A DNA stretch of 64,000 nucleotides from an uncultured Candidatus Binatia bacterium (lineage in GTDB: Bacteria > Desulfobacterota > Binatia > Bin18). The stretch spans positions 2,176,001 through 2,240,000 of the forward strand of contig OZ241744.1 in the NCBI GenBank assembly GCA_965200965.1. Reading direction: 5' to 3'. How positions within the stretch are numbered: the stretch's first letter is position 1; each line of letters starts with the position of its first letter. A model generated the notes under the pieces. The model was not told the origin of the DNA. It made no database searches and saw only the letters and a list, made by a program, of their open reading frames with translations. The position numbers were made by a program, and so were the translations under genes. Below are positions 1 through 64,000 of the stretch, piece after piece.

Positions 1-245
1 TATTACCGGGGAGCCGCCCTGAGGAGACACCGTTTCTGAGACGCCTATCAGAATCGCTCGCGAGATTTATGGTGAAATGGCGCGTATCTTCGATATCTGT
101 GCTATCGCCGTCATCGGCTTGCATATTGAAGGCGGCAAATTGATTCACATTGCAGTCTGGAGCCTGGGCTTGGGCCGGCGGCCCCCACAGCAAGGCACAG
201 GCTGCCAGGGCGAGGAACAGGGCGGTTTTCACAGGTGACACTTTG

Positions 246-261
246 CCCCCCCCCCCCCCCC
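246..261. repeat. C16 homopolymer tract (G16 on minus strand)
   Basis: Counted directly: ctttg-C16-gcgcc, in an intergenic position. Confidence 0.9.
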
Positions 262-360
262 GCGCCAGTTTTGGCGTAGAACATATGTGCATCTTCTTCT
301 ATCAGTATCACGATCTTGATCCGCGTTCAATCAGCCTGTTGTCTCGGCTCCTCAACACGC

Positions 361-382
361 GCCGGCTCTTGCACCCTGCGGC
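361..382 (+). repeat. 22-bp direct repeat, left copy (gccggctcttgcaccctgcggc)
   Basis: Exact match to 2466-2487; the pair brackets the four-gene tandem array. Confidence 0.9.
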
Positions 383-403
383 AGGTGGTCGTGCGTTCCT
401 GTG

Positions 404-892
404 TCAGGCTGCCCCTTTCGGCGGCGCAGTACGTTCAATCAGCGTCCGCAAGGCGAGCATGGTTTCTGCATGGCGTTCGGCGTGGGCGAGCGTGGCTTCT
501 GCATGGCGTTCGGCGTGGGTGCGCATGGCTTCCATGGTTTCGGCGTGGCGTTCGGCGTGGATGCGCATGGTTTCTGCATGGCGTTCGGCTTGAGTGCGCA
601 TGGCTTCCATGGTTTCGGCGTGGCGTTCGGCGTGGGTACGCGTGGCTTCTGCATGGCGTTCGGCTTGGGTGCGCATAGCTTCCATGGTTTCGGCGTGGCG
701 TTCGGCGTGCTGTTGTTCGCGGCGGTCGCCCATCCGTGCCATGTAGCGAATGCCGTAGCCGACGATCCCGGCCTGAATCAGCCCGACGGCCAGGGCAACC
801 CAGGCCTGCAGATGGGCGGCCGTGACCGCGGCCTCCTGCAAGGCGAGCGTGGCCTGCTCAAAGGTGGTGAGGGTGCCAGCGGTGTCAAACAT
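404..892 (-). CDS. Small membrane-anchored HAERHAE-repeat protein, copy 4 (162 aa, 7 repeat units)
   Basis: Constant 61-aa N-terminus with hydrophobic helix WVALAVGLIQAGIVGYGI; 3x14-aa + 4x11-aa repeats; C-terminal LRTLIERTAPPKGAA. Confidence 0.75.
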   Translation of the reverse strand: MFDTAGTLTTFEQATLALQEAAVTAAHLQAWVALAVGLIQAGIVGYGIRYMARMGDRREQQHAERHAETMEAMRTQAERHAEATRTHAERHAETMEAMRTQAERHAETMRIHAERHAETMEAMRTHAERHAEATLAHAERHAETMLALRTLIERTAPPKGAA

Positions 893-924
893 CAGGCGTC
901 GTCCAGGTGGTCTGCGTTCCTGTG

Positions 925-1479
925 TCAGGCTGCCCCTTTCGGCGGCGCGGTACGTTCAATCAGCGTCCGCAAGGCGAGCATGGCTTCTGCATGGCGTTCG
1001 GCGTGGGCGAGCGTGGCTTCTGCATGGCGTTCGGCTTGGGTGCGCATGGCTTCCATGGTTTCGGCGTGGCGTTCGGCGTGGGTACGCGTGGCTTCTGCAT
1101 GGCGTTCGGCTTGAGTGCGCATGGTTTCTGCATGGCGTTCGGCTTGAGTGCGCATGGCTTCCATGGTTTCGGCGTGGCGTTCGGCGTGGGTGCGCATGGT
1201 TTCTGCATGGCGTTCGGCGTGGGTGCGCGTGGCTTCTGCATGGCGTTCGGCTTGAGTGCGCATGGCTTCCATGGTTTCGGCGTGGCGTTCGGCGTGCTGT
1301 TGTTCGCGGCGGTCGCCCATCCGTGCCATGTAGCGAATGCCGTAGCCGACGATCCCGGCCTGAATCAGCCCGACGGCCAGGGCAACCCAGGCCTGCAGAT
1401 GGGCGGCCGTGACCGCGGCCTCCTGCAAGGCGAGCATGGCCTGCTCAAAGGTGGTGAGGGTGCCAGCGGTGTCAAACAT
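925..1479 (-). CDS. HAERHAE-repeat membrane protein, copy 3 (184 aa, 9 units)
   Basis: Same architecture; 3x14 + 6x11 aa; T15M variant in the N-terminus. Confidence 0.75.
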   Translation of the reverse strand: MFDTAGTLTTFEQAMLALQEAAVTAAHLQAWVALAVGLIQAGIVGYGIRYMARMGDRREQQHAERHAETMEAMRTQAERHAEATRTHAERHAETMRTHAERHAETMEAMRTQAERHAETMRTQAERHAEATRTHAERHAETMEAMRTQAERHAEATLAHAERHAEAMLALRTLIERTAPPKGAA

Positions 1480-1511
1480 CAGGCGTCGTCCAGGTGGTCT
1501 GCGTTCCTGTG

Positions 1512-1925
1512 TCAGGCTTCCCCTTTCGGCGGCGCAGTACGTTCAATCAGCGTCCGCAAGGCGAGCATGGCTTCTGCATGGCGTTCGGCGTGGGTGCGCG
1601 TGGCTTCTGCATGGCGTTCGGCTTGAGTGCGCATGGCTTCCATGGTTTCGGCATGGCGTTCGGCGTGGGCGAGCGTGGCTTCTGCATGGCGTTCGGCTTG
1701 AGTGCGCATGGCTTCCATGGTTTCGGCGTGGCGTTCGGCGTGCTGTTGTTCGCGGCGGTCGCCCATCCGTGCCATGTAGCGAATGCCGTAGCCGACGATC
1801 CCGGCCTGAATCAGCCCGACGGCCAGGGCAACCCAGGCCTGCAGATGGGCGGCCGTGACCGCGGCCTCTTGCAAGGCGAGCGTGGCCTGCTCAAAGGTGG
1901 TGAGGGTACCGGCGGTGTCAAACAT
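1512..1925 (-). CDS. HAERHAE-repeat membrane protein, copy 2 (137 aa, 5 units)
   Basis: Same architecture; 2x14 + 3x11 aa; ends KGEA. Confidence 0.75.
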   Translation of the reverse strand: MFDTAGTLTTFEQATLALQEAAVTAAHLQAWVALAVGLIQAGIVGYGIRYMARMGDRREQQHAERHAETMEAMRTQAERHAEATLAHAERHAETMEAMRTQAERHAEATRTHAERHAEAMLALRTLIERTAPPKGEA

Positions 1926-1957
1926 CAGGCGTCGTCCAGGTGGTCTGCGTTCCTGTG

Positions 1958-2404
1958 TCAGGCTGCCCCTTTCGGCGGCGCAGTACGTTCAATCAGCGTC
2001 CGCAAGGCGAGCATGGTTTCTGCATGGCGTTCGGCGTGGGCGAGCGTGGCTTCTGCATGGCGTTCGGCTTGGGTGCGCATGGCTTCCATGGTTTCGGCGT
2101 GGCGTTCGGCGTGGGTGCGCATGGTTTCTGCATGGCGTTCGGCTTGAGTGCGCGTGGCTTCTGCATGGCGTTCGGCTTGGGTGCGCATGGCTTCCATGGT
2201 TTCGGCGTGGCGTTCGGCGTGCTGTTGTTCGCGGCGGTCGCCCATCCGTGCCATGTAGCGAATGCCGTAGCCGACGATCCCGGCCTGAATCAGCCCGACG
2301 GCCAGGGCAACCCAGGCCTGCAGATGGGCGGCCGTGACCGCGGCCTCTTGCAAGGCGAGCGTGGCCTGCTCAAAGGTGGTGAGGGTGCCGGCAGTGTCAA
2401 ACAT
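1958..2404 (-). CDS. HAERHAE-repeat membrane protein, copy 1 (148 aa, 6 units)
   Basis: Same architecture; 2x14 + 4x11 aa; first in transcription order, unique upstream sequence. Confidence 0.75.
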   Translation of the reverse strand: MFDTAGTLTTFEQATLALQEAAVTAAHLQAWVALAVGLIQAGIVGYGIRYMARMGDRREQQHAERHAETMEAMRTQAERHAEATRTQAERHAETMRTHAERHAETMEAMRTQAERHAEATLAHAERHAETMLALRTLIERTAPPKGAA

Positions 2405-2465
2405 CAGGTACGTCCCGACCCGGCCTTTCTACCCTGTTTTATCTTGGTTATCCAGTAGCCAGTAG

Positions 2466-2487
2466 GCCGGCTCTTGCACCCTGCGGC
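2466..2487 (+). repeat. 22-bp direct repeat, right copy, overlapping a putative -35 box (TTGCAC) of the downstream operon
   Basis: Exact match to 361-382; TTGCAC followed 16 nt later by TATGCA upstream of the ATG at 2528. Confidence 0.85.
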
Positions 2488-2527
2488 CAGGGTGCTATGC
2501 AGGACTCTGGAAGGAACGAGAACCCAC

Positions 2528-3676
2528 ATGGCGGAGCAACGTTTTTCTCTGATTAGCGACGAAGCCCTGGCCGCCCTCCGGCAACTGATCAAGGTGCCGA
2601 TTGAGGACTCGCTGGAGCCGTGGTGCTATGAGGCCAGCCGCGACAACATCCGTCACTACGCCCACGGCATTGGCGACGATAACCCGCTGTGGTGTGACCC
2701 CGACTATGCCGCCACAACAGCCTACGGCACCCTGGCCGCTCCGCCGTCGTTTGTTTTTCCGCTGAACCGCATTCTGAGCGGCTATGTCGGCGGGCTGCCC
2801 GGCGTACACGCCATGTGGGCCGGGGCCGATATCAGCTGGCACAGCCCCATGCTGCGCGGCGACGAGTTCACCACCAAAGCCTGGCTCAAAGACCTGATTG
2901 AGCACGACACCCGTTTTGCCGGCCGGGCGATCCAGCAGGTCTACCATGTGGAGTACTACAATCAGACCGGGCGGCTGGTGGCCAGCGGCGACAGCTGGTG
3001 TTTTCGGACCGAGCGCGATACCGCCCGCGAGCGGGGCACCAAATACACCGCGCTCAAGCACCGCCAGCCTGTTCGCTATTCGCGTGACGCTCTTGCCCGA
3101 ATCTTTGCCCAGTACGCCGAGGAAAAAATCCGGGGGGCAACCCCACGCTATATTGAAGATGTGCAGGTCGGTGACAGCCTGCCGACTATGGTCAAAGGCC
3201 CGATGACAGTGACGGGCTTTATCTGCTACGCCCAGGGCTGGGGCGGGCTGTATATTCGGGCCAACCGTCTGGCCTGGAAGCAGCTCAAGAAACATCCCGG
3301 CCTGGGCATCCCGGACCGCTTCGGCATCCCTGATGTGCCCGAGCGGGTCCACTGGGACGGCGACCTGGCCGCCCTGGTCGGTACGCCCGACGCCTATGAC
3401 TACGGACCGGAGCGCACCTCGTGGATGACCCACCATCTGACCGACTGGATGGGCGACAGTGGCTTTCTGTGCCATATCCATGTGGAAATCCGGCGGCATA
3501 ATCCGGTCGGAGACACCCTGTACATCAACGGCGAGGTCAGGCGGATTTTTGCACAAGACCACGCCCACTACGTCGAGATTGCCCAGACTGCCACGAATCA
3601 GAATGACGAGTTGTCTGTCCATGCTACGGCCATCATCCGGCTCCCGTCACGGGTGCCGTCACTGCGAAAGGAGTAG
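2528..3676 (+). CDS. Double hot-dog (MaoC-like) acyl dehydratase/hydratase
   Basis: DNIRHYAHGIGDDNPLW..APPSF and a second hot-dog half (IEDVQVGDSLP, HWD..A, HHLTDWMG); start moved to MAEQRF with ggaagg RBS. Confidence 0.8.
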   Translation: MAEQRFSLISDEALAALRQLIKVPIEDSLEPWCYEASRDNIRHYAHGIGDDNPLWCDPDYAATTAYGTLAAPPSFVFPLNRILSGYVGGLPGVHAMWAGADISWHSPMLRGDEFTTKAWLKDLIEHDTRFAGRAIQQVYHVEYYNQTGRLVASGDSWCFRTERDTARERGTKYTALKHRQPVRYSRDALARIFAQYAEEKIRGATPRYIEDVQVGDSLPTMVKGPMTVTGFICYAQGWGGLYIRANRLAWKQLKKHPGLGIPDRFGIPDVPERVHWDGDLAALVGTPDAYDYGPERTSWMTHHLTDWMGDSGFLCHIHVEIRRHNPVGDTLYINGEVRRIFAQDHAHYVEIAQTATNQNDELSVHATAIIRLPSRVPSLRKE

Positions 3677-3679
3677 GCT

Positions 3680-5086
3680 ATGGCAACACTTTCATTACCC
3701 CCGACGGTCAGCGGTTCGGCCCCGGTTATTGGCCATGCGGTTGAGTTCCTCAGAGACCCGATTCCGCTCCTGGAACGCGGCTATCAGGAGCACGGCTCGG
3801 CGTTCTCGCTACGGCTCGGCACCAAGCCGGCGGTTGTCCTGCTCGGGCCCGACAACAACCGCTTCTTTTTTGCCGAAACCGATAAGCTGCTGTCGATCCG
3901 GGAAGGCTATCCGTTCTTCATCAAGATGTTCCACAAACGGTTTTACTTCTTTGCCGAGTTTGAAGAATATCTGGAGCAGCGGGCCATTGTCCTGCCCCGC
4001 TTCCAGGGCCAGCAGATGAACCAGTATGTCTCAACCATGGCCCAGGAGACCTGCGACCTGATTGAACGGCTGGGCGACAGCGGCTCGTTTGATCTGATTC
4101 CGACCCTCGGCCCGCTGGTGATGAATATCGCCGCCAATGCGTTTTTAGGCCCGGCCTTCCGGGGCGGGCTGGGCGGCGAGTTCTTTACCGACTTCCGGCA
4201 CTTCTCAGGCGGCATGGAGCCGGTCCTGCCGCTGTGGCTGCCCCTGCCCAAACTGCGCCGCAGCCAGAAGGCCAAGAAAAAGCTGCACCGGGTGCTGGGC
4301 GAGTTGATCGACACCCGTCGCCGGCAGCCGCCGGCTGAGCCCGATTTTCTCCAGACCCTGGTTGAGGCCCGCTTTTCTGATGGCCGGCCGGTTGATGATG
4401 AGCTGGTCATCAACCTGATCCTGCTGCTGGTATGGGCCGGCCACGAAACGACCGCCGGGCATATCAGCTGGGCGCTGATCGACCTGTTGCAGCATCCAGG
4501 TTATCTCCAGACCGTCCTTGACGACCAGGACGAGCACATCGGCGACCGCCAGGACCTGACAATGGCCGATGTGCGCCAGTTGTCGCGCATTGACTGGGCG
4601 GTCAAGGAGACCGAGCGGCTCCACCCGGTCGCCTATATTCTGATGCGGACCGCGGCCGAGGAGCTGGAAATCGGGGGGTTTCGGGTGCCGCAGGGCAGCC
4701 GGGTGTTTGCCGCCCCGTCAATCTCTCACCGGATGCCGGAGGTCTTTCCTGAGCCGGAGCGCTATGTCCCGGAGCGCTTCTCCCCGGCCCGGGACGAATC
4801 CCGCACCCCGCACAGTCTGATCGGCTTCGGTGGCGGGGTGCATCGCTGCGCCGGTGTCAACTTCGCCTATCTGGAGATGAAAGTCGCCCTGACCCTGCTG
4901 CTCCAGCACTATGAGTTCAACCTGCTGAACCCCGACCCCCAGCCGGTGGCCGGGGCGATGACCAAGTGGCCGGCCAGCCCGTGCCTGGTGAGCTATCAGC
5001 GGCGCTCCGGAGTGCCGAAGAGAGAGCGGCCGGTGGAGGAGACGCACCGCACGGCCAGCGCAGGACACTGCCCGGTCCACCACTGA
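3680..5086 (+). CDS. Cytochrome P450 (CYP51-like)
   Basis: I-helix AGHETT, ETER (ExxR), PERF, heme ligand FGGGVHRCAG; N-terminal PPTVSG..PVIGHAVEF. Confidence 0.92.
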   Translation: MATLSLPPTVSGSAPVIGHAVEFLRDPIPLLERGYQEHGSAFSLRLGTKPAVVLLGPDNNRFFFAETDKLLSIREGYPFFIKMFHKRFYFFAEFEEYLEQRAIVLPRFQGQQMNQYVSTMAQETCDLIERLGDSGSFDLIPTLGPLVMNIAANAFLGPAFRGGLGGEFFTDFRHFSGGMEPVLPLWLPLPKLRRSQKAKKKLHRVLGELIDTRRRQPPAEPDFLQTLVEARFSDGRPVDDELVINLILLLVWAGHETTAGHISWALIDLLQHPGYLQTVLDDQDEHIGDRQDLTMADVRQLSRIDWAVKETERLHPVAYILMRTAAEELEIGGFRVPQGSRVFAAPSISHRMPEVFPEPERYVPERFSPARDESRTPHSLIGFGGGVHRCAGVNFAYLEMKVALTLLLQHYEFNLLNPDPQPVAGAMTKWPASPCLVSYQRRSGVPKRERPVEETHRTASAGHCPVHH

Positions 5087-5087
5087 C

Positions 5088-5124
5088 CGTCCGGTTTCCT
5101 CTCCGATAGAGAGGAAACCGGACG
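5088..5124 (+). terminator. Perfect 16-bp stem-loop directly after the P450 stop
   Basis: cgtccggtttcctctc-cgata-gagaggaaaccggacg; no U-tract. Confidence 0.6.
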
Positions 5125-5237
5125 CGGGTCAAGCTGCGCCAGCAACCAATCAAGACAGTCCGATTGTCAAACCCCCAATGTTTGCCTGAAATAGTCCGCA
5201 GCCAAACGGGAGCCTGTACCGGAAGGCAGAAGTTCAC

Positions 5238-5957
5238 ATGACGAAACAGGAGAAAACAGCCAGCAACAGAGGAGAGGACTGGAATGTTGATATTACCGAA
5301 TTCTCCGTTGTTTTGCTTGCCACTTCCAACAATCCGTCAATTTTAAACCCGGATTTCCTGCAATATAACGACATCGTGGACGCGAGTCAGCAGATACAGG
5401 AGCCTCGTATTTCGACTCCAGCTTTTTCCCAAGTGATATTCCAGGACGGGCTCACCGTGACCGCCGACCCGGACCGCGTTATATTTGCGCAAACCAGAGG
5501 CAGATTGGCCACAGAAGACATTGTCTGCCCAGAAATAGCAAAACGCTATGTGAAGACAGTTCCGCACGTCACCTACCGCGCCGTCGGTATCAACCCGAAA
5601 GGCTTTAGACGCTCGGGGGACGGAGCACCTGACAGGGTAGCAAACGCTCTGACCGACAAAGGAGCATGGCTGTCATTCAAGGACACCATACCGGAAATTC
5701 AGCTCAAGGCGGTGTACCGTTATTCCGGACGGACAATTTTCCTGGACGTTATTGAAGCCAGACGAGAAGCTGACGGACGCCAAACTCCTGGAATACTGTT
5801 TCAGGCGAACATTCACCGTGATATCACAGAGACAAACCCGCAGAAGCGTACCGAGGGCTTGTTGTCTATTATCGACTCCTGGAAAGAAGACCTGTCCGAG
5901 TTTCATGTCCTGGTAAATAAGGTTCTACGAAAGGAAGCGGAATGCCCATTGAACTGA
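5238..5957 (+). CDS. Hypothetical protein, TIGR04255-like
   Basis: 239-aa ORF with SVVL..NPSILNPDFL, YRAVGIN and QANIHRD motifs recalled from that family; less GC-rich than flanks. Confidence 0.6.
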   Translation: MTKQEKTASNRGEDWNVDITEFSVVLLATSNNPSILNPDFLQYNDIVDASQQIQEPRISTPAFSQVIFQDGLTVTADPDRVIFAQTRGRLATEDIVCPEIAKRYVKTVPHVTYRAVGINPKGFRRSGDGAPDRVANALTDKGAWLSFKDTIPEIQLKAVYRYSGRTIFLDVIEARREADGRQTPGILFQANIHRDITETNPQKRTEGLLSIIDSWKEDLSEFHVLVNKVLRKEAECPLN

Positions 5958-6745
5958 ACTCTCAAACAGACAGGGCGAATATCACCACAACGGTTGAGAC
6001 TCCGCAGTATGATTGGGACCAATCTCTACTCTCCTGCGACCAGCCCACGACCCCAGACACAGCAATCATGCAGCGGCTTGGCTTGGCGTATGATCGAGGC
6101 CAACTTGGGTCTCGTGAGCCGGTTCCATGTGTTCCGAATTCCCCGACCCCTCTTTCCAGTTGGAGCGGGACAGAATATCAATCCGATAATACCCAGGCCG
6201 AAGAGCAATTAGCACAAAGGGCTTTGTCCATTCTTCCCCAGTTGATGCCCCAGGTAAACCGATTCCTCAGCGAGATCATCTCGGCCTGGACCACCCCCCA
6301 GTTGATGCCTCGGGTAGACCGACAGGCTTTCCCAGCAGCTCGGAACATCCTGGCTGAGTTTGTCGTGCGTGGTGCGAGCAGTTTCCCGGTCTCACTCGTC
6401 AACGCTTTGGGGGATCTCCAGGAAGTGACCGATGAGGCGTGTGAAGAAGGGCTCCCTCTACCGTCTGATGTGGCGCGACAAAACGCAGACCGCCTGTTGC
6501 GAAAAATGTATACAATCTCGCCCCGTCGTTTCGAGGTATATCCTACACAGGATGGCGAGATTGCCATTGACGCGCCGGATGGGCACGGGCGATCAGTGCT
6601 GTTGCTGTGCGATTCAGAAGGGGGGGCGCTGTGCCTCGTCAATATGAACGGGAACCATCGCCGCGCCCGGTATTCCACTACCGACACGCTTCCTGATGGC
6701 TTCGTGCGTGAAGCCTTGGCCGATCTGGAACGGCAGAGTGATTGA
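5942..6745 (+). CDS. Hypothetical protein, second gene of a coupled trio
   Basis: Overlaps the upstream gene by 16 nt; low-complexity N-half with internal PQLMPxVxR duplication; C-terminal EVYPTQDGEIAID domain. Confidence 0.6.
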   Translation: MPIELNSQTDRANITTTVETPQYDWDQSLLSCDQPTTPDTAIMQRLGLAYDRGQLGSREPVPCVPNSPTPLSSWSGTEYQSDNTQAEEQLAQRALSILPQLMPQVNRFLSEIISAWTTPQLMPRVDRQAFPAARNILAEFVVRGASSFPVSLVNALGDLQEVTDEACEEGLPLPSDVARQNADRLLRKMYTISPRRFEVYPTQDGEIAIDAPDGHGRSVLLLCDSEGGALCLVNMNGNHRRARYSTTDTLPDGFVREALADLERQSD

Positions 6746-7154
6746 ACCTGTGCATGTTCCCAAAGATATTGCACCCGAAGAGGAACTCGGACGTGGTGTG
6801 TTTTCGGAGAAACACAAGCACCGCGCTACACGCTCGCGTGTTCCGTTCCATGTGTTTCTGGAAAAACCGGGGAAGACCGAGATTTCTGTTGACAGGTTGA
6901 GGATCGCTCCACCGGGTGAAGCGCGTACAATTGCCGACAAAGTAGCTGCGGCGCGTAAGCGTGCTTTTCACGGATGGGCCTTCGTTATTGCTGAACGGGC
7001 TGTCAGCAATAAGCGGCGGGTGACTGCGAGTCCGCTTCCCGACAATCCCTATCACGCGGACATCATACTGCCGCAGCTTGCTGCCGATGATCGAGCAGAG
7101 CAGAAGCGACACGCTCAAGAATTGGCGGATGCTTCAGAGTGGCGTGGTCGTTGA
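6738..7154 (+). CDS. Small hypothetical protein, possible ADP-ribosyltransferase/RES-like toxin fold
   Basis: GTG start overlapping the previous stop; LGRGV, EISVDR, DNPYHADI motifs. Fold is inference. Confidence 0.55.
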   Translation: MIEPVHVPKDIAPEEELGRGVFSEKHKHRATRSRVPFHVFLEKPGKTEISVDRLRIAPPGEARTIADKVAAARKRAFHGWAFVIAERAVSNKRRVTASPLPDNPYHADIILPQLAADDRAEQKRHAQELADASEWRGR

Positions 7155-7194
7155 AGGACGGCTATTCCCCGGATCGGACAGCAAACGCTCTTGC

Positions 7195-8343
7195 CTAATA
7201 CTGACGCAGCCGCGCCCAGCGCTCCCGGTGCCAGGCCGCATCCCCAAAGGTCATCTCGGCCACCCGGGCGCGTTTGATGTAAAACCCCACATCATGCTCA
7301 TCGGTCATGCCGATGCCGCCGTGCATCTGCACGCCCTCGTTGGCGGCTGACACAAAGGTGTCCGAGCAGCGTGCTTTGGCCAGCGAAATCAGCGCTGCCG
7401 CCTCAGCATCATCGGCATCAACAGCCCGGGCCGCGGCCATGACCGCAGAGCGAGCCAGTTCAATGTCCATGAACAGCCGGGCCGCCCGGTGTTTGAGCGC
7501 CTGGAAGCTGCCGATCAGCGCCCCGAACTGGGCCCGCGTCTTCAAATAGTCCAGGGTCGTCTCGAAGAGCTGGGTCATCCCGCCGAGCATCTCCGCGCAT
7601 AAGCCAACCGTTGCCCGATCGACGACCTGAGACAGGGCCGGGAACCCCGCGCCGAGCGGGCCAATCACGCTCTCCGTCCCGACTTTCACATCCTCCAGGC
7701 CCACCAGAGCAACGGCCCGACAGTCAACCCGCGACTGGGGTGTGATGCTGACACCGGGCGCATCTTTGGGGAGCAGGAACAGGCTGATGCCATGAGGGTC
7801 GGCCTTCCCGCCAGATGTCCGGGCCGAGATAATCAGCGCGTCCGCGCTGGAGCCGTCAAGGACCTGGACCTTTTCGCCCGAGAGATGCCACGCCTCGCCC
7901 CCGGCGGTGGCGGTGGTGCTGACCCGGTTCAGGTCGTAGCGGCTGCCGGCCTCTTGACAGGCCAGGCTGAGGATCTTTTCGCCGGCGGCAATGCCCGGCA
8001 GCCAGGCGCGTTTCTGGTCAGCGCTGCCGGCACCGGCCAGCAGTTGGCCGGCCAGCAGCACAGTCGAGAGAAACGGCTCGGGGGCGAGGTTGCGGCCGAG
8101 GGCTTCGATGACCACGGCAAAATCGGCCATGCCCAGCCCGGCCCCGCCGTACTCTTCTGGAATCAGTATACCGACCCAGCCCAGCCCGGCCATGTCCTGC
8201 CACAGTGAGCGGGAAAAGCCGACCGGGTCTCCAGCGTCGCGCAAGGCCCGCACGCGGGAGAGGGGCGAGTTGGCCCGCACATAGTCAAGCGCGGTTTGCG
8301 CCAGAAGTTCCTGGTCTTGGGTAAGAACGAGTTGCTGCGCCAC
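7195..8343 (-). CDS. Acyl-CoA dehydrogenase (short partner subunit type)
   Basis: RAQFGALIGSFQALKH and QMHGGIGMT motifs. Confidence 0.92.
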   Translation of the reverse strand: MAQQLVLTQDQELLAQTALDYVRANSPLSRVRALRDAGDPVGFSRSLWQDMAGLGWVGILIPEEYGGAGLGMADFAVVIEALGRNLAPEPFLSTVLLAGQLLAGAGSADQKRAWLPGIAAGEKILSLACQEAGSRYDLNRVSTTATAGGEAWHLSGEKVQVLDGSSADALIISARTSGGKADPHGISLFLLPKDAPGVSITPQSRVDCRAVALVGLEDVKVGTESVIGPLGAGFPALSQVVDRATVGLCAEMLGGMTQLFETTLDYLKTRAQFGALIGSFQALKHRAARLFMDIELARSAVMAAARAVDADDAEAAALISLAKARCSDTFVSAANEGVQMHGGIGMTDEHDVGFYIKRARVAEMTFGDAAWHRERWARLRQY

Positions 8344-8354
8344 GGTGCTCTCTC

Positions 8355-9545
8355 CTAATCCGGCAGTCCCAACACCCGCTTGGCAATCACATTGAGTTGA
8401 ATCTCGCTCGTCCCGCCCTCAATCGTGTTGCCCCGTGAACGCAGCCAGTCGCGAGTCAGGCCGAGCTCGCGCTCATCAAAGCCCGGCCCTTCCCAGCCCA
8501 GGGCCTGCGGACCGGCAATCGACAGCAGGAGTTCCTGGCGGCGCTGGTTGAGTTCAGTCCCGTAGATTTTGAACATTGAGCTTTCCGGACCTGGCGGGCG
8601 GCCGGCCTTGGCCGCGTCACGGCTGCGCTCGGAGGTCAGCCGAAACGCCATATTGTCCATCTCGAAGCGGGCGATACGGTCGCGCAGCGCCGTGTCGGCG
8701 AGCCGTTCGTGGTCAAAATCGAGATATTTTCTGGCCCAGTCGCGCAGCCCGCGGCGTTTGCCGCCCCCGCCACTAAAGGCGGTGGCGATCATCGACCGTT
8801 CGTGGTTCAACAGCGCCTTGGCCACGCTCCAGCCCTCGTTCACCCGGCTGACCACATTTGTGGCCGGCACCCTGACATCAGTCAGAAAAGTCTCGCAGAA
8901 CGGCGAGGAGCCGCTGATGAGTTTGATCGGGCGGGTTTCCACCCCGGGAGTTTCCATGTCCATCAGGATGAAGGTGATGCCCCGGTGTTTGGGTGCGTCC
9001 GGGTCGGTCCTGACCAGCAGAAACATCCAGTCGGCAAAGTTGGCGTAGGAGGTCCAGATTTTCTGGCCGTTGATGACGTAGAAGTCGCCGTCGAGCACGG
9101 CCCGGGTCTGGAGCGAGGCCAGATCGCTGCCCGAGCCGGGCTCTGAATAGCCCTGACACCAGCGGATTTCACCCCGCACAATTTTGGTCAGGTGTTCGTG
9201 TTTTTGTTCTTCGGTCCCGTACTCCAGCAGGGTCGGGCCGATCATGGTCAGGCCAAAGCCGATGAGCGGCACCGGCAGCCTGAGCGACGCCATTTCCTCG
9301 CGCAGAATCCTGGCCTCGGCCTTTGACAGTCCGCCGCCGCCGTACTGGGTCGGCCATTCGGGCGCAGTCCAGCCCTTCTCAGCCATGCGGTCCAGCCAGA
9401 CTTTGGCGTCTGGATTCCTGTAGTGCGCCTTGCGTCCGCCCCAGTTGCCCTCCAGCTCGCTTGACGCTGTGCCGATAAGCGACGCCGGGGCGTGGTCTGT
9501 AAGCCACTGACGGGTTTCGACACGAAAGGTTTCAAGATCGGCCAT
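8355..9545 (-). CDS. Acyl-CoA dehydrogenase
   Basis: WCQGYSEPGSGSDLASL, NGQKIWTS, TIEGGTSEIQ; start MADLETFR with gaggagga RBS. Confidence 0.92.
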   Translation of the reverse strand: MADLETFRVETRQWLTDHAPASLIGTASSELEGNWGGRKAHYRNPDAKVWLDRMAEKGWTAPEWPTQYGGGGLSKAEARILREEMASLRLPVPLIGFGLTMIGPTLLEYGTEEQKHEHLTKIVRGEIRWCQGYSEPGSGSDLASLQTRAVLDGDFYVINGQKIWTSYANFADWMFLLVRTDPDAPKHRGITFILMDMETPGVETRPIKLISGSSPFCETFLTDVRVPATNVVSRVNEGWSVAKALLNHERSMIATAFSGGGGKRRGLRDWARKYLDFDHERLADTALRDRIARFEMDNMAFRLTSERSRDAAKAGRPPGPESSMFKIYGTELNQRRQELLLSIAGPQALGWEGPGFDERELGLTRDWLRSRGNTIEGGTSEIQLNVIAKRVLGLPD

Positions 9546-9884
9546 TGCTCCAGTCCTCCTCAAAGCTGCATGGACGCGGCAAGCCTTGGAGCGCCAGGGC
9601 GTGCCCGTTGGGCGGTTTCTTCTCTGGCCGCGTCCGGGGCTGGTCAGCCGGGGCCGTGCTGTAGACGATAGTATCCGGCTCAGCCTTTGCTCGGGCGCTT
9701 GCTGATGGTGTCGGCTCCTGACTGGTCTGGGGGAATAGTTGTTCAAGCGTCAACTTCATCATCCCTGCTATGCGCCGAGTATAGACCTGGATGTCTTCTG
9801 TTCGTCGGGGTCAGAGCGGGCTGAGGCTGAGCCGGTCAAGGTCCCTGCAAGGACCAGGGCCATGATGATTATTCTCCCGGTCAT
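9532..9884 (-). pseudogene. Probable disrupted secreted protein
   Basis: ATG 9884 overlaps the upstream TGA (ATGA) with aaggaaggag RBS; signal-peptide-like MTGRIIIMALVLAGTLTGSASA; TAG after 38 aa; another frame is open 9762-9532. Confidence 0.4.
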
Positions 9885-10123
9885 GGGCCACTCCTTCCTT
9901 GCTCCCCGGTGCGTTCAATCAGCGCCCGCAAGGCTTCCCCCTGCTGGCGGAGGGCTTCCATTGTTTCGGTGTGCTGCGCATCCCGTGCGCCGGCGGCTTT
10001 GCACATCAGCCATAAGTCCCCGCCAATCAAGCCCGCTTGCAGGAACCCGATCCCGACTTGGGCCGCGGCAATCAGATTACCGGTTTCGCGCAAGGCGATC
10101 ATGGCGGTTTCGTATTCGGTCAT
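9881..10123 (-). CDS. Short paralogue of the HAERHAE-repeat membrane proteins (80 aa)
   Basis: IGFLQAGLIG, HTETMEAL and LRALIERT align with VGLIQAGIVG, HAETMEAM and LRTLIERT; ggagggg RBS. Confidence 0.7.
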   Translation of the reverse strand: MTEYETAMIALRETGNLIAAAQVGIGFLQAGLIGGDLWLMCKAAGARDAQHTETMEALRQQGEALRALIERTGEQGRSGP

Positions 10124-10202
10124 GCTGGCCCCTCCACACGGTCATTTTACGCCGGCCAAGCCAAGCGAAACAGGCAAACAGAGCTGAGCGGGCCGGGTCA
10201 AG

Positions 10203-10268
10203 CATTCGGGCGCGGTCCAGCCCTTCTCAGCCATGCGGTCCAGCCAGACTTTGGCGTCTGGATTCCTG
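10203..10268. repeat. 66-bp copy of acyl-CoA dehydrogenase internal segment 9355-9420
   Basis: 65/66 identical by direct comparison; encodes RNPDAKVWLDRMAEKGWTAPE. Confidence 0.9.
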
Positions 10269-10284
10269 AGGGTGAAGGCGCGTC

Positions 10285-11421
10285 TCAGGCGGCCTGGGAA
10301 GCGGGTGCCGGCATGTTGGTCAGCGGCTGAGGCGTAACCAGCGGGGCGGTGTCCCACTTCTTGAGTTCGGGCAGGACGTGTTGAGCAAAACACCTGAGGC
10401 TGCGCTCGGCCTGGTCGTAGGGCATACCCGCGTAGCTCATGTTGCACATGATGCCGTTCATGTCGATCATGTTGCGCATATTTTCAATTTTGCGCAGCAC
10501 TTGGTCGGGCGTACCCCACGGCATCAGCTTGACAAAGTCCCTGGCTGCGCCGTCCATGCCGTGTTTGCTGATGTATGTGCCAACGTTGCTGTAGAACTCG
10601 TAGCCCTTATGCGTGCCGAAATGCTGGCCGGTCATTTCGTAGTGGCGCATAGCGGTATGGTAGTAGGCCCCAATCCACTTGTAGGCCTGCTCTTCGGCCC
10701 GCTTCTCGTCTTCGTCCACATAAAAGAAGCCCCCACACAGCGGCCGGGGCGGTGCGGAGTCGGCCCCGTACTCTTCCTTCCAGACCTTGTGGTAGACCTC
10801 AAAATCCTGCTGGACGACCTCCCAGGGCTTCTGCGGGATGACCAGCAGACCGATGCCGAGCTTGGCCATGATCGGCATTGACTCTGGCGACACCGCGGCA
10901 GCATAGGTGCGGCCCTCAAAAGAGTATTTGGGATAGGGGCGGATATCGCGGCGCGGCTGCCGGGTCTCCAGGCCTCCCTCCATATAGCCGTTTTTGAGGC
11001 CGTTCATGATCAGTTCTGCGTATTCAACAAAACGGTTGCGGCCCTCATTCTGGTCAATCCGAAAACCCTCATACTCAACCCGGGCCAAGCCCCGGCCAAA
11101 GCCCAGGATCATCCGGCCGTCCGACAGGTGGTCAAGCAGTGCGATCTGTTCGGCGACCCGGACCGGATCGTGCCACGGCAGAACGATGACCATGGTGCCG
11201 AGCTTCATGTGCCTGGTCTTGCCGGCCATGTAGGACAGAAACTGGACCGCATCCGGGCACATCGTGTAGTCGGTAAAGTGGTGCTCAATTGACCACACCG
11301 AGTCAAAACCCAGCGGCTCGGCCAGTTCGGCCAAACGCAGTTCCTCGTGGTACACTTCGGCGTCCGACAGCGCGTTGCCGGGATTCTGAAAAACCGGGGC
11401 ATAGCCAACATGTAACGACAT
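10285..11421 (-). CDS. LLM-class flavin-dependent oxidoreductase
   Basis: AEPLGFDSVWSIEHHF, LDHLSDGRMILGFGRG, WGTPDQV. Confidence 0.92.
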   Translation of the reverse strand: MSLHVGYAPVFQNPGNALSDAEVYHEELRLAELAEPLGFDSVWSIEHHFTDYTMCPDAVQFLSYMAGKTRHMKLGTMVIVLPWHDPVRVAEQIALLDHLSDGRMILGFGRGLARVEYEGFRIDQNEGRNRFVEYAELIMNGLKNGYMEGGLETRQPRRDIRPYPKYSFEGRTYAAAVSPESMPIMAKLGIGLLVIPQKPWEVVQQDFEVYHKVWKEEYGADSAPPRPLCGGFFYVDEDEKRAEEQAYKWIGAYYHTAMRHYEMTGQHFGTHKGYEFYSNVGTYISKHGMDGAARDFVKLMPWGTPDQVLRKIENMRNMIDMNGIMCNMSYAGMPYDQAERSLRCFAQHVLPELKKWDTAPLVTPQPLTNMPAPASQAA

Positions 11422-11644
11422 AGTCTCCTCCTTGCGTCGCCTGTGCGGTGTGTCCTGTGCAGATTGCTCAGTTCGTATACGCTAGCGTGTATATGCCCGG
11501 CAGCCCGGTGTCAAGCAACACGGGGCTTGCCTGGATCGCACCAGAAAGGCTACAAGGACTCGACAGACTGATGGCCAAGCGTTCTCGAACGCACTGCAGG
11601 AACTCAGCGTACCTTTAGCGACAGGAAGAGAAAGGAGTACAACC

Positions 11645-12406
11645 ATGGCCGGTCAATTGGATGGAAAAGTTGCACTAGTCACTGGCGGCGGCTCGGGCAT
11701 CGGGCGGGCCACCTGCCTGGTAATGGCCCGAGAGGGGGCCAAGGTGGCGGTGGCCGATGTGGTGGTTGAGGGCGGACAGGAAACGGTCAGGCTGGTTGAG
11801 GAGGCCGGCGGCCAGGCGATCTGTATCCGGGCCGATGTGTCCCAAGCCTCCGAGGTGGAGGCGATGGTCAAACAGACGGTCGAGACCTATGGCCGGCTGG
11901 ACTGCGCCTTCAATAATGCCGGCATTGAGGGGCCGGTGTGCGCAACGCCCGAGTATACCGAGGAGGATTTTGACCAGGTGGTGGCCATTGACCTCAAGGG
12001 CGTATGGCTGTGCATGAAGTATGAGATCCCGCACATGCTGGAGGGCGGAGGCGGCGCAATTGTGAATACCGCCTCAGTTGCCGGCCTGGTCGGTTTTCAG
12101 GGTTTATCGGCCTATGTGGCCAGCAAGCACGGGGTGAACGGCCTGACCAAAACGGCCGCCCTGGAGTACGCCAAAGACGGCATCCGGGTCAATGCCGTGT
12201 GTCCAGGGGTGATTGAAACGCCGATGGTCAGACGGGCTTTTGCCAAAAGCCCCGCTATGGAAGAGGGCGTGGCCACGGCCGAGCCGATCGGACGGCTTGG
12301 CCAGCCGCAGGAGATTGCCGAGGCGGTGGTGTGGCTGTGTTCTGACGCCGCCTCGTTTGTGACCGGCCTGCCGATGGCGGTGGACGGCGGCCTGATCGCC
12401 CAGTAG
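11645..12406 (+). CDS. SDR family oxidoreductase
   Basis: TGGGSGIG, NNAG, YVASK. Confidence 0.95.
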   Translation: MAGQLDGKVALVTGGGSGIGRATCLVMAREGAKVAVADVVVEGGQETVRLVEEAGGQAICIRADVSQASEVEAMVKQTVETYGRLDCAFNNAGIEGPVCATPEYTEEDFDQVVAIDLKGVWLCMKYEIPHMLEGGGGAIVNTASVAGLVGFQGLSAYVASKHGVNGLTKTAALEYAKDGIRVNAVCPGVIETPMVRRAFAKSPAMEEGVATAEPIGRLGQPQEIAEAVVWLCSDAASFVTGLPMAVDGGLIAQ

Positions 12407-12485
12407 CCCTGCGCTCACCCCCATGACAAGCCCCTGCCTGTGTCGGGCGTCTGTGTTGACATTATGCTGACGACAGGAGGACCGC

Positions 12486-12736
12486 ATGAACGACCCCGCC
12501 TGGTTCCAAGCCTCTGCTGCCTGGACGATCGGACTGTTGCGACTGGGCTGATTGGCTGGGGTCTGTGGCAAATGCGCATGTCATCCCGCGAGCGAAACCG
12601 TCAATTGGACCTCATGGCCGCCACACAGGCCGGGCACAGCCAAGTGCTGACGGCTATTGCAGCGCACTGTACCACACACAGACAGTTTAACATTGACCCG
12701 ACAAGGGTCTTTGTGAACTGCGGCTCGCCCGTATGA
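12486..12736 (+). pseudogene. Frameshifted second dispersed paralogue of the small membrane protein family
   Basis: aggagg RBS and ATG 12486; inserting one A after 12540 restores IGLLQTGLIGWGLWQM..RERNRQ. Confidence 0.6.
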
Positions 12737-13773
12737 ACACCGCCAACAATTCGCCGCCGGCGTCCGACCCGGCTGAGGCCGCGGCCTGGATCGAGTTCTA
12801 TTATCGCCAGGGCTGGAGCGACGGTCTGCCCCTCGTCCCGCCGACCGAAGCCTCGGTCCGGGCCATGCTGAACGCCGGCCGACTCAGCCCTGAGGATATC
12901 CTTGGCGCAATTCCAGAACGTAACGCCCGGATTCCGGCTGAAAAGGTCGCCATTAGCGCGGTCATGGCCGGCTGCCTGCCGGACTACTTCCCGGTTGTAG
13001 TGGCCGCGGTCAGCGCCCTGTGTCATCCAGACTTTGCCTACCACAACCCAGCCACCAGCACCGGCGGCTCGGCCCTGGCCCTTATCGTCAACGGCCCTAT
13101 CGGTCCGGCCCTGGGCATCAACGCAGGGAACAACCTGTTCGGCCCCGGCCATCGCCCGAATGCCACCATCGGACGGGCGCTCAGACTGGTGATGATGAAT
13201 GTCCTGAATACCAGACCCGGCCTGCTGGACCGGGCCACACTCGGCCACCCCGGCAAATACACCCTGTGTTTTGCCGAAGACGAGGCCAATACGCCGTGGC
13301 ACCCACTTCACATTGAGCGCGGCTTTCAGCCCCACGACAGCACGGTCACGCTGTACGCCTCCAATAGCCTGAGCGGTGTCTACAACCAGCTGGCCAGCCG
13401 GCCGGAGCCCCTCTTGCTGGAGTTTGCCGACGCGGTATGCAACCTGGCCACACCCAATGTCTACGGCTTCAACCAGACCTTGCTTGTTCTGGCCGGCGAA
13501 CACACCGAGGTGCTGGCCAAGAGCGGCTGGAGCAAACGCCAGACCCGGGAGTTTGTGGTCCAACACGCCCGCCGGACAGTGGCCGACTTTAAGCGGGCAG
13601 CGCGGCTGCCCGGGCCGATTACGCCGGACGACGAAACCACCTGGCGGTATGTCATGCGCCGGCCCGAAGACCTGCTCATTGTGTGTGCAGGCGGCCGGGC
13701 CGGGAGCTGGTCGGCCTGCCTGCCCGGCTGGGGGAATAAATGGACCCGGAGTATTACCGTCCCGATTGCATAA
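12733..13773 (+). CDS. Conserved hypothetical protein typically paired with UGSC (seleno)proteins
   Basis: GWSDGLPLVPPT, AVMAGC.P.YFPVV, NATIGRALRL motifs. Confidence 0.8.
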   Translation: MNTANNSPPASDPAEAAAWIEFYYRQGWSDGLPLVPPTEASVRAMLNAGRLSPEDILGAIPERNARIPAEKVAISAVMAGCLPDYFPVVVAAVSALCHPDFAYHNPATSTGGSALALIVNGPIGPALGINAGNNLFGPGHRPNATIGRALRLVMMNVLNTRPGLLDRATLGHPGKYTLCFAEDEANTPWHPLHIERGFQPHDSTVTLYASNSLSGVYNQLASRPEPLLLEFADAVCNLATPNVYGFNQTLLVLAGEHTEVLAKSGWSKRQTREFVVQHARRTVADFKRAARLPGPITPDDETTWRYVMRRPEDLLIVCAGGRAGSWSACLPGWGNKWTRSITVPIA

Positions 13774-13790
13774 ACCACAGGAGGACCGCC

Positions 13791-14384
13791 ATGCCTCGTA
13801 CAGTATTTGATCCCACCGTCTCGCCCCAACACCCGGCCGGAAAAGATAGTGGCGATGACCAATCCCCGGGCAGGGAGATATCACCGCCCTCTTTTTCCTA
13901 TGCCCCACGGCCCCGCTCGCTGGACGGGCTGCGGCTCGGCCTGGTCGAAAACACCAAGTTCAACTCTGCTGTCCTGCTGCTGAAAATTGCCGAGCGTTTA
14001 CACAATCGCCACGGCATGAGCATGATCCATCTGGACCGTAAAAAATCGTCCGGCCATAGCCTGAGTGACGAAGCCCTGGGGCTGTTTCAGCAGCGGGCCG
14101 ACCTTGTGCTGGCCGGGGTCGGCGATTGAGGCTCGTGCAGTTCGAGCAGTGTGCTCGACGGTATCAAACTGGAGCAAGTCGGCATCCCCGCGGTGGCCAT
14201 TATCACCCAGCCGTTTATCGCCACCGGCCAGGCCATGGCCAAAAACTGGGGCGCGCCAGACTATGCGTTTGTCGTCACCCCCCATCCGATCGCCAATCTG
14301 AACCAGGCCGGGCTGGACGCCAGGGCGGACGAGCTGACCGACCAGGTACTCGCATTTCTGGGCCGGGACATGCCGGCGCATTGA
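13791..14384 (+). CDS. UGSC-family selenoprotein (197 aa with Sec)
   Basis: ORF pieces are in frame across TGA 14127-14129, giving GD-U-GSCSS; aggagg RBS; SECIS-like hairpin follows. Confidence 0.85.
14142..14158 (+). promoter_or_regulatory. Putative bacterial SECIS hairpin
   Basis: tcgagca-gtg-tgctcga, 12 nt after the UGA, with G in the loop. Confidence 0.65.
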
Positions 14385-14389
14385 CCAGC

Positions 14390-15178
14390 ATGGAAGAGAA
14401 GACTCAACCTGGTTTCGCATGGGGCCGGGCAGCTGTGGCACTCCTGGCTGTGCTGATGCTCGCCAGCGCCGGTCCGGCCAGTGCCGGAGACGACGAGGCC
14501 GCCTTTGACTGGACGGAGCTCTATGCCGGCGGTTTTGGCGGCTTCGGGCGGACCGGCAATGAAATTGTCGATATCGACGGATTCTCGAACTGGGGCCAGC
14601 CCGGCTGGTCGGTTGATTACGACGATATCGGGGGCGTCGGGGGGGTGCTGCTCGGCAAGAAGTTCGCCCTCGGTCCCATCCCGCTCAGGCTTGAACTTGA
14701 CAGCACCTTCGGCAGCCTGGCCGCGGACACCAACAGGCTTGACCCGCAGGGCCGGGACGAAACGGCGAAAGCAAAATTTCGCTGGATCGCCACCGCGCGC
14801 GCCGGGCTTGAGCACACCATCGGCCCGGTGACGCTGTTCGTCAGCGGCGGGCTGTCGCTGGCCGGCATCGCCAACTCGGTCACGGATATTGATTTCGGCC
14901 CGAACCTGCCGACGCGGAAAGACCCCGACGACTCCTTCCACAGCTCCTCAACCGAGCTCGGCTGGGTTATCGGCGGGGGGATTGAAGCCCCGCTGGCCGC
15001 GGCCTGGACCTTGCGGCTGGAAGGCTCATATCTGGATTTCGGGCGGAGCATCTACCCGGTGAACCGCTCGGGCAACAACCGTTGCGGGCCGGGCAACCCT
15101 CGCCGGTCGTGCCCCTATGCGGTTGAGAACGAGCTTGGCGTCATACGCCTGGCGATCATTCGCCGCTTTGACTGGTAG
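14390..15178 (+). CDS. Outer-membrane beta-barrel protein (Omp25/Omp31-like)
   Basis: Signal peptide, FDWTELYAG, GWVIGGGIE, LRLEGSYLDFG, aromatic C-terminus. Confidence 0.8.
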   Translation: MEEKTQPGFAWGRAAVALLAVLMLASAGPASAGDDEAAFDWTELYAGGFGGFGRTGNEIVDIDGFSNWGQPGWSVDYDDIGGVGGVLLGKKFALGPIPLRLELDSTFGSLAADTNRLDPQGRDETAKAKFRWIATARAGLEHTIGPVTLFVSGGLSLAGIANSVTDIDFGPNLPTRKDPDDSFHSSSTELGWVIGGGIEAPLAAAWTLRLEGSYLDFGRSIYPVNRSGNNRCGPGNPRRSCPYAVENELGVIRLAIIRRFDW

Positions 15179-15219
15179 GCCGGGCTGCGGCTCGCCCGGC
15201 GCACCCAACCCGCTTCCGC

Positions 15220-16350
15220 CTATTCCATGCGGTACAGCCTGATGGCGTTATCGGCCACAATTTTTTGCGTGATATGGTCGGGGACCTTGGCGAAGTCCTT
15301 CTGAATTACCGCTTGCGACTCAGGCCAAGTCGAGTCGGTATGCGGGAAGTCAGAGGCCCACATGTAATTGTCTGCGCCAAAATACTCCCAGGTTGAGGGA
15401 CCGATGGGGTCGTCCTGGAAGGTCGCGTACATCTGCCGCCTGATATACTCGCTGGGTGCCATGGGCAGGGAGTCTTTGTCAAAATAGCGGAACTTCTCCC
15501 AGGCATGGTCGGCCCGATACATATAGTGCGGCAACCAGCCGGTGTCATTCTCGGCCGACACAATCAGCAGCTTGGGAAAGCGCTCCAGGACGCCGCCCAG
15601 AATAATATCGGTAATTGACTGCTGCACCTCGTGGATCAGGCGCATGTACACGCTCTGGCGTCCGCTGCGGACCACGTTGGCGGGCGGACGTTGCCCGGTG
15701 TTTTTCTTTTCCCGGTTGCCCTTTTTGCTGGTGACGACATGCAGGCTGACCGGCATGTGCAAATCCTGGGCCGCGGCCCAGAAGGAATCGTACTCAGGGC
15801 TGCTATACGGCTTTTCGCGCGGCGGCGACCCCCAGATCATGGCCCCCCGCATCCCGTTTTTTGCCCCCCGCTCAAGCTCCCGCACCCCAGCCTGCATGTC
15901 TTCAAGCGAAATCAGGGAGATGCCGAACAGGCGTTTCGGGTCATAGCGACAGAACTCGCTCAGCCAATCGTTATAGGCCGCAAAACACGCCTGCTGAAAC
16001 TCAGCGTCGTCCAGGCCGAACAGCGACATGCCGAGCGTGGTGTACAACACCTCGGCCTCAACCCCGTCAATGTCCTGGTCTTTGATCCGCTCGGCCGGAT
16101 CCCAGCCGCTCGGCCGGGCACCCTCGTAGCCCTTCTCCCAGGCTTTGGGCAGGTCTTCCGGTTTATTGCCGGCGGCAAATCCACCCGCCACCGGAAACGG
16201 CCGGAGACCCTCAACATGGAAGAAATGGCCCTTCTTGCCGTTATAGCCCTCAATAACCCGGGGCGCTCTGTCCCGATATTTTGCATCCAGGCGGGTCTGC
16301 CACAGGTCGGCCGGCTCCATCATATGCGAATCCGCAGATACCACGCGCAT
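15220..16350 (-). CDS. Amidohydrolase_2 family protein
   Basis: SADSH, DQDIDGVEAEVLY, MWASDFPHTDS. Confidence 0.9.
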   Translation of the reverse strand: MRVVSADSHMMEPADLWQTRLDAKYRDRAPRVIEGYNGKKGHFFHVEGLRPFPVAGGFAAGNKPEDLPKAWEKGYEGARPSGWDPAERIKDQDIDGVEAEVLYTTLGMSLFGLDDAEFQQACFAAYNDWLSEFCRYDPKRLFGISLISLEDMQAGVRELERGAKNGMRGAMIWGSPPREKPYSSPEYDSFWAAAQDLHMPVSLHVVTSKKGNREKKNTGQRPPANVVRSGRQSVYMRLIHEVQQSITDIILGGVLERFPKLLIVSAENDTGWLPHYMYRADHAWEKFRYFDKDSLPMAPSEYIRRQMYATFQDDPIGPSTWEYFGADNYMWASDFPHTDSTWPESQAVIQKDFAKVPDHITQKIVADNAIRLYRME

Positions 16351-16490
16351 GTGTTTGCCTCCTTTGTGTACAATTGTGTACAATAGTGTCAGCCAGAGAC
16401 CTCAGCCTCCACGGTCTCGGTGGCCATTGTCTGCCCAGCCCTCGCGGTTTGTCAAGAAGCTGCCAAGCTGGGGCGACAAGGAGGAAGCGT

Positions 16491-17516
16491 ATGGATTTTG
16501 GTCTGCTGATGCCGTTTCAAAACCCGGCCCGTTGGGCGCGGCCATTTCCAGAACTGTACCAACGGTACCTCGAAGACATCGTTGCGGCCGAGCAACTCGG
16601 CTACGATACGATCTGGCTGACCGAACATCATTTTGACCAGGACGGCTGGTCGCCTTCTTTACTGCCGCTCGCCGCCGGGATTGCGACCCGCACGCAACGG
16701 ATTCGGATCGGCACCTGTATTCTGATTCTGCCGTTTCAGAACGCGCTGCGCGTGGCCGAGGATGCGACCACGGTTGATATTCTGTCAAACGGTCGTTTTG
16801 ACCTTGGCCTGGGCAAGGGCTACCGGGTCAACGAGTTTGCCGGCTTTGGCATCCCCCGCCAGACCCGCAGCGCCCAACTTGAAGAGGGACTCGAGGTCAT
16901 CCAAAAAGCCTGGACCGGGAAGCAATTCTCGTATGCCGGCGACTATTACCAGTTGCACGATGTTGAGCTTACCCCGCGCCCGGTTCAAACGCCCCATCCA
17001 CCGATCTGGATCGGGGCCCGGGGCAGGCGGGCGGTCGAGCGTGCCGCCCGGATGGGTTTTCACCTGATTGGGACCGGCGAGGTTGAACAGCAGCGGGCCT
17101 ATGACCGGGAGCTTGAGCGTCAGGGGCGCAGTCCCAGAGACTACTACCTGTGTCAGCTACGCTGGGTGTATGTTGCCCCCACCCGCGAACAAGCCTGGCA
17201 GGAAGTCGGCGAACACCTGCATTACCTGTTCAGTTCGGCTTTTCCGCTGTTGAAAAAAGCCGGAGACCTGCCCGCCGACCGGGCCATGTCAGCACTCCCC
17301 AGCCTGAAACAGTTGCGCCACGTTGACCCGACCATTCCGGGTGGGACGCCGATTGTCGGGACGCCGGACGACTGCATTCGGGCGATTGAACGCTACCAGC
17401 GGGAAACCCGGGTGAGCCATTTGGCTATGGGTATGCATCTGCCCGGCTTGGCATCAGAAAAAGTGCTGGGCAGCCTTGAGCTGTTCGCCCGTCAGGTCAT
17501 GCCCCGGTTCCGCTGA
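16491..17516 (+). CDS. LLM-class flavin-dependent oxidoreductase
   Basis: LGYDTIWLTEHHF, VDILSNGRFDLGLGKGY, PHPPIWIG; start MDFGLL. Confidence 0.9.
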   Translation: MDFGLLMPFQNPARWARPFPELYQRYLEDIVAAEQLGYDTIWLTEHHFDQDGWSPSLLPLAAGIATRTQRIRIGTCILILPFQNALRVAEDATTVDILSNGRFDLGLGKGYRVNEFAGFGIPRQTRSAQLEEGLEVIQKAWTGKQFSYAGDYYQLHDVELTPRPVQTPHPPIWIGARGRRAVERAARMGFHLIGTGEVEQQRAYDRELERQGRSPRDYYLCQLRWVYVAPTREQAWQEVGEHLHYLFSSAFPLLKKAGDLPADRAMSALPSLKQLRHVDPTIPGGTPIVGTPDDCIRAIERYQRETRVSHLAMGMHLPGLASEKVLGSLELFARQVMPRFR

Positions 17517-17700
17517 TATAAAGTGAACACTCATTCAGAAGACCCCCCGGGCGCTCTTGCTGAGGCAGAAAAAACATGCCATGCAGAGCCAGACATTTTC
17601 GTGCAGAAATTTTTTGGCGATATCGCTTGACATCTGACACAACTGTGGAGTATGCCGAGGGTACGGCATTCCCGAAACATCCAACAGAAGGAGGGTAGCT

Positions 17701-19443
17701 ATGCCACAGTTCGACACTATCGTGAAGGGCGGGACCGTTGTCGATGGGACAAAGGTGCCGCGTTACCAGGCCGACATTGGTATCAAAGACGGCAAAATTG
17801 CCGAAATCGGCAAACTGAACGCCAGCGATGCCAAGAAAGTCGTTGACGCCAGCGGGCAGATCGTGGCCCCGGGCTTTATTGACCTCCACACCCACTACGA
17901 CGCCCAACTCCACTGGGACCCCTATTGCACCATCGGCAGTTGGCACGGCGTCACCACCGTCACCATCGGCAACTGTGGCTTTGGCTTTGCCCCGCTGCGG
18001 TCCCAAGATGCCGACCGGGCCATGCTCGCCCTGTCCCGGACCGAGGCCATCCCACTGGAACCCATGCGGGTATCGATGAAGGTCGATTGGGAGACCTTCC
18101 CCCAATACATGGAGCGGCTGTCGCGGATGCCGCTCGGCGTCAACATCTCGCATCTGTTTCCGATTGCACCGGCGGTGGCGTATGTGATGGGCGGCTTTGA
18201 CGATGCCAAGAAGCGCTTCCCCAACAAGGCAGAGATGGACACCATCATCGGCCACTACAAGGAAGCGGTGCAGGCCGGGGCGGCTGGCTGGTCAGCTCAG
18301 CGCCTGGTGCCCGAAGGTCGGGCGTCGGTGCAGCGCGACTACGACGGCACGCCGATGATTACAGACATTTTGCCCGACGAGTTCTACCTGGACATGGCCC
18401 AGGCGATGAACGAGGTCGGCCAGGGCTGCATCCAGTTCACCCAATCGGGCGCTGCCGATAGCTCCTTTGGCGTTGAGGACGACTTCAAATTCCTGGAAAA
18501 AATGACCAAGACCGCCGGTCGGCCGCTGCTCTACAACGCCATCCTGATCAGCGACAAACACCCCGAATCGCACAAGGCTCAGCTCGATTGGGTCAACTCC
18601 GCCAACGAGCGCGGTGCCCGCGTCTTTGGGCAGGCCGTCACCGCCCGTGCCCCGGTGCGCATGACCCTCGAAGACTGGAACCTGTTTGACAGCGTGCCGG
18701 CCTGGAAGGAAGCCACCATTGGCACGGTCGAAGAGCGCAAAGCCAAGCTGTCCAAGCCCGAACTGCGGGCCGAGATGCGCGAAGACTACGACAAGGGCGG
18801 CATGGAGACCTTGAATGTGGTCTTTGGCGAATTCGACAAGTTCATCGCCCGCAAGGTGAAGAACACCGACCTCAAGCTGAAATACGAAGGCATGTCAGTG
18901 CAGCAGATCGCCGAAGCCGAAGGCAAGCACGTCATTGACGCCATGCTCGACCTGTCGGTGGCCGACGACCTGCGGACCGAGTGGGCCGGCCCGGTCGCCA
19001 ACGCGAACATCGAGGGCTACAAAGAACTGATGGGCTCGCCCTACACCATGCCAGGTGTGTCAGACGGCGGGGCGCATGTGAAGTTCATCACCCCGGCGAT
19101 CTACCCGACCGAAGTGCTGTCCTGGCTCGTTCGTGAGACCGGCACACTGTCGCTGGAAGAGGCTCACTTCCGCCTGAGCGGTATGATGGCCTGGGCGGCC
19201 GGCATCAAAGACCGTGGCACACTGCGCCCGGGGATGGCTGCCGATATGGTGATCTACGACATCAACACCGTCAACGCGGCCGAAGGCGAGATCGTCCATG
19301 ACCTGCCGGCCAACGAATGGCGGCGCGTCCAGCGGGCCGAAGGCTACAAGCACATCATGGTCAACGGCGAAGTGACCTTCAACGACGGCCAGTGCTCCGG
19401 GGCCACCTCCGGTGCTCTGCTGTACAACGGCGCGGCTCGCTAG
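17701..19443 (+). CDS. N-acyl-D-amino-acid deacylase-like amidohydrolase
   Basis: APGFIDLHTHYD, HGVTTV..GNCG, SDGGAH. Confidence 0.9.
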   Translation: MPQFDTIVKGGTVVDGTKVPRYQADIGIKDGKIAEIGKLNASDAKKVVDASGQIVAPGFIDLHTHYDAQLHWDPYCTIGSWHGVTTVTIGNCGFGFAPLRSQDADRAMLALSRTEAIPLEPMRVSMKVDWETFPQYMERLSRMPLGVNISHLFPIAPAVAYVMGGFDDAKKRFPNKAEMDTIIGHYKEAVQAGAAGWSAQRLVPEGRASVQRDYDGTPMITDILPDEFYLDMAQAMNEVGQGCIQFTQSGAADSSFGVEDDFKFLEKMTKTAGRPLLYNAILISDKHPESHKAQLDWVNSANERGARVFGQAVTARAPVRMTLEDWNLFDSVPAWKEATIGTVEERKAKLSKPELRAEMREDYDKGGMETLNVVFGEFDKFIARKVKNTDLKLKYEGMSVQQIAEAEGKHVIDAMLDLSVADDLRTEWAGPVANANIEGYKELMGSPYTMPGVSDGGAHVKFITPAIYPTEVLSWLVRETGTLSLEEAHFRLSGMMAWAAGIKDRGTLRPGMAADMVIYDINTVNAAEGEIVHDLPANEWRRVQRAEGYKHIMVNGEVTFNDGQCSGATSGALLYNGAAR

Positions 19444-19626
19444 GCTGACAGACCCCACCGATCGGTCCTCAACGGAGGACCCGTTGTTCAACCGGGCGGC
19501 AGGGCACTATGCTCTGCCGCCTTTTCTTTGCTGGATCACACAGCTTGACATTCAGCCCGGTTGCCCATTCTTTGTTCACGTCCCGGGCGAGACGCTGCAA
19601 GCACCCAAGTAAAAGATGGAGAAGTC

Positions 19627-20787
19627 ATGCAAGACAATCCCTATGTGTCTGCCGACGGCCATGTGGTCGAACCGGCCGATCTGTGGACCACCCGCATGGA
19701 CCGCAAGTTCCGTGACCGCGCCCCGCGCGTCGAGTCACGCCCGGAGGCAGACTATTATGTGATTGACGGGCTGGCTCCCTTCGCCGTTGGCCTCGAAGGC
19801 GTGACCCTGGAAGATAAGATCGCCGGGGAGATCACCACCGTTATCGGCCACCGTCACAGCGAGACCCGGCCCGGGGCCTCGGACCCGCAGGCGCGCTTGG
19901 CCGACCAGGACCTTGACCATCTGCGGGCCGAGGTCTTATATCCCGGCGCGTTCGGCCTTCAGTTCTGGACGCTGACCGATGCCGCCTACCAGCGCGAATG
20001 CTTCCGGGTCTACAACGACTGGCTCGGCGAGTTCTGCGCCGCCGCCCCGGAGCGCTTCTTAGGCGCGGGCCTCCTGCCGCTCAGAGGGCCGATTGCGTGG
20101 GCGTGTGAGGAAGCCGAGCGGGCGGCAAGCAAGGGCCTGTGCTCCCTCTCCATCCCGGCTGAGGTGGCCGACCAATCCTATGCCGACCCGGAGTTCAGCC
20201 GGCTGTGGGACACCCTGCAAGACCTTGGTCTGCCCGTCTCCATTCACTCCGGTACCACAACCGGCGAGCCGTTTGCCACCAAGTTTGCGCGGCTCGGCAT
20301 GGGCATGGGGCTGGTCAACACCAAGATCAGCCTGCCCATGAACGCCCTGGCCGGCCTCATCTGGGGAGCCCTGCCCCAGCGCTATCCCCGGCTCAAGTTC
20401 GTCATCGTCGAGGGCGGCATCGGCTGGATCGCCTCCCTGCTGGGCCTGATGGATCACTGGTGGAAGGATCACCACCGGTGGATGACCCCCAAACTGGACG
20501 AAGCGCCCAGCACCTGTTTCAGGCGTCAGTTCTGGGCCACCTTTGAAGACGACCGGGCCGGCATCCTGACGCGTGGCTTGCTGGGCGTGGACCGGCTGAT
20601 GTGGGGCTCGGACTATCCCCACACCGAGGGAACCTTTCCCCACTCGCAAGCCCAGATCAGGCGGGACTTTGCAGGGGTGACCGAGAGCGAAGTCTACCAG
20701 ATGGTGGCCGGCAACGCGGCCAAACTCTACGGACTCGACCCCTGGGCCGGCTTCCGTTCCGCCCGGTCGGCAGAAGCCTCCTTGTGA
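19627..20787 (+). CDS. Amidohydrolase_2 family protein
   Basis: SADGHVVEP, MWGSDYPHTEG. Confidence 0.9.
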   Translation: MQDNPYVSADGHVVEPADLWTTRMDRKFRDRAPRVESRPEADYYVIDGLAPFAVGLEGVTLEDKIAGEITTVIGHRHSETRPGASDPQARLADQDLDHLRAEVLYPGAFGLQFWTLTDAAYQRECFRVYNDWLGEFCAAAPERFLGAGLLPLRGPIAWACEEAERAASKGLCSLSIPAEVADQSYADPEFSRLWDTLQDLGLPVSIHSGTTTGEPFATKFARLGMGMGLVNTKISLPMNALAGLIWGALPQRYPRLKFVIVEGGIGWIASLLGLMDHWWKDHHRWMTPKLDEAPSTCFRRQFWATFEDDRAGILTRGLLGVDRLMWGSDYPHTEGTFPHSQAQIRRDFAGVTESEVYQMVAGNAAKLYGLDPWAGFRSARSAEASL

Positions 20788-20796
20788 CAGCCCGCC

Positions 20797-21477
20797 CTAC
20801 GCCTCCTGAGATGGGTACAGCGGCGTGCCCCGCAGCGCAGCCGGATAGTTGACCGCGGCCGCGCTCTGGTAGGCCGGCCGTGCGGTCTGCCGCGCCGTAT
20901 AGTCTGTGAGCGTATCGTCCAGGGGCTGGTGATAGAAATCGGCCCAGGTCAAACAGCTGGTCAGAATGATATCGGCGCAGCTGAACGCGTCGCCTAACAC
21001 ATACGGCCCAGCGGTCCGCAACTCCCGGCTCATCACGGCCACCTGTCGGGCAAACCCTTCTTGCGCAGCTGTGATCGCGTTGGGCGCTTCGCCGTACAGC
21101 TTGGCGAGGTCGCGGTGACGGCGTATCACATACAGGGTGTGGGCGTCCAACTCGGTCATCAGAAAAAAACACCACTGGTTGTAGACCGCCCGCTGGCGCG
21201 AACCGGGTGCCGGCAGCAGGTCGGGGCCGTAGCTATCGGCCAGATAGGTGACAATGGCCGCGCTCTCGGCCAGGACCAGATCACCGTCGCACAGGACCGG
21301 AATTTTTCCGCGCGGGTTCAAGGCCAGATACTCCGGCGTCTGCGTCTCCCCGGTTCGGGAGCCGATCAGCCGCCTGGCATAATGTGTGATGCCGAGTTCG
21401 TGCAACACCCAGTGAACCCGCATGGTGCGGGTCGTTCCTCCACCCCAGACGGTGAGGCGTTGATGTTCGTCTGCCAT
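20797..21477 (-). CDS. Glutathione S-transferase family protein
   Basis: LNPRGKIPVL, ESAAI, FSCADI; start MADEHQ. Confidence 0.9.
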   Translation of the reverse strand: MADEHQRLTVWGGGTTRTMRVHWVLHELGITHYARRLIGSRTGETQTPEYLALNPRGKIPVLCDGDLVLAESAAIVTYLADSYGPDLLPAPGSRQRAVYNQWCFFLMTELDAHTLYVIRRHRDLAKLYGEAPNAITAAQEGFARQVAVMSRELRTAGPYVLGDAFSCADIILTSCLTWADFYHQPLDDTLTDYTARQTARPAYQSAAAVNYPAALRGTPLYPSQEA

Positions 21478-21538
21478 CGCTTGTCTCCACTCTGTTGGCA
21501 GTATAGGAGGGAGGGGGGCAGAATCAAGGAGGGGACGC

Positions 21539-21727
21539 ATGGCAGGGGAAAAGCTCGTGTACCGCTGGTGGGTGCTGGCCACCAGCGTTCCGGTCTTCAC
21601 CTGTACCTTTGGCATGGGCCTGGTTGGCATTAATCCGGTGCTGGGCTTCATCTTCCGGGGCGGCGGTTATGTGCTCTCGGGCCTGCTGTTTCCGGCCTTG
21701 AAAGAGACCGGACTCAGAGCAGCCTGA
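21539..21727 (+). CDS. Small hydrophobic hypothetical protein (62 aa)
   Basis: Strong aaggagg RBS; hydrophobic stretches; no recognised family. Confidence 0.4.
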   Translation: MAGEKLVYRWWVLATSVPVFTCTFGMGLVGINPVLGFIFRGGGYVLSGLLFPALKETGLRAA

Positions 21728-21745
21728 GAAAACAAGGAGAGGCGC

Positions 21746-22117
21746 GTGAAGCACTACAAAATATATGAGCATCCTGCTGGAAGAATTGAAGCAGTGAAAC
21801 AAGGCTGGTCATGGCCAGCGTTCTTCTTTGTCCCTACATGGGCACTGTTTAAGAAAATGTGGGGGTTGGGCGGCGGCGTTCTCGCAGCGTACCTCTTCTC
21901 CGTCTTCTTACTCCCTGAAGAAGAAGCAGGAGATTTGTCATTGATACTTGTCGAAACCGCTCTGCACGTTATCTTCGCTGTGAACGGTAACAGATGGCGG
22001 GAGAACAATCTGCAATCGCGTGGCTATGAGCACAAAGAGACGCAGACCGCAGCACATCCAGAGGGAGCAGTCGCGCTCTATCTCAGGCACAAATCAAACG
22101 CCCCTGTTCAGATGTAG
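21746..22117 (+). CDS. DUF2628-like membrane protein
   Basis: VKQGWSWPAFFF..WAL, GNRW...L..RGY; aaggag RBS. Confidence 0.75.
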   Translation: MKHYKIYEHPAGRIEAVKQGWSWPAFFFVPTWALFKKMWGLGGGVLAAYLFSVFLLPEEEAGDLSLILVETALHVIFAVNGNRWRENNLQSRGYEHKETQTAAHPEGAVALYLRHKSNAPVQM

Positions 22118-22167
22118 CCGTGATGGTGATAGGAAAGACAGACTTGGTAGCAAAGGAGGCAATACCC

Positions 22168-22818
22168 ATGTCCGCCGAACCCGGAATCTTTGAGATCATC
22201 TACTCCACCCGCGCCATGCGCCGGCTCAAACCAGACCCCATCCCGGAAGACACCCTGAAAAAAATTGTGGACGCCGGCATCCGCTGTGCCAGCGGCGGCA
22301 ATATGCAGGACTGGGCGTTCATCATCGTCCAGGACACAGAGCGCAAACGCTTTATCCGGGATTACTACTGGAATACCTGGCAGCAGATGCGGGGCAGCGG
22401 CACGCTCAACTACGACGATATCCCCGCCCCCCAGCAGCGGATGCTGAACGCCGCAGCCCACCTCGCCGCCCACATGGACGAAGCGCCGGCCCTGCTGCTG
22501 GCCTGCACCCGCGACCACTATCCGCCCATCGCCGTAATGGGCAATGAGCGGGCGAGTAAAATCGTCGTCTACGGCTCCATCTTTCCCGCGGTCCAGAACA
22601 TCCTGCTGGCCTGCCGCGCCCTCGGCGTGGGAGCAACCCTGACGACCATCCACTGCTTTTTTGAGGACCAGCTCAAGGCCCGGCTGCATGTCCCGGACGA
22701 TATGGAAGTCGCGGCCCTGATCCCGATGGGCTACCCCCAGGGCACGTTTGGTCCAGTCACCCGCAAGCCGGTTGAAGAGGTGATACACTGGGACGAGTGG
22801 GGCAATACCAGGGCGTGA
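22168..22818 (+). CDS. Nitroreductase family protein
   Basis: RAMRRLKPDPIP, SGGNMQDW, VQNILLACRALGVG, IPMGYP. Confidence 0.9.
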   Translation: MSAEPGIFEIIYSTRAMRRLKPDPIPEDTLKKIVDAGIRCASGGNMQDWAFIIVQDTERKRFIRDYYWNTWQQMRGSGTLNYDDIPAPQQRMLNAAAHLAAHMDEAPALLLACTRDHYPPIAVMGNERASKIVVYGSIFPAVQNILLACRALGVGATLTTIHCFFEDQLKARLHVPDDMEVAALIPMGYPQGTFGPVTRKPVEEVIHWDEWGNTRA

Positions 22819-22902
22819 CCCGCCTCCGCTTTTCACCGGATACCCCGCCGAACGCAGGATCGGGGCGACCGTCCCACCGTCCGAAGGGCTGGGGGTGAAC
22901 GC

Positions 22903-24240
22903 ATGGCTCAAACCCGCGAGCAGAGCCGCCATACTGTCCGTGAGCTCTATGACTTTATCGGCGAGCACCTGTACCTGAACCGCCCTGACCTTGACCTTGG
23001 CGGCGAAAAGCTGAACTCGACCCTGCTGCTCAGCCTGCTGACCGCGCTGATTGGCGGCAAAGCCCTCATCATTGGCGAGCCGGGCCTGGGCAAGACCACC
23101 TCCGCCGAATATATCGCCTGCCTGTTCTACCGCATTCCGCTCGGCGTCATCTGGGGCAGCCAGGTCGCCGGCCACCCCGAGCAGACCGAGGAGAAAATTG
23201 TCGGCCGGCCAAATCTGGGCAAACTCAACCAGGGCGAAGAGCAGGTGGTGTGGAGCAATTTTGCCCAACTGCCGGTCAAGATCATTGACGAAATCAACCG
23301 CCTGCCCGAGACCAAACAAAGCCTGATTCTCGACGGCGTTGACCGGGGCAACTGGGAATACCTCAATCAATTCCTGCTCCACGATGAATACTGCCTGTTT
23401 GCCACCGCCAATTACCAGGACCCCGGCACCCACCCCTTGATCCCGCCCCTGCTCGACCGCTTTGATGTGATGATCGAGTCCAGACATCCCGGCGCAAACC
23501 TGGCCTTTTTCATCGGCCAACAGGACAACACAGACGCCCTGCTGCGGGACCCCGAACAAGAGCAAGCCTTGTATGCCGTGCTGAGCAATGGCCAGACGCC
23601 GGCAAACGCCGAGCTGGAAGCCGCCTGTCAGCGGTTTGCCGAGTGCTTGTCCGCTCAGCACGGCCTGCGCACCTTTGACAAGGCCGAGCGGCAGGCAATC
23701 CGTGCAGATATAGCCAGCCTCGGCTTCAGCCAGGACGCCAGCGCGTTCGCCCGGACAGCCCTGGCCGAGTTTTCGTTCTGCTGTTTATACGGACAAAAAC
23801 GCTCAAACGAAGAGTGCCCCGAAGGCTGCCACTACACCGGCTATCTGTGTTATCAGGTCCAGAACTGCGCCTCGAACCGCCTGCCGATTGCGCTGCGGCA
23901 CTACGCCCAGGCCCTGGTCTGGTTTCTGGGCGGCGAGCAGGTCAAGGCCGAACATGTGCGCTGGGTTCTGCCCTTTGTGCTCGCCCACCGCACCCAGTGG
24001 CGCGACGCCTATGTTGCCGCCCGGGAGCGGGAGGCGCGCCGTGACCCGCTGCCCCTCCATCTGGCCAAACAGGCCACCGCCGAGAGCTGGCGGCGGTTTG
24101 CCGAACAGCGCGACGACATCATGGGTGCGCTGGCGATTGCGGCCCGGATTCTGGCCGGCGAGGATGTGGCCCCAAGCCAGGGCGACCATCCGATCTTTGC
24201 CGAGATTCAGCGCGACTTGGGGATTGAGCCGGCATGGTAA
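22903..24240 (+). CDS. MoxR-family AAA+ ATPase
   Basis: Walker A GEPGLGKTT, Walker B IIDEINRL, ATAN, LLDRF. Confidence 0.85.
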   Translation: MAQTREQSRHTVRELYDFIGEHLYLNRPDLDLGGEKLNSTLLLSLLTALIGGKALIIGEPGLGKTTSAEYIACLFYRIPLGVIWGSQVAGHPEQTEEKIVGRPNLGKLNQGEEQVVWSNFAQLPVKIIDEINRLPETKQSLILDGVDRGNWEYLNQFLLHDEYCLFATANYQDPGTHPLIPPLLDRFDVMIESRHPGANLAFFIGQQDNTDALLRDPEQEQALYAVLSNGQTPANAELEAACQRFAECLSAQHGLRTFDKAERQAIRADIASLGFSQDASAFARTALAEFSFCCLYGQKRSNEECPEGCHYTGYLCYQVQNCASNRLPIALRHYAQALVWFLGGEQVKAEHVRWVLPFVLAHRTQWRDAYVAAREREARRDPLPLHLAKQATAESWRRFAEQRDDIMGALAIAARILAGEDVAPSQGDHPIFAEIQRDLGIEPAW

Positions 24241-24992
24241 ACCCATTTGCCGAGTTCCAGACCTGCCGGCCCCGCCGGCGCGCCCTGCCGCTCGACCGTA
24301 TCGTTGCCATCCGGGACGCGCGGCTTGAACAGCTGATGGCCGGCTACACGGCCTATATCGCCCAGACCGAACTGGATTGGGACCGCATGCCCAACCGTCA
24401 TCTCACCGACCAGGCGTATGAAGCCGCGCTGCGCTGTGTGACCGGGCTTGTCTGCGACCCCGACGATATTGAGGATTTCTGTTTCAGCCTCGAACAGCTC
24501 CATACGCCGACGACTGCCCACGAGCTGCCGGATAACGCGCCCGGCCTGTGGGGCCTGTCCGGTCTGTACCTGTCGGCCCTGTGCAACCGGACCAAGGGCA
24601 GCCGACTGCAACTCCGCCTGCAATGGATGCCGGCGCGGCTCCATCTGCTGGGCTATAAGCTCCCGGCCGGCAAGCGGCTCAACATTGAGGGCCTGTGCGG
24701 CGACTTGCTCGGCATGGCCCTGGCCGGCGGAGAAATCAGCCTCCAGGGCAGCGCCTTCCATGGCGTCGGCTATGAACTGCAACAGGGCAGGATCACGATC
24801 TCCGACAACGCCGGAGAAGATGTCGGCCAGGGCATGGTCGGCGGAGAAATCCACATCCTTGGCGGTCGCATTCGAGGCGTTGGTCAGGTTTGTGGCGGCA
24901 GCGTCTATCTCGGCCAACGGCGCGTTGCTCCTGCTCCCATTGAGCCAGACGAGTGCCACACGAGCGCGGCCAGGGAGCGCCCACCCGCATGA
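24234..24992 (+). CDS. Hypothetical protein with FwdC/GltB-C-like GxGxG beta-helix
   Basis: Repeated G..M/L.GG.I.I.G units (GMALAGGEISLQG, GQGMVGGEIHILG); overlaps both neighbours. Confidence 0.65.
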   Translation: MVNPFAEFQTCRPRRRALPLDRIVAIRDARLEQLMAGYTAYIAQTELDWDRMPNRHLTDQAYEAALRCVTGLVCDPDDIEDFCFSLEQLHTPTTAHELPDNAPGLWGLSGLYLSALCNRTKGSRLQLRLQWMPARLHLLGYKLPAGKRLNIEGLCGDLLGMALAGGEISLQGSAFHGVGYELQQGRITISDNAGEDVGQGMVGGEIHILGGRIRGVGQVCGGSVYLGQRRVAPAPIEPDECHTSAARERPPA

Positions 24993-26602
24993 ACCTTCAC
25001 GCCACGCTCGCCGCGGTCTGGCCCCGCGCCCGACGCAAACATTTTTTTCCCGAGCTGCCCCGGCCACGCATTACCGACGGCCTCAGCCAGGAAGCGGTGG
25101 AAGTGCGTCAGCGACAGATCATTCTGAACCCCAGCTTTTGTCAGCAGCTCGCCGAGCACCTGCCGGTCAAGGCCGTGATCGAAGCCCTGCTTGACCACGG
25201 CATTGCCCACTACACCCGCTGCCCGTGGGATGTTGCCACCCATCTGCGGCTGTACGCCGCGGCCAAACGCGAACTCGGCCGCCGCGATTACGCCCAGCGG
25301 GCAAGCGATATTTTTATCGACATAGTGGTCAACACCCACTGTGTCAAAGACTTTGACACCGCCCTGCCCCAGGTATATCGTCACCTCCAGCGCCTCAGCG
25401 GTCGCCCGCTCGACCGGCTGACCGTCGCCTTATACAGCCTGATGTGGGGCATGGACCTTGAGGCCAGCGGCCCCGAGCCGCTGTTGCGACGCTTGGCGCG
25501 GATTCCGTATCTGGACCGCGGCCGCTGGGAAGAGAGCATCCGGCGCTTCTGCCGACTGATCCAGCCAGTCCTTGACGAAGAACGCCGGCACTCAGAGATT
25601 CTGCCCACCGCCCTGCTCGGCCGCCACGGCCTGTCGAGTCATGCCCCCAACGAGGTCGAACGCGGCCTGCGGACCTTTGCCCTCCAGGTAGACAATCCGC
25701 GCGAGTTTCGGACCACGATTGCCGATTTTGACGGGGAACTGGCAGCCCAGGGCCACGCCGAAGAACAGGAGGGCATGGGCTGGGGCCGGGGCGAGCGGAT
25801 TGACACCGGCCTGCTCTACTACATGAAGCTGACCGAGCAGTACCAGCTGCCCGTATCCGCTGCGCCGCTGCACCGGAGCAGTTCCTCAGACCCGCATATG
25901 CATACCCCGTGGGAGCTGAGCAAGCCGCTTCAAGACCTGGATGTGTGGACCAGTTTTGGCAAGCTCCTCCCCGGTCTGTCCCAAGCCTGGCTGTACCAGA
26001 ACGGCCTGCTCTACGGTCGCCGGGAGGGCGTGCCCGACTGTATCATCATCCTCGACTCCTCGGGCAGCATGGCCAACCCGCGCTATCTGCTGAGTCACGC
26101 GATTGTCGGTGCCGGCTGTGCCGCGGACGCCTATCTGCGCGCCGGTGCCGAGGTGGCGGTCTACAATTTCAGCGACGTGCCGGCCGGTGACAAGCTGGTG
26201 CTCGGCTTCAGCAGGGAACGCAAGCCGGTCTATCAGGCCCTATGCCGCTATTTTGGCGGGGGTACGGTCTTTTCGTTTGAAGAACTCGACGAGCTGCTGC
26301 GGCTCGTTGCGCACGACCGGCCCGATATCTTCTTTATTACCGATATGCAGATTCCCGACCTGCACAGCCTGATTGCCTATCTGTCAGAATTGACCGGCCG
26401 GATTACCGCGGTGCATATCGGCGAGACCGACTCGGCCGCGGTGTTCAAAAAAGAAACCGCCGGCTGGAGAAACGCCCAGGTGTTTTCTGTCCGGCGGCGG
26501 GAGGATATCCCGCGCATTGTGCTGGGTCAGGTCAAAACCTGCCTGGGCTACGGCCAGAGCGCAAAGGGTGAGGCAGATACTTGTCGGCTTACGCTTCGCT
26601 AA
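24989..26602 (+). CDS. VWA-domain protein (MoxR partner)
   Basis: MIDAS LDSSGSM, GGGT, FITD; ATGA overlap with upstream gene. Confidence 0.8.
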   Translation: MNLHATLAAVWPRARRKHFFPELPRPRITDGLSQEAVEVRQRQIILNPSFCQQLAEHLPVKAVIEALLDHGIAHYTRCPWDVATHLRLYAAAKRELGRRDYAQRASDIFIDIVVNTHCVKDFDTALPQVYRHLQRLSGRPLDRLTVALYSLMWGMDLEASGPEPLLRRLARIPYLDRGRWEESIRRFCRLIQPVLDEERRHSEILPTALLGRHGLSSHAPNEVERGLRTFALQVDNPREFRTTIADFDGELAAQGHAEEQEGMGWGRGERIDTGLLYYMKLTEQYQLPVSAAPLHRSSSSDPHMHTPWELSKPLQDLDVWTSFGKLLPGLSQAWLYQNGLLYGRREGVPDCIIILDSSGSMANPRYLLSHAIVGAGCAADAYLRAGAEVAVYNFSDVPAGDKLVLGFSRERKPVYQALCRYFGGGTVFSFEELDELLRLVAHDRPDIFFITDMQIPDLHSLIAYLSELTGRITAVHIGETDSAAVFKKETAGWRNAQVFSVRRREDIPRIVLGQVKTCLGYGQSAKGEADTCRLTLR

Positions 26603-26655
26603 GCCGACCTGCGATGCACGAAGGGCGAGGCAGTCGTTTCGCCATAAGGGGCGGC

Positions 26656-28101
26656 CTAGCCCAGGGACAGGAACGACTCGCGGGCGATAGAAATGGAGGC
26701 CGAGGGAAAGACGCCGAGCAGGACCGTGCCCGCCGCGGCGATGATGATCGCCAGGCTGAGGGCGGGGCGTAGCGCGGCGATCTCCAGGGCGTGTTCGTCC
26801 TCGTGCATATACATGGTGACAATCACCCGGATGTAGTAGCAGGCCGAGACCGCGCTGTTGAGCACAGCGATGACCGCCAAGCCGATATACCCGGCCTCAA
26901 CCGCGGCGCTGAAGACGTAGAACTTGCCGGTAAAGCCGACCAGCGGCGGTACGCCGGTAAGCGACAGCATGAAAATTGCCATTGCCATGCCCAGGGCCGG
27001 ATGGCGGAAGCCCAGCCCGGCATAATCGCCGAGCTCTTCGTGTCCTTGATCCTGACGATTCAGAGCCAGCACCACCCCGAACGCGCCCAGATTCATAAAG
27101 CCGTAGGCCAGCAGATAATACAGCAGGGCCGCACCGCCCAGGTCTGTGCCGGCCACCATCGCCACCAGCACATAGCCGGCGTGGGCGACACTGGAGTAGG
27201 CCAGCATACGCTTGATATTGGTCTGAACCAGGGCTGTCAGATTGCCGACTGTCATTGTCAGCGCGGCAGCCGCCCACACCACGCCCTGCCACTCGGCATG
27301 AACCGCGCCGAGCGTATGCAGAAAGACCCGGGCAAAGGCGGCAAAGGCCGCGGCCTTCACGCCGACCGCCATGAACGCGGTAATCGTGGTTGGTGCGCCC
27401 TCGTATACATCGGGCGTCCAGACATGGAAGGGGGCGGCGGCCACCTTGAAGCCAAAGCCGACCAGCAACAGCCCCATGCCAATGAGCAGCAGGCTTGAGG
27501 ACCCCTCGGCTGCGACCTGCTCGGCAATCACGGCCAATTGCAGGCTGCCCGTTGCCCCGTACATCAAGGCCATGCCGTACAGCAGAAAACCGCTGGCAAA
27601 CGCACCGAGCAGGAAGTATTTCAGCGCGGCTTCATGTGCGCTCAGGCGCTGGTGCCAGATGCCGGCCAGCACATAGACGGCGATGGACATGGTTTCGAGG
27701 CCCAGAAAAATCGTAATCAGGTCGGTCGCCGCGGCCATCAGGACCATGCCGACCGCGGCAAACAGCAGCAGGGCGTAGTATTCGCCCTGGCGGATTCTGG
27801 TCATGTCCAGATAGCTGCCCGACATCAGCACGGTCAGCGCCCCGGCCAGACAAAAGAGGCTGTTAAAAAACAGGGCGTAGGAATCCAGGGCCAAAGGCCC
27901 GGATGCGTCGGCGCGTCCCCACAGGGCAAGAGACACCGCACCGCTTGCCACAAAGCCGCTGACGGTCAGCCAGGCCAAGTGGGGGCGGTCTGCTTCCTGA
28001 ATCCAGAGGTCCCAGAACAGGACCAGCAGCCCGGTCAGGACCAGCAGCCCGGAGGGCAGGACGGCCAGCCAGTTGATGTGTGGCAGGGCAATCATCTCCA
28101 T
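26656..28101 (-). CDS. nuoN: NADH-quinone oxidoreductase subunit N
   Basis: EAALKYFLLG, PFHVWTPDVYEGAP, KRMLAYSS. Confidence 0.95.
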   Translation of the reverse strand: MEMIALPHINWLAVLPSGLLVLTGLLVLFWDLWIQEADRPHLAWLTVSGFVASGAVSLALWGRADASGPLALDSYALFFNSLFCLAGALTVLMSGSYLDMTRIRQGEYYALLLFAAVGMVLMAAATDLITIFLGLETMSIAVYVLAGIWHQRLSAHEAALKYFLLGAFASGFLLYGMALMYGATGSLQLAVIAEQVAAEGSSSLLLIGMGLLLVGFGFKVAAAPFHVWTPDVYEGAPTTITAFMAVGVKAAAFAAFARVFLHTLGAVHAEWQGVVWAAAALTMTVGNLTALVQTNIKRMLAYSSVAHAGYVLVAMVAGTDLGGAALLYYLLAYGFMNLGAFGVVLALNRQDQGHEELGDYAGLGFRHPALGMAMAIFMLSLTGVPPLVGFTGKFYVFSAAVEAGYIGLAVIAVLNSAVSACYYIRVIVTMYMHEDEHALEIAALRPALSLAIIIAAAGTVLLGVFPSASISIARESFLSLG

Positions 28102-29624
28102 TGCGCACCTCCCACTTCCGGCTGCCTCTTGTCCGCGGCCACGGTCTGGGCTGAGGCCCGGTCCAGCCGGGCCAGGGTCGCCTCAACCGATTTTTCCATG
28201 CGGGTCAGGAAGGGCCGCGGATACAGCCCCATGAAGAGCATCAGGACCAGCAGGGGCGCAAAGATCAGCACTTGCCGGCGGTCAAGGTCTCTGAGGCCGG
28301 TGTTGGCCGTATTGGTGAGCGGCCCAAACATCACCCGCTGAAACATCCACAGCATATACACCGCCCCCAGCACCACGCCGGAAACGGCAATCACGCCGAC
28401 TACGGGGCTGGCCTCAAAGGTGCCGAGCAGAATAAGAAACTCGCCCACAAAGCCGCTGAGGCCGGGCAGGCCAATGGACGCCAGCATCACAAACAGAAAG
28501 ACCGAGGCGTAGACCGGCATCTGCTGCCACAGGCCACCATACTCGCTGATGAGCCGCGTGTGACGCTGCTCATAGATCACACCGACCAGCAAAAACAGTG
28601 CGCCGGTAGACAGGCCGTGGCCCAGCATCTGATAGATGGCACCCTCGGTGCCCTGCACATTGAAGGCAAACAGACCCAGGATGACAAAGCCGAGGTGGCT
28701 GACCGAAGAATAGGCCACCAGCTTCTTCAGGTCGGGCTGGACCATAGCCACCAGAGCGCCGTAGATGATACCGACCGCCGCCAGGGCCATGATCAGCGGT
28801 GCGGCCTCTCCGGCGGCCGCGGGGAAGAGCGGCAGGGCAAAGCGCACAAACCCGTAGGTGCCCATCTTGAGCAACACCCCGGCCAGGATGACCGAGCCGC
28901 CGGTCGGTGCCTCAACGTGAGCGTCGGGCAGCCAGGTATGAAACGGAAACAGCGGCACCTTGATCGCAAACGACAGGGCAAAGGCCGCAAACAGCCAGCG
29001 CTGGGTGTCGAGGGGAATCACCAACTGGTAGAGGCGCAGCAGGTCAAAGGTCACGACCTGCTGCTGGCTATGATGCAGGTGGGCCAGATACAGGATCGCC
29101 ACCAGCATCAGCAGGCTGCCGAGCATGGTGTACAGCAGGAATTTGAGGGCGGCGTAAATCCGGCGGGGCCCGCCCCAGATACCGATCAGGAAATACATCG
29201 GGATCAGCATCAACTCCCAGAACACATAGAACAGGAACAGGTCAATGGCCACAAAGGCACCCAATATGCCGGTCTCTAAGACGAGAAAGAAGAACTGGTA
29301 CTCCTTGACCCGGCTCTGCACCTCGGCCCAACTGGCCAGCAGCACCAGCGGCGTCAGAAAGCTGGTCAGCAACACCAGAAACAGGCTGATGCCGTCTACG
29401 CCGACATAGTACTGGATGCCAAAATCGGCAATCCAGGCGTAGCGCTCGACAAACTGGAAGTCGGCTGTCCGGCTGTCAAAACCGGCCAGTACGCCCAGCG
29501 ACACGACAAAGGTCAGCAGCGCGGTGGCCAGGGCCGCGTAGCGAATCCTGGCCTCCTGCTCCTTGGGCACAAAGAGGATGGACACAGCGCCCAGCAGGGG
29601 CAGAAAGACGAGCACGCTTACCAT
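28092..29624 (-). CDS. nuoM: NADH-quinone oxidoreductase subunit M
   Basis: GVDGIS, FHTWLPDAHVEAP, LLKMGTYG. Confidence 0.95.
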   Translation of the reverse strand: MVSVLVFLPLLGAVSILFVPKEQEARIRYAALATALLTFVVSLGVLAGFDSRTADFQFVERYAWIADFGIQYYVGVDGISLFLVLLTSFLTPLVLLASWAEVQSRVKEYQFFFLVLETGILGAFVAIDLFLFYVFWELMLIPMYFLIGIWGGPRRIYAALKFLLYTMLGSLLMLVAILYLAHLHHSQQQVVTFDLLRLYQLVIPLDTQRWLFAAFALSFAIKVPLFPFHTWLPDAHVEAPTGGSVILAGVLLKMGTYGFVRFALPLFPAAAGEAAPLIMALAAVGIIYGALVAMVQPDLKKLVAYSSVSHLGFVILGLFAFNVQGTEGAIYQMLGHGLSTGALFLLVGVIYEQRHTRLISEYGGLWQQMPVYASVFLFVMLASIGLPGLSGFVGEFLILLGTFEASPVVGVIAVSGVVLGAVYMLWMFQRVMFGPLTNTANTGLRDLDRRQVLIFAPLLVLMLFMGLYPRPFLTRMEKSVEATLARLDRASAQTVAADKRQPEVGGAQWR

Positions 29625-31492
29625 AGGTAATATCCCAGAATGAGCATGGCCCCGGCCAGAAACGAGAGGACATAGTTCTGGACATTGCCGGTCTGCCACA
29701 GGCGCAGCGCCGAACCGCTGGCGGCGGCTGTCCGGGCTGTGCCGTTCACCGCCCGGTCAATGACCCGTGTGTCCCACACCTGCCACAACCACTGCGAGGC
29801 GACGAGCGTCGGGCGGACAAAGACGGCCTGGTAGATTTCGTCAATATAATATCTGTTCAGCAGCAGCGTGTGCAGGCCGGCGAACTGTTGGCTCAGCCGC
29901 TCAACCCGGCCCGGCTCGCGCACATACAAGACATACGCCAGCCAGAGGCCGGCCAGGCCGACCAGCGTTGGCGTATAGCGAACCACAAACGACACATGCG
30001 CGGCGTGGTGCTGGTCAAACACCGCTTGCAGAAAATGGGGAACCGGGAAGTAGCCACCAATGACCGACAACACGGCCAGCGCAATCAGCGGGGCAGTCAT
30101 CACCGAGGGCGATTCATGGATATGGGCGGCCACCTCGCGGTCGGCCCGGGTCTTACCCCAGAAGGTGACAAACAGGAGCCGGAACATGTAGAGCGCGGTC
30201 AGGCCGGCCCCCAGCGTGCCCAGCAGCCATAGTATCGCCGAGCCGTGCGGGGCGGCGTAGGCTTCCTCCAGGATCAGGTCTTTGCTGAAGAAGCCGGACA
30301 GCAGAGGCAGGCCGGCAATAGCCAGACAGCCAACTGCAAACGTCCAGTATGTGGTCGGCATGGTAGTGCGCAGGCCGCCCATCTTGCCGATATCCTGCTC
30401 GTCGCTCATGCCGTGGATGACACTGCCGGCACCCAGAAACAGCAGGGCCTTAAAAAAGGCGTGGGTCATCAGGTGAAAGACCGCCGCCCCATACGCCCCA
30501 ACCCCCAGACCCAGGAACATATAGCCGAGCTGGCTGACGGTCGAGTAGGCCAGGACCTTTTTGATATCGGTCTGGACCAGGGCGATGGTGGCCGCAAGCA
30601 GGGCCGTGCCGGCCCCAACGCAGGCCACCAGCGACAGCGCGGCGGGTGACAGTGCGTACAGGAAGTGCAGGCGGGCGATCAGGTAAATCCCGGCTGTGAC
30701 CATAGTCGCGGCGTGGATCAGGGCGCTGACCGGCGTCGGGCCGGCCATAGCGTCCGGCAGCCACACATACAGCGGAATCTGGGCCGATTTTCCGGTCGCG
30801 CCGATAAACAACAACACGCACACCGCAGTCAGCGTGCCGACCGACAGTGCTGAGGCATTGGCCTCAATGTCGGTGAACGACAGGGTCCATACGCCGTGCT
30901 CAGCCAGGCTCCAGAACAGCACAAACAGGCCCAGCAGAAAGCCCGCGTCTCCGATCCGATTGACAATAAACGCCTTTTTGCCGGCGCTGGCTTTCTCGTC
31001 GTCGGTGTACCAGAAGCCGATCAACAGGTAGGAACACAGACCCACGCCTTCCCAGCCGACAAACAGCAGCAGCAGGTTCTCGGCCATGACCAGTACCAGC
31101 ATGGCCGCGGTGAACAGGTTGAGATAGGCGAAATAGCGCGCTACGTCCGCATCCTCGGCCATATACCCGACCGAATAGACATGGATCAGAAAACCGACCC
31201 CGGTGATGACCAGGATCATCACTGCGGACAGGGCATCGACCCGCAGGGCAATGTCAACGTGCAACTCCCCGGCCGTAATCCACGGAAAAATGCGATCAAC
31301 CAGCACCCCGCCCTCGGGCAACTGAAAAAAGGCCGACACGGCCAGCAGAAACGCGGCCAGGACCACGCCCGGACCAATGGCGTTGACCGCCCCGCGGCCC
31401 AGCCGCGCACCACAGAACACATGAAACACCACCCCCAGCAGGGGCAACAGGACAATAAAACGCAGGGAGGGAAGCGGAAGAGCCTCGTGCAT
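29618..31492 (-). CDS. nuoL: NADH-quinone oxidoreductase subunit L
   Basis: GKSAQIPLYVWLPDAMAGPTPVSALIHAATMV. Confidence 0.95.
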   Translation of the reverse strand: MHEALPLPSLRFIVLLPLLGVVFHVFCGARLGRGAVNAIGPGVVLAAFLLAVSAFFQLPEGGVLVDRIFPWITAGELHVDIALRVDALSAVMILVITGVGFLIHVYSVGYMAEDADVARYFAYLNLFTAAMLVLVMAENLLLLFVGWEGVGLCSYLLIGFWYTDDEKASAGKKAFIVNRIGDAGFLLGLFVLFWSLAEHGVWTLSFTDIEANASALSVGTLTAVCVLLFIGATGKSAQIPLYVWLPDAMAGPTPVSALIHAATMVTAGIYLIARLHFLYALSPAALSLVACVGAGTALLAATIALVQTDIKKVLAYSTVSQLGYMFLGLGVGAYGAAVFHLMTHAFFKALLFLGAGSVIHGMSDEQDIGKMGGLRTTMPTTYWTFAVGCLAIAGLPLLSGFFSKDLILEEAYAAPHGSAILWLLGTLGAGLTALYMFRLLFVTFWGKTRADREVAAHIHESPSVMTAPLIALAVLSVIGGYFPVPHFLQAVFDQHHAAHVSFVVRYTPTLVGLAGLWLAYVLYVREPGRVERLSQQFAGLHTLLLNRYYIDEIYQAVFVRPTLVASQWLWQVWDTRVIDRAVNGTARTAAASGSALRLWQTGNVQNYVLSFLAGAMLILGYYLW

Positions 31493-31495
31493 GGT

Positions 31496-31798
31496 TTACC
31501 ACCGCAGCAGGGTCAATTCATCCGCATTGACCGTCTCTTTGCCGCGAAACACGAGCAGCACAATCGCCAGCCCGACCGCGGCCTCGGCCGCGGCCACGGC
31601 CATCACAAAAAAGACGCTCAGCTGCCCGTCCATAGAGCCGAGGTGGCGGGCAAAGGCGACAAAGGACAGATTCACCGCGTTGAGCATCAGTTCAATTGAC
31701 ATGAAAATAATGATCGCGTTGCGGCGCACCAGGACACCCATCACCCCAATGGTGAACAGGACTGCACTGAGGACGAGGTGATAACCGATGGGAACCAT
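31496..31798 (-). CDS. nuoK: NADH-quinone oxidoreductase subunit K
   Basis: [20 protein letters not shown]. Confidence 0.95.
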
Positions 31799-31832
31799 GT
31801 GTTTCGCTTTCAGCCGTCAACACGGCGCGTCT

Positions 31833-32324
31833 TCAAGCCTGGCGCTGGGCTAAAACCACCGCACCGACAACGGCCACCAGGAGCAACACCGAGGTCACTT
31901 CAAACGGAATCAGAAAATCGGTAAACAGTCGCTCGCTCAGGGCGGCGACCGTCCCAAACCCCTCCGGCAACTCGGCCGTGGCCTCAGACGGCACCCGGCC
32001 GAGCAGCACACACAGCTCGATGATCAAGACCGCGCCGCCGCCCAGGGCGACCCGGCTCAGCCCCCGGCGCAGCGGGGGCTGGGGGTCGGTCTGGAGGTTG
32101 AGCAACATGATCACAAACAAAAACAGGACCATCACCGCCCCGGCGTAGACGATGATCTGCAACACGGCCACCATATGGGCCTCCAGAAACAGATAGTACA
32201 CCGCCAGCAGAAACAGCGTCAGGACCAGAAACAGCGCGCTGTAGACCGGGTTGGGGTGCAACACGACCAGACCGGCGACGAGGATCAGGGGAACAGCCAG
32301 AGCAAAAAACGTGATCGGGTCCAT
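31833..32324 (-). CDS. nuoJ: NADH-quinone oxidoreductase subunit J
   Basis: NPVYSAL, QIIVYAGAVMVLFLFVIMLL, PFE. Confidence 0.95.
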   Translation of the reverse strand: MDPITFFALAVPLILVAGLVVLHPNPVYSALFLVLTLFLLAVYYLFLEAHMVAVLQIIVYAGAVMVLFLFVIMLLNLQTDPQPPLRRGLSRVALGGGAVLIIELCVLLGRVPSEATAELPEGFGTVAALSERLFTDFLIPFEVTSVLLLVAVVGAVVLAQRQA

Positions 32325-32327
32325 ACG

Positions 32328-33419
32328 CTATTGCACCAGCAGAATGACCAGCGCGGTGGCCATCACATTGACCAAAGCGACCGGCAACAGAATTTTCCAG
32401 CCCAGGTGTATCAACTGATCATAGCGAAAGCGGGGCAGGGTCCAGCGAATCATGATCTGCAACCAGCAGAAGAACACCACTTTCAGGGTAAACGCGCCGA
32501 CCTGGAGCAGGCTGACCAGCAACGACGGCAGGCCAAGACTCACACCGCCCGGGAACTGAAATCCCTCGCGGCCCAGAAAAGGGACCTGCCAGCCGCCAAA
32601 AAACAGCGTGCTCACCAGCGCGGCAACCACCACCACCTCAACAAAATCAACCAGCATGAAGGTTGCCTGCTTCATGCCCGAGTACTCGGTGAAATAGCCC
32701 GAGATCAGCTCCGACTCGGCCTCCGGCAGATCAAACGGATTGCGTTTGCTCTCGGCAATCCCGGCCGTCAGAAAGATGAAAAAGGCGACCGGCTGTAAAA
32801 AAATGCCCCAGGCCGGGATGATCCCGCCCCACAGCTCGCCCTGAGCGCGCGCAATGTCCTGCAAGTCAAGCGTGCCAAAGCTCAGCACCACCCCGATCAG
32901 CGACAGGCCCATAGCGATTTCATACGAAATCATCTGGGCTGAGCCGCGAATGCCGCCCAGCAAGGCCCAGCGGTTATTGGACGCCCAGCCGCCCAGCACC
33001 ACCCCGTACACCCCCAGCGACACCATGGCCAGGATGTACAGCAGGCCGACATTGAGCGAGGCCGCCTGGAGGGGAATCGTCCGCCCGCCGATAATCAGCA
33101 CATCCCCGAACGGAATGACCAGAAACGTGATCAGAATCGGCAGCAGGGCAAGAATCGGGGCCAGGGTATGCAACAGGCGATCGGCCCCCGGCGGGATAAA
33201 GTCCTCTTTGGTAATCAGTTTGATGGGATCGGCAACCAGGGTGTTGATGAAGCCCAGGTTAAACGGCAGCTTGCCAAAAATGGCAGCCCGATTGGCACCT
33301 ATCCGGTCTTGCAGCACCGCGCTGCCCTTGCGCTCAACCCACAGCAGCAGCCCGCCAAGGTTGATGACCATGAGCAGGACCAGCAGGGTGAGCGTAAACG
33401 AGACGATAAAATCCAGCAT
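32328..33419 (-). CDS. nuoH: NADH-quinone oxidoreductase subunit H
   Basis: ERK, AQMISYE, PFDLPEAESEL, PRFRYDQL. Confidence 0.95.
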   Translation of the reverse strand: MLDFIVSFTLTLLVLLMVINLGGLLLWVERKGSAVLQDRIGANRAAIFGKLPFNLGFINTLVADPIKLITKEDFIPPGADRLLHTLAPILALLPILITFLVIPFGDVLIIGGRTIPLQAASLNVGLLYILAMVSLGVYGVVLGGWASNNRWALLGGIRGSAQMISYEIAMGLSLIGVVLSFGTLDLQDIARAQGELWGGIIPAWGIFLQPVAFFIFLTAGIAESKRNPFDLPEAESELISGYFTEYSGMKQATFMLVDFVEVVVVAALVSTLFFGGWQVPFLGREGFQFPGGVSLGLPSLLVSLLQVGAFTLKVVFFCWLQIMIRWTLPRFRYDQLIHLGWKILLPVALVNVMATALVILLVQ

Positions 33420-33429
33420 GGGTTCTCCC

Positions 33430-33936
33430 TCAGGAAGAGGGTATCTGTTGTGTCTCCATTTTCTCTGCCAGACCGTCGATCAGGCGCTTGACCCGGTCTG
33501 GGGTCTGGTGTTCGTGGTAGTCGTCGTTGACCTGGACAACCGGGGCTGTGCCACACGAGCCCAGGCACTCGACCTCACTCAGCGAAAAGACCCGGTCGGC
33601 CGTGGTCTGGCCCAGCCCGATGCCGAGCTTGTCGCGTACACAGTCCACAATCCGGTCTGCGCCCCGCAGGCGACACGACAGATTCGTACACACCTGGAGG
33701 TGAAACCGGCCCATCGGCTTCTTGTACAGCATCGTATAAAATGAGGCGACCGAAGCCACAGAGGCCGGCGACAGATCGAGGAGCCGGGCGATGTACTCCA
33801 TGACCTCCGGACTCAGATAGCCAAACTCCTCCTGGGCCAACCAGAACGTCGGCAGGAGGGCCGCCTGTTTGGTCGGGTAGTGGCTCAGGACCTCTTCAAA
33901 GCGTTGATACGTCTCGTCTGAGAATTGTACGGACAT
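33430..33936 (-). CDS. nuoE: NADH-quinone oxidoreductase subunit E
   Basis: 2Fe-2S motif CTNLSC...CLGSC. Confidence 0.92.
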   Translation of the reverse strand: MSVQFSDETYQRFEEVLSHYPTKQAALLPTFWLAQEEFGYLSPEVMEYIARLLDLSPASVASVASFYTMLYKKPMGRFHLQVCTNLSCRLRGADRIVDCVRDKLGIGLGQTTADRVFSLSEVECLGSCGTAPVVQVNDDYHEHQTPDRVKRLIDGLAEKMETQQIPSS

Positions 33937-33954
33937 GCCGGGTTGTGTGCGCAC

Positions 33955-35222
33955 TTATCTATCGCACTCTCCACCAATCATGTTGACCATCCCGAAGGTA
34001 GTGATGATATCGGACACCAGGTGGCCTTTGAGCATCGTGCCCAGCGCGGCCATGCCAAAGAAGCACGGCGGGCGGACCCGGACGCGGTAGGGCCGGCCAC
34101 TGCCGTCGCTGACCAGATAGAAACCGAGTTCGCCGTTGGCCCCTTCAACCGGGATATAGACCTCACCGGGTGGAATTTCACCCCCTCAATGACCAGCTTG
34201 AAGTGGTTCATCAACCCCTCAATATTGCCGTAGACCTCTCTTTTGTCGGGCAGGCTGATACGCGGATCGTCAACCCGGACCGGGCCTTCGGGCAACAGCT
34301 CAAGGGCTTGCTCAATGATGCGCCTGCTCTGCCTGAGTTCTTCAAAGCGCACCGCAAAGCGGTCGTAATTGTCGCCCTGGGTACCGGTCGGAATATCAAA
34401 GTCGAGCTGGTCGTAGACCAGATACGGCTGGGAGCGGCGAATATCGTGCGGAATGCCGGTCGCCCGCAACAGCGGGCCGGTCAGGCTGTAGGACACCGCG
34501 TCCTGTTGAGAGATAGCGCCGACCCCCGACATGCGATCAATAAAAATCCGGTTCTTTGACAGCAGGTGATCGCAGTCGGACAGGATTTTGTCTATGTCAG
34601 CAAACGCACCCCGCACCCGCTCGGCAAATCCGTGGGGAACATCCTGGGTCACCCCACCGACCCGGGCATAGCTGACGGTCAGCCGCGCTCCGGTCACGGC
34701 CGAGACCAGGTCGTAGAGTATCTCGCGCGTCTCCATCATGTAGAAACCGACCGAGATGGCACCAGCCTCGGCCGCCGCCATGCCCAGACACGTCATGTGG
34801 TCGGTGATACGCGAGATTTCGCTCATAATGGTCCGAATGTACTGACAGCGTTCCGGCACCTCGATTTCCAGCAGCTTTTCGGCCGCCAGGGCAAACGCCA
34901 CATTATTGATCAGCGGCGAGGCGTAGTTCAGCCGATCGGTATACGGCACGACATGGTTCCAGGTGCGCTGCTCGCACATCTTCTCAAACCCCCGGTGCAG
35001 ATAGCCGATTTCGGTATCCAGGTTGAGGATTTTTTCGCCGTCGAGGGTCAGGTTGAACTTGATCGTACCGTGGGTAGCTGGATGGGACGGTCCCATCTGG
35101 AGCGACATCACCTCCGAGGTCGGATCAAGGCTGTCGGGAAGAGATACCGGTGATATCTTCTGCGGAGCTCGGTCATGACCGGGCTCCTGCGTGTCCGCGG
35201 CCGGGAGTGGCTCTTGTGCCAT
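33955..35222 (-). CDS. nuoD: NADH-quinone oxidoreductase subunit D, 1-nt frameshift near 34176
   Basis: GPSHPATHG, GYLHRG; adding one base in the A-run restores PPGEVY..VEGANGELG...GECDR ending at TAA 33955. Confidence 0.9.
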
Positions 35223-35223
35223 A

Positions 35224-35724
35224 TTATTTTGTATCCCACGGGTTGGCGATTGGATCGCGCTCTTCAACCAGGGGCTGACGCTTATTGACCGGGTAATCTT
35301 TGCGCAGCGGGTGGCCCTGAAACTCCTCGTACATCAAAAGACGGGTCAGCTTGGGATGGTCCCGAAAAGACACCCCGAACATGTCCCACACCTCACGCTC
35401 CAGCCAGTTGGCGGCCTTCCACAGCCCTGTCACCGACGGCAGCCAAGCCTCGTCCTCGGCTACCCGGACCTTGACCCGCAGGCGGTGGTTGAGCCGCAGC
35501 GAGTACAGATGGTAGACCACCTCAAAGCGCGGCTCCTGACCAAAAAAGTCAACCGCGCTCAGATCAACCAGCATAGTGAAGGCAAACTCGGGGGCGTCTC
35601 TGAGGCTGGTGAGGACCGCAAGCAGGGCAGTCCGTTCAAGCACAATCGTGGCGTTGCCGTGCCGGGTATGGCTCTCGACAATTTTGCCCGAAAAGGCGCT
35701 CTCGGCTTTGCTCAGCAACTCCAT
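35224..35724 (-). CDS. nuoC: NADH-quinone oxidoreductase subunit C
   Basis: ANWLEREVWDMFG, GHPLRKDYP. Confidence 0.95.
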   Translation of the reverse strand: MELLSKAESAFSGKIVESHTRHGNATIVLERTALLAVLTSLRDAPEFAFTMLVDLSAVDFFGQEPRFEVVYHLYSLRLNHRLRVKVRVAEDEAWLPSVTGLWKAANWLEREVWDMFGVSFRDHPKLTRLLMYEEFQGHPLRKDYPVNKRQPLVEERDPIANPWDTK

Positions 35725-35746
35725 GACAGGCTCGCCCGTCCTTTCC

Positions 35747-36100
35747 CTAGGCCGATTCAAGCGCCCCCTTCTTGATTGCATACACCAGCCCAAGGGCCAG
35801 AATCAGGACAAAAACCAGCATCTCGACAAAGCCGAACAGCCCCAGCCGCCGAAACACCACCGCCCACGGGTAGAGAAACACCACCTCAACGTCAAACACA
35901 ATGAAAAGAATGGCGACCAGATAAAACTTGACCGGGAATCTCCCCCAGGCCGAGCCGCTTGGCGGATTGCCGCACTCAAACGGCTCGTCTTTGACCGCGG
36001 AATGCCGCTCAGGGCCAAACAGGGTGCTGGCAAAGACCATCGCCCCGGCGATCATCCCCGCCAGGATCAACGCTATCAGGACCGGAACATACTGCTCCAT
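35747..36100 (-). CDS. nuoA: NADH-quinone oxidoreductase subunit A
   Basis: PFECG, FIVFDVEVVFLYPWA. Confidence 0.95.
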   Translation of the reverse strand: MEQYVPVLIALILAGMIAGAMVFASTLFGPERHSAVKDEPFECGNPPSGSAWGRFPVKFYLVAILFIVFDVEVVFLYPWAVVFRRLGLFGFVEMLVFVLILALGLVYAIKKGALESA

Positions 36101-36196
36101 ATTCCCCTCAGTCCATGTCCGAGGCATAAAAACAGAGGACGCCGGGGGTTGTCAAGCCAGGACATACGCAACATGCCGCCCTCAGCCGTCTGTTTC

Positions 36197-36225
36197 TTGC
36201 GATCCCGACCCGGAGGTGGTACAAC
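36197..36225 (+). promoter_or_regulatory. Putative sigma70 promoter of the tRNA-Ser/ffs/dnaX unit
   Basis: TTGCGA-17 nt-TACAAC with extended TG. Confidence 0.55.
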
Positions 36226-36239
36226 CCCCATACACCGCA

Positions 36240-36329
<90 letters not shown>

Positions 36330-36331
36330 GA

Positions 36332-36438
36332 GGTGATAGCTAGGTCCTGCGCAAGGGAGGTCGGGAACCCCGTCAGGTCCGGAAGGAAGCAGCGGTACCG
36401 ATTGCACCCCTGTGCCGCAGGGTAGCCTAGCTATCACC
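36332..36438 (+). ncRNA. ffs: SRP 4.5S RNA
   Basis: Conserved tcaggtccggaaggaagcagc; closing stem ggtgatagctagg/cctagctatcacc; upstream of dnaX. Confidence 0.95.
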
Positions 36439-36478
36439 CCTGACGGCAGAGGGGCAGCTCTCCATAGCGTTTCCAGCC

Positions 36479-38314
36479 ATGAGTTATCTCGTCCTCGCCC
36501 GCAAGTGGCGGCCCCAGACCTTCGACCAGGTGGTCGGCCAGGAGCATGTGACCCGGACCCTCCAGAACGCGATCCAGAGCGGCCGCATCGCCCACGCGTT
36601 CTTGTTCACCGGTCCGCGCGGGGTCGGCAAGACCACCATCGCCCGGCTGCTGGCCAAGGCGCTGAACTGTGAGGGCGGACCGACGCCCCAGCCGTGCAAC
36701 AGGTGCAGCAACTGCGCCGAGATTACCGCCGGCAGCTCGATCGACGTGCTGGAGATTGACGGGGCGTCGCATACCGGGGTTGATCACGCCCGCGACATTA
36801 CCGAGGGCGTGCAATACCGACCGGCCAAGAGCCGTTTTCGGGTCGTCATTATCGACGAAGTCCACATGCTGTCAAATGCGGCCTTTAACGCGCTGCTCAA
36901 AACCCTGGAAGAGCCGCCGGCCCATGTCAAGTTCATCTTTGCCACCACCGAGGTCCAGAAAATTCTGGCCACGATCGTATCGCGCTGTCAGCGCTACGAT
37001 TTCAAGCGGATTCCGCTGCGTGATCTCATCAAGCAGTTGACCGCCCTGGCCGAGCACGAACAGTTCGTGTGCGATGAGGTCGGCTTGTCTCTCATCGCGC
37101 GGGAGGCCGACGGCAGCCTGCGCGACGCCGAGTCCCTGCTTGAACAGGTCGTGACCTGGGGGGACGGTCAGGTCAACACCCAGACCATCCGCCAGGCGCT
37201 CGGGGTAGCCGACCGTCAGATGCTGTTTGAGCTCGTCGGCGCAATCCTGGCCCATGATCCGGCCCAGGCACTGCGCGTTGCCGGGGATCTGTACGAGTAC
37301 GGCTATGATCCGCGTCGGCTGTGCCGTGATCTGCTTGAGCACTTTCATCATCTGGTCATTGCCAAGGTGTGCAACGACCCGGCTGTGCTGGCCGATTTGC
37401 CCGACCATGAGATTAAAACGGTCCAGGACCAGGCCGCCAAACGATCGCCCGAAGACCTCCAGCGGTCTTTCAACCTGCTGCTCCAGGCCGAAGAAGACAT
37501 CAACCGGACCGCCTATACCCAGTTGGCGGTTGAAATGAGCCTGGTCAAGCTGGCCAGCCAGCCGCCGGTCGTACCAATTGACGAGGCCCTGGCCCAACTC
37601 CAGACCTTGCGCCAGCAGCTCGGCGCGCCTGGCCCCGGCCAGGCCCAAGCTCCGCCCCAACCCCCGGCCTCCGAGCCAGGCCGCCGGCCGCGGCCCACAG
37701 CGCGGGCGTCAACACCCGCCCCTGACAATCTGCCGCCGCCCGACCCGGCTACTCCCCGAGGACGGAATGTGTCGCCTTCCTCTCAATCCGGTGACACATT
37801 CCGTCCCTATCTCCAGCCGGTTCCAGACCCCGCGCCGAGCGACACCGGACGGGACGACTGGGAGCGCCTGTTAGCCGCAGTCCAAAAGGATAAGCTGTCA
37901 CTGTTTTTTGCCCTCAAGGCGGGCCAGCTGCACGACCTCAGCCAGACCGTGCTGACCATCCGGGTGAACAAAGAGCCGTATTTCAAGGAACTGACCCGCA
38001 AAGAAAACCACACAATTGTAGAAGAAGCCGCCGGCCGGGTATTTGGCCGGCCCCTGCGGGTCGAGGTGAGCAAAGAGAGCCGGCCGCGGCCGGCGGCCCC
38101 CCACAGCGACGCGGCCGGCCCGGCACCGGCAAACGCCACCGCCGGCAACTCGGACGAAGCACCCCCTCCCCCTGATCCTCTCCCCGGGGGATCGGAAAAG
38201 TCCAGCCTGACCGACAAGAACAAAGACCCCCTGGTCCCAACCGTTCTCGAAGTACTGGGCGGCGAGGTCCAGAGCAGCCGCATCCGTGAAGGACGCAACG
38301 TGTCATCAGATTGA
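36479..38314 (+). CDS. dnaX: DNA polymerase III subunit gamma/tau
   Basis: YLVLARKWRPQTF, GPRGVGKTT, DEVHML, SRC. Confidence 0.97.
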   Translation: MSYLVLARKWRPQTFDQVVGQEHVTRTLQNAIQSGRIAHAFLFTGPRGVGKTTIARLLAKALNCEGGPTPQPCNRCSNCAEITAGSSIDVLEIDGASHTGVDHARDITEGVQYRPAKSRFRVVIIDEVHMLSNAAFNALLKTLEEPPAHVKFIFATTEVQKILATIVSRCQRYDFKRIPLRDLIKQLTALAEHEQFVCDEVGLSLIAREADGSLRDAESLLEQVVTWGDGQVNTQTIRQALGVADRQMLFELVGAILAHDPAQALRVAGDLYEYGYDPRRLCRDLLEHFHHLVIAKVCNDPAVLADLPDHEIKTVQDQAAKRSPEDLQRSFNLLLQAEEDINRTAYTQLAVEMSLVKLASQPPVVPIDEALAQLQTLRQQLGAPGPGQAQAPPQPPASEPGRRPRPTARASTPAPDNLPPPDPATPRGRNVSPSSQSGDTFRPYLQPVPDPAPSDTGRDDWERLLAAVQKDKLSLFFALKAGQLHDLSQTVLTIRVNKEPYFKELTRKENHTIVEEAAGRVFGRPLRVEVSKESRPRPAAPHSDAAGPAPANATAGNSDEAPPPPDPLPGGSEKSSLTDKNKDPLVPTVLEVLGGEVQSSRIREGRNVSSD

Positions 38315-38347
38315 GAGGCCAGAAGAGATCATCTGACAGGAGTCGGT

Positions 38348-38674
38348 ATGGCAGATTTCAACATCGGCGACATTATGAAACACGCCCAGCAGTTGCAGAG
38401 CCAGCTCAGCCAAGTCCAGGAACAGGCCACCAAAAAGACCGTCAGCGCCACCGCCGGCGGCAGCATGGTCAGCGCCGAGGTCAACGGCGGGCTGGAGTTG
38501 GTATCGCTGACCATTGACCCGGCCCTGCTTGACGGCGACAGGGTAGACGCGGAGATGATTCAAGACCTTGTTATTGCCGCGGTCAATCAGGGCATCAGCC
38601 GGGCCAAAAAGATGATGGCCGATGAGGTCGGCAAGCTGACCGGCGGACTTAAAATTCCCGGTCTGACCCCATGA
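38348..38674 (+). CDS. ybaB: YbaB/EbfC nucleoid-associated protein
   Basis: AGGSMV, DLVIAAVN; between dnaX and recR. Confidence 0.93.
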   Translation: MADFNIGDIMKHAQQLQSQLSQVQEQATKKTVSATAGGSMVSAEVNGGLELVSLTIDPALLDGDRVDAEMIQDLVIAAVNQGISRAKKMMADEVGKLTGGLKIPGLTP

Positions 38675-39267
38675 ACCTCACCCCGTCTCTGGCCCGCCTG
38701 GTGGAACAACTCGGCCGGCTGCCGGGCATTGGCGAAAAAACTGCCACCCGCCTGGCCATGTTCATTCTGAGCGCCGACCGTGACTATGCCGAAGCGCTGG
38801 CCGAAGCGGTCTGGGCGGTCAAGACCGAAACGACCCTGTGCCGGGAGTGCTTCGGCCTAGCCGAAGGCGAGCGCTGCGCCATCTGTCTTGACCCCAAACG
38901 CGACGACGACGCGCTGTGTGTCGTTGAGGAGCCGGCCGACCTCATAGCGCTGGAAAAAGTCCACGAGTACCGGGGCCGCTACCATGTTCTGCACGGCGTC
39001 CTGTCGCCCCTCGACGGCGTCGGTCCCGACGAACTCAAGATCGCTCCCCTGCTCGAACGGCTGCACCGCGTCTCAACCCGGGAAGTCATCATCGCCACCA
39101 ATCCGACCACCGCGGGCGAAGCCACCGCCCTGTACCTGGCAAACGTGATCAAACCGCTCGGGCCGCGGGTCAGCCGCATCGCCCGCGGCATCCCGATGGG
39201 CGGCGATGTGGAATACACCGATGTCGTGACCCTGGGCCGCGCCCTTGAAGGCCGGCGGGAGATGTAG
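38671..39267 (+). CDS. recR: Recombination mediator RecR
   Basis: LPGIGEKTA, C4 zinc finger, YHVLHG, TOPRIM. Confidence 0.97.
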   Translation: MNLTPSLARLVEQLGRLPGIGEKTATRLAMFILSADRDYAEALAEAVWAVKTETTLCRECFGLAEGERCAICLDPKRDDDALCVVEEPADLIALEKVHEYRGRYHVLHGVLSPLDGVGPDELKIAPLLERLHRVSTREVIIATNPTTAGEATALYLANVIKPLGPRVSRIARGIPMGGDVEYTDVVTLGRALEGRREM

Positions 39268-39325
39268 CCGCCCGTCTTTACACCCGCCCCGGCCTTTGCT
39301 ACAGAACTTCGTTCCAACGCGGTGA

Positions 39326-39401
39326 TCCTCGGTAGCTCAACCGGCAGAGCAATCGGCTGTTAACCGATGGGTTGTAGGTTCGAATCCTACCCGAGGAGCC
39401 A
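39326..39401 (+). tRNA. tRNA-Asn(GTT)
   Basis: 76 nt, tcctcgg/ccgagga acceptor stem, anticodon loop ctGTTaa, GGTTCGAATCC, CCA. Confidence 0.96.
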
Positions 39402-39436
39402 GCCTTCCCCGCCCGTGCCAAACCTTCCGCTTTGCG

Positions 39437-40815
39437 GTCTGGTTGACCCCGCCGTCTCCAAGTCGTTATATTCTGCGACCGCATCGCTGACAGCGGTAGT
39501 TGGGTCTGGTTGACCCCGCCGTCTCCAAGTCGTTATATTCTGGCGACCGTGGGCGGGGGCTGCGGATGGCGTCTGGTTGACCCCGCCGTCTCCAAGTCGT
39601 TATATTCCTCTGCAAAGCCCCAACCGCGAGGGTCGCTGTCTGGTTGACCCCGCCGTCTCCAAGTCGTTATATTCCCGGCGGCGGGGGAGTACGACCCAAG
39701 CCCCGTCTGGTTGACCCCGCCGTCTCCAAGTCGTTATATTCACCGGCCTACGACTACGCCACCGCCCATGCGGTCTGGTTGACCCCGCCGTCTCCAAGTC
39801 GTTATATTCCCGGCCAGCCCGCGTCCAGCGGCAATGTCCGTCTGGTTGACCCCGCCGTCTCCAAGTCGTTATATTCGCCATTGAGCGCTGGGCCAACGGC
39901 CGAACGGTCTGGTTGACCCCGCCGTCTCCAAGTCGTTATATTCCTGGCCCTCGAGCTCCGTGCCGCGGCCGTGGTCTGGTTGACCCCGCCGTCTCCAAGT
40001 CGTTATATTCGTCAGCGAAAGTGTCACCGGAGATCATACGGTCTGGTTGACCCCGCCGTCTCCAAGTCGTTATATTCACCGGGGGGGGACGCCCCCCCAC
40101 CCAAAATGTCTGGTTGACCCCGCCGTCTCCAAGTCGTTATATTCCAGCGGCGTTCCGTGGACCATCAACTAATTGTCTGGTTGACCCCGCCGTCTCCAAG
40201 TCGTTATATTCTGCAATCGGCGCTGATGCGGAGTGTGGCCCGTCTGGTTGACCCCGCCGTCTCCAAGTCGTTATATTCTGCAATCGGCGCTGATGCGGAG
40301 TGTGGCCCGTCTGGTTGACCCCGCCGTCTCCAAGTCGTTATATTCCGTAGTAGTCTGCGTCGTTCACGATGTTCTGTCTGGTTGACCCCGCCGTCTCCAA
40401 GTCGTTATATTCCGTAGTAGTCTGCGTCGTTCACGATGTTCTGTCTGGTTGACCCCGCCGTCTCCAAGTCGTTATATTCCGTAGTAGTCTGCGTCGTTCA
40501 CGATGTTCTGTCTGGTTGACCCCGCCGTCTCCAAGTCGTTATATTCCGTAGTAGTCTGCGTCGTTCACGATGTTCTGTCTGGTTGACCCCGCCGTCTCCA
40601 AGTCGTTATATTCACCAAGATGCGTGTGGAGGCAGGAGCCGAAGTCTGGTTGACCCCGCCGTCTCCAAGTCGTTATATTCTCATTTTGGCATAGTCTCCG
40701 TCGGACTTCCTGTCTGGTTGACCCCGCCGTCTCCAAGTCGTTATATTCGATCGTCGGGGGCTTGGCGAGTACATGGATGTCTGGTTGACCCCGCCGTCTC
40801 CAAGTCGTTATATTC
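39437..40815 (+). CRISPR. CRISPR array: 21 identical 37-bp repeats (gtctggttgaccccgccgtctccaagtcgttatattc), 20 spacers of 30-31 bp, 16 unique
   Basis: Counted directly. + orientation inferred from tracrRNA complementarity, a TATATT -10-like box at the repeat 3' end, and a downstream hairpin. Confidence 0.98.
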
Positions 40816-40853
40816 AAGCCACACGGAAACCCCCGTGCGGCTTGAACTTTTCT
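40813..40853 (+). terminator. Hairpin between array and cas2 (possible terminator)
   Basis: ttcaagccacacgg-aaaccc-ccgtgcggcttgaa followed by cttttct. Confidence 0.6.
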
Positions 40854-40882
40854 GATCTGGAAGGCGTTGGCACAATGTTTTC

Positions 40883-41188
40883 CTAGAGAAGAACCAGTTG
40901 AACAGGGCGTGGGCTCTCCCTATGCTTACCCCCATTCCAGATGGTCATCATCCGCCCCATCTGCTTCTCGGTAATTTGCAAAACCGACACATGGCCCTTC
41001 TCTGGGCACAGAGCGACGAGCTTGGTAAGCTCCCGCTCGCTCCGGTCTGGCGTACCCACGAACTTGCGGTACACCGAGAACTGCATCATCTCATAGCCGC
41101 GTTTGCGGATGTCATTGTGAAAACGTGTGTATGCCTTGCGGCCCTCTGGGTTGGCTACAGGAAGGTCGTAGAAGACGAGCAGCCACAT
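40883..41188 (-). CDS. cas2: CRISPR-associated endonuclease Cas2
   Basis: MWLLVFYDLP, GYEMMQFSVY, ITEKQ; 101 aa from ATG 41188. Confidence 0.95.
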   Translation of the reverse strand: MWLLVFYDLPVANPEGRKAYTRFHNDIRKRGYEMMQFSVYRKFVGTPDRSERELTKLVALCPEKGHVSVLQITEKQMGRMMTIWNGGKHRESPRPVQLVLL

Positions 41189-41210
41189 GTAACGCGGCCT
41201 TCCCGAAACT

Positions 41211-42113
41211 TCAGGAGAGGAACGGGCAATCTGGATAGCGGACCCGTGTCTCGCGGCCGTCTTCAAGAAACTCTCGATATCCACGCACCACTTCCAGCAC
41301 TGCCCGCTTTACCGGCCCGTCATTCGCAAATGGCTCTAATATCGCTGACTTCACCGCTTTCTGGTCAATGCCGTCCGTGTCGCCTACTCCGAGTGTCACC
41401 GCCGCATCCACGGTCGGGCGGAAAGGCTCCATCAGGTCGGAAGCGAGCGCCCAGGCGTTGGTGCGAGAGGCATGACCAAATCCCAGCGACGGGTCACAGC
41501 CAAGCGCCACAAGGCCGCGCCCCACAGTTGCCAGCAGAACGGCATACCCCCAGTTCAGCAGGCCATTACGCGGGTCATCCTGGTCCGAACGCTTGAAATC
41601 ACTGAACAGACCACGCCAATAGATCGCAGCCGCCTGAGCCTCAACTGTCTCCTGTCCATCCAGCCCCACCTCGTCGGCCAAGCGTCGGACCCGCTGAGCA
41701 CCCCGCGCACCGACCTGTGCCAGGAGCGCCGCCTGTGCCATAATTTTCGCCTGCACGGTGCGCCGCCACAGCCGACGGGCAGCGGCCTGACCCCGCAAAG
41801 CGCGGACTTGGATGCGATGGACTTGTCCGGCGTTCCATCCCGCACTAACCGGCAGAGACAGCGAGACCGGAAGATGCTGCCGGCAAAAAATGACTGGGAT
41901 ACCGCGCTCACCGCAGGCCGCAAGCACCGCGGATGTCACCGTCGCCCGCTCGGTTTCCAGCACAACCGCCAGCACATCGCCGGACGGGAGCGTTACCCGG
42001 CCAGCCTTGTCGCGTCTTTCAACGACGAAGCTATTTGCCTCGAAGCGGATATGGCACCGGCTGGATACCTCCAGGAGCCTTTCCGCGCCTGTGAAGTCGT
42101 CTGCCAAGGACAT
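41211..42113 (-). CDS. cas1: Type II CRISPR-associated endonuclease Cas1
   Basis: EAQAAAIYW, NGLLNWGYAVL, LGFGH, LASDLMEPFRP. Confidence 0.95.
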   Translation of the reverse strand: MSLADDFTGAERLLEVSSRCHIRFEANSFVVERRDKAGRVTLPSGDVLAVVLETERATVTSAVLAACGERGIPVIFCRQHLPVSLSLPVSAGWNAGQVHRIQVRALRGQAAARRLWRRTVQAKIMAQAALLAQVGARGAQRVRRLADEVGLDGQETVEAQAAAIYWRGLFSDFKRSDQDDPRNGLLNWGYAVLLATVGRGLVALGCDPSLGFGHASRTNAWALASDLMEPFRPTVDAAVTLGVGDTDGIDQKAVKSAILEPFANDGPVKRAVLEVVRGYREFLEDGRETRVRYPDCPFLS

Positions 42114-45100
42114 CGCTGCGAAACTTGACTATATTGTTGTCAGGTGTAATCTGCTGTTTCTGTTTCTTTTCACGGGCGGCTTCGTTCACTGGGTAGGCGA
42201 TCAACCGCTTGTCCGCTCGCAGACCGGTTACGACAAAAGCCTTCCTTTCTTTGTTATTGATGACTATATCACCGGACCGGTACACCGGACGCTCTTTCGG
42301 GAAAATGTCGGCGCGTTTCTCGGCATTCATCCGGGCGAACTCGGCGACCGAAATGACCCGCCGGTCTTTGGCGTTTGGCGCGCCAACCACGGCGAACTTG
42401 CCTTCAGCGTTGATGAAAGCGCCCTTTTGACCGGACAGGGAGAGAACTGTTTGGAATCCCAACGGCCTTTTCAGGCCGCGATACCCGACCTTGATTTTCT
42501 TGTCTTGCTGCTCTTTGAGGCGCTTCCTTTGCAGCGTGTCAGTTGGAATCTCCTCGTATCGGGTCAGAATCTCTCTCCCTCCTGGAATGTTCTCGCCGTC
42601 CGGGGCCAATCTTTCCTTGCGGAGAAGTTTCGTCAACTCCTTTCTCGTTTCCCATGTCAGCGAGTAGATATTCCCTCCTCCAAACGCCCCGAGTCCGCTG
42701 CCCATCTTGTCGCCAGGGTTCCAGCGGTTGTCCGCACGATGGGCTGTGTGGATAGTCGGCAGCGTCTGTTCAAGCCGGACGAGGTTGTCCTGAAAGTCCC
42801 TGAACAACCCCTTACCGCCGTTGATCTGATCCAAAGCCGCCTGCAAAGCGCGGGGCTGGTACAGTTCCTCATAGGCGTGTGCATGGCCCAGCCGGTCGAA
42901 GGCAGCCTTGAGAACATGGCTGTCGAAATGGGCCACCAGAAACGCATCAACCGCGTGGTTGCGGAGATCGGAGCGGTCTTTATTGATGCCGAACATGCAG
43001 CGTAGCGCATAGACCGCCCACGCCTTGATCGGCTCGGTTTCTGCCCCAAGGTGGCGCAGATAACGCCGGGCGAGCTTGGTGGACCAGCCGATATTGGCGA
43101 TATCGCGCGCTGCTGGGCCGCCCTTGCGCGGCGTGTAGCCGGGACGACAACGACGGAACAGGGCGGCTTGGTCTTGGGGCCGGAATGGCTGCGCTCCCTT
43201 GCGGCTCGCTCCGCCTCCCTCCTCTGCGTCTGTACCCGGAATGACCGGCGGCCTTTCCAGAGCCTTGAGCACATCGGGGCGCGGTTCACCAAACTCAGCG
43301 AGCCGCTCAAGGTTCTGACGCGCCTGAGTCCGTCTCTCTTCAAGGCGTCCCCGCCTTGGGGAATTCCTCGTCAGTCCGCCAAGCACTTTTTCGATCCCTT
43401 TAATCTGACTGCACAGACCAAAGGTTGCAAACGCTACGAGAGCGGGCTGGAAGCCGGGGTCGTGGCTGAAGGCTTCCCACGGTAGGCACCGGCCTTTCTG
43501 TTGATTGAACCGCGACACGAAAATGTTATTTTCGCGGAAGTCGCCAAACGCGGCCGGCTCAACATGGTCAAGCTGGTATTCGCTGCCATCCACCAGCGCG
43601 CTTGGCTGGATATCGCTCCCGTCGTAGTCCCGCCAGCCTTGACGGACCGCGGCTTTCCAGCAGTCTACCAAGCGGTCAAGCGTAGGACCGGCCGGCATCT
43701 TTTCACCGAGAACCTTCTCGATCCCAGCTTTAATGTCCTTGCGCAACTTCTCGCGGGCACGGTTCGTCTTATTATAGTCCGCAGCTTGCGCCTCTGAGAA
43801 GGTTGAGCGGGCCATCTCGATAGCGCACCGCGTCGGCAGAATACCGCCCATCATCTCGATAATGGCGTTCACCACGGCCCGCAGTCGGTTCATAACCACA
43901 TGCACATCAGGGTTGGCCGCCCGCCCATACTGCTGTTCCTCTGCCACCGTTCGCTCCTCGGGCGCGAACCCCGTCGCCGGGACAATCTCGTCCGGCATGA
44001 CTTGGCCGTAATAGGGAAGCCGCTCATAGATCTCGAGTACTGGTTTCCGCGCTCCCCGTTCCCGGAGTTTGCGGAGATGTTCATCGTGGTCCAGCCCTTG
44101 CGCGTAGCAGTCGCCGAGCAGACGGGCAGCTTTGACAGATATTGATGAAAACCTGTCTTCAAGTTTCTTTGCGACCTTTGCCCGGTCCACCTTTTCCAGC
44201 GCGTCGGGGCCGAACTCTGCCGCGGCCTTGCGCTCCAGGGCTTCGGTGTCGGACTTTTTCCAGGGCGGCAACTTCCCGTCGCTGGCCGAAGGCCAGTGTC
44301 GGCGCAGGAACCGCATTGTCCAGTCATCGCGTTGCTCAATGGGCAGACTGCTCCACGCCTCTCCCAAGGCTCCACCAAGCGCGGCATCGGTTTTGGCTCC
44401 TACCAGTCGCCGCGTCCCAGAGCGGTCGCCCCGGTCGAGTTTCAATTCAATCTCAAGCTCCCTGGAAAGTTCGTTGAGGCTGACCGCCTCACTTGCCGAG
44501 AGAATATCGATCACCCTGTTGAATCTCGCCCTATCAAGGGGCTTTCCACCCTGGTCGCGCAGGGTGTCCGCCTGCTCCAGGCTGCGGAACCACTGGAAGC
44601 TCGGCAGGGCGGCAACACAACGGTACTCGTGGGGGAAATAGCGGCATCGGCCCGGCGTTTTGGTCTGGAGCGGTCGCCTGAACTCCGCGGCCTCTTCAAT
44701 ACGCGCCCAGGCATCGTCATCAATCTCGATTCCCGATGCCTTCCTCAGCATCTCGCACTCCTCATGGATCAGGGAGAAGGTCGGGGTCAGGAACTTGAAC
44801 GCTTCATAGCTCGGCGCGTTGCCGCCGTCCTTCGGCTTCTTCTTCCTGTTCTCCTTCTGCCACGCGAGAGAGCAGTGACGCTTGCGAAACGGAACCTTGT
44901 CCCGTCTGGCATCGCTAGCGCAACGCTCCAGAAACTCGCCGATTGTTCGACAGTCATACTGCTTGATCGCTTGGCAGTAGTCGTCCTCGGTCCGCGTAGC
45001 GAAGCCTGATCCTTCGTCCGGTCCGGCGCGGCCAATGGGTTTCAAGTAGCCGCGACGTTTCAAGGTATTGTATAAAGCCCGCCCTAGGTCGTGGGGATGG

Positions 45101-45654
45101 ACGGAGAACGAGGGGTCAAGCAGCTTGGCCCGAAGCACGTCCGCCTTGATATTGACTTGTCCCTTGGGATATTCGCCCTCTTTGGGCAGCAGCCCGGCAT
45201 TTTGCAGGGCCTTCTTGACGTACAGGCGTCGCCGTTGACGGGCGTCTAACGTGCGGCGCGCTGCCCTGGCCTCCGCGCGAATTTTCGAGAGCGACTTGTC
45301 CGCCTTCTCATGTCGTTCTCGGGCGTCGAACTTGTGCGTACCCAGCGGCACAAAGCCGGGGAGGTCGGGAAGCTGTGTGCGGGTGGCCGACTTCGGCAAC
45401 GTGCGGTTATGGTCGGCAATATCCTCCGCGGTCAGAAAATGCAGGCGCTTGCCATCCTCGAAAAGGATGCACCAGCCGATATTGCCGTTGCCGATGTCAA
45501 AGCCAATGCGGTAGCCGGTAAACGTTCCGAGATTGGCTTTTCTCGTTGAACGCCGCCGCGGACCGGCCGCGGTGTCTACTTCCTCTTGAAACGCCGCGTC
45601 CTCATAATCTTCGGACCGACGATCTATGCGGGCAAATGGCTTCATATCCTCCAT
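42031..45654 (-). CDS. cas9: Type II-C Cas9 (about 1207 aa), divergent
   Basis: RuvC-I GFDIGNGNIGW, Arg-rich bridge helix, KRRGY, RuvC-II IEMAR, HNH LDHVEP..N..NQQKG, RuvC-III RNHAVDA; no csn2 or cas4; start chosen by ggag RBS. Confidence 0.93.
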   Translation of the reverse strand: MEDMKPFARIDRRSEDYEDAAFQEEVDTAAGPRRRSTRKANLGTFTGYRIGFDIGNGNIGWCILFEDGKRLHFLTAEDIADHNRTLPKSATRTQLPDLPGFVPLGTHKFDARERHEKADKSLSKIRAEARAARRTLDARQRRRLYVKKALQNAGLLPKEGEYPKGQVNIKADVLRAKLLDPSFSVHPHDLGRALYNTLKRRGYLKPIGRAGPDEGSGFATRTEDDYCQAIKQYDCRTIGEFLERCASDARRDKVPFRKRHCSLAWQKENRKKKPKDGGNAPSYEAFKFLTPTFSLIHEECEMLRKASGIEIDDDAWARIEEAAEFRRPLQTKTPGRCRYFPHEYRCVAALPSFQWFRSLEQADTLRDQGGKPLDRARFNRVIDILSASEAVSLNELSRELEIELKLDRGDRSGTRRLVGAKTDAALGGALGEAWSSLPIEQRDDWTMRFLRRHWPSASDGKLPPWKKSDTEALERKAAAEFGPDALEKVDRAKVAKKLEDRFSSISVKAARLLGDCYAQGLDHDEHLRKLRERGARKPVLEIYERLPYYGQVMPDEIVPATGFAPEERTVAEEQQYGRAANPDVHVVMNRLRAVVNAIIEMMGGILPTRCAIEMARSTFSEAQAADYNKTNRAREKLRKDIKAGIEKVLGEKMPAGPTLDRLVDCWKAAVRQGWRDYDGSDIQPSALVDGSEYQLDHVEPAAFGDFRENNIFVSRFNQQKGRCLPWEAFSHDPGFQPALVAFATFGLCSQIKGIEKVLGGLTRNSPRRGRLEERRTQARQNLERLAEFGEPRPDVLKALERPPVIPGTDAEEGGGASRKGAQPFRPQDQAALFRRCRPGYTPRKGGPAARDIANIGWSTKLARRYLRHLGAETEPIKAWAVYALRCMFGINKDRSDLRNHAVDAFLVAHFDSHVLKAAFDRLGHAHAYEELYQPRALQAALDQINGGKGLFRDFQDNLVRLEQTLPTIHTAHRADNRWNPGDKMGSGLGAFGGGNIYSLTWETRKELTKLLRKERLAPDGENIPGGREILTRYEEIPTDTLQRKRLKEQQDKKIKVGYRGLKRPLGFQTVLSLSGQKGAFINAEGKFAVVGAPNAKDRRVISVAEFARMNAEKRADIFPKERPVYRSGDIVINNKERKAFVVTGLRADKRLIAYPVNEAAREKKQKQQITPDNNIVKFRSDVLGRRLHRRGKAPGGIQPVPYPLRGK

Positions 45655-45754
45655 ATCCTGTTCTCCATATCCTGCGAGCGGGTCTACTATAGCGACTGAG
45701 CCCCAGCCCTGGAAGCAGCCTGTTGACATTGCCCCGGTATTCCTGTTAAGTGGT

Positions 45755-45886
45755 CAAGACGACTTGGAAACGGCGGAGAGTCAACCCGATAAGGGTTCTC
45801 CCGAGAGATGATCGGTCCAGCGCCGCGGCAACGGACCATCCCCGGCATACCCGGGCGAAGGCCGACCTGATTCGGGTCGGTTTTTT
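45755..45886 (+). ncRNA. tracrRNA
   Basis: Anti-repeat acgacttggaaacggcggagagtcaacccga (45759-45789); TTGACA at 45723; terminal hairpin ccgacc/ggtcgg plus T6 (45862-45886). 5' end approximate. Confidence 0.88.
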
Positions 45887-45910
45887 GTTGTGCGTGTAGT
45901 CTGAGCCCTG

Positions 45911-46002
45911 CCGCATGGCGGGAGCATTAGACGGAATCAAAATCCTGGAACTGACCCGGGTGGGGCCGGGGGCATTCTGCACCATGATGCTGTCCGACAT
46001 GG
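45911..46002 (+). repeat. 92-bp copy of the caiB-like gene 5' end (49443-49534)
   Basis: 89/92 identical by direct comparison. Confidence 0.92.
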
Positions 46003-46127
46003 ACGCCGGGATTGCCGCCCTCGAACGACGACGGGACAAGACCCGCTGCGTCAAGCAGGGCATGATGCCGCAGCTCCCGACCGGGCGGGTGCGGCTGGGC
46101 GAGCCGGTGGAGAAGGTGCAGAACTGA
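46003..46127 (+). pseudogene. hsdS: C-terminal remnant of type I R-M specificity subunit HsdS
   Basis: SDMDAGIAALERRRDKTRCVKQGMMPQLPTGRVRL resembles the conserved HsdS terminal helix; fused in frame to the caiB fragment. Confidence 0.75.
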
Positions 46128-46145
46128 CGCGCTACAGAGGCACTG

Positions 46146-47693
46146 ATGCTTGAGCGGCGTTTCAAGAAGCTCTGGGAGCAGTTGCAGGGCAAAAAACTGC
46201 ATATGCCGCACTTTCTGGCGGAAATCTCCCTCAAAGGCATTCGCGGCATTGACGACCTGCGGGTGCTGTTTGATTACCCGGTCAGCGTCATCGCCGGCGG
46301 CAATGCCAGCGGCAAGTCCACCGTGCTGTTCGCCGCGGCCTGCGCTTACAAGGTTCCGGGAGCCGGCGTCAAAGACTTTGTGCCGTCCACCCTGTTTCCC
46401 GACTATCGCCCCAGAGCGGGGCAACGCCAAGACCACACAGGCGAGATTGTCATTGCGTTTGGCTATGACACGCCCGAGGGCCGCCAGGCCATGCGCTGGC
46501 GGCGGTCCAAAGGCTGGAATCGCAGCTTTCTGGGCCGCAAGAACGCCAGCCAGCCGGAGCGGCCGCTCTATCTCAGGACGCTCAGCAATCTCAGCAACCC
46601 GTCCGAGGTGCGCGGCGTGCTCAGCATGTCGCGCCTGACTGCACTGCCGCAAGAGGCTCCCCTGACGGCCTCACAAATTGAGTTCGCCCAGCAGATGCTG
46701 CCCTTCAGCTATGCCGAGGTCGTCAATCTGTCGAGCGGCACGAAAAACCTGCTGTTTGCCGCCCAGCAAAGCGGCGCGGCCTACTCCGAGTTGCACATGG
46801 CCTCTGGCGAGCGCACCCTCCTGCGGCTGGCACGGGAAATCGCCCAGCTCCGGGGTGCGCTGGTGCTGATTGACGAGGTGGAAGCCGGGCTGCACCCCTG
46901 GGTCCAGCAGCTCCTCATGTTGCAGTTGCAGCAGCTTGCCCTGCGGAACGACCTCCAGATCATCGTGACTTCCCACAGCCCGGTCGTGCTTGACTCGGTG
47001 CCGGCCAACGGGCGCATCTTCCTGGAGCGCGACGAGCAGGGCCGGGTAAGCGTCCGCCCGGCCTACCGCGATATTGTCCAAGATGCCCTGTACGGCCGCT
47101 CGGGCGACGCCCTCAACCTGCTCTGCGAGGACGCCGCGGCCGAAGGGCTGCTGCAAGGCGTTTTTGATGTCTTGCTCCGCCGCCAACGCATCCGGCGGGA
47201 GTCGGTCCGCATCGGGCGAGACACCGGGGCCGGCGAGTTTCCCATGCACGCCACCGCCTTCCGAAAATTCGGCCAGATCGGCAACTTCGTCTTTGTGCTT
47301 GACGGCGACAAGCGCAACAGCGACATTGCCGGCAAGATACACGCGCAAGCCAAACAGGATATCTCGATCCTCTATCTTCCCGGCTCCGACGGCCCGGAAG
47401 TCTGGGTATGGGACCGCCTGCGGCACAACCCGGCCGCAGCCGGGGAATTGCACCTCGATCCCGCCGAACTGTCCGAACGCATGACCCGGCTGGACGCCGT
47501 CTATGACACGGCTTCCGACCCGCCGGCAGCAATAGCCAAGGCCAAGCTGCGCGGTCTGGCCGAACCCCTCGGCCGGGACACACCGGACCTCTGCCGGGTC
47601 CTTGCCCGGCTGGAGGCGGACCGACAAGACAGCGACATCCAGCCCCTGGTGGAAGGGCTGGAAAACGCCCTCCTGCAATGGCGCACCGAGTAG
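46146..47693 (+). CDS. ABC-type ATPase fused to a TOPRIM-like domain (OLD-like ATP-dependent nuclease)
   Basis: GGNASGKST, MASGE, LIDEVEAGLHP, TSHSP; then LLCED and VLDGD. Confidence 0.8.
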   Translation: MLERRFKKLWEQLQGKKLHMPHFLAEISLKGIRGIDDLRVLFDYPVSVIAGGNASGKSTVLFAAACAYKVPGAGVKDFVPSTLFPDYRPRAGQRQDHTGEIVIAFGYDTPEGRQAMRWRRSKGWNRSFLGRKNASQPERPLYLRTLSNLSNPSEVRGVLSMSRLTALPQEAPLTASQIEFAQQMLPFSYAEVVNLSSGTKNLLFAAQQSGAAYSELHMASGERTLLRLAREIAQLRGALVLIDEVEAGLHPWVQQLLMLQLQQLALRNDLQIIVTSHSPVVLDSVPANGRIFLERDEQGRVSVRPAYRDIVQDALYGRSGDALNLLCEDAAAEGLLQGVFDVLLRRQRIRRESVRIGRDTGAGEFPMHATAFRKFGQIGNFVFVLDGDKRNSDIAGKIHAQAKQDISILYLPGSDGPEVWVWDRLRHNPAAAGELHLDPAELSERMTRLDAVYDTASDPPAAIAKAKLRGLAEPLGRDTPDLCRVLARLEADRQDSDIQPLVEGLENALLQWRTE

Positions 47694-47845
47694 CGCCTCG
47701 CGGTCTTTTTCCGACCGTTTTTTAGTCGTACAATTGTCGCCATAAAACCGGAGCAACGCCACATCGAGACGATGTGGCACCTGCGGAGCTCCAGATGTCG
47801 CCGGCTTGACAATGCCGGCCCTACACCGGGCGTGACAAAAACAGT

Positions 47846-48079
47846 CGCTACAACGGCAAGAGCCACGAGCATACCAACCATATCGAAGACGAGACATTCT
47901 ATGATTTTCACATACACCTCGCAACGGAACGCTACCAACAGCGTGGAACGCGGGAGGACGCCTACGCCAAGCCAACCAACCGTTACGATGACTTTTCCAG
48001 CGCCCTTCGTTGCCTGATTGCCGACGCCAATCTTGAGGCCCCGTCCGATCCACAGGGGAACCTCTTTGAGGAGGGGTGA
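47846..48079 (+). pseudogene. 5'-truncated His-rich gene preceding the DUF1828-like gene
   Basis: Open frame RYNGKSHEHTNHIE..FYDFHIHLATERYQ..EDAYA ending 3 nt before the next gene; upstream in-frame TGA and no start; absent from the ORF track. Confidence 0.6.
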
Positions 48080-48082
48080 GCA

Positions 48083-48859
48083 GTGGCCCTAGAGACCATA
48101 GAGCAGGACTTTCGCCAAAAAGTTTCCGCAAAGGTAGGTCTGGTAGCCGAAGGCGTGGACCGCTTCCGCGTCTTCACCCCCTTCCTGTTCGAGGATGGCG
48201 ACCACCTGTCTATCGTCCTGAAAAAGGAAGGGGCGCGGTGGGTGCTCTCCGATGAAGCGCACACATACATGCACCTCACCTACGACATTGAGGAGAAAGA
48301 CCTCCACAGCGGCACACGCCAGAAGATCATCTCCAACGCGCTGTCCACATTCCGGGTCGAGGATCGGGAGGGAGAGTTGACGCTCGCCGTACCAGATGCG
48401 CGGTACGGTGACGCGCTGTACTCCTTTGTCCAAGCCCTGCTCAAAATTGCTGACGTGTCATACCTGTCGCGGGAACGGACGCGGTCCACATTCATGGAGG
48501 ACTTTCGGACATTGTTGAGTGAGGCCGCCCCGGAAGAACGCCGAGACTTCGACTGGAGCGATCCTCAACATGACCCCCGGGGAAAGTACGCCGTGGACTG
48601 TCGGATCAATGGGATGCCCCGCCCGCTTTTCGTTCATGCCCTTGCCAATGACGACAGGACCCGCGATGCCACGATAGCGCTGCTCCAGTTCGAGAAATGG
48701 GAGATTCCGTTCCATTCCCTGGCTATCTTTGAGGATCAGGAGTGCATCAATAGAAAAGTGCTGGCCCGTTTCAGCGATGTTTGTGAGAAGCAGTTCTCCA
48801 GCCTCACCGCGAACCGCGAAAGGATCGCCCGCTTCCTGAGCGAGAGCATTGCGGGATGA
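48083..48859 (+). CDS. DUF1828-like protein
   Basis: [27 protein letters not shown]; C-terminal VDCRIN nuclease-like segment. Confidence 0.7.
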
Positions 48860-48922
48860 AAGCGGTGCAAAGCAGGGGGGACACACCTGCCCTCACCCAA
48901 ACCTGAGCCTGGAGGAGATGCT

Positions 48923-49366
48923 ATGAGCGCAGTCGGCCAGCCGGAGATCCACACCCGGCGGCGCGTGATTGCGTTCTTCCAAGAGGCGCTCGGCTACGCC
49001 TATCCTGGCAACTGGCGCGACCGGCCCGACAACCGCAACATTCAGCTTGGCAACCGGCTGCCGGCGCTCCTGGCCACATGGCAACACAAGGCCGGCGTGA
49101 GCGTTCATGACATGAGGATCAAAAAGATGAAGACCCGCTGGGGCTCCTGCAACGTCACGGCTCGGCGTATCTGGCTGAACCTGGAGCTGGCAAAAAAACC
49201 GCAGGCCTGCCTGGAATACATCCTGGTGCATGAGCTTATCCACCTGCTCGAGCCCGGCCACACCGCTCGCTTTCACGACCTGATGGACAGCCTCATGCCG
49301 CACTGGCGCTCATGCCGGGACACCCTCAACCGTGCCCCGCTCGCTCACGCGGACTGGCCCTACTAG
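48923..49366 (+). pseudogene. Deletion chimera: HsdR N-terminus fused to YgjP/M48-like metalloprotease C-terminus
   Basis: MSAVGQPE..RVIAFFQEALGYAYPGNW (HsdR-like) then MKTRWGSC..LNLEL..YILVHELIH (HExxH); ggagga RBS. Confidence 0.7.
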
Positions 49367-49446
49367 GCAGCGCAGCCTGCCCTACTAGCCCTCTTTGGCG
49401 GCCCTGCGCTATAAGGGCCCGGAATCACTGCCACAAGGAGGACCGC

Positions 49447-50658
49447 ATGGCGGGAGCATTAGACGGAATCAAAGTCCTGGAACTGACCCGGGTGGGGCCG
49501 GGAGCATTCTGCACCATGATGCTGGCCGACATGGGCGCTCAGGTGCTCAAAGTTGAGGCCCCGCCGTCGGGCAAACTGGCCGGCTCGGGCGCTTCGCCCA
49601 CGCCTGACCAGGCCAGGAAACTGGCCACCAATTTCACCAACCGGAACAAGAAGAGCGTCACCCTCAACCTGAAAGAAGCGGCGGGGCAGGCCATCCTGCA
49701 CAATCTGGCCACAGACTATGACGTGCTCGTCGAGGGCTTCCGGCCGGGGGTCATGCAACGCCTGGGCGGCGATTATGCCACCCTGAGCGAACTCAACCCG
49801 CGCCTCGTGTACTGCTCGCTCAGTGGCTTTGGCCAGGACGGCCCCTATCGGGACTATCCGGCCCACGACCTGAACTATCTCGCCCTCGCCGGTGTGCTGG
49901 GCCTGATCGGTCAGCCCGAAGGACCGCCGGCCATTCCGCTCAACATCATCGCCGACTACGCCGGTGCCTCCATGCACGGCGTGACAGGCATCATGTTTGC
50001 CCTGTTTGCGCGTGAGCGGACCGGCAAGGGCCAGCTCGTTGATGTGTCCTATCTCGACACCACTATCTCCCTGCTGGCGGCCACGCCCAATGTCCGTGAC
50101 TATTTTGCCGAGGGGACCCTGCCCGGCCGGGGCAAGGGCGTGTTTGGCGGCGGCTTTGCCTATTACAGTGTGTACAACACCAGGGATAACAAGCAGTTGA
50201 GCATCGGCTGTACCGAGCCGTGGCTGTGGCATAATCTGTGTGATGCGCTCGGCCGCCCGGACTGGAAAGACTGCGGCATGCAGGCCGGCGACTTCTCGCA
50301 GACCACGACCGACCGCCACCAGCAGGTGCGCCGGGAACTCCAGGCCGTGCTGATGACCAAAACCCGCGACGAGTGGTATGAACTCCTGACCAGGGCCGAT
50401 GTGTGTGTCGGCAAGGTCTACGATGTGCCCGAGGTCTTTGACGACCCCCAGGTCCGCCACCGGCAGATGGCGGTCGAGCTCGACCATCCCCAGGCCGGCA
50501 AGGTCGTCCAGGCCGGGGTAGCGGTCAAACTGTCCGATACCCCGGGCGCTATCCACTCCTTTGCCCCGTCAATCGGCCAGCACACCCAAGAGGTCCTGGG
50601 CAGCCTCGGCTACAGCGCGGCTCAAATCGCCGAACTGCGCGACAAACGAGTGGTGTAA
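49447..50658 (+). CDS. CaiB/BaiF family CoA-transferase
   Basis: LADMGAQVLKVE, NRNKKS, EGFRPG, SGFGQDGP, HDLNY. Confidence 0.95.
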   Translation: MAGALDGIKVLELTRVGPGAFCTMMLADMGAQVLKVEAPPSGKLAGSGASPTPDQARKLATNFTNRNKKSVTLNLKEAAGQAILHNLATDYDVLVEGFRPGVMQRLGGDYATLSELNPRLVYCSLSGFGQDGPYRDYPAHDLNYLALAGVLGLIGQPEGPPAIPLNIIADYAGASMHGVTGIMFALFARERTGKGQLVDVSYLDTTISLLAATPNVRDYFAEGTLPGRGKGVFGGGFAYYSVYNTRDNKQLSIGCTEPWLWHNLCDALGRPDWKDCGMQAGDFSQTTTDRHQQVRRELQAVLMTKTRDEWYELLTRADVCVGKVYDVPEVFDDPQVRHRQMAVELDHPQAGKVVQAGVAVKLSDTPGAIHSFAPSIGQHTQEVLGSLGYSAAQIAELRDKRVV

Positions 50659-50673
50659 GCGGGACACAGAGGG

Positions 50674-52044
50674 ATGCGTCTCCGCTTCGACCTTGGCACT
50701 GTCGTGGTGGACAAGCCGCCCCCGGACTTCCACGCCCCGGCCTGCTTGCGCTGGGACGGCCGGGTCGATCGCTGGCGGGCGCAGGCGCATCACTACCGCC
50801 GGTTGCTCGCCCACTTCACACAGGCCGGTCTTGCCTGTCGGGACACGGCCCCGGCCTATCCAACCCTCAAGCTGGTCAGCCGCCTTGAACACCGCCCCCA
50901 CCCGTTTCAGACCGAAGCCCTGGCCGCCTGGCAGCAGGTCGGCCGGCGGGGGGTGATTGTCCTGCCGACCGGTGCCGGCAAGAGCTATGTCGGTCAGATG
51001 GCCATTGCCAGCGTGCAGCGCGGGACCCTGGTAGTTGCCCCCACGATCGACCTCATGAACCAGTGGTATGAGCTGCTGTGCGCGGCGTTTGGCGAGCCGG
51101 TCGGGATACTCGGCGGCGGCTACTACGAACTCCAGTCCCTGACCGTCACCACCTATGACAGTGCCTACAGCCATATGGACCGGCTCGGCAACCGCTGGGG
51201 GCTGGTAATTTTTGACGAATGCCACCACCTGCCGGGCGAGATGTACAGCCATGCCGCCCAGATGTGTCTGGCCCCGTATCGGCTGGGGCTGACCGCCACC
51301 CCAGAGCGGACCGACGGCCGCCACGTCCTGCTCGACGATCTCATCGGTCCCCAGGTCTACGCCAAGAGCATCACAGAGCTGTCCGGGGAGTATCTGGCCG
51401 ACTATGTAACCGAGCGGGTCACGGTGCACCTCACGCCCGAAGAAGAAGCCGAGTACCGTCAGGCCAGGGGCAGGTTCTACAATTTCATTGTTGACCACGG
51501 CATTGTCCTGGACGGGCTGGCCGGCTGGCACCGGTTCATCCGCGAGAGCGCCCGCAGCCGCCAGGGCCGCCAGGCACTGCTGGCCCATCAACGCTCAAAA
51601 AAACTGGCTCTCGGCACATCGGCCAAGCTCCGCACCCTGGACTTTTTGCTCAAAAAGCACGACCAGGAACGGACGCTCATTTTCACCAGCGATAATGACA
51701 CGGTGTACGCCATCTCGGCCGCGTTTCTGATTCCGGCCATTACCCACCAGACCCCGACCAAAGAACGCAAAGCCATTCTGGAGGGCTTCAACCGGGGCGA
51801 GTATCTGGCCCTGGCTACCTCAAAAGTCCTCAACGAGGGCGTGAACATCCCGGAAGCGAGTGTGGCGGTGATTCTGTCCGGGTCCGGCTCAACCCGGGAG
51901 CATGTCCAACGGCTGGGCCGGATCTTGCGCAAACGGGAGGGCAAGCAGGCGGTGCTGTACGAGGTGATTACCGCCGACACGGTCGAAGAGGGCATCAGTC
52001 GCCGCCGGCGGCAACATGCGGCCTATCAGCTTGAGGACGGCTGA
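50674..52044 (+). CDS. SF2 helicase, XPB/Rad25-like
   Basis: LPTGAGKS, DECHH, LTAT, NEGVNIP, QRLGRILR. Confidence 0.9.
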   Translation: MRLRFDLGTVVVDKPPPDFHAPACLRWDGRVDRWRAQAHHYRRLLAHFTQAGLACRDTAPAYPTLKLVSRLEHRPHPFQTEALAAWQQVGRRGVIVLPTGAGKSYVGQMAIASVQRGTLVVAPTIDLMNQWYELLCAAFGEPVGILGGGYYELQSLTVTTYDSAYSHMDRLGNRWGLVIFDECHHLPGEMYSHAAQMCLAPYRLGLTATPERTDGRHVLLDDLIGPQVYAKSITELSGEYLADYVTERVTVHLTPEEEAEYRQARGRFYNFIVDHGIVLDGLAGWHRFIRESARSRQGRQALLAHQRSKKLALGTSAKLRTLDFLLKKHDQERTLIFTSDNDTVYAISAAFLIPAITHQTPTKERKAILEGFNRGEYLALATSKVLNEGVNIPEASVAVILSGSGSTREHVQRLGRILRKREGKQAVLYEVITADTVEEGISRRRRQHAAYQLEDG

Positions 52045-52078
52045 ACGGCTGCCGGTCGCCGATGGCAGACAGGGCTTC

Positions 52079-53173
52079 TCAGGAGAAGGTAATGACGCTG
52101 CGTGCCACCGTGCCCTGCTTGAGCAGATCGTAGGCGTGATTGACCTGTTCGAGCGGCAGCGTTTTGGAGACCAGCTCGTCAATTTTGAGCCGGCCGTCCA
52201 TGTACATGTCGATCAGGCGGGGCATGTCAACGCGTGGTCGGGTCGAGCCATAGTACGAGCCCTGGAGTTTCTTCTCCATCATCATAAACACGTTGGGGTT
52301 CAGCGAAAGACGGGAGCCGTCTGGCGAGACGCCGACAATTGTGCAGCAGCCGCCCCGGGCGGTCATCTTGAAGGCCAGCTCAATCGTCTTGGGCGTACTG
52401 ATGACCTCAAAGCCGTAATCAACCCCACGTCCCCCGGTCAGCTCCAGCACGGCCGCTAAGGCGTCGTCCTGAGACGGGTTCACGCAGTGGCTTGCGCCAA
52501 AGGTCCGGGCAAATTCGAGCTTGTTGTCAAGCAGGTCAAGCGCGATGATCTGGCGTGCCCCGGCAATGGCCGCACCCTGGATCACATTCAGGCCAACCCC
52601 GCCACAGCCAATAACGGCGACTGTGCTGCCCGGCTGCACCCCGGCGGTATTAATCGCCGCCCCGACCCCGGTCATGGTGCCGCAGCCAACAAAACAGGCC
52701 CGGTCCAGGGGCGCATCGTCGCGGATTTTAATCGCGCAACTCTCATGCACGACCGTCTCTTCGGCAAACGACGCGGTAAAGGCAAAATGATGAATAGCCG
52801 CCCCGTTTTTATGTAAGCGGGTCGTGCCGTCAAGCAGCACACCGGCGGTCGTGGGGCGAGTTTCGCACAGGTGCGGGCTGCCCTCGGTACAGTACAGGCA
52901 GGTGCCGCACACCGGGTTGAACGACAGCACCACATGGTCGCCCTCTTTGACCGATGTCACCCCGGCCCCGACTTCTTCAACCACCCCGGCCCCCTCATGG
53001 CCGAGGACCATCGGCAGGGGTTGGCGCATATCGCCAGTCATTACATGCAGGTCACTGTGGCAGGCTCCATTGGCGGCCACGCGGACCTTGACCTCTCCGG
53101 CCTGTGGCCGATCGAGCTGGACATCTTCAACAACCAGGGGCCTGCCAGGCTCGTACAAAACGGCAGCTTTCAT
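52079..53173 (-). CDS. Zn-dependent alcohol dehydrogenase
   Basis: CHSD, GHEGAG, CxxCxxC..C, GCGGVG. Confidence 0.95.
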   Translation of the reverse strand: MKAAVLYEPGRPLVVEDVQLDRPQAGEVKVRVAANGACHSDLHVMTGDMRQPLPMVLGHEGAGVVEEVGAGVTSVKEGDHVVLSFNPVCGTCLYCTEGSPHLCETRPTTAGVLLDGTTRLHKNGAAIHHFAFTASFAEETVVHESCAIKIRDDAPLDRACFVGCGTMTGVGAAINTAGVQPGSTVAVIGCGGVGLNVIQGAAIAGARQIIALDLLDNKLEFARTFGASHCVNPSQDDALAAVLELTGGRGVDYGFEVISTPKTIELAFKMTARGGCCTIVGVSPDGSRLSLNPNVFMMMEKKLQGSYYGSTRPRVDMPRLIDMYMDGRLKIDELVSKTLPLEQVNHAYDLLKQGTVARSVITFS

Positions 53174-53314
53174 AGTCTGTGCCCTCCTTTCGCACTCGCA
53201 ATAGTACGCCAATTGAGCGGCTCCGGCCAGCCGTGGGCTTGGGTGCGGGAGTTGCCAAAGCTCTCCCCGTCAGGCAAAAAGGAGCCTATCTCGTCTGACA
53301 CAAGGAGGAAGGCT

Positions 53315-53602
53315 ATGGTCACCCTGACCGCCAAACTGAAGATCAAAGAGGGGAAAGAGGGAGAGTTTGAGGCCACGATGCGGGACAAGGTGGTTGCCGA
53401 GGTACGCAAAGAACCCGGCAACCACGCCTATACATTCTGCAAATCCAGGAAAGATCCGCGGGTCTTTCTGTTCTACGAAGAGTACACGGATGACGCCGCC
53501 TTTGAGGCCCACCGCAAACATCTGGGCGAACTGGGGGTGAATCTGGCTGCCCTGCTTGACGGCGCGCCAGAGCTGGAGTTCTACGAAAAAATCGCCGAAT
53601 AG
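53315..53602 (+). CDS. ABM-family (quinol monooxygenase-like) protein
   Basis: EPGNHAY, FYEEY...AFEAH; aaggagg RBS. Confidence 0.85.
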   Translation: MVTLTAKLKIKEGKEGEFEATMRDKVVAEVRKEPGNHAYTFCKSRKDPRVFLFYEEYTDDAAFEAHRKHLGELGVNLAALLDGAPELEFYEKIAE

Positions 53603-53660
53603 AACGGGCGGCTGGTCAAGCCACAGACGCCCCGCCGGGGCGTCTGAGCGGGTGTACGCC

Positions 53661-54122
53661 ATGACCATGATCCAGGTCCCTGAAGACCTCATGCACAAAG
53701 AGATTACGCTCGGCACCTTTGCGGTGACGGCAGACGACATCCGGGGCTTTGCCGAGGCCGTGGACGATCTCAACCCGCTCTATCTTGACCCCCAGGCCGC
53801 CCGCCAGGCCGGCTACCCGAACGTCATCGCTCCTCCGACCTACTGTATGCATCTGCGGGCGAGCAGAATTGTCCCGGACATTCCGCTCGCCCCTGGCCTG
53901 GCCAGCCTGTACGCCGGCCAGGAGTTCGAGTTTCACGACGAAATCCATGCCGGCCGGACGTATACGCTCACGGCCCGGCTGGCCGATGTGTACGAGAAGA
54001 CCGGCCGCAGCGGCCGGCTCGGCGTCATTGTCCGCGAAATGCTGGTCAAAGATGAGGCTGGCGGCACAGTGATGCTCCTGCGCGAACGCCAGATGGTCCG
54101 CTCGCCGCACAAGAAGATATGA
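53661..54122 (+). CDS. MaoC-like dehydratase N-terminal subunit
   Basis: IRGFAEAVDDLNPLY, APPT, EKTGRSG. Confidence 0.85.
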   Translation: MTMIQVPEDLMHKEITLGTFAVTADDIRGFAEAVDDLNPLYLDPQAARQAGYPNVIAPPTYCMHLRASRIVPDIPLAPGLASLYAGQEFEFHDEIHAGRTYTLTARLADVYEKTGRSGRLGVIVREMLVKDEAGGTVMLLRERQMVRSPHKKI

Positions 54123-54547
54123 ACACCCCCCTGCCCTTTGATGCGGTTGAATTTGGCGATGAGATCGGCCCCGTCAGCTGGGTTCCGACACGCGATATTG
54201 TCCGCCGCTACGCGGCCGCGGCGGGGGTGACAGACCGGCGTTTCATTGACCCCGAACGGGCGCGCCAGGTCGGCTTTGCCAGGCCGATCGTGCCGGGTCC
54301 GCTGAGCGCCTCCTTTTTGGCCAAAGTCCTGAAAAATCATTTTGTTGGCTGGCGTCTCACCATGCTGAACACCAGCTTTCGGACGCCGGTCGCACACGGC
54401 GACCGGCTGAACTGCTGGGGCATGGTGACGGAGAAAAAACTGGAGAACGGCGTTGGCTGCGTTGACTGTGACGTGGTGATGGAAAACCAGAACGGCGACC
54501 GGGTGATCGTTGGCACGGCTGTGCTGCGCTGCCAGGTCCAGACCTAA
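54119..54547 (+). CDS. MaoC family dehydratase
   Basis: FDAVEFGD, GFARPIVPG, ENQNG; ATGA overlap. Confidence 0.85.
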   Translation: MNTPLPFDAVEFGDEIGPVSWVPTRDIVRRYAAAAGVTDRRFIDPERARQVGFARPIVPGPLSASFLAKVLKNHFVGWRLTMLNTSFRTPVAHGDRLNCWGMVTEKKLENGVGCVDCDVVMENQNGDRVIVGTAVLRCQVQT

Positions 54548-54590
54548 TCCTGCCCCGCCCGAGTGCGTCCGGGCGAGCGGAGAAAAAGGG

Positions 54591-55562
54591 ATGCGTATTG
54601 CCTTAGACCCGTGGGGCAGCGATTATGCGAGCCAGGTTTCGGTTCCGCACGAGGCCGACGGGGCAGAAACCACCGTCCAGGCCCTGGAGGAGCCGGTCGA
54701 AGCCGGCCGCTGGGAAGCCCAGCGGCCCCAGCCGGCCGGCCGGCCGGCCATGACCGCGGTGGTGGACGGGGTCATGCGAACCGACGCCCGGTCTGTGGTC
54801 AGCCAGGGCGAGCGCCAGTTTCCGGGCCTGTTCTGTTCGCTGGCCGGTGGGGCGGTGGTGGTGGACCGCCATGTCACTCTTGCCGATCTGGTGGTCAAAC
54901 GCCTGTTCATTACCGGCAGCGGCCAGTCCGGGCCGGACCCCTTTCCCGTCCCGGCCGGCAGCGGCCCGGCCCTCCGCTACGCCAACCTCAGCTCGCCGGC
55001 CACCGCCCCGGACAAGCTCAGCGAGGCACTGATGACCGAAATGCGCCAGACCGAATCGGCCATTGCCGAGCGGCTGTCCGGCCCGGACAGCCTGATCCTG
55101 GCCGACGGCAATCTGACCTATATCGGTGGCAGCTCATCGGTCGTCGGGGTCATCAAGACGATCCACCGCATGTATCTGTCGGGCCAGCGCCTCGGGGTCC
55201 TGGAGCGACTCCAGCCGGGCGAGCGCACGCCCCTGTTCCGCATTCAGGGCGGCGCAAGACGGGAGAGCTATGACGTGTTCTCGTGCTATCTGCGCCTGAC
55301 CCGGCCGCGGCGGATTGAGCATGCCTTTGCCGGCCTCGTGCGGCTCGAAGTCAAGGCCTCGCTCGGCCCGCACAAGGCGGTCGAGTTGCTCAATCAGGCC
55401 AGCCTCACAGTCTTCAGCCTGGCTTCGCGCGCGCCCAAAGACCCCCGCGCGCCGCAAAACCTGCTGCCGGTCGGCGGCTTAGAGCGACAGTTGCGCCGCC
55501 GGCTCGGCGACCCGCAGCTCGTCCGCCGGGGGATTGAAAAAGCCCTGCTGCGCGGCCTGTAG
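54591..55562 (+). CDS. nurA: NurA-like nuclease
   Basis: VDGVMR, LADGNL, GVIKT, DPRAPQNL.P...LE..LR; upstream of herA. Confidence 0.8.
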   Translation: MRIALDPWGSDYASQVSVPHEADGAETTVQALEEPVEAGRWEAQRPQPAGRPAMTAVVDGVMRTDARSVVSQGERQFPGLFCSLAGGAVVVDRHVTLADLVVKRLFITGSGQSGPDPFPVPAGSGPALRYANLSSPATAPDKLSEALMTEMRQTESAIAERLSGPDSLILADGNLTYIGGSSSVVGVIKTIHRMYLSGQRLGVLERLQPGERTPLFRIQGGARRESYDVFSCYLRLTRPRRIEHAFAGLVRLEVKASLGPHKAVELLNQASLTVFSLASRAPKDPRAPQNLLPVGGLERQLRRRLGDPQLVRRGIEKALLRGL

Positions 55563-55578
55563 TGGGGAAGGAGAAGAC

Positions 55579-57351
55579 ATGGGCAGGGTGATCGGGACCC
55601 AGGACGCCACCCCGCTGGAGTTCTGGGTGTTGCTCAACGAGAAGGAGGCCGTTCAGGTTGACGAGGCGGTGGTGGTCGAAACCGACTCGCCACAGGGGCC
55701 GCTCAAGCTGTTCGGCATGGTTGATATGATCCGCTCCCGGCATCAGGGCTCGACGTTTGACTCGGACGTGATTGAGGCCGAGCAGGGCCTTCCGGTCGAG
55801 CTGTCGGTTGCCGCCCATGTCAAAGTCACCCGCCTGGACCCCGAGTATTACTACCCGCCGCTGCCGGGCAATACGGTCCGGGTGGTCAGTGGCGAAGAGT
55901 ACGCCAAGGCGCTGTTCATGGACAAGATGGAGCGCCGGTTTCCCATCGGGCTGTCTCTCTCCGGGCACGAGGTGGTGTACGGCAATCTGGACTTTCTGAA
56001 CGGGCGCAAGGGTGCCCACATGAATATCAGCGGCGTGTCGGGCATTGCGACCAAAACAACCTATGCGACGTTTCTGCTCCACAGTTTGTTGCACTGCGGG
56101 CAGGTGAGCGACGCAGCGCTGGATCGTGCTGACGGTGGACCGGCAGGACAAGACGACGCAGCGCTCAACAACACCCACGCGATTATCTTCAACGTCAAGG
56201 GCGAGGACTTGCTCTTCCTCGATAAACCCAGCAACGCCATCGGTGTTGAAGACGAAGCCGAGTACAAGCGGATGGGCCTGCCGGCCGAGCCGTTTGATTC
56301 GGTCCAGTTCTATGTGCCGCCGACAGAGCAGGCGCGTGGCCCGATCAGGCCCCGGGTCGGCTCACGGCGGGCCGATGAGGTCACGCCCTACTTCTGGACT
56401 GTGCGCAGCTTCTGTCGTGAGCGTTTGCTGCGCTATCTGTTTACCGACAGCGGAGACGAAGCCTCGCTGCTATCCACCCTGATCTATCAGGTTGAACGCC
56501 GCCTGAGTGAGGCGGCCGAGGAAGCCGACAAGCACGCGCCGGGGTCAGGTGTTGTTCTGCCGATCAGCAAGGCCGAAAAAAAAGGCAGCCGGCAGGACGG
56601 CGAAGAAGACGCCGGAGCGGCCGCAGAGGAGCACGAGATCCGGGACTTTCCGACCCTGCTGCGCGCTATGGAAGCCATCGCCGCCACCACCACCCACTCG
56701 CAGGGCACGATCGGGGCTTTCATGCGCCGGCTGTACGGTGCCGAGGACAAGGTGGCCTGTATTATTCGTGATCCGGTTGACAGCGATCCAAACAGCCACA
56801 CCATTGACTGGCGCAAGAGGCAGGTGACGGTTGTCAGCCTGACCGGGCTGTATGAAATTGGCAAGAGCTTTGTGGTCGGCTCGGTCCTGCAACAGATTCA
56901 ACACGAAAAAGAAGCCACCGCCTCAGCCGAGCCGCTGTGTTTCATCGTGGTTGATGAGCTCAACCGCTATGCCCCGCGCGACGGCTGGTCGCCGATCCGC
57001 GATCGTCTGCTGGAAATTGCCGAGCGAGGCCGCTCGAGCGGCACGATCCTGATTGGCGCGCAGCAAACCGCGTCTGAGGTGGAGCGCCGGATTGTGGCCA
57101 ACCCGGCCTTTCGGATTGTCGGGCGCCTGGACGCAGCCGAGGCCGAACGCGCCGAGTACGGCTTTCTGCCCCCCACGCTCCGCCAGCGGGCGGCAATTCT
57201 GACCTCAGGCCGGATGATCGTCTCGCAGCCGGATATTCCAACGCCTGTCCCGGTCCGCTTTCCCCGGCCGGCCTGGGCAACCCGCACCGAGGAACAGAAG
57301 CTGCCCAAGCCGAACCTGAAACTGGCCCGGGTCCGGGAAAGCGAGTATTGA
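55579..57351 (+). CDS. herA: HerA-family ATPase
   Basis: HAS barrel, HMNISGVSGIATKTT, FNVKGEDL, VDELNRYAP, RGRS, QQ. Confidence 0.88.
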   Translation: MGRVIGTQDATPLEFWVLLNEKEAVQVDEAVVVETDSPQGPLKLFGMVDMIRSRHQGSTFDSDVIEAEQGLPVELSVAAHVKVTRLDPEYYYPPLPGNTVRVVSGEEYAKALFMDKMERRFPIGLSLSGHEVVYGNLDFLNGRKGAHMNISGVSGIATKTTYATFLLHSLLHCGQVSDAALDRADGGPAGQDDAALNNTHAIIFNVKGEDLLFLDKPSNAIGVEDEAEYKRMGLPAEPFDSVQFYVPPTEQARGPIRPRVGSRRADEVTPYFWTVRSFCRERLLRYLFTDSGDEASLLSTLIYQVERRLSEAAEEADKHAPGSGVVLPISKAEKKGSRQDGEEDAGAAAEEHEIRDFPTLLRAMEAIAATTTHSQGTIGAFMRRLYGAEDKVACIIRDPVDSDPNSHTIDWRKRQVTVVSLTGLYEIGKSFVVGSVLQQIQHEKEATASAEPLCFIVVDELNRYAPRDGWSPIRDRLLEIAERGRSSGTILIGAQQTASEVERRIVANPAFRIVGRLDAAEAERAEYGFLPPTLRQRAAILTSGRMIVSQPDIPTPVPVRFPRPAWATRTEEQKLPKPNLKLARVRESEY

Positions 57352-58520
57352 TGAGATTCCTCCATACCTCAGACTGGCATGTTGGCCGGACCATCCGTAA
57401 CCGCTCCCGGATGGATGAACACCGGGCGGTGTTTGCCGAACTGCTCGATATTGCCAGGCGTGAACAGGTTGATGCCGTTCTGGTCACCGGCGACATCTTC
57501 CACGAACGGCGCCCGCCGCTGGCCGCCGAGGAACTGGTGGCCCACACCCTGGCCCAACTCGCCCGCGCCAATATCGTCTCGGTCGTCATTCCCGGCAATC
57601 ACGACGATGCCGCCCGCCTGCGCACCCTGAAACCTCTGGGCGAGTTGCTCCAGGTGCATATGATGACAGACCTGAGCGAGGAGCCGTCGGCTCTCATTGT
57701 GCCCATCGCCCAGCGAACCGGCGGGGAGAAGGCGCTGGTCGGGTGTTTGCCCTACCTGCATCCACACCACGTTCTCACCAGCGCGGAAGGAACCGCCAAA
57801 AGTGAGAGCGAGCGCCTGAGCGCCTATCAGAGCAAGGTCCAGGACTATCTGCGCGCCGTGAAAGAAGAGATGCTGCGGATAGACCGCGCCGCGGTGTCTC
57901 TCGTGCTGGCCCATGCGCATATCTCAGGTGCCGAGTTTGGCGGCGGGGAATGGCGCTCGAGCGTCTTCCCCATTGATCCCGGGATTTTACCCGGCGGGGT
58001 CCATTATGTGGCCCTCGGCCACATGCACCAGCCGCAAAACGTGGCGGGGACGGCTGCGCAGACGCGCTATGCCGGCTCTGTCCTGCAAATGGACTTTGGC
58101 GAGCGCGGCCAACAAAAAAGTGTGTATCTGATTGAGGCGCATCCGGGCAAACCCGCCGAAGTCAAGCCGATTGCGCTGACACAGGGCAAGGCGCTGCTGC
58201 GCCGGACGGGAACAGCCGAAGCCATCCTGTCGCAGGCCGAAGACTTCACCAGCGCCTGGGTTGAGATCGTCCTGAAGCCGGAAGGTCAGACATCCGAGCG
58301 GATTGAACGCCTCCGGGAACTGCCCGGCGTGGTGTCGCTCCGGTTTGAAGACACGTCATCAAAAGACACCGGCAGCGAAGCGCTCCGCAGCCAGCGACCG
58401 CCGGCAGAACTGTTCACCGACTATTACCAAGCCAGACGCAAGGCCGCCCCCGAGCCGCAGCTCGTAGCCCTGTTTGAACGCCTGTATCGGGAGGCCAGCA
58501 CCGCCAGCGACGAGCCGTAA
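57348..58520 (+). CDS. sbcD: SbcD/Mre11 nuclease
   Basis: HTSDWH, GDIF, GNHD, ALGHMH, YAGS. Confidence 0.93.
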   Translation: MMRFLHTSDWHVGRTIRNRSRMDEHRAVFAELLDIARREQVDAVLVTGDIFHERRPPLAAEELVAHTLAQLARANIVSVVIPGNHDDAARLRTLKPLGELLQVHMMTDLSEEPSALIVPIAQRTGGEKALVGCLPYLHPHHVLTSAEGTAKSESERLSAYQSKVQDYLRAVKEEMLRIDRAAVSLVLAHAHISGAEFGGGEWRSSVFPIDPGILPGGVHYVALGHMHQPQNVAGTAAQTRYAGSVLQMDFGERGQQKSVYLIEAHPGKPAEVKPIALTQGKALLRRTGTAEAILSQAEDFTSAWVEIVLKPEGQTSERIERLRELPGVVSLRFEDTSSKDTGSEALRSQRPPAELFTDYYQARRKAAPEPQLVALFERLYREASTASDEP

Positions 58521-58523
58521 TCC

Positions 58524-61500
58524 ATGCGCCCCCAAAAACTCAGCCTCAAAAATTTCATGCCCTTTCGGGCGACGGGCGGTCAGGCCCACGAGGTGGACTT
58601 TTCGCCGCTCGAGCTGTTCGCCATTACCGGCCCGATGGCCAGCGGCAAGTCGGCGCTGATCGACGCCATTGTGTGGTGTCTGTACGGTCGGACGGCCCGC
58701 TACGGCGTGGATTCAAAAGGCGTCATTGCCGCGGGGGAGCAGACCTGTGAGGTCGCCCTTGATTTCACTGTTGGCGAGCGGTGGTTTCGAGCCGTGCGCC
58801 GCACCGGCAGAGTGACAGACTCCGGCTTAAGCGAACGTGAGGGAGACGAGTGGATACAGGACCGCTCCGGCTCTGCCCTCCTCACCAAACGCATTGAAGA
58901 CCTGTTGGGCCTTGACTTTGACAGCTTCACCAAAACGGTCATTCTGCCCCAGGGACGCTACGGCGAGTTTCTGACCAGCGAGCCGAAAAAGCGGCGCGAG
59001 TTGCTGGAAAAAATACTTGAACTCGGCGTGTACACGCGTGTGCGCACCCAGGCCAGAGACGTTGCAAAACAGGCCGAAACCCGGGCCGACACGCTGCGGG
59101 AAACCCTGGCCCAATACGCCGACTTGAGCCCGGAGCGCCTGACCCGCCAGCAGGAAGAACTGGCCGAACTCGAACACCGCATTGAGCACCTCGCTCAGCA
59201 AGAGCAGGTCTTGCACAGTCTGGCTCAACAGGTCGATCGGGTCGCCGGGCTACGCAGTCGGCTTGCTGAGCTTCAGGCAGACCTGCAGGTCCGCGCTCAA
59301 GAGAAAGAGGAGGCGAAAAAAAAGGCCGATGCGATCACAGTCGAGCTTGCTGAGTTGACCCATGCCCTAGCCCGGTTCGGTCAAGAACGGGAAGCGCTGG
59401 GCTATGATGCGGCGCGGCACACGGTCGTCAAACAGGCCGTTGCCCATCTCGGTGAATGGGCGGCCGCTGACAGGGAAGCCGGGCAGAAAAGCGCCGAGCA
59501 TAGCCGCGTCCAGGAAGAAGTTGAGGCGCTGGCGCAGCAGCGCGCAGTCCACGTCCGGCAGCTTGAACAGGCGCGGTCTCAGCATCAGACCCACACCGCC
59601 ACATTTGAGCGGCACATCGCCGAAGCCGGCGATGTGGCCACACTCACAGAAAAGCTGAGCGCGGCAAAACGCTGGAAAGAGTTGTGCCAGCAGCAGCAGG
59701 AACTCGTCGCCCAGCTCGCCTCGCTGCGTCACACACACGCGGCAAGCCGCCACACCCTGGAGCGCGTGAAGCGGCAAGAAACTCTCCATGAACAGACGGT
59801 CCGGGAGTTGCAGGCAACACTCGAACGGGCCAAAGAAGACGAGCGGCAGAAGCGGCAGCTGATAGCCGAAGCGGAATCCCTGGACCGGGAACTGCACGAG
59901 GCGGCTGAGGCGGAAAAGCGCGTCCAAGCCGAGGCTGAGGCTGCCCGCGCCGCGCTGGCCAAAGCCGAGCACACCGCCCAGCACATCCGGCGCGATCTCG
60001 CCCAAGCCCAGGGGCAGGAGCAGGCCGCCCGCGCCGCCCTTGAAGACACCCAACGCCAGCACGAAGCCGCCCATCTGCGGGAGACGCTGCACATCGGCGA
60101 CGCCTGTCCGGTGTGTCGGACAATTGTCAGCGACATTCCCGCCGCTCAAGACGCTGAGAGCAGCCTCAAGGAACTTCAGGAACACCTGGCAGGAGCCCAA
60201 CAGACCACCGAGCAGAAACGGACACGAGCGCAAGAAGCCAGTGCTGCTGTTGCTGCCCAACAGGCGAGGCGTGAGGCCGCCGGGCAGGAGGTGAAAGAAC
60301 GCGGCCGCGTCCACCAACAGGTCCAGGACCGCTTTGTGTCCCGTTTCCCCGCCTGTGCGTCCCCGGCTGAAGCCCTGAAGGCATTGCAGACCCAACACAA
60401 AGAGCTGAACGCAACGCTCAAAGACCTTGAGGCCCAGACGGCATCTGCCGAGCAGGAAACAAGGCAGCGGTCACACCAACGTGAAACCGCCCAACAAGAA
60501 GAGGCGAGGCTGGGCGAAGCGCTGCGCGGGGCAACCGACAGGCTGGACACCGGGAAACCTCAGTTGGCAGCGCTCAGGGTTGAGATTGCCGCGTTTCTCG
60601 CGCCAAACGAAGACCCTGAACACCAGGTTGCCCACCGCCGGACCAGGGTGATGCAGGCTGAGCAACACATGAAGGCCGCAGAGGAAGCCCGGCGTCAGGC
60701 CGAAACAGCCCTGGGCCGGCTCACCACCGCGCACATCCAAAAAGAGGGGGAGGCCACCCTGCTCGCCTCCGAACACCAGGCAGCCTTGCAAGGAGCCGAG
60801 CGCGAAGCCCGAGCGGTCCGGGAATGTCTTGGTCTGGCCCACGACGCGGTGTTGCCACCGGCTGAAGACCTGGCAGGTGAACTCACCGGGCTGTCACACA
60901 AGCAGGCCCGGCACGTCGATCTGTCGCAACGCGAAGACGAGGCGCGGGCCAGTCACGGGCAGGCCGAACGTCAGGCCGCGGCCTTGCAGGCCGACCAGCG
61001 AGCCCGAACGCGCATGTTGGAGGAAGCCCGGCACAAGCGGCAACAGGCGCAAAACCAACTCGACAGAGAACGGGATACGCTGCGGACGGCGATTGCCCGC
61101 GAGGCCGGGGCGCGTCACCTGCCGGACGCCGGCGAGGACGGTGCCAATATCAAGCCCCAACTTGAAACGCTGCGCGGGCACAGGATATCGCTTCAGGAAC
61201 ACCGCGGGCGCCTGGAGGCCGAACAGGCTGAGGCCCAACGCCGCTGGAGGGAGAAAGAACAGGAAGAAGAAAAACTGCGCACCGCCCAAACCGAGCAGCG
61301 TCTGGCCTCGGACCTGCACGGGCTGCTCGGCTCGGCCTTCAGCAACTTTCTTTCACGCGGGGCCATAGAGGCGCTCATGCGCGATGCCTCTGTCCACCTG
61401 CAAGGGCTGACCCACGGGCGCTACACCTTTGACATTGCTTATCGAAATCAAGCGATTCATCTCCAGATTATTGACCACGAAAATCAGCGCCGCGCCCGGC

Positions 61501-61817
61501 CGGCCCATTCCCTGTCAGGCGGAGAAACCTTCCTGGCTTCGCTCGCCATTGCGCTCGCTCTCTCGCAGGGTTTTCGGACCGTTGCGACTGGGCGCGCCGC
61601 AACAACCTCAACCGAATGCCTGATCCTGGATGAGGGGTTTGGCACGCTGGACCGAGAGGGCGTGCAGATGGTGACGGAAACCCTGCAAGAGCTGCGCGGC
61701 GAAGAAGGCCGGATGGTCGGCATCATTACGCATGTCGAAGAAGTCGCCGCGGCCATGCCGGCGCAGCTTGAGATTCACAAAGGCAGCCGCTCAAGTCTCA
61801 TTGCGGTCGCCTCCTGA
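58524..61817 (+). CDS. sbcC: SbcC/Rad50 SMC-like ATPase
   Basis: GPMASGKS, PQG, CPVC zinc hook, LSGGE, LDEGFGTLD, long coiled coil. Confidence 0.95.
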   Translation: MRPQKLSLKNFMPFRATGGQAHEVDFSPLELFAITGPMASGKSALIDAIVWCLYGRTARYGVDSKGVIAAGEQTCEVALDFTVGERWFRAVRRTGRVTDSGLSEREGDEWIQDRSGSALLTKRIEDLLGLDFDSFTKTVILPQGRYGEFLTSEPKKRRELLEKILELGVYTRVRTQARDVAKQAETRADTLRETLAQYADLSPERLTRQQEELAELEHRIEHLAQQEQVLHSLAQQVDRVAGLRSRLAELQADLQVRAQEKEEAKKKADAITVELAELTHALARFGQEREALGYDAARHTVVKQAVAHLGEWAAADREAGQKSAEHSRVQEEVEALAQQRAVHVRQLEQARSQHQTHTATFERHIAEAGDVATLTEKLSAAKRWKELCQQQQELVAQLASLRHTHAASRHTLERVKRQETLHEQTVRELQATLERAKEDERQKRQLIAEAESLDRELHEAAEAEKRVQAEAEAARAALAKAEHTAQHIRRDLAQAQGQEQAARAALEDTQRQHEAAHLRETLHIGDACPVCRTIVSDIPAAQDAESSLKELQEHLAGAQQTTEQKRTRAQEASAAVAAQQARREAAGQEVKERGRVHQQVQDRFVSRFPACASPAEALKALQTQHKELNATLKDLEAQTASAEQETRQRSHQRETAQQEEARLGEALRGATDRLDTGKPQLAALRVEIAAFLAPNEDPEHQVAHRRTRVMQAEQHMKAAEEARRQAETALGRLTTAHIQKEGEATLLASEHQAALQGAEREARAVRECLGLAHDAVLPPAEDLAGELTGLSHKQARHVDLSQREDEARASHGQAERQAAALQADQRARTRMLEEARHKRQQAQNQLDRERDTLRTAIAREAGARHLPDAGEDGANIKPQLETLRGHRISLQEHRGRLEAEQAEAQRRWREKEQEEEKLRTAQTEQRLASDLHGLLGSAFSNFLSRGAIEALMRDASVHLQGLTHGRYTFDIAYRNQAIHLQIIDHENQRRARPAHSLSGGETFLASLAIALALSQGFRTVATGRAATTSTECLILDEGFGTLDREGVQMVTETLQELRGEEGRMVGIITHVEEVAAAMPAQLEIHKGSRSSLIAVAS

Positions 61818-61832
61818 GCCAAAGGAGTGAAC

Positions 61833-64000
61833 ATGTCCTCAGATCGACGTGACGGCGACACACTCGAAGCCCTGCTCGAACAGCATGGGGAGCTCATGGC
61901 CGATCAGATGCCCAAGGCTGCGGCCTGGGCCGGCTCTGAGGAGGACGTGCGTCATGCCTGCAACAAGCTGATTGACGAGTTCATCCGCAAAGCCGACCTC
62001 AACGTCAGAGGCCGGCACGAATACAGCTTGGCCGGCGGGCGGATTGACTCGAAATATGGCGGCGTGGTCATCGAATACAAGGCCGCGGGTACAATCACCG
62101 GGCACGGCGCGGGCCTCAAGGCTGTCATCAGGCAACTCAAGGGGCGGTTTCAGGACTTTGCAGCCACAGAACACGTTGGCCGGGAGCGTATTCTCGGCGT
62201 GGGCTGCGATGGCAACACGCTCGTGTTCGTGCGGATGCGCGGGGGCCGGCTTGACGCCGAAGACCCGACGCCGGTCACGCCGCATAGCGTCAGGCGGCTG
62301 CTGCGGGCCGTTGTTTCGCTCGGCGCGCGCGGGCTGTCGTTCACACCTGAGAATCTGACCGCCAACTTCGGCTCAGGGGCCGAGAGCGCACAACAGGGCA
62401 TCCGGCTCATTCATAGCCTGATTCGCACGACCGACAGCCCCAAGGCCCAGACCTTCTTCCGCCAGTGGCAGATTCTCTTCGGCGAGGTATGCGGCTATGA
62501 CATTCACGCACGAAACGCCAAGGTCGAGATGCTGGCCGTCCATTATCAGGTCCCCGACCCGCACCCGGCAGAACTCCTGTTCGCCGTTCACACCTGGTAC
62601 GCCCTCTTCATGAAAATGCTGGCCGCGGAGATCGTCGCCTCTTTCTCGCCGCTGGGAACCTCACCCCTGAAAAAGCTCGTGATCGCGCCAACCGCGGCTG
62701 GACTCCGGGAGGAGTTGCGCCGTCTCGAAAAGGGCGGCATCTGGTCACAGCTCGGCATCCGCAACTTTCTCGAAGGCGATCTCTTCTCCTGGTATCTCGA
62801 CGCCTGGAATGAGGACTGCGCCGCCGCTGTCCGTGCCATGACCGCGGCCTTTGACCAGTTTGACCCGACCACCCTGAGCGTTGACCCCGCGGAATCCCGC
62901 GACCTGCTCAAGCAGCTCTATCAGCATCTGTTCCCCAAGTCGGTCCGCCACGACCTCGGCGAATACTACACGCCTGACTGGCTGGCCGAACTCGTACTTG
63001 ACGAACTCGGCTACGACGGCAACCCGGACAAGCGTCTGCTTGACCCGGCCTGTGGCTCGGGCACCTTCCTGGTCATGGCGCTCAACCGGGTCAAAGCCTG
63101 GTACGACGAACACCGCCACGAATGCGGCTTTGGCGAAGACGAGAACTCCTGCGCAACATCCTGCGCAACATCATCGGCTTTGACCTGAACCCGCTGGCCG
63201 TTATGGCCGCCCGGACCAACTACCTGCTGGCCGTCCGCGAACTGCTGCGCCACGCCGACACCATCGAACTGCCGGTCTACCTGTGCGACTCCGTCATGAC
63301 GCCCTCGGAGTACGGCGAGTTGTTCGCCACCGGCAGCTTGGGCAAGGTGCGGCAACTCAAGACCAGCGCCGGTGATTTCAACATCCCCACCGAAGTCACC
63401 GACAACCGTGAACACATCGGCCGCTACGCCGATACCCTGGAGTTCTGCATCACAAACGACTATTCGCCCGAAGAGTTCATCAAACGGTGTGAGTTCAAAG
63501 CCATCCCCGCCACACAGATCACACTTCACAAGGACCTCTACCGCCATCTCCAGCAGCTCAACGCCGACAACAAAAACGGCGTGTGGGCGCGCATCATCAA
63601 GAACGCCTTTGCGCCGCTCTTCATCGGCAGCGTGGATTACATCGCCGGCAACCCGCCGTGGGTGAATTGGGAGCATCTGCCCGAAGGCTACCGCGACGAC
63701 ATGAAACCCCTGTGGGCAGCATACAACTTGTTCACCCTGTCGGGTTCCGAAGCTCGCTTGGGCGGCGGCAAAAAGGACCTCTCCATGCTGTTCACCTATG
63801 CCTCGGTGGACAACTACCTGAAAGAAGGCGGGCGGCTTGGTTTCGTCATTACCCAGAGTGTCTTCAAGACTCAGGGGGCCGGCGACGGTTTCAGGCAACT
63901 CTGCTACACACGAGCCGATACCGAATGGCACATCAAGCCCTTGATGGTCCACGACCTGAGCGCCATGCAGGTTTTTGAGGGCGCAACCAACCGCACCGCG
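61833..64000 (+). CDS. Type IIG/Eco57I-like restriction-modification enzyme; frameshift near 63143; partial at window end
   Basis: N-terminal ID...IEYK, GEYYTP, LDPACGSGTFL; after the shift GFDLNPLA and GNPPW. Confidence 0.85.

Follow-up and report, generated by a model that had tools for sequence, protein, structure and literature searches.

Four open reading frames lie head to tail on the minus strand near the start of the window, the 64,000-nucleotide stretch of DNA from an uncultured Candidatus Binatia bacterium that was analysed here. In transcription order these are gene 1 (1958..2404; 148 aa, six modules of 14-11-11-14-11-11 residues), gene 2 (1512..1925; 137 aa, five modules of 14-11-14-11-11), gene 3 (925..1479; 184 aa, nine modules) and gene 4 (404..892; 162 aa, seven modules). 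All four frames were found to parse fully into a 61-aa N-terminus, a run of 11- or 14-aa modules and a 15-aa tail, which matches exactly the four minus-strand genes with 6, 5, 9 and 7 in-frame modules of the original prediction. The near-invariant 61-aa N-terminus, the 15-aa C-terminus and the 32-bp spacing claimed there were also borne out; the three spacers (1926..1957, 1480..1511 and 893..924, all minus strand) are identical 32-mers, each comprising the 3′ tail of one gene and about 10 bp upstream of the next start. Across the constant parts of the four genes seven sites vary, five synonymously and two non-synonymously, and an additional module variant, TMRI, was present in the array. No promoter-like site was found in the spacer at 1926..1957, and we therefore infer that the four genes are carried on one transcript. 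Upstream of gene 1 lies the leader of the inserted cassette (2405..2465, minus strand), a unique 61-bp sequence in which no sigma-70 consensus was found, and no terminator was found for the array.

The cassette is enclosed by a 22-nt direct repeat of the target, whose upstream copy (2466..2487) and downstream copy (361..382) are 100% identical; the upstream copy starts in the loop of a hairpin with an 8-bp stem at 2476-2495. The conserved flank is a MaoC/FAS1-type dehydratase gene (2528..3676, plus strand). In all six congeners fetched, this MaoC-type gene directly abuts the upstream CoA-transferase-like gene, and both the array and a 719-codon gene are absent; in the congener G007, where the site is empty, the target sequence occurs once only. 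The array is an insertion with a 22-bp target duplication at a site that is empty in congeners. The 719-codon open frame, whose 5′ end occupies 1..298 (minus strand) and which continues beyond the window, encodes a signal-peptide-like protein with no Pfam or NCBIfam match over the 458 aa tested, and represents a second insertion where the array lies, one that brought a further copy of the target region. As the site is empty in the congeners and the target is single in G007, two insertions were stacked at one site, and each duplicated target sequence. An insertion sequence or MITE was rejected, as the cassette holds no transposase and no inverted repeat was seen at its ends among the 25 longest listed; phage genes were not found around the array.

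A fifth, single-copy paralogue (9881..10123, minus strand, 80 aa) is present in the same window between what we take to be luciferase-like and acyl-CoA dehydrogenase-like genes, and is bracketed by a 74-nt duplicate at 10195..10268 and its 95% match at 9347-9420. In this genome bracketing direct repeats were observed at 5 of 14 family loci against 19 of 250 random sites (p about 0.005), and elsewhere at 17 of 78 family loci. That such repeats are specific to the rod family is partly supported; many other insertions in the genome share them. Twenty CRISPR spacers from the window matched neither the family loci nor the plasmid-like contigs fetched.

Variation and origin of the array

The array is real and not an artefact of assembly. 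An artefact, or a non-coding repeat, is a very improbable reading that is already largely refuted, even though the contig pieces of eight public short-read runs break inside the array, none spanning it whole, and the plus strand opposite also carries long open frames. It is opposed by the private SNPs that separate the copies, as had been claimed, and by a separate long assembly of 3.60 Mb that carries its own distinct alleles of 148, 137 and 162 aa. Gene-to-gene junctions were among the pieces listed for seven of the eight independent runs examined (of 17 listed), and conservation at the codon level together with hundreds of family members argues in the same direction. The gene order and the count of four are given as assembled, spanning pieces being absent from the runs examined.

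It had further been proposed that the array is a two-level contingency locus. In such a reading, rods of different length would act as rulers or decoys and be reshuffled at high frequency into a selectable spectrum within the population. Some length variation between strains does exist and fits this proposal: the four genes have four different lengths, the allele P0002 resembles a recombinant of genes 1 and 2, and one paralogous pair has length alleles from 110 to 143 aa across assemblies. Spacer variants are present among the public-run contigs, and the ratio of the contig depth of the N-terminal piece to that of the flank differs between runs, with values from about 1.2 to over 4; depth is not equal to copy number. 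The idea of a contingency programme is weakened, however, and we regard it as distinctly unlikely. All three comparable genes of the second assembly keep their length and 14/11 pattern despite 4-7 residue substitutions each, every indel is in frame, which leaves no means of switching a gene on or off, neither a recombinase nor an invertase is encoded nearby, and the rod is predicted to be cytoplasmic and so would not be exposed at the surface. Moreover, tandem amplification peculiar to the rod family was rejected, because unrelated genes of the genome show the same two-level amplification, both in tandem and intragenically; these include two arrays of ~33 kb and a CCDC90-like tandem triplet of 116, 156 and 149 aa with differing heptad counts.

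The architecture and origin of the array as described are highly probable. In our preferred account, a mobile accessory gene would insert at a new site and then be amplified locally in tandem, with unequal recombination between short homologies as the source of gene copies, and slippage or gene conversion as the source of modules. Selection would remove out-of-phase changes and tolerate most in-phase lengths, so that the array would raise dosage from one transcript rather than embody a programme. The product would span the inner membrane a single time, and its cytoplasmic part would form a parallel coiled coil, likely of three chains.

The encoded rod protein

The protein is under purifying selection, with a dN/dS of about 0.15. 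In comparison with the G007 copies, values of 0.13-0.18 were obtained in 16 of 16 pairs (dN 0.07-0.09, dS 0.47-0.54), and the differences at codon positions 1, 2 and 3 numbered 7, 3 and 19; the codon-level conservation that had been named as a check on the array was thus found. The antisense mirror frame also has a low dN/dS (0.10/0.50), as expected because third positions coincide. Family-wide, with 93 of 116 genes parsed, the 212 pairs whose dS was below 0.6 gave a median dN/dS of 0.24-0.30, and more distant pairs gave 0.53.

One hydrophobic segment, at residues 30-48, was observed, in keeping with the single transmembrane helix that had been claimed. Membrane topology can be read from the placement of K and R by the positive-inside rule; there are no such residues before the segment and four within the 15 residues after it, which by this rule suggests an N-out/C-in topology with the rod in the cytoplasm. 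For the gene 2 protein, from which the structure and trimer predictions were made, AlphaFold2 returned one helix over residues 10-130 with a mean pLDDT of 92.6. A model with three copies, the only number modelled, scored 0.59 against 0.00 for the best control; in the calibration of this score, which was made on dimers, 20 of 30 solved homodimers and 1 of 23 monomers attained the mark. High scores come easily to coiled coils. The trimer runs agreed in at least 84% of contacts with a partner pLDDT of at least 79, the chains being in register and parallel, and the predicted interface included the conserved Q40, G47, M51, R58, L126 and T130 as well as all eight histidines of the rod. The likely predicted form is a parallel coiled coil of three chains whose core holds His/Met layers, and the proposed check on topology and oligomers came out in favour of a single-pass membrane coiled coil.

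Throughout the family, rods of different length stay in helical phase, which shows selection to keep the helix unbroken. The distances from the anchor to the tail motif, which take 26 distinct lengths, cluster at a period of 3.61 (R 0.60), which was equalled by 0 of 5000 random sets, and the clustering was repeated in a second set with R 0.64 (90 of 140 representatives parsed, 50 unparsed). The suggestion that periods of 11 and 14 residues fit a hendecad/heptad coiled coil was thereby upheld. The rods of the four array proteins are predicted to be about 12-19 nm long. One family member, P0135, has an additional C-terminal part.

A response of the rods to metal or pH is plausible given the predicted His/Met core, and the main rival to a defence role (see below) is that the protein is a membrane-tethered metal buffer or a metal- or pH-gated rod. 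His3/Met3 layers in the trimer core would bind Cu, Zn, Ni or Ag, and added modules or gene copies would scale the capacity of what resembles the 'molecular sponge' of SilE/PcoE, but cytoplasmic and anchored in the membrane. Of 90 parsed representatives, each from another 50% cluster, 87 have the motif H-x-x-x-M, the family proteins of the window have 9-15 His and 8-13 Met each, and all the rod histidines fall in the predicted interface; in addition, the available part of a study on SilE describes Ag+ binding through His and Met spaced i+3/i+4 on one helix face (PMC5008109). We consider metal buffering possible but doubtful, since no metal transport or resistance family was found in 60 scanned neighbours and none was recognised by eye in the other 90, while 17 of the 90 members have a single His and two have none. 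Furthermore, His-free heptads expand too, distant His-less relatives exist in the genome, and SilE is periplasmic with different motifs.

The family and its genomic surroundings

The genome, one contig of 3.62 Mb, contains 21 family copies at nine loci, with arrays of 8, 4, 2 and 2 copies, and about five further weak, His-poor relatives. The 8-copy array has a counterpart of 3-4 copies at the same site in G007, which carries four close paralogues elsewhere, interspersed with what are presumably fragments of TPR, ATPase and restriction-modification-like genes. The gene has been gained and lost between congeners; it was present in 7 of 7 congeners, in 3 of 3 genomes from another genus and in the single genome of a third, and was not found in 29 other genomes searched. 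Phylum-wide, the family was found in 2 of 251 genomes, this one included, and it was also detected in 5 of 51 relatives of an alphaproteobacterial carrier.

A profile search yielded 631 clusters at 50% identity, and for 245 of these the E value was 1e-10 or better. Among 78 named loci with relatives, 64 are labelled Ca. Binatia or Binatota, which makes this the likely class of the host, and the other 14 belong to Alphaproteobacteria (5), Nitrospinota (3), Thermodesulfobacteriota (2) and, for the rest, Gammaproteobacteria, Terriglobia or unclassified. The scan behind these figures was built on a single motif pattern and retained the best 80 of 108, so that it is biased toward kin of the query. 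The named loci and the genomes given G handles are overlapping collections and so are not independent. A set of 7997 candidates with lengths of 276-2000 aa showed no longer or fused form, although this is weak evidence; a scan of JGI metagenomes confirmed 0 of 599 pattern matches, and IMG/VR, GenBank phages and PLSDB plasmids yielded no family copy. Part of the stretch is contained in five runs from two studies that carry the label sponge metagenome, and all five were confirmed; no RNA run was found to contain it. The host is likely a Ca. Binatia sponge symbiont, and record names suggest that the non-Binatia carriers are sponge-derived as well. According to the accessible portion of one report, Binatia MAGs have been recovered from sponges, and the symbionts of sponges show an enrichment of toxin-antitoxin, restriction-modification and eukaryote-like genes (PMC9531527).

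At 15 of the 78 loci a stretch of 1.5 kb held at least two copies, one of the 15 being an artefact of overlapping frames. Tandem arrays also occur in Alphaproteobacteria and Nitrospinota, and two alphaproteobacterial genomes have several arrays each. In a tree of 110 rows and 63 columns with unsettled bootstrap, array members group by locus as local clades, which lends rough support to the view that arrays arose repeatedly; the tree cannot prove transfer between phyla. The gene could also be a near-neutral or selfish passenger, that is, a small expressed membrane gene under weak selection, amplified only because the lineage duplicates tandem DNA readily, so that the array would have no special role. 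The many other tandem arrays and intragenic repeat expansions of the genome, with the CCDC90-like triplet among them, would agree with this, as would the gain and loss between congeners and the conservative substitutions between modules. We nevertheless think a passenger unlikely in view of the low dN/dS, the helical phase and H-x-x-x-M conserved over hundreds of clusters, the recurrence of independent arrays in several phyla and the G007 counterpart of the 8-copy array.

Several observations bear on the mobility of the gene. Near-identical genes were found at unrelated sites in different genomes, with homology that stops within tens of bases of the open reading frame. The sequence TTGAC stands exactly 35 nt before the ATG at 13 of 78 starts examined, all in one clade, which suggests that the gene of this clade is a leaderless, self-promoted unit. 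Two small plasmid-like contigs, each a dimer of a ~8-kb unit, have copies immediately downstream of TrfA and Replicase genes; one of these contigs also encodes MobA/MobL and the other an MmeI-type enzyme. At 60 of 75 loci the upstream gene is co-oriented.

Of the 150 genes next to family copies, at least 17 encode toxin-antitoxin, restriction-modification, transposase or Rep functions, compared with 2 of 143 control genes (Fisher p about 0.0005), a count in which 60 of the 150 were scanned, picked by eye, the remaining 90 were scored negative, kin are not independent and the controls come from this genome alone. About 130 of the 150 neighbours are not defence genes. From this neighbourhood, and by analogy with inner-membrane proteins of the moron type, a role in defence or exclusion at the membrane against incoming phage or plasmid DNA may tentatively be proposed as the most likely of the roles considered. 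It is the weakest step of our best explanation, and the statement as a whole, that a mobile accessory membrane-rod gene inserted here, was amplified locally into the array and guards against phage or plasmid DNA, is accordingly one to which we would not give even chances. Accessory genes of any kind may gather in these patches. The prediction places the variable part in the cytoplasm, and the membrane segment is homogenised, whereas an arms race at the membrane would predict otherwise. No PADLOC, PHROG or NCBIfam match passes, and the searches of IMG/VR, GenBank phages and PLSDB found no copy.

Read jointly, the observations could describe a cross-phylum family of sponge symbionts, with hundreds of clusters and up to about 20-30 copies per genome, built as a mobile unit of promoter plus gene whose products form His3/Met3 trimer rods. 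This unit would move on small plasmids and into chromosomes with target duplications, and two dials set by recombination, gene number and rod length, would fix one quantity, either how much metal the rods can bind or how strongly they keep DNA from entering. Taken as a whole, this claim is rather doubtful. If it is true, it would add a new shared adaptation to sponge life beside eukaryote-like proteins and defence systems, whose enrichment there is known. Studies of enrichment in sponge symbionts count annotated domains, which an unannotated rod family would escape. With 10-30 copies per genome in unrelated symbiont lineages, while not found in most sampled relatives, the family could mark the sponge-symbiont lifestyle, and its members are small enough for direct expression and test. 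A natural coiled coil with a His/Met core in a ready length series would likewise be useful for studying assembly that depends on metal or pH, and if DNA entry is blocked, the rods would represent a new defence family missed by PADLOC.

Comparison with named systems

No match above cut-offs was obtained in Pfam, NCBIfam, PHROG, PADLOC, PDB sequence or Foldseek searches, and the Atlas gave leads under 0.9 only; the absence of a recognised named family, as first noted, was therefore confirmed. No description of the rod family was found in the literature, subscription journals lying outside the coverage. It is an undescribed family built on a known architectural plan, namely an anchor and a variable repeat stalk in many paralogues.

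A close likeness is with the CCDC90-like/DUF1640 proteins (PF07798), prokaryotic relatives of MCUR1/CCDC90B, which are small single-anchor coiled coils with variable repeat stalks. Prokaryotic CCDC90-like proteins follow a trimeric head-neck-stalk-anchor plan, with an N-terminal head and a C-terminal membrane anchor. In this genome they are multi-copy, form the tandem triplet and are sometimes direct neighbours of rod genes, and a parallel coiled-coil stalk of variable length of their type is predicted for the rod family too. The rod family, however, has the opposite polarity, with an N-terminal anchor and a distal conserved L-I-E-R-T tip, and it has no head domain (transmembrane segment 30-48, single helix) and a His/Met core. 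The accessible part of a preprint on MCUR1-CCDC90B treats the mitochondrial scaffold only (10.1101/2025.10.14.682030). Membership in PF07798 was rejected, as there was no Pfam match and the probability in a profile comparison was 0.2%.

The Bdr proteins of Borrelia have a C-terminal membrane anchor. As described in the portion available of one paper, these KID-repeat proteins (PFam80) are, similarly to the rods, paralogous, plasmid-associated inner-membrane proteins with short repeats (PMC4370689). The rod family lacks KID/KIE repeats, as defined in the same portion of that paper, and has no sequence match to Bdr, and its polarity is the reverse, with the anchor at the N-terminus; moreover, Bdr is described as unique to Borrelia, whereas the rods occur in several phyla.

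SilE and PcoE share with the rods repeated helical His/Met motifs on one helix face, as far as the available text of PMC5008109 goes. In that text SilE is periplasmic, with a signal peptide and the motifs MxxHxxxxxHxxM / HxxMxxxHxxM, in contrast to the HxxxM, transmembrane anchor and predicted cytoplasmic location of the rods. SilE is also disordered without metal and lies in sil/pco clusters. Membership in SilE/PcoE was rejected, since these motifs were not found and no sil/pco metal-resistance cluster was seen at rod loci.

The gp15 protein of phage HK97, which acts in superinfection exclusion, is presented in the part of the source available as a small inner-membrane moron unit with its own promoter (PMC3594210), and the rod gene resembles such units in being inserted between unrelated genes and, in one clade, in having its own TTGAC box. 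Unlike morons, the rod family was not found in phages and shows no homology to them; no terminator was found, and it has a long repeat rod and tandem amplification. A phage or prophage location of rod genes was rejected on PHROG, IMG/VR, GenBank phages and the surroundings of the array. The candidate holin BhlA/Rz-like spanin was likewise rejected, the Atlas lead being 0.83 only, with PF10960 on 28% of the cluster and no lysis genes nearby. Four of 61 members matched an Rz-like PHROG, with a best E of 9e-5.

Predicted variable-length membrane rods

The rod family, the His-rich, single-anchor membrane coiled-coil proteins of the window array, also formed an array of eight copies at G000:C1:2,753,015-2,756,186 (G000:C1 being the single contig of the genome that carries the window), and the His/Met content of these proteins was even higher than that of the window array. 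At the corresponding site, three to four copies were present in the congener G007 and zero copies in the genome G004. The family was also carried by two small plasmid-like contigs, L065 (with TrfA and MobA/MobL) and L073 (with a Replicase and an MmeI-type enzyme), both of which were dimers of a unit of ~8 kb, and each had one rod-family gene located just downstream of the Rep gene.

Further genes of similar build were observed in the same genome. At G000:C1:2,995,044-2,996,537, a triplet resembling CCDC90-like proteins (116, 156 and 149 aa) varied in heptad count, and about a dozen such C-anchored genes were scattered across the genome. A third family of at least six genes combined an N-terminal anchor with a conserved C-terminal motif, for which no Pfam name was obtained. 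Together with the rod family, these genes give the impression of a guild of membrane rods that differ in length.

Tandem amplifications and insertions elsewhere in the genome

Two tandem arrays of ~33 kb (G000:C1:271,784-305,588 and G000:C1:1,132,569-1,165,221) each comprised about a dozen copies of near-identical membrane proteins of ~800 aa, and a protein of 172-216 aa was encoded in a four-copy tandem array with identity up to 97% (G000:C1:2,391,267-2,393,532). An insertion signature also recurred, in which foreign-looking genes were bracketed by direct repeats (150-400 bp) of the target gene's end; it was seen at G000:C1:451,261-454,233, 2,353,085-2,355,160, 2,945,568-2,947,891 and 2,970,058-2,971,754, and an integrase was not obvious at any of the four.

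Genes flanking the window array and the CRISPR-Cas locus

The insertion site of the window array was shared by a 719-codon signal-peptide-like gene (window 1-298, extending upstream of the window). Neither Pfam nor NCBIfam gave a match for the 458 aa searched; the final part of the product was similar to repeated secreted proteins encoded at other positions of this genome. The MaoC-type gene was followed downstream by a Cytochrome P450 gene (window 3680-5086), whose N-terminus looks CYP51-like. Sterol genes are reported to be enriched in sponge symbionts (PMC9531527). Three lower-GC genes without a Pfam match were inserted after the P450 gene (window 5238-7154); part of this set also occurred in G007, and none of it in the other congeners.

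At window 39437-45654, cas2 and the gene for a Cas9 of 1207 aa accompanied a CRISPR array containing 21 repeats; this Cas9 passed NCBIfam TIGR01865 and had no Pfam match at 1e-4. One spacer agreed at 27 of 29 bases with a spacer-like stretch at G000:C1:2,822,847-2,822,875, the surroundings of which look like a second CRISPR array.

What the first reader, a model, noticed from the sequence alone, without database searches (positions are those of the whole stretch)
42031..45729. Divergent type II-C Cas9 with intact catalytic motifs but non-standard architecture
Seen: RuvC D/E/H/D and HNH D-H..N residues are all present. Unusual parts are an acidic-then-basic extension of about 45 aa before RuvC-I, an insert between RuvC-I and the bridge helix, a roughly 100-aa insert between HNH and RuvC-III, GWRDYDG in place of the usual CxYxG, AFGGGNIY where LHxxTxY is typical, and a C-terminus overlapping cas1 by 83 nt. 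Array, tracrRNA, cas1 and cas2 are all present, so it can be reconstituted. That it is a new clade with a new PAM is inference.
Basis: partly seen in the sequence, partly recalled or inferred. Interest (0 to 1): 0.75.

Follow-up and report, generated by a model that had tools for sequence, protein, structure and literature searches.

The report
Uncharacterised, structurally remodelled Cas9 lineage
This is a complete bacterial CRISPR-Cas9 immune locus whose Cas9 belongs to a small, untested lineage with three conserved extra pieces and a shortened cutting domain; it likely still cuts DNA, but its target rule is unknown.

Summary
The observation mostly holds. The window has an intact cas9–cas1–cas2 locus, a 21-repeat array and a divergent tracrRNA. 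The Cas9 belongs to a discrete lineage: 63 clusters at 37–78% identity, then a gap to ordinary II-C Cas9s (22–27%, N-terminal half only). Cas1 shows the same gap. All RuvC and HNH catalytic residues are conserved, and HNH is the segment under strongest purifying selection (dN/dS 0.065, one pair). The ~40-aa N-terminal extension and 26-aa RuvC-I insert are lineage-specific, more conserved than the whole protein, and predicted folded. The post-HNH insert is about +64 aa net, not 100, and is a predicted helical hairpin plus a variable linker. The real start is probably M26 or M29. I found no PAM. One member is already catalogued, as a singleton missing from the active-nuclease table (MG6-22, Alexander 2023 supplement); I found no characterisation. 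The scan had no earlier finding on this sequence. Verdict: new variant of type II-C, likely an active nuclease.

The parts
42031..45729 (-). cas9 longest ORF (1232 aa); likely real start M26 (45654) or M29 (45645), giving 1204-1207 aa
   Evidence: (TIGR01865 188.5 bits, cut-off 100)
45514..45645 (-). lineage-specific N-terminal extension (res 29-72): strand, acidic helix, Arg-rich stretch; predicted folded
   Evidence: (pLDDT 82-96)
45496..45498 (-). RuvC-I catalytic D78
   Evidence: D in 61 of 63 rows, 2 gaps
45364..45456 (-). RuvC-I insert (about res 92-122, +26 aa net): strand-helix-strand, predicted folded
   Evidence: (pLDDT 95-97)
43816..43818 (-). RuvC-II catalytic E638
   Evidence: 63 of 63
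43465..43659 (-). HNH domain (res 691-755) with GWRDYDG, D721, H722, N735, N742; His-to-Asn spacing 20 instead of 23
   Evidence: dN/dS 0.065
43120..43449 (-). post-HNH insert: predicted two-helix hairpin (res 761-785, 791-813) followed by a variable, low-confidence linker
   Evidence: (dN/dS 0.77)
42946..42957 (-). RuvC-III H925 and D928
   Evidence: H in 58 of 63, D in 59 of 63
42664..42687 (-). AFGGGNIY motif at the position of the phosphate-lock loop (that name is recalled); Asn replaces the usual Thr
   Evidence: the preceding loop has pLDDT < 50
42031..42113 (-). 83-nt overlap of the cas9 C-terminal tail with the cas1 start; similar overlap in the other loci
41211..42113 (-). cas1, type II / NMENI family, forming its own discrete lineage
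40883..41284 (-). cas2 (likely start M33 at 41188)
39437..40815 (+). CRISPR array: 21 x 37-nt repeats, 20 spacers (16 distinct); crRNA sense inferred to be the + strand
45759..45886 (+). predicted tracrRNA: anti-repeat 45759-45790, nexus-like and second hairpins, terminal hairpin with T run
39326..39398 (+). tRNA-Asn(GTT) directly beside the array

Best explanation
This is an intact type II-C CRISPR-Cas9 locus whose Cas9 belongs to a separate, long-branch lineage and is likely an active tracrRNA:crRNA-guided DNA nuclease, with lineage-specific inserts predicted to be structural add-ons rather than new enzymes. Inferred working: Cas1-Cas2 add 30-nt spacers. The array is read on the + strand, likely from TAnnnT boxes inside the repeats. 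The divergent tracrRNA pairs with each repeat. Cas9 then cuts matching invader DNA next to an unknown 3' PAM, HNH on the target strand and RuvC on the other. The N-terminal extension and RuvC-I insert likely form one module on RuvC, and its Arg-rich part likely contacts RNA or DNA; the helical hairpin likely sits on the HNH linker. Shown: genes, residues, conservation, lineage, repeat/anti-repeat complementarity. Predicted: fold. Not shown: expression, cleavage, PAM, what the inserts do.
For: Catalytic residues are conserved across 63 lineage rows. HNH has the lowest dN/dS of 10 measurable segments, 0.065, against the 77% identical orthologue in L001. The profile alignment is colinear with ordinary II-C Cas9 end to end (probability 100). 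The AlphaFold model has pLDDT 84.4 and pTM 0.83, with best Foldseek matches Nme1Cas9 and SaCas9 (E 1e-25) and VIA Z about 21 to St1, Hpa and Nme1 Cas9. cas1 and cas2 follow cas9 in 13 of 14 fetched loci (L010 is a 2-kb fragment), and arrays occur in 9 of 14 (the other five are contigs of 2-5.5 kb). The tracrRNA is conserved, with compensatory pairs (12 of 24 predicted pairs) and anti-repeats that change with their repeats. Related arrays carry different spacers, and two sponge-metagenome runs show spacers absent here. No shared accessory gene was found across 9 loci.
Against: No activity or expression data. The HNH core is 3 residues short, and its model confidence is only moderate in the full model (pLDDT 65-82) and poor when folded alone (41-56). 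4 of 14 distinct loci have a frameshifted cas9 (L009, L010, L011=L013, L014), L006 has an insertion in cas1, and one contig in run X5 has a 1-nt deletion in cas9. The dN/dS rests on one sequence pair. The cognate repeat:tracr duplex was not always the most stable in the cross table (for example L001).
Confidence: 0.75

Rival explanations
1. The shortened HNH core and the hairpin arm change how HNH docks, so the enzyme is a nickase or makes an offset (staggered) cut rather than a standard blunt break.
For: His-to-Asn spacing is 20 or 22 in all 50 measurable lineage proteins against 23 in 69 of 69 outgroup proteins. The extra hairpin lies exactly between HNH and RuvC-III. The Thr at the phosphate-lock position is replaced by an invariant Asn.
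Against: All HNH catalytic residues are kept and HNH is the most constrained segment. The model still superposes on complete Cas9s.
Confidence: 0.15
2. The lineage has been turned to a non-cutting or regulatory role, such as RNA-guided binding or repression, with the conserved N-terminal module serving that role.
For: The N-terminal module is more conserved than the rest of the protein (for example 63% vs 48% in P0051). No protospacer was found in viral or phage collections.
Against: Both nuclease centres are intact, Cas1, Cas2 and variable arrays are kept, there is no accessory gene, and no full self-target was found for the spacers. Spacer 2 matches a spacer of the genome's type I-E-like array (27 of 30 nt), which points to a shared foreign target.
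Confidence: 0.05
3. The locus is a decaying relic, and its oddities reflect relaxed selection.
For: Frameshifts in 4 of 14 distinct loci, an insertion in cas1 of L006, a single-repeat array in L060, and tandem spacer duplications here.
Against: 53 of 63 lineage proteins are full-length. The inserts are shared across 37-78% identity. dN/dS is 0.43 overall. Contigs of run X1 match the window's cas9 with no differences over 41436-45940.
Confidence: 0.05

Closest known systems
Type II-C CRISPR-Cas9; nearest by sequence are the ~1000-1100 aa II-C proteins such as P0065 and the plasmid Cas9 of Pseudosulfitobacter pseudonitzschiae (26% over res 49-732)
   Same: cas9-cas1-cas2 order with no csn2 or cas4, NMENI-type Cas1, 30-nt spacers, divergent tracrRNA, colinear RuvC/BH/REC/HNH/WED/PI.
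   Different: About 150-200 aa longer: +40 N-terminal, +26 in RuvC-I, +64 after HNH, and a C-terminal tail read through the cas1 start. HNH core 3 residues short, CxY replaced by WRDY, Thr replaced by Asn at the phosphate-lock position. Single-sequence similarity is not detectable after HNH.
Nme1Cas9, SaCas9, St1Cas9, GeoCas9 (solved structures)
   Same: Same bilobed fold: Foldseek E 1e-25, VIA Z 20-22 with 580-800 residues aligned.
   Different: Only 14-20% identity and rmsd 5-12 A. No solved structure of this lineage exists among the PDB hits.
MG6-22 (Alexander et al. 2023, CRISPR J, PMC10278012, supplementary Table 1)
   Same: Reads identical, by eye, to lineage member P0035 (54% identical to this protein) over the 400 N-terminal and 133 C-terminal residues displayed.
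   Different: It is the only member of its similarity cluster (144) and is filed under MG6, whose neighbouring rows belong to another cluster (42). It appears once in the file, in Table 1, not in the PAM/sgRNA Table 2, and 'MG6' is absent from the main text.
Subtype II-D (Cas9d) and variant II-C2 (Makarova et al. 2025, PMC12669027, passages read)
   Same: Also divergent type II effectors.
   Different: II-D loci carry cas4, which this locus lacks, and the Cas9d model scores 40 bits against a cut-off of 375. II-C2 is phage-encoded with a dead RuvC, whereas this RuvC is intact and the locus is chromosomal with an array.
IscB with its N-terminal PLMP domain (recalled; a lead only)
   Same: A short folded N-terminal module before RuvC-I.
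   Different: No Pfam hit supports homology, and residues 29-130 match only lineage members. An analogy at most.

Membership tests
Cas9 (type II effector) | Split RuvC (D, E, H, D) with an inserted HNH and an Arg-rich bridge helix | tested here: met
   TIGR01865 188.5 bits vs cut-off 100, and 22 of 22 members hit it. The Pfam HNH_4, Cas9_a and RuvC_III cut-offs are not reached.
Cas9 (type II effector) | tracrRNA with an anti-repeat complementary to the array repeat | tested here: met
   Duplex -48.4 kcal/mol here and -43.6 to -56.0 in 7 other loci; conserved hairpins. Predicted, not seen as RNA.
Cas9 (type II effector) | RNA-guided, PAM-dependent dsDNA cleavage | not testable with these tools
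   Needs biochemistry; no protospacer or PAM recovered.
Subtype II-C | cas9-cas1-cas2 only, no csn2 or cas4 (definition recalled) | tested here: met
   Only 67 nt lie between cas2 and the array here. In 2 of 9 array-bearing loci a DUF222-HNH gene sits there instead.
Subtype II-C | Cas1 of the II/NMENI family | tested here: met
   TIGR03639 194 bits vs cut-off 120.
Subtype II-C | Cas9 groups inside the II-C branch of a rooted Cas9 tree | tested here: inconclusive
   The tree held only the lineage and its 61 nearest unnamed relatives, with no II-A, II-B or II-D root. Nearest relatives and folds are II-C-like.
Subtype II-C | Repeat-embedded -10 promoter box (recalled from Neisseria II-C) | tested here: inconclusive
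   The repeats of this array and of the 9 other array-bearing loci end in TAnnnT-C; transcription was not measured.
Subtype II-D | cas4 in the adaptation module and a Cas9d-family effector | tested here: not met
   No cas4; NF049971 40 bits vs cut-off 375.
Variant II-C2 | Inactivated RuvC, phage-encoded, no array | tested here: not met
   RuvC intact, array present, no relative in viral contigs.

The most novel reading that the evidence does not exclude
This is a distinct type II-C variant that has evolved as a whole module (Cas9, Cas1, repeat, tracrRNA). It has gained a new N-terminal RuvC-attached domain, functionally like IscB's PLMP, and a helical arm that, with the shortened HNH core, changes cut geometry or fidelity. 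It would then be a Cas9 with a new cleavage pattern and an unsampled PAM.
Probability: 0.2. Interest if true: 0.75.

Novelty: new variant of a known kind. Interest (0 to 1): 0.5.

Why it matters
Cas9 is heavily mined, yet this lineage falls below all Pfam Cas9 cut-offs and several public members are labelled 'hypothetical protein'. I found no test of any member. It breaks an otherwise fixed HNH spacing while keeping HNH under strong selection, and it carries a conserved module seen nowhere else. It is therefore a natural experiment on how far the Cas9 nuclease lobe can be remodelled, and a ready-to-test source of a new PAM: repeat and tracrRNA are identified for at least 8 loci. At about 1200 aa it offers no size advantage.

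Tried and rejected
PAM search, all negative or unreliable. The window array against GenBank phages gave no match. Five IMG/VR scans with single spacers gave four blanks and one 18-nt hit that does not extend and was rejected as chance. Arrays were searched against 301, 50 and 44 genomes and against handle genomes; the hits had 3-6 or more mismatches, and none was trusted. Spacer 2 overlaps a spacer of the genome's I-E-like array, but that does not reach the 3' flank. Two spacer-spacer overlaps gave 3' flanks CGCCAGAT (L012) and CAGCCTCG (L013/L005), from different Cas9s and too few to use. Reads laid on the array gave no protospacer contigs. No RNA holder was listed. Natural split Cas9: three loci change frame near res 760-860 (P0002 numbering), but each by a different indel, and a close relative (L005) is intact, so rejected. 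Fold of the post-HNH insert: generic two-helix hairpin, best Z 6.6 with no standout. ESM Atlas: the whole protein returns generic Cas9 clusters; residues 1-110 gave only leads under 0.9. The promoter/terminator scan found nothing at its thresholds, and the lone tracr region is not unusually stable (z -0.99). A larger tree timed out. Literature: main-text searches found no description of the lineage. Motif searches of supplements were blank for PMC12669027, PMC12996302, PMC10910872 and PMC9755519, and in PMC7606464 gave only an unrelated hit. In those files cells over 400 characters are cut, some PDFs were unreadable, and Zenodo data files, the alignment file of PMC10278012 and patents were not seen; any of these could list more members.
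Full report
Locus. The - strand ORF 42031-45729 encodes 1232 aa. It scores 188.5 bits on the Cas9 model TIGR01865 (cut-off 100) but reaches no Pfam Cas9 cut-off. Downstream lie cas1 (41211-42113, overlapping cas9 by 83 nt), cas2 (40883-41284) and, 67 nt further, an array of 21 identical 37-nt repeats with 20 spacers, ending 38 nt from a tRNA-Asn. Upstream and divergent, 45759-45886 holds an anti-repeat that pairs with the + strand repeat (-48.4 kcal/mol) and ends in a hairpin plus T run. The crRNA sense is therefore inferred to be + and the PAM 3' of spacers read on +. The first ATG is probably not used: most homologues start at M29, the database protein starts at M26, and M26 has a GGAG 8 nt upstream. 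Contigs of run X1 match the window with no differences from 41436 to 45940, and related strains occur in sponge metagenomes.

A discrete lineage. The 90%-cluster search returned 80 proteins: 63 at 37-100% identity (62 besides this one, at most 78%), then 17 ordinary Cas9s at 22-27% over about half the length. The filter-free search of 50% representatives found five near-full-length lineage clusters plus fragments, and outsiders at about 30% whose best stretches end at HNH. A FastTree tree of 120 proteins (59 lineage, 61 nearest outsiders; 4 short rows left out; 888 columns) separates them by branches of 1.01 + 0.47 with 100 SH-like support, but it has no II-A, II-B or II-D root. Cas1 shows the same pattern: 63 hits at 47-98%, then six full-length hits at 40-43% and one partial hit at 53% over 46% of the length. 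Named carriers are Candidatus Binatia, Gammaproteobacteria and Alphaproteobacteria MAGs. In the host's family 3 of 55 genomes have it. Of 7 congeners, one has the array at the same tRNA-Asn site, five have other sequence there, and one was not read. This patchy spread suggests lateral movement (inference). No relative was found in viral contigs.

Architecture. A global profile alignment of 53 full-length lineage proteins against 125 outsiders is colinear end to end. Motif-anchored medians, lineage vs outgroup: N-terminus to RuvC-I Asp 49 vs 9; Asp to the next RuvC strand 52 vs 26; HNH His to RuvC-III His 205 vs 141; RuvC-III His to the end 316 vs 314. The regexes matched 50-53 of 53 lineage and 69-107 of 125 outgroup proteins. 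New here: HNH His-to-Asn spacing is 20 (45 of 50) or 22 (5 of 50), against 23 in 69 of 69; 23 is also the SpCas9 H840-N863 spacing (recalled). Residues 29-130 match only lineage members (63 hits at E <= 1 among 284 candidates, 60-100% identity) and are more conserved than the whole protein. The conserved C-terminal tail is read in another frame over the cas1 start, so its conservation may reflect cas1; dS is 0 there.

Structure. AlphaFold2 on residues 29-1227 with 66 sequences gave pLDDT 84.4 and pTM 0.83. The extension (82-96), RuvC-I insert (95-97), post-HNH helices 761-785 and 791-813 (81-94) and tail (90-93) are confident. The HNH core is 65-82, and the loop before AFGGGNIY is below 50. 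The best matches are Nme1Cas9 and SaCas9 (Foldseek) and St1, Hpa and Nme1 Cas9 (VIA Z 20-22, rmsd 5-8 A). Folded alone, the hairpin persists, HNH does not (41-56), and the hairpin has only generic matches. I had no coordinates, so contacts between the inserts and the active-site geometry were not measured.

Is it active? In 63 lineage rows: D78 in 61 (2 gaps), E638 in 63, D721 in 62 (1 N), H722, N735 and N742 in 63, H925 in 58 (3 gaps, 2 other) and D928 in 59 (3 gaps, 1 other); I did not check whether the deviants are truncated products. Against the 77% identical orthologue in L001, dN/dS is 0.43 overall, 0.065 in HNH, about 0.3 in the extension, RuvC parts and bridge helix, 0.48 in WED/PI and 0.77 in the post-HNH insert (one pair). 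Thirteen of 14 fetched loci have cas1 and cas2, and 9 have arrays with related repeats. Their tracrRNAs share hairpins with compensatory changes, and anti-repeats change with the repeats. No accessory gene is shared across 9 loci. Against activity: 4 of 14 distinct loci have frameshifted cas9 and one has an interrupted cas1, which may be decay or assembly error.

PAM. None recovered (see Tried and rejected). The only informative match is spacer 2, which shares 27 of 30 nt with a spacer of the genome's 222-repeat type I-E-like array (subtype judged from the recalled repeat form), suggesting that both systems met the same invader.

What is known. From passages of Makarova 2025 (PMC12669027), type II now has II-D (with cas4) and variant II-C2 (phage, dead RuvC); neither fits. 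Passages of PMC10910872 describe II-C2 only. The supplement of Alexander 2023 (PMC10278012; passages and supplement searches read) lists MG6-22, which reads identical by eye to P0035 over the displayed parts. It is the sole member of its cluster among about 4,480 rows and is absent from the PAM table. Supplement motif searches of four other papers were blank, and one (PMC7606464) gave an unrelated hit; of PMC12996302 I also read the abstract. Seven main-text searches found no description. Unseen data files and patents may hold more. The scan's own index had no look-alike.

Verdict. It works like, and meets the testable criteria of, type II-C. It is an uncharacterised, structurally remodelled lineage, already touched once by a mining study. 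Likely an active nuclease (0.75). New variant of a known kind; interest 0.5.

Noticed in passing
window 45911-49442: A small defence-like island (ATPase similar to PADLOC HEC-04 at 46146-47693, DUF1828/PDC-M24B-like gene at 48083-48859, YgjP-like peptidase at 48923-49366) sits in front of a CoA-transferase gene whose first 96 nt are duplicated (45911-46006 and 49443-49538). L001 lacks the island.
   Followed up: partly
G000:C1:1689412-1698694, 2072250-2073862, 2819954-2833461, 3365835-3372590: The genome has four further CRISPR arrays of other repeat types (128, 23, 222 and 87 repeats).
   Followed up: partly
window 40212-40576: Spacer 12 is present twice and spacer 14 four times in tandem; read-contig depth about 5 times the gene depth fits a real expansion.
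   Followed up: partly
L003:12816-14534 and L006:16377-17915: A DUF222-HNH gene lies between cas2 and the array in two gammaproteobacterial loci, probably a mobile insertion.
   Followed up: partly
L009, L011=L013, L014 (cas9 res ~760-860, P0002 numbering): Three of the four frameshifts seen fall in or near the post-HNH insert, each by a different indel; the clustering is unexplained.
   Followed up: partly
L030 (G043:C1:809813-809848): A lone near-copy of the repeat lies about 128 kb from the array, just before an ORF; possible orphan repeat or regulatory site.
   Followed up: no
window 45723-45728 and the matching place in 9 loci: A TTGAC-like box is conserved upstream of the tracrRNA and overlaps the first ATG of the long ORF; likely the tracrRNA -35 element.
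   Followed up: partly
run X5, window 45278: One contig (depth 7.7) has a 1-nt deletion in cas9: a broken strain allele or an assembly error.
   Followed up: no
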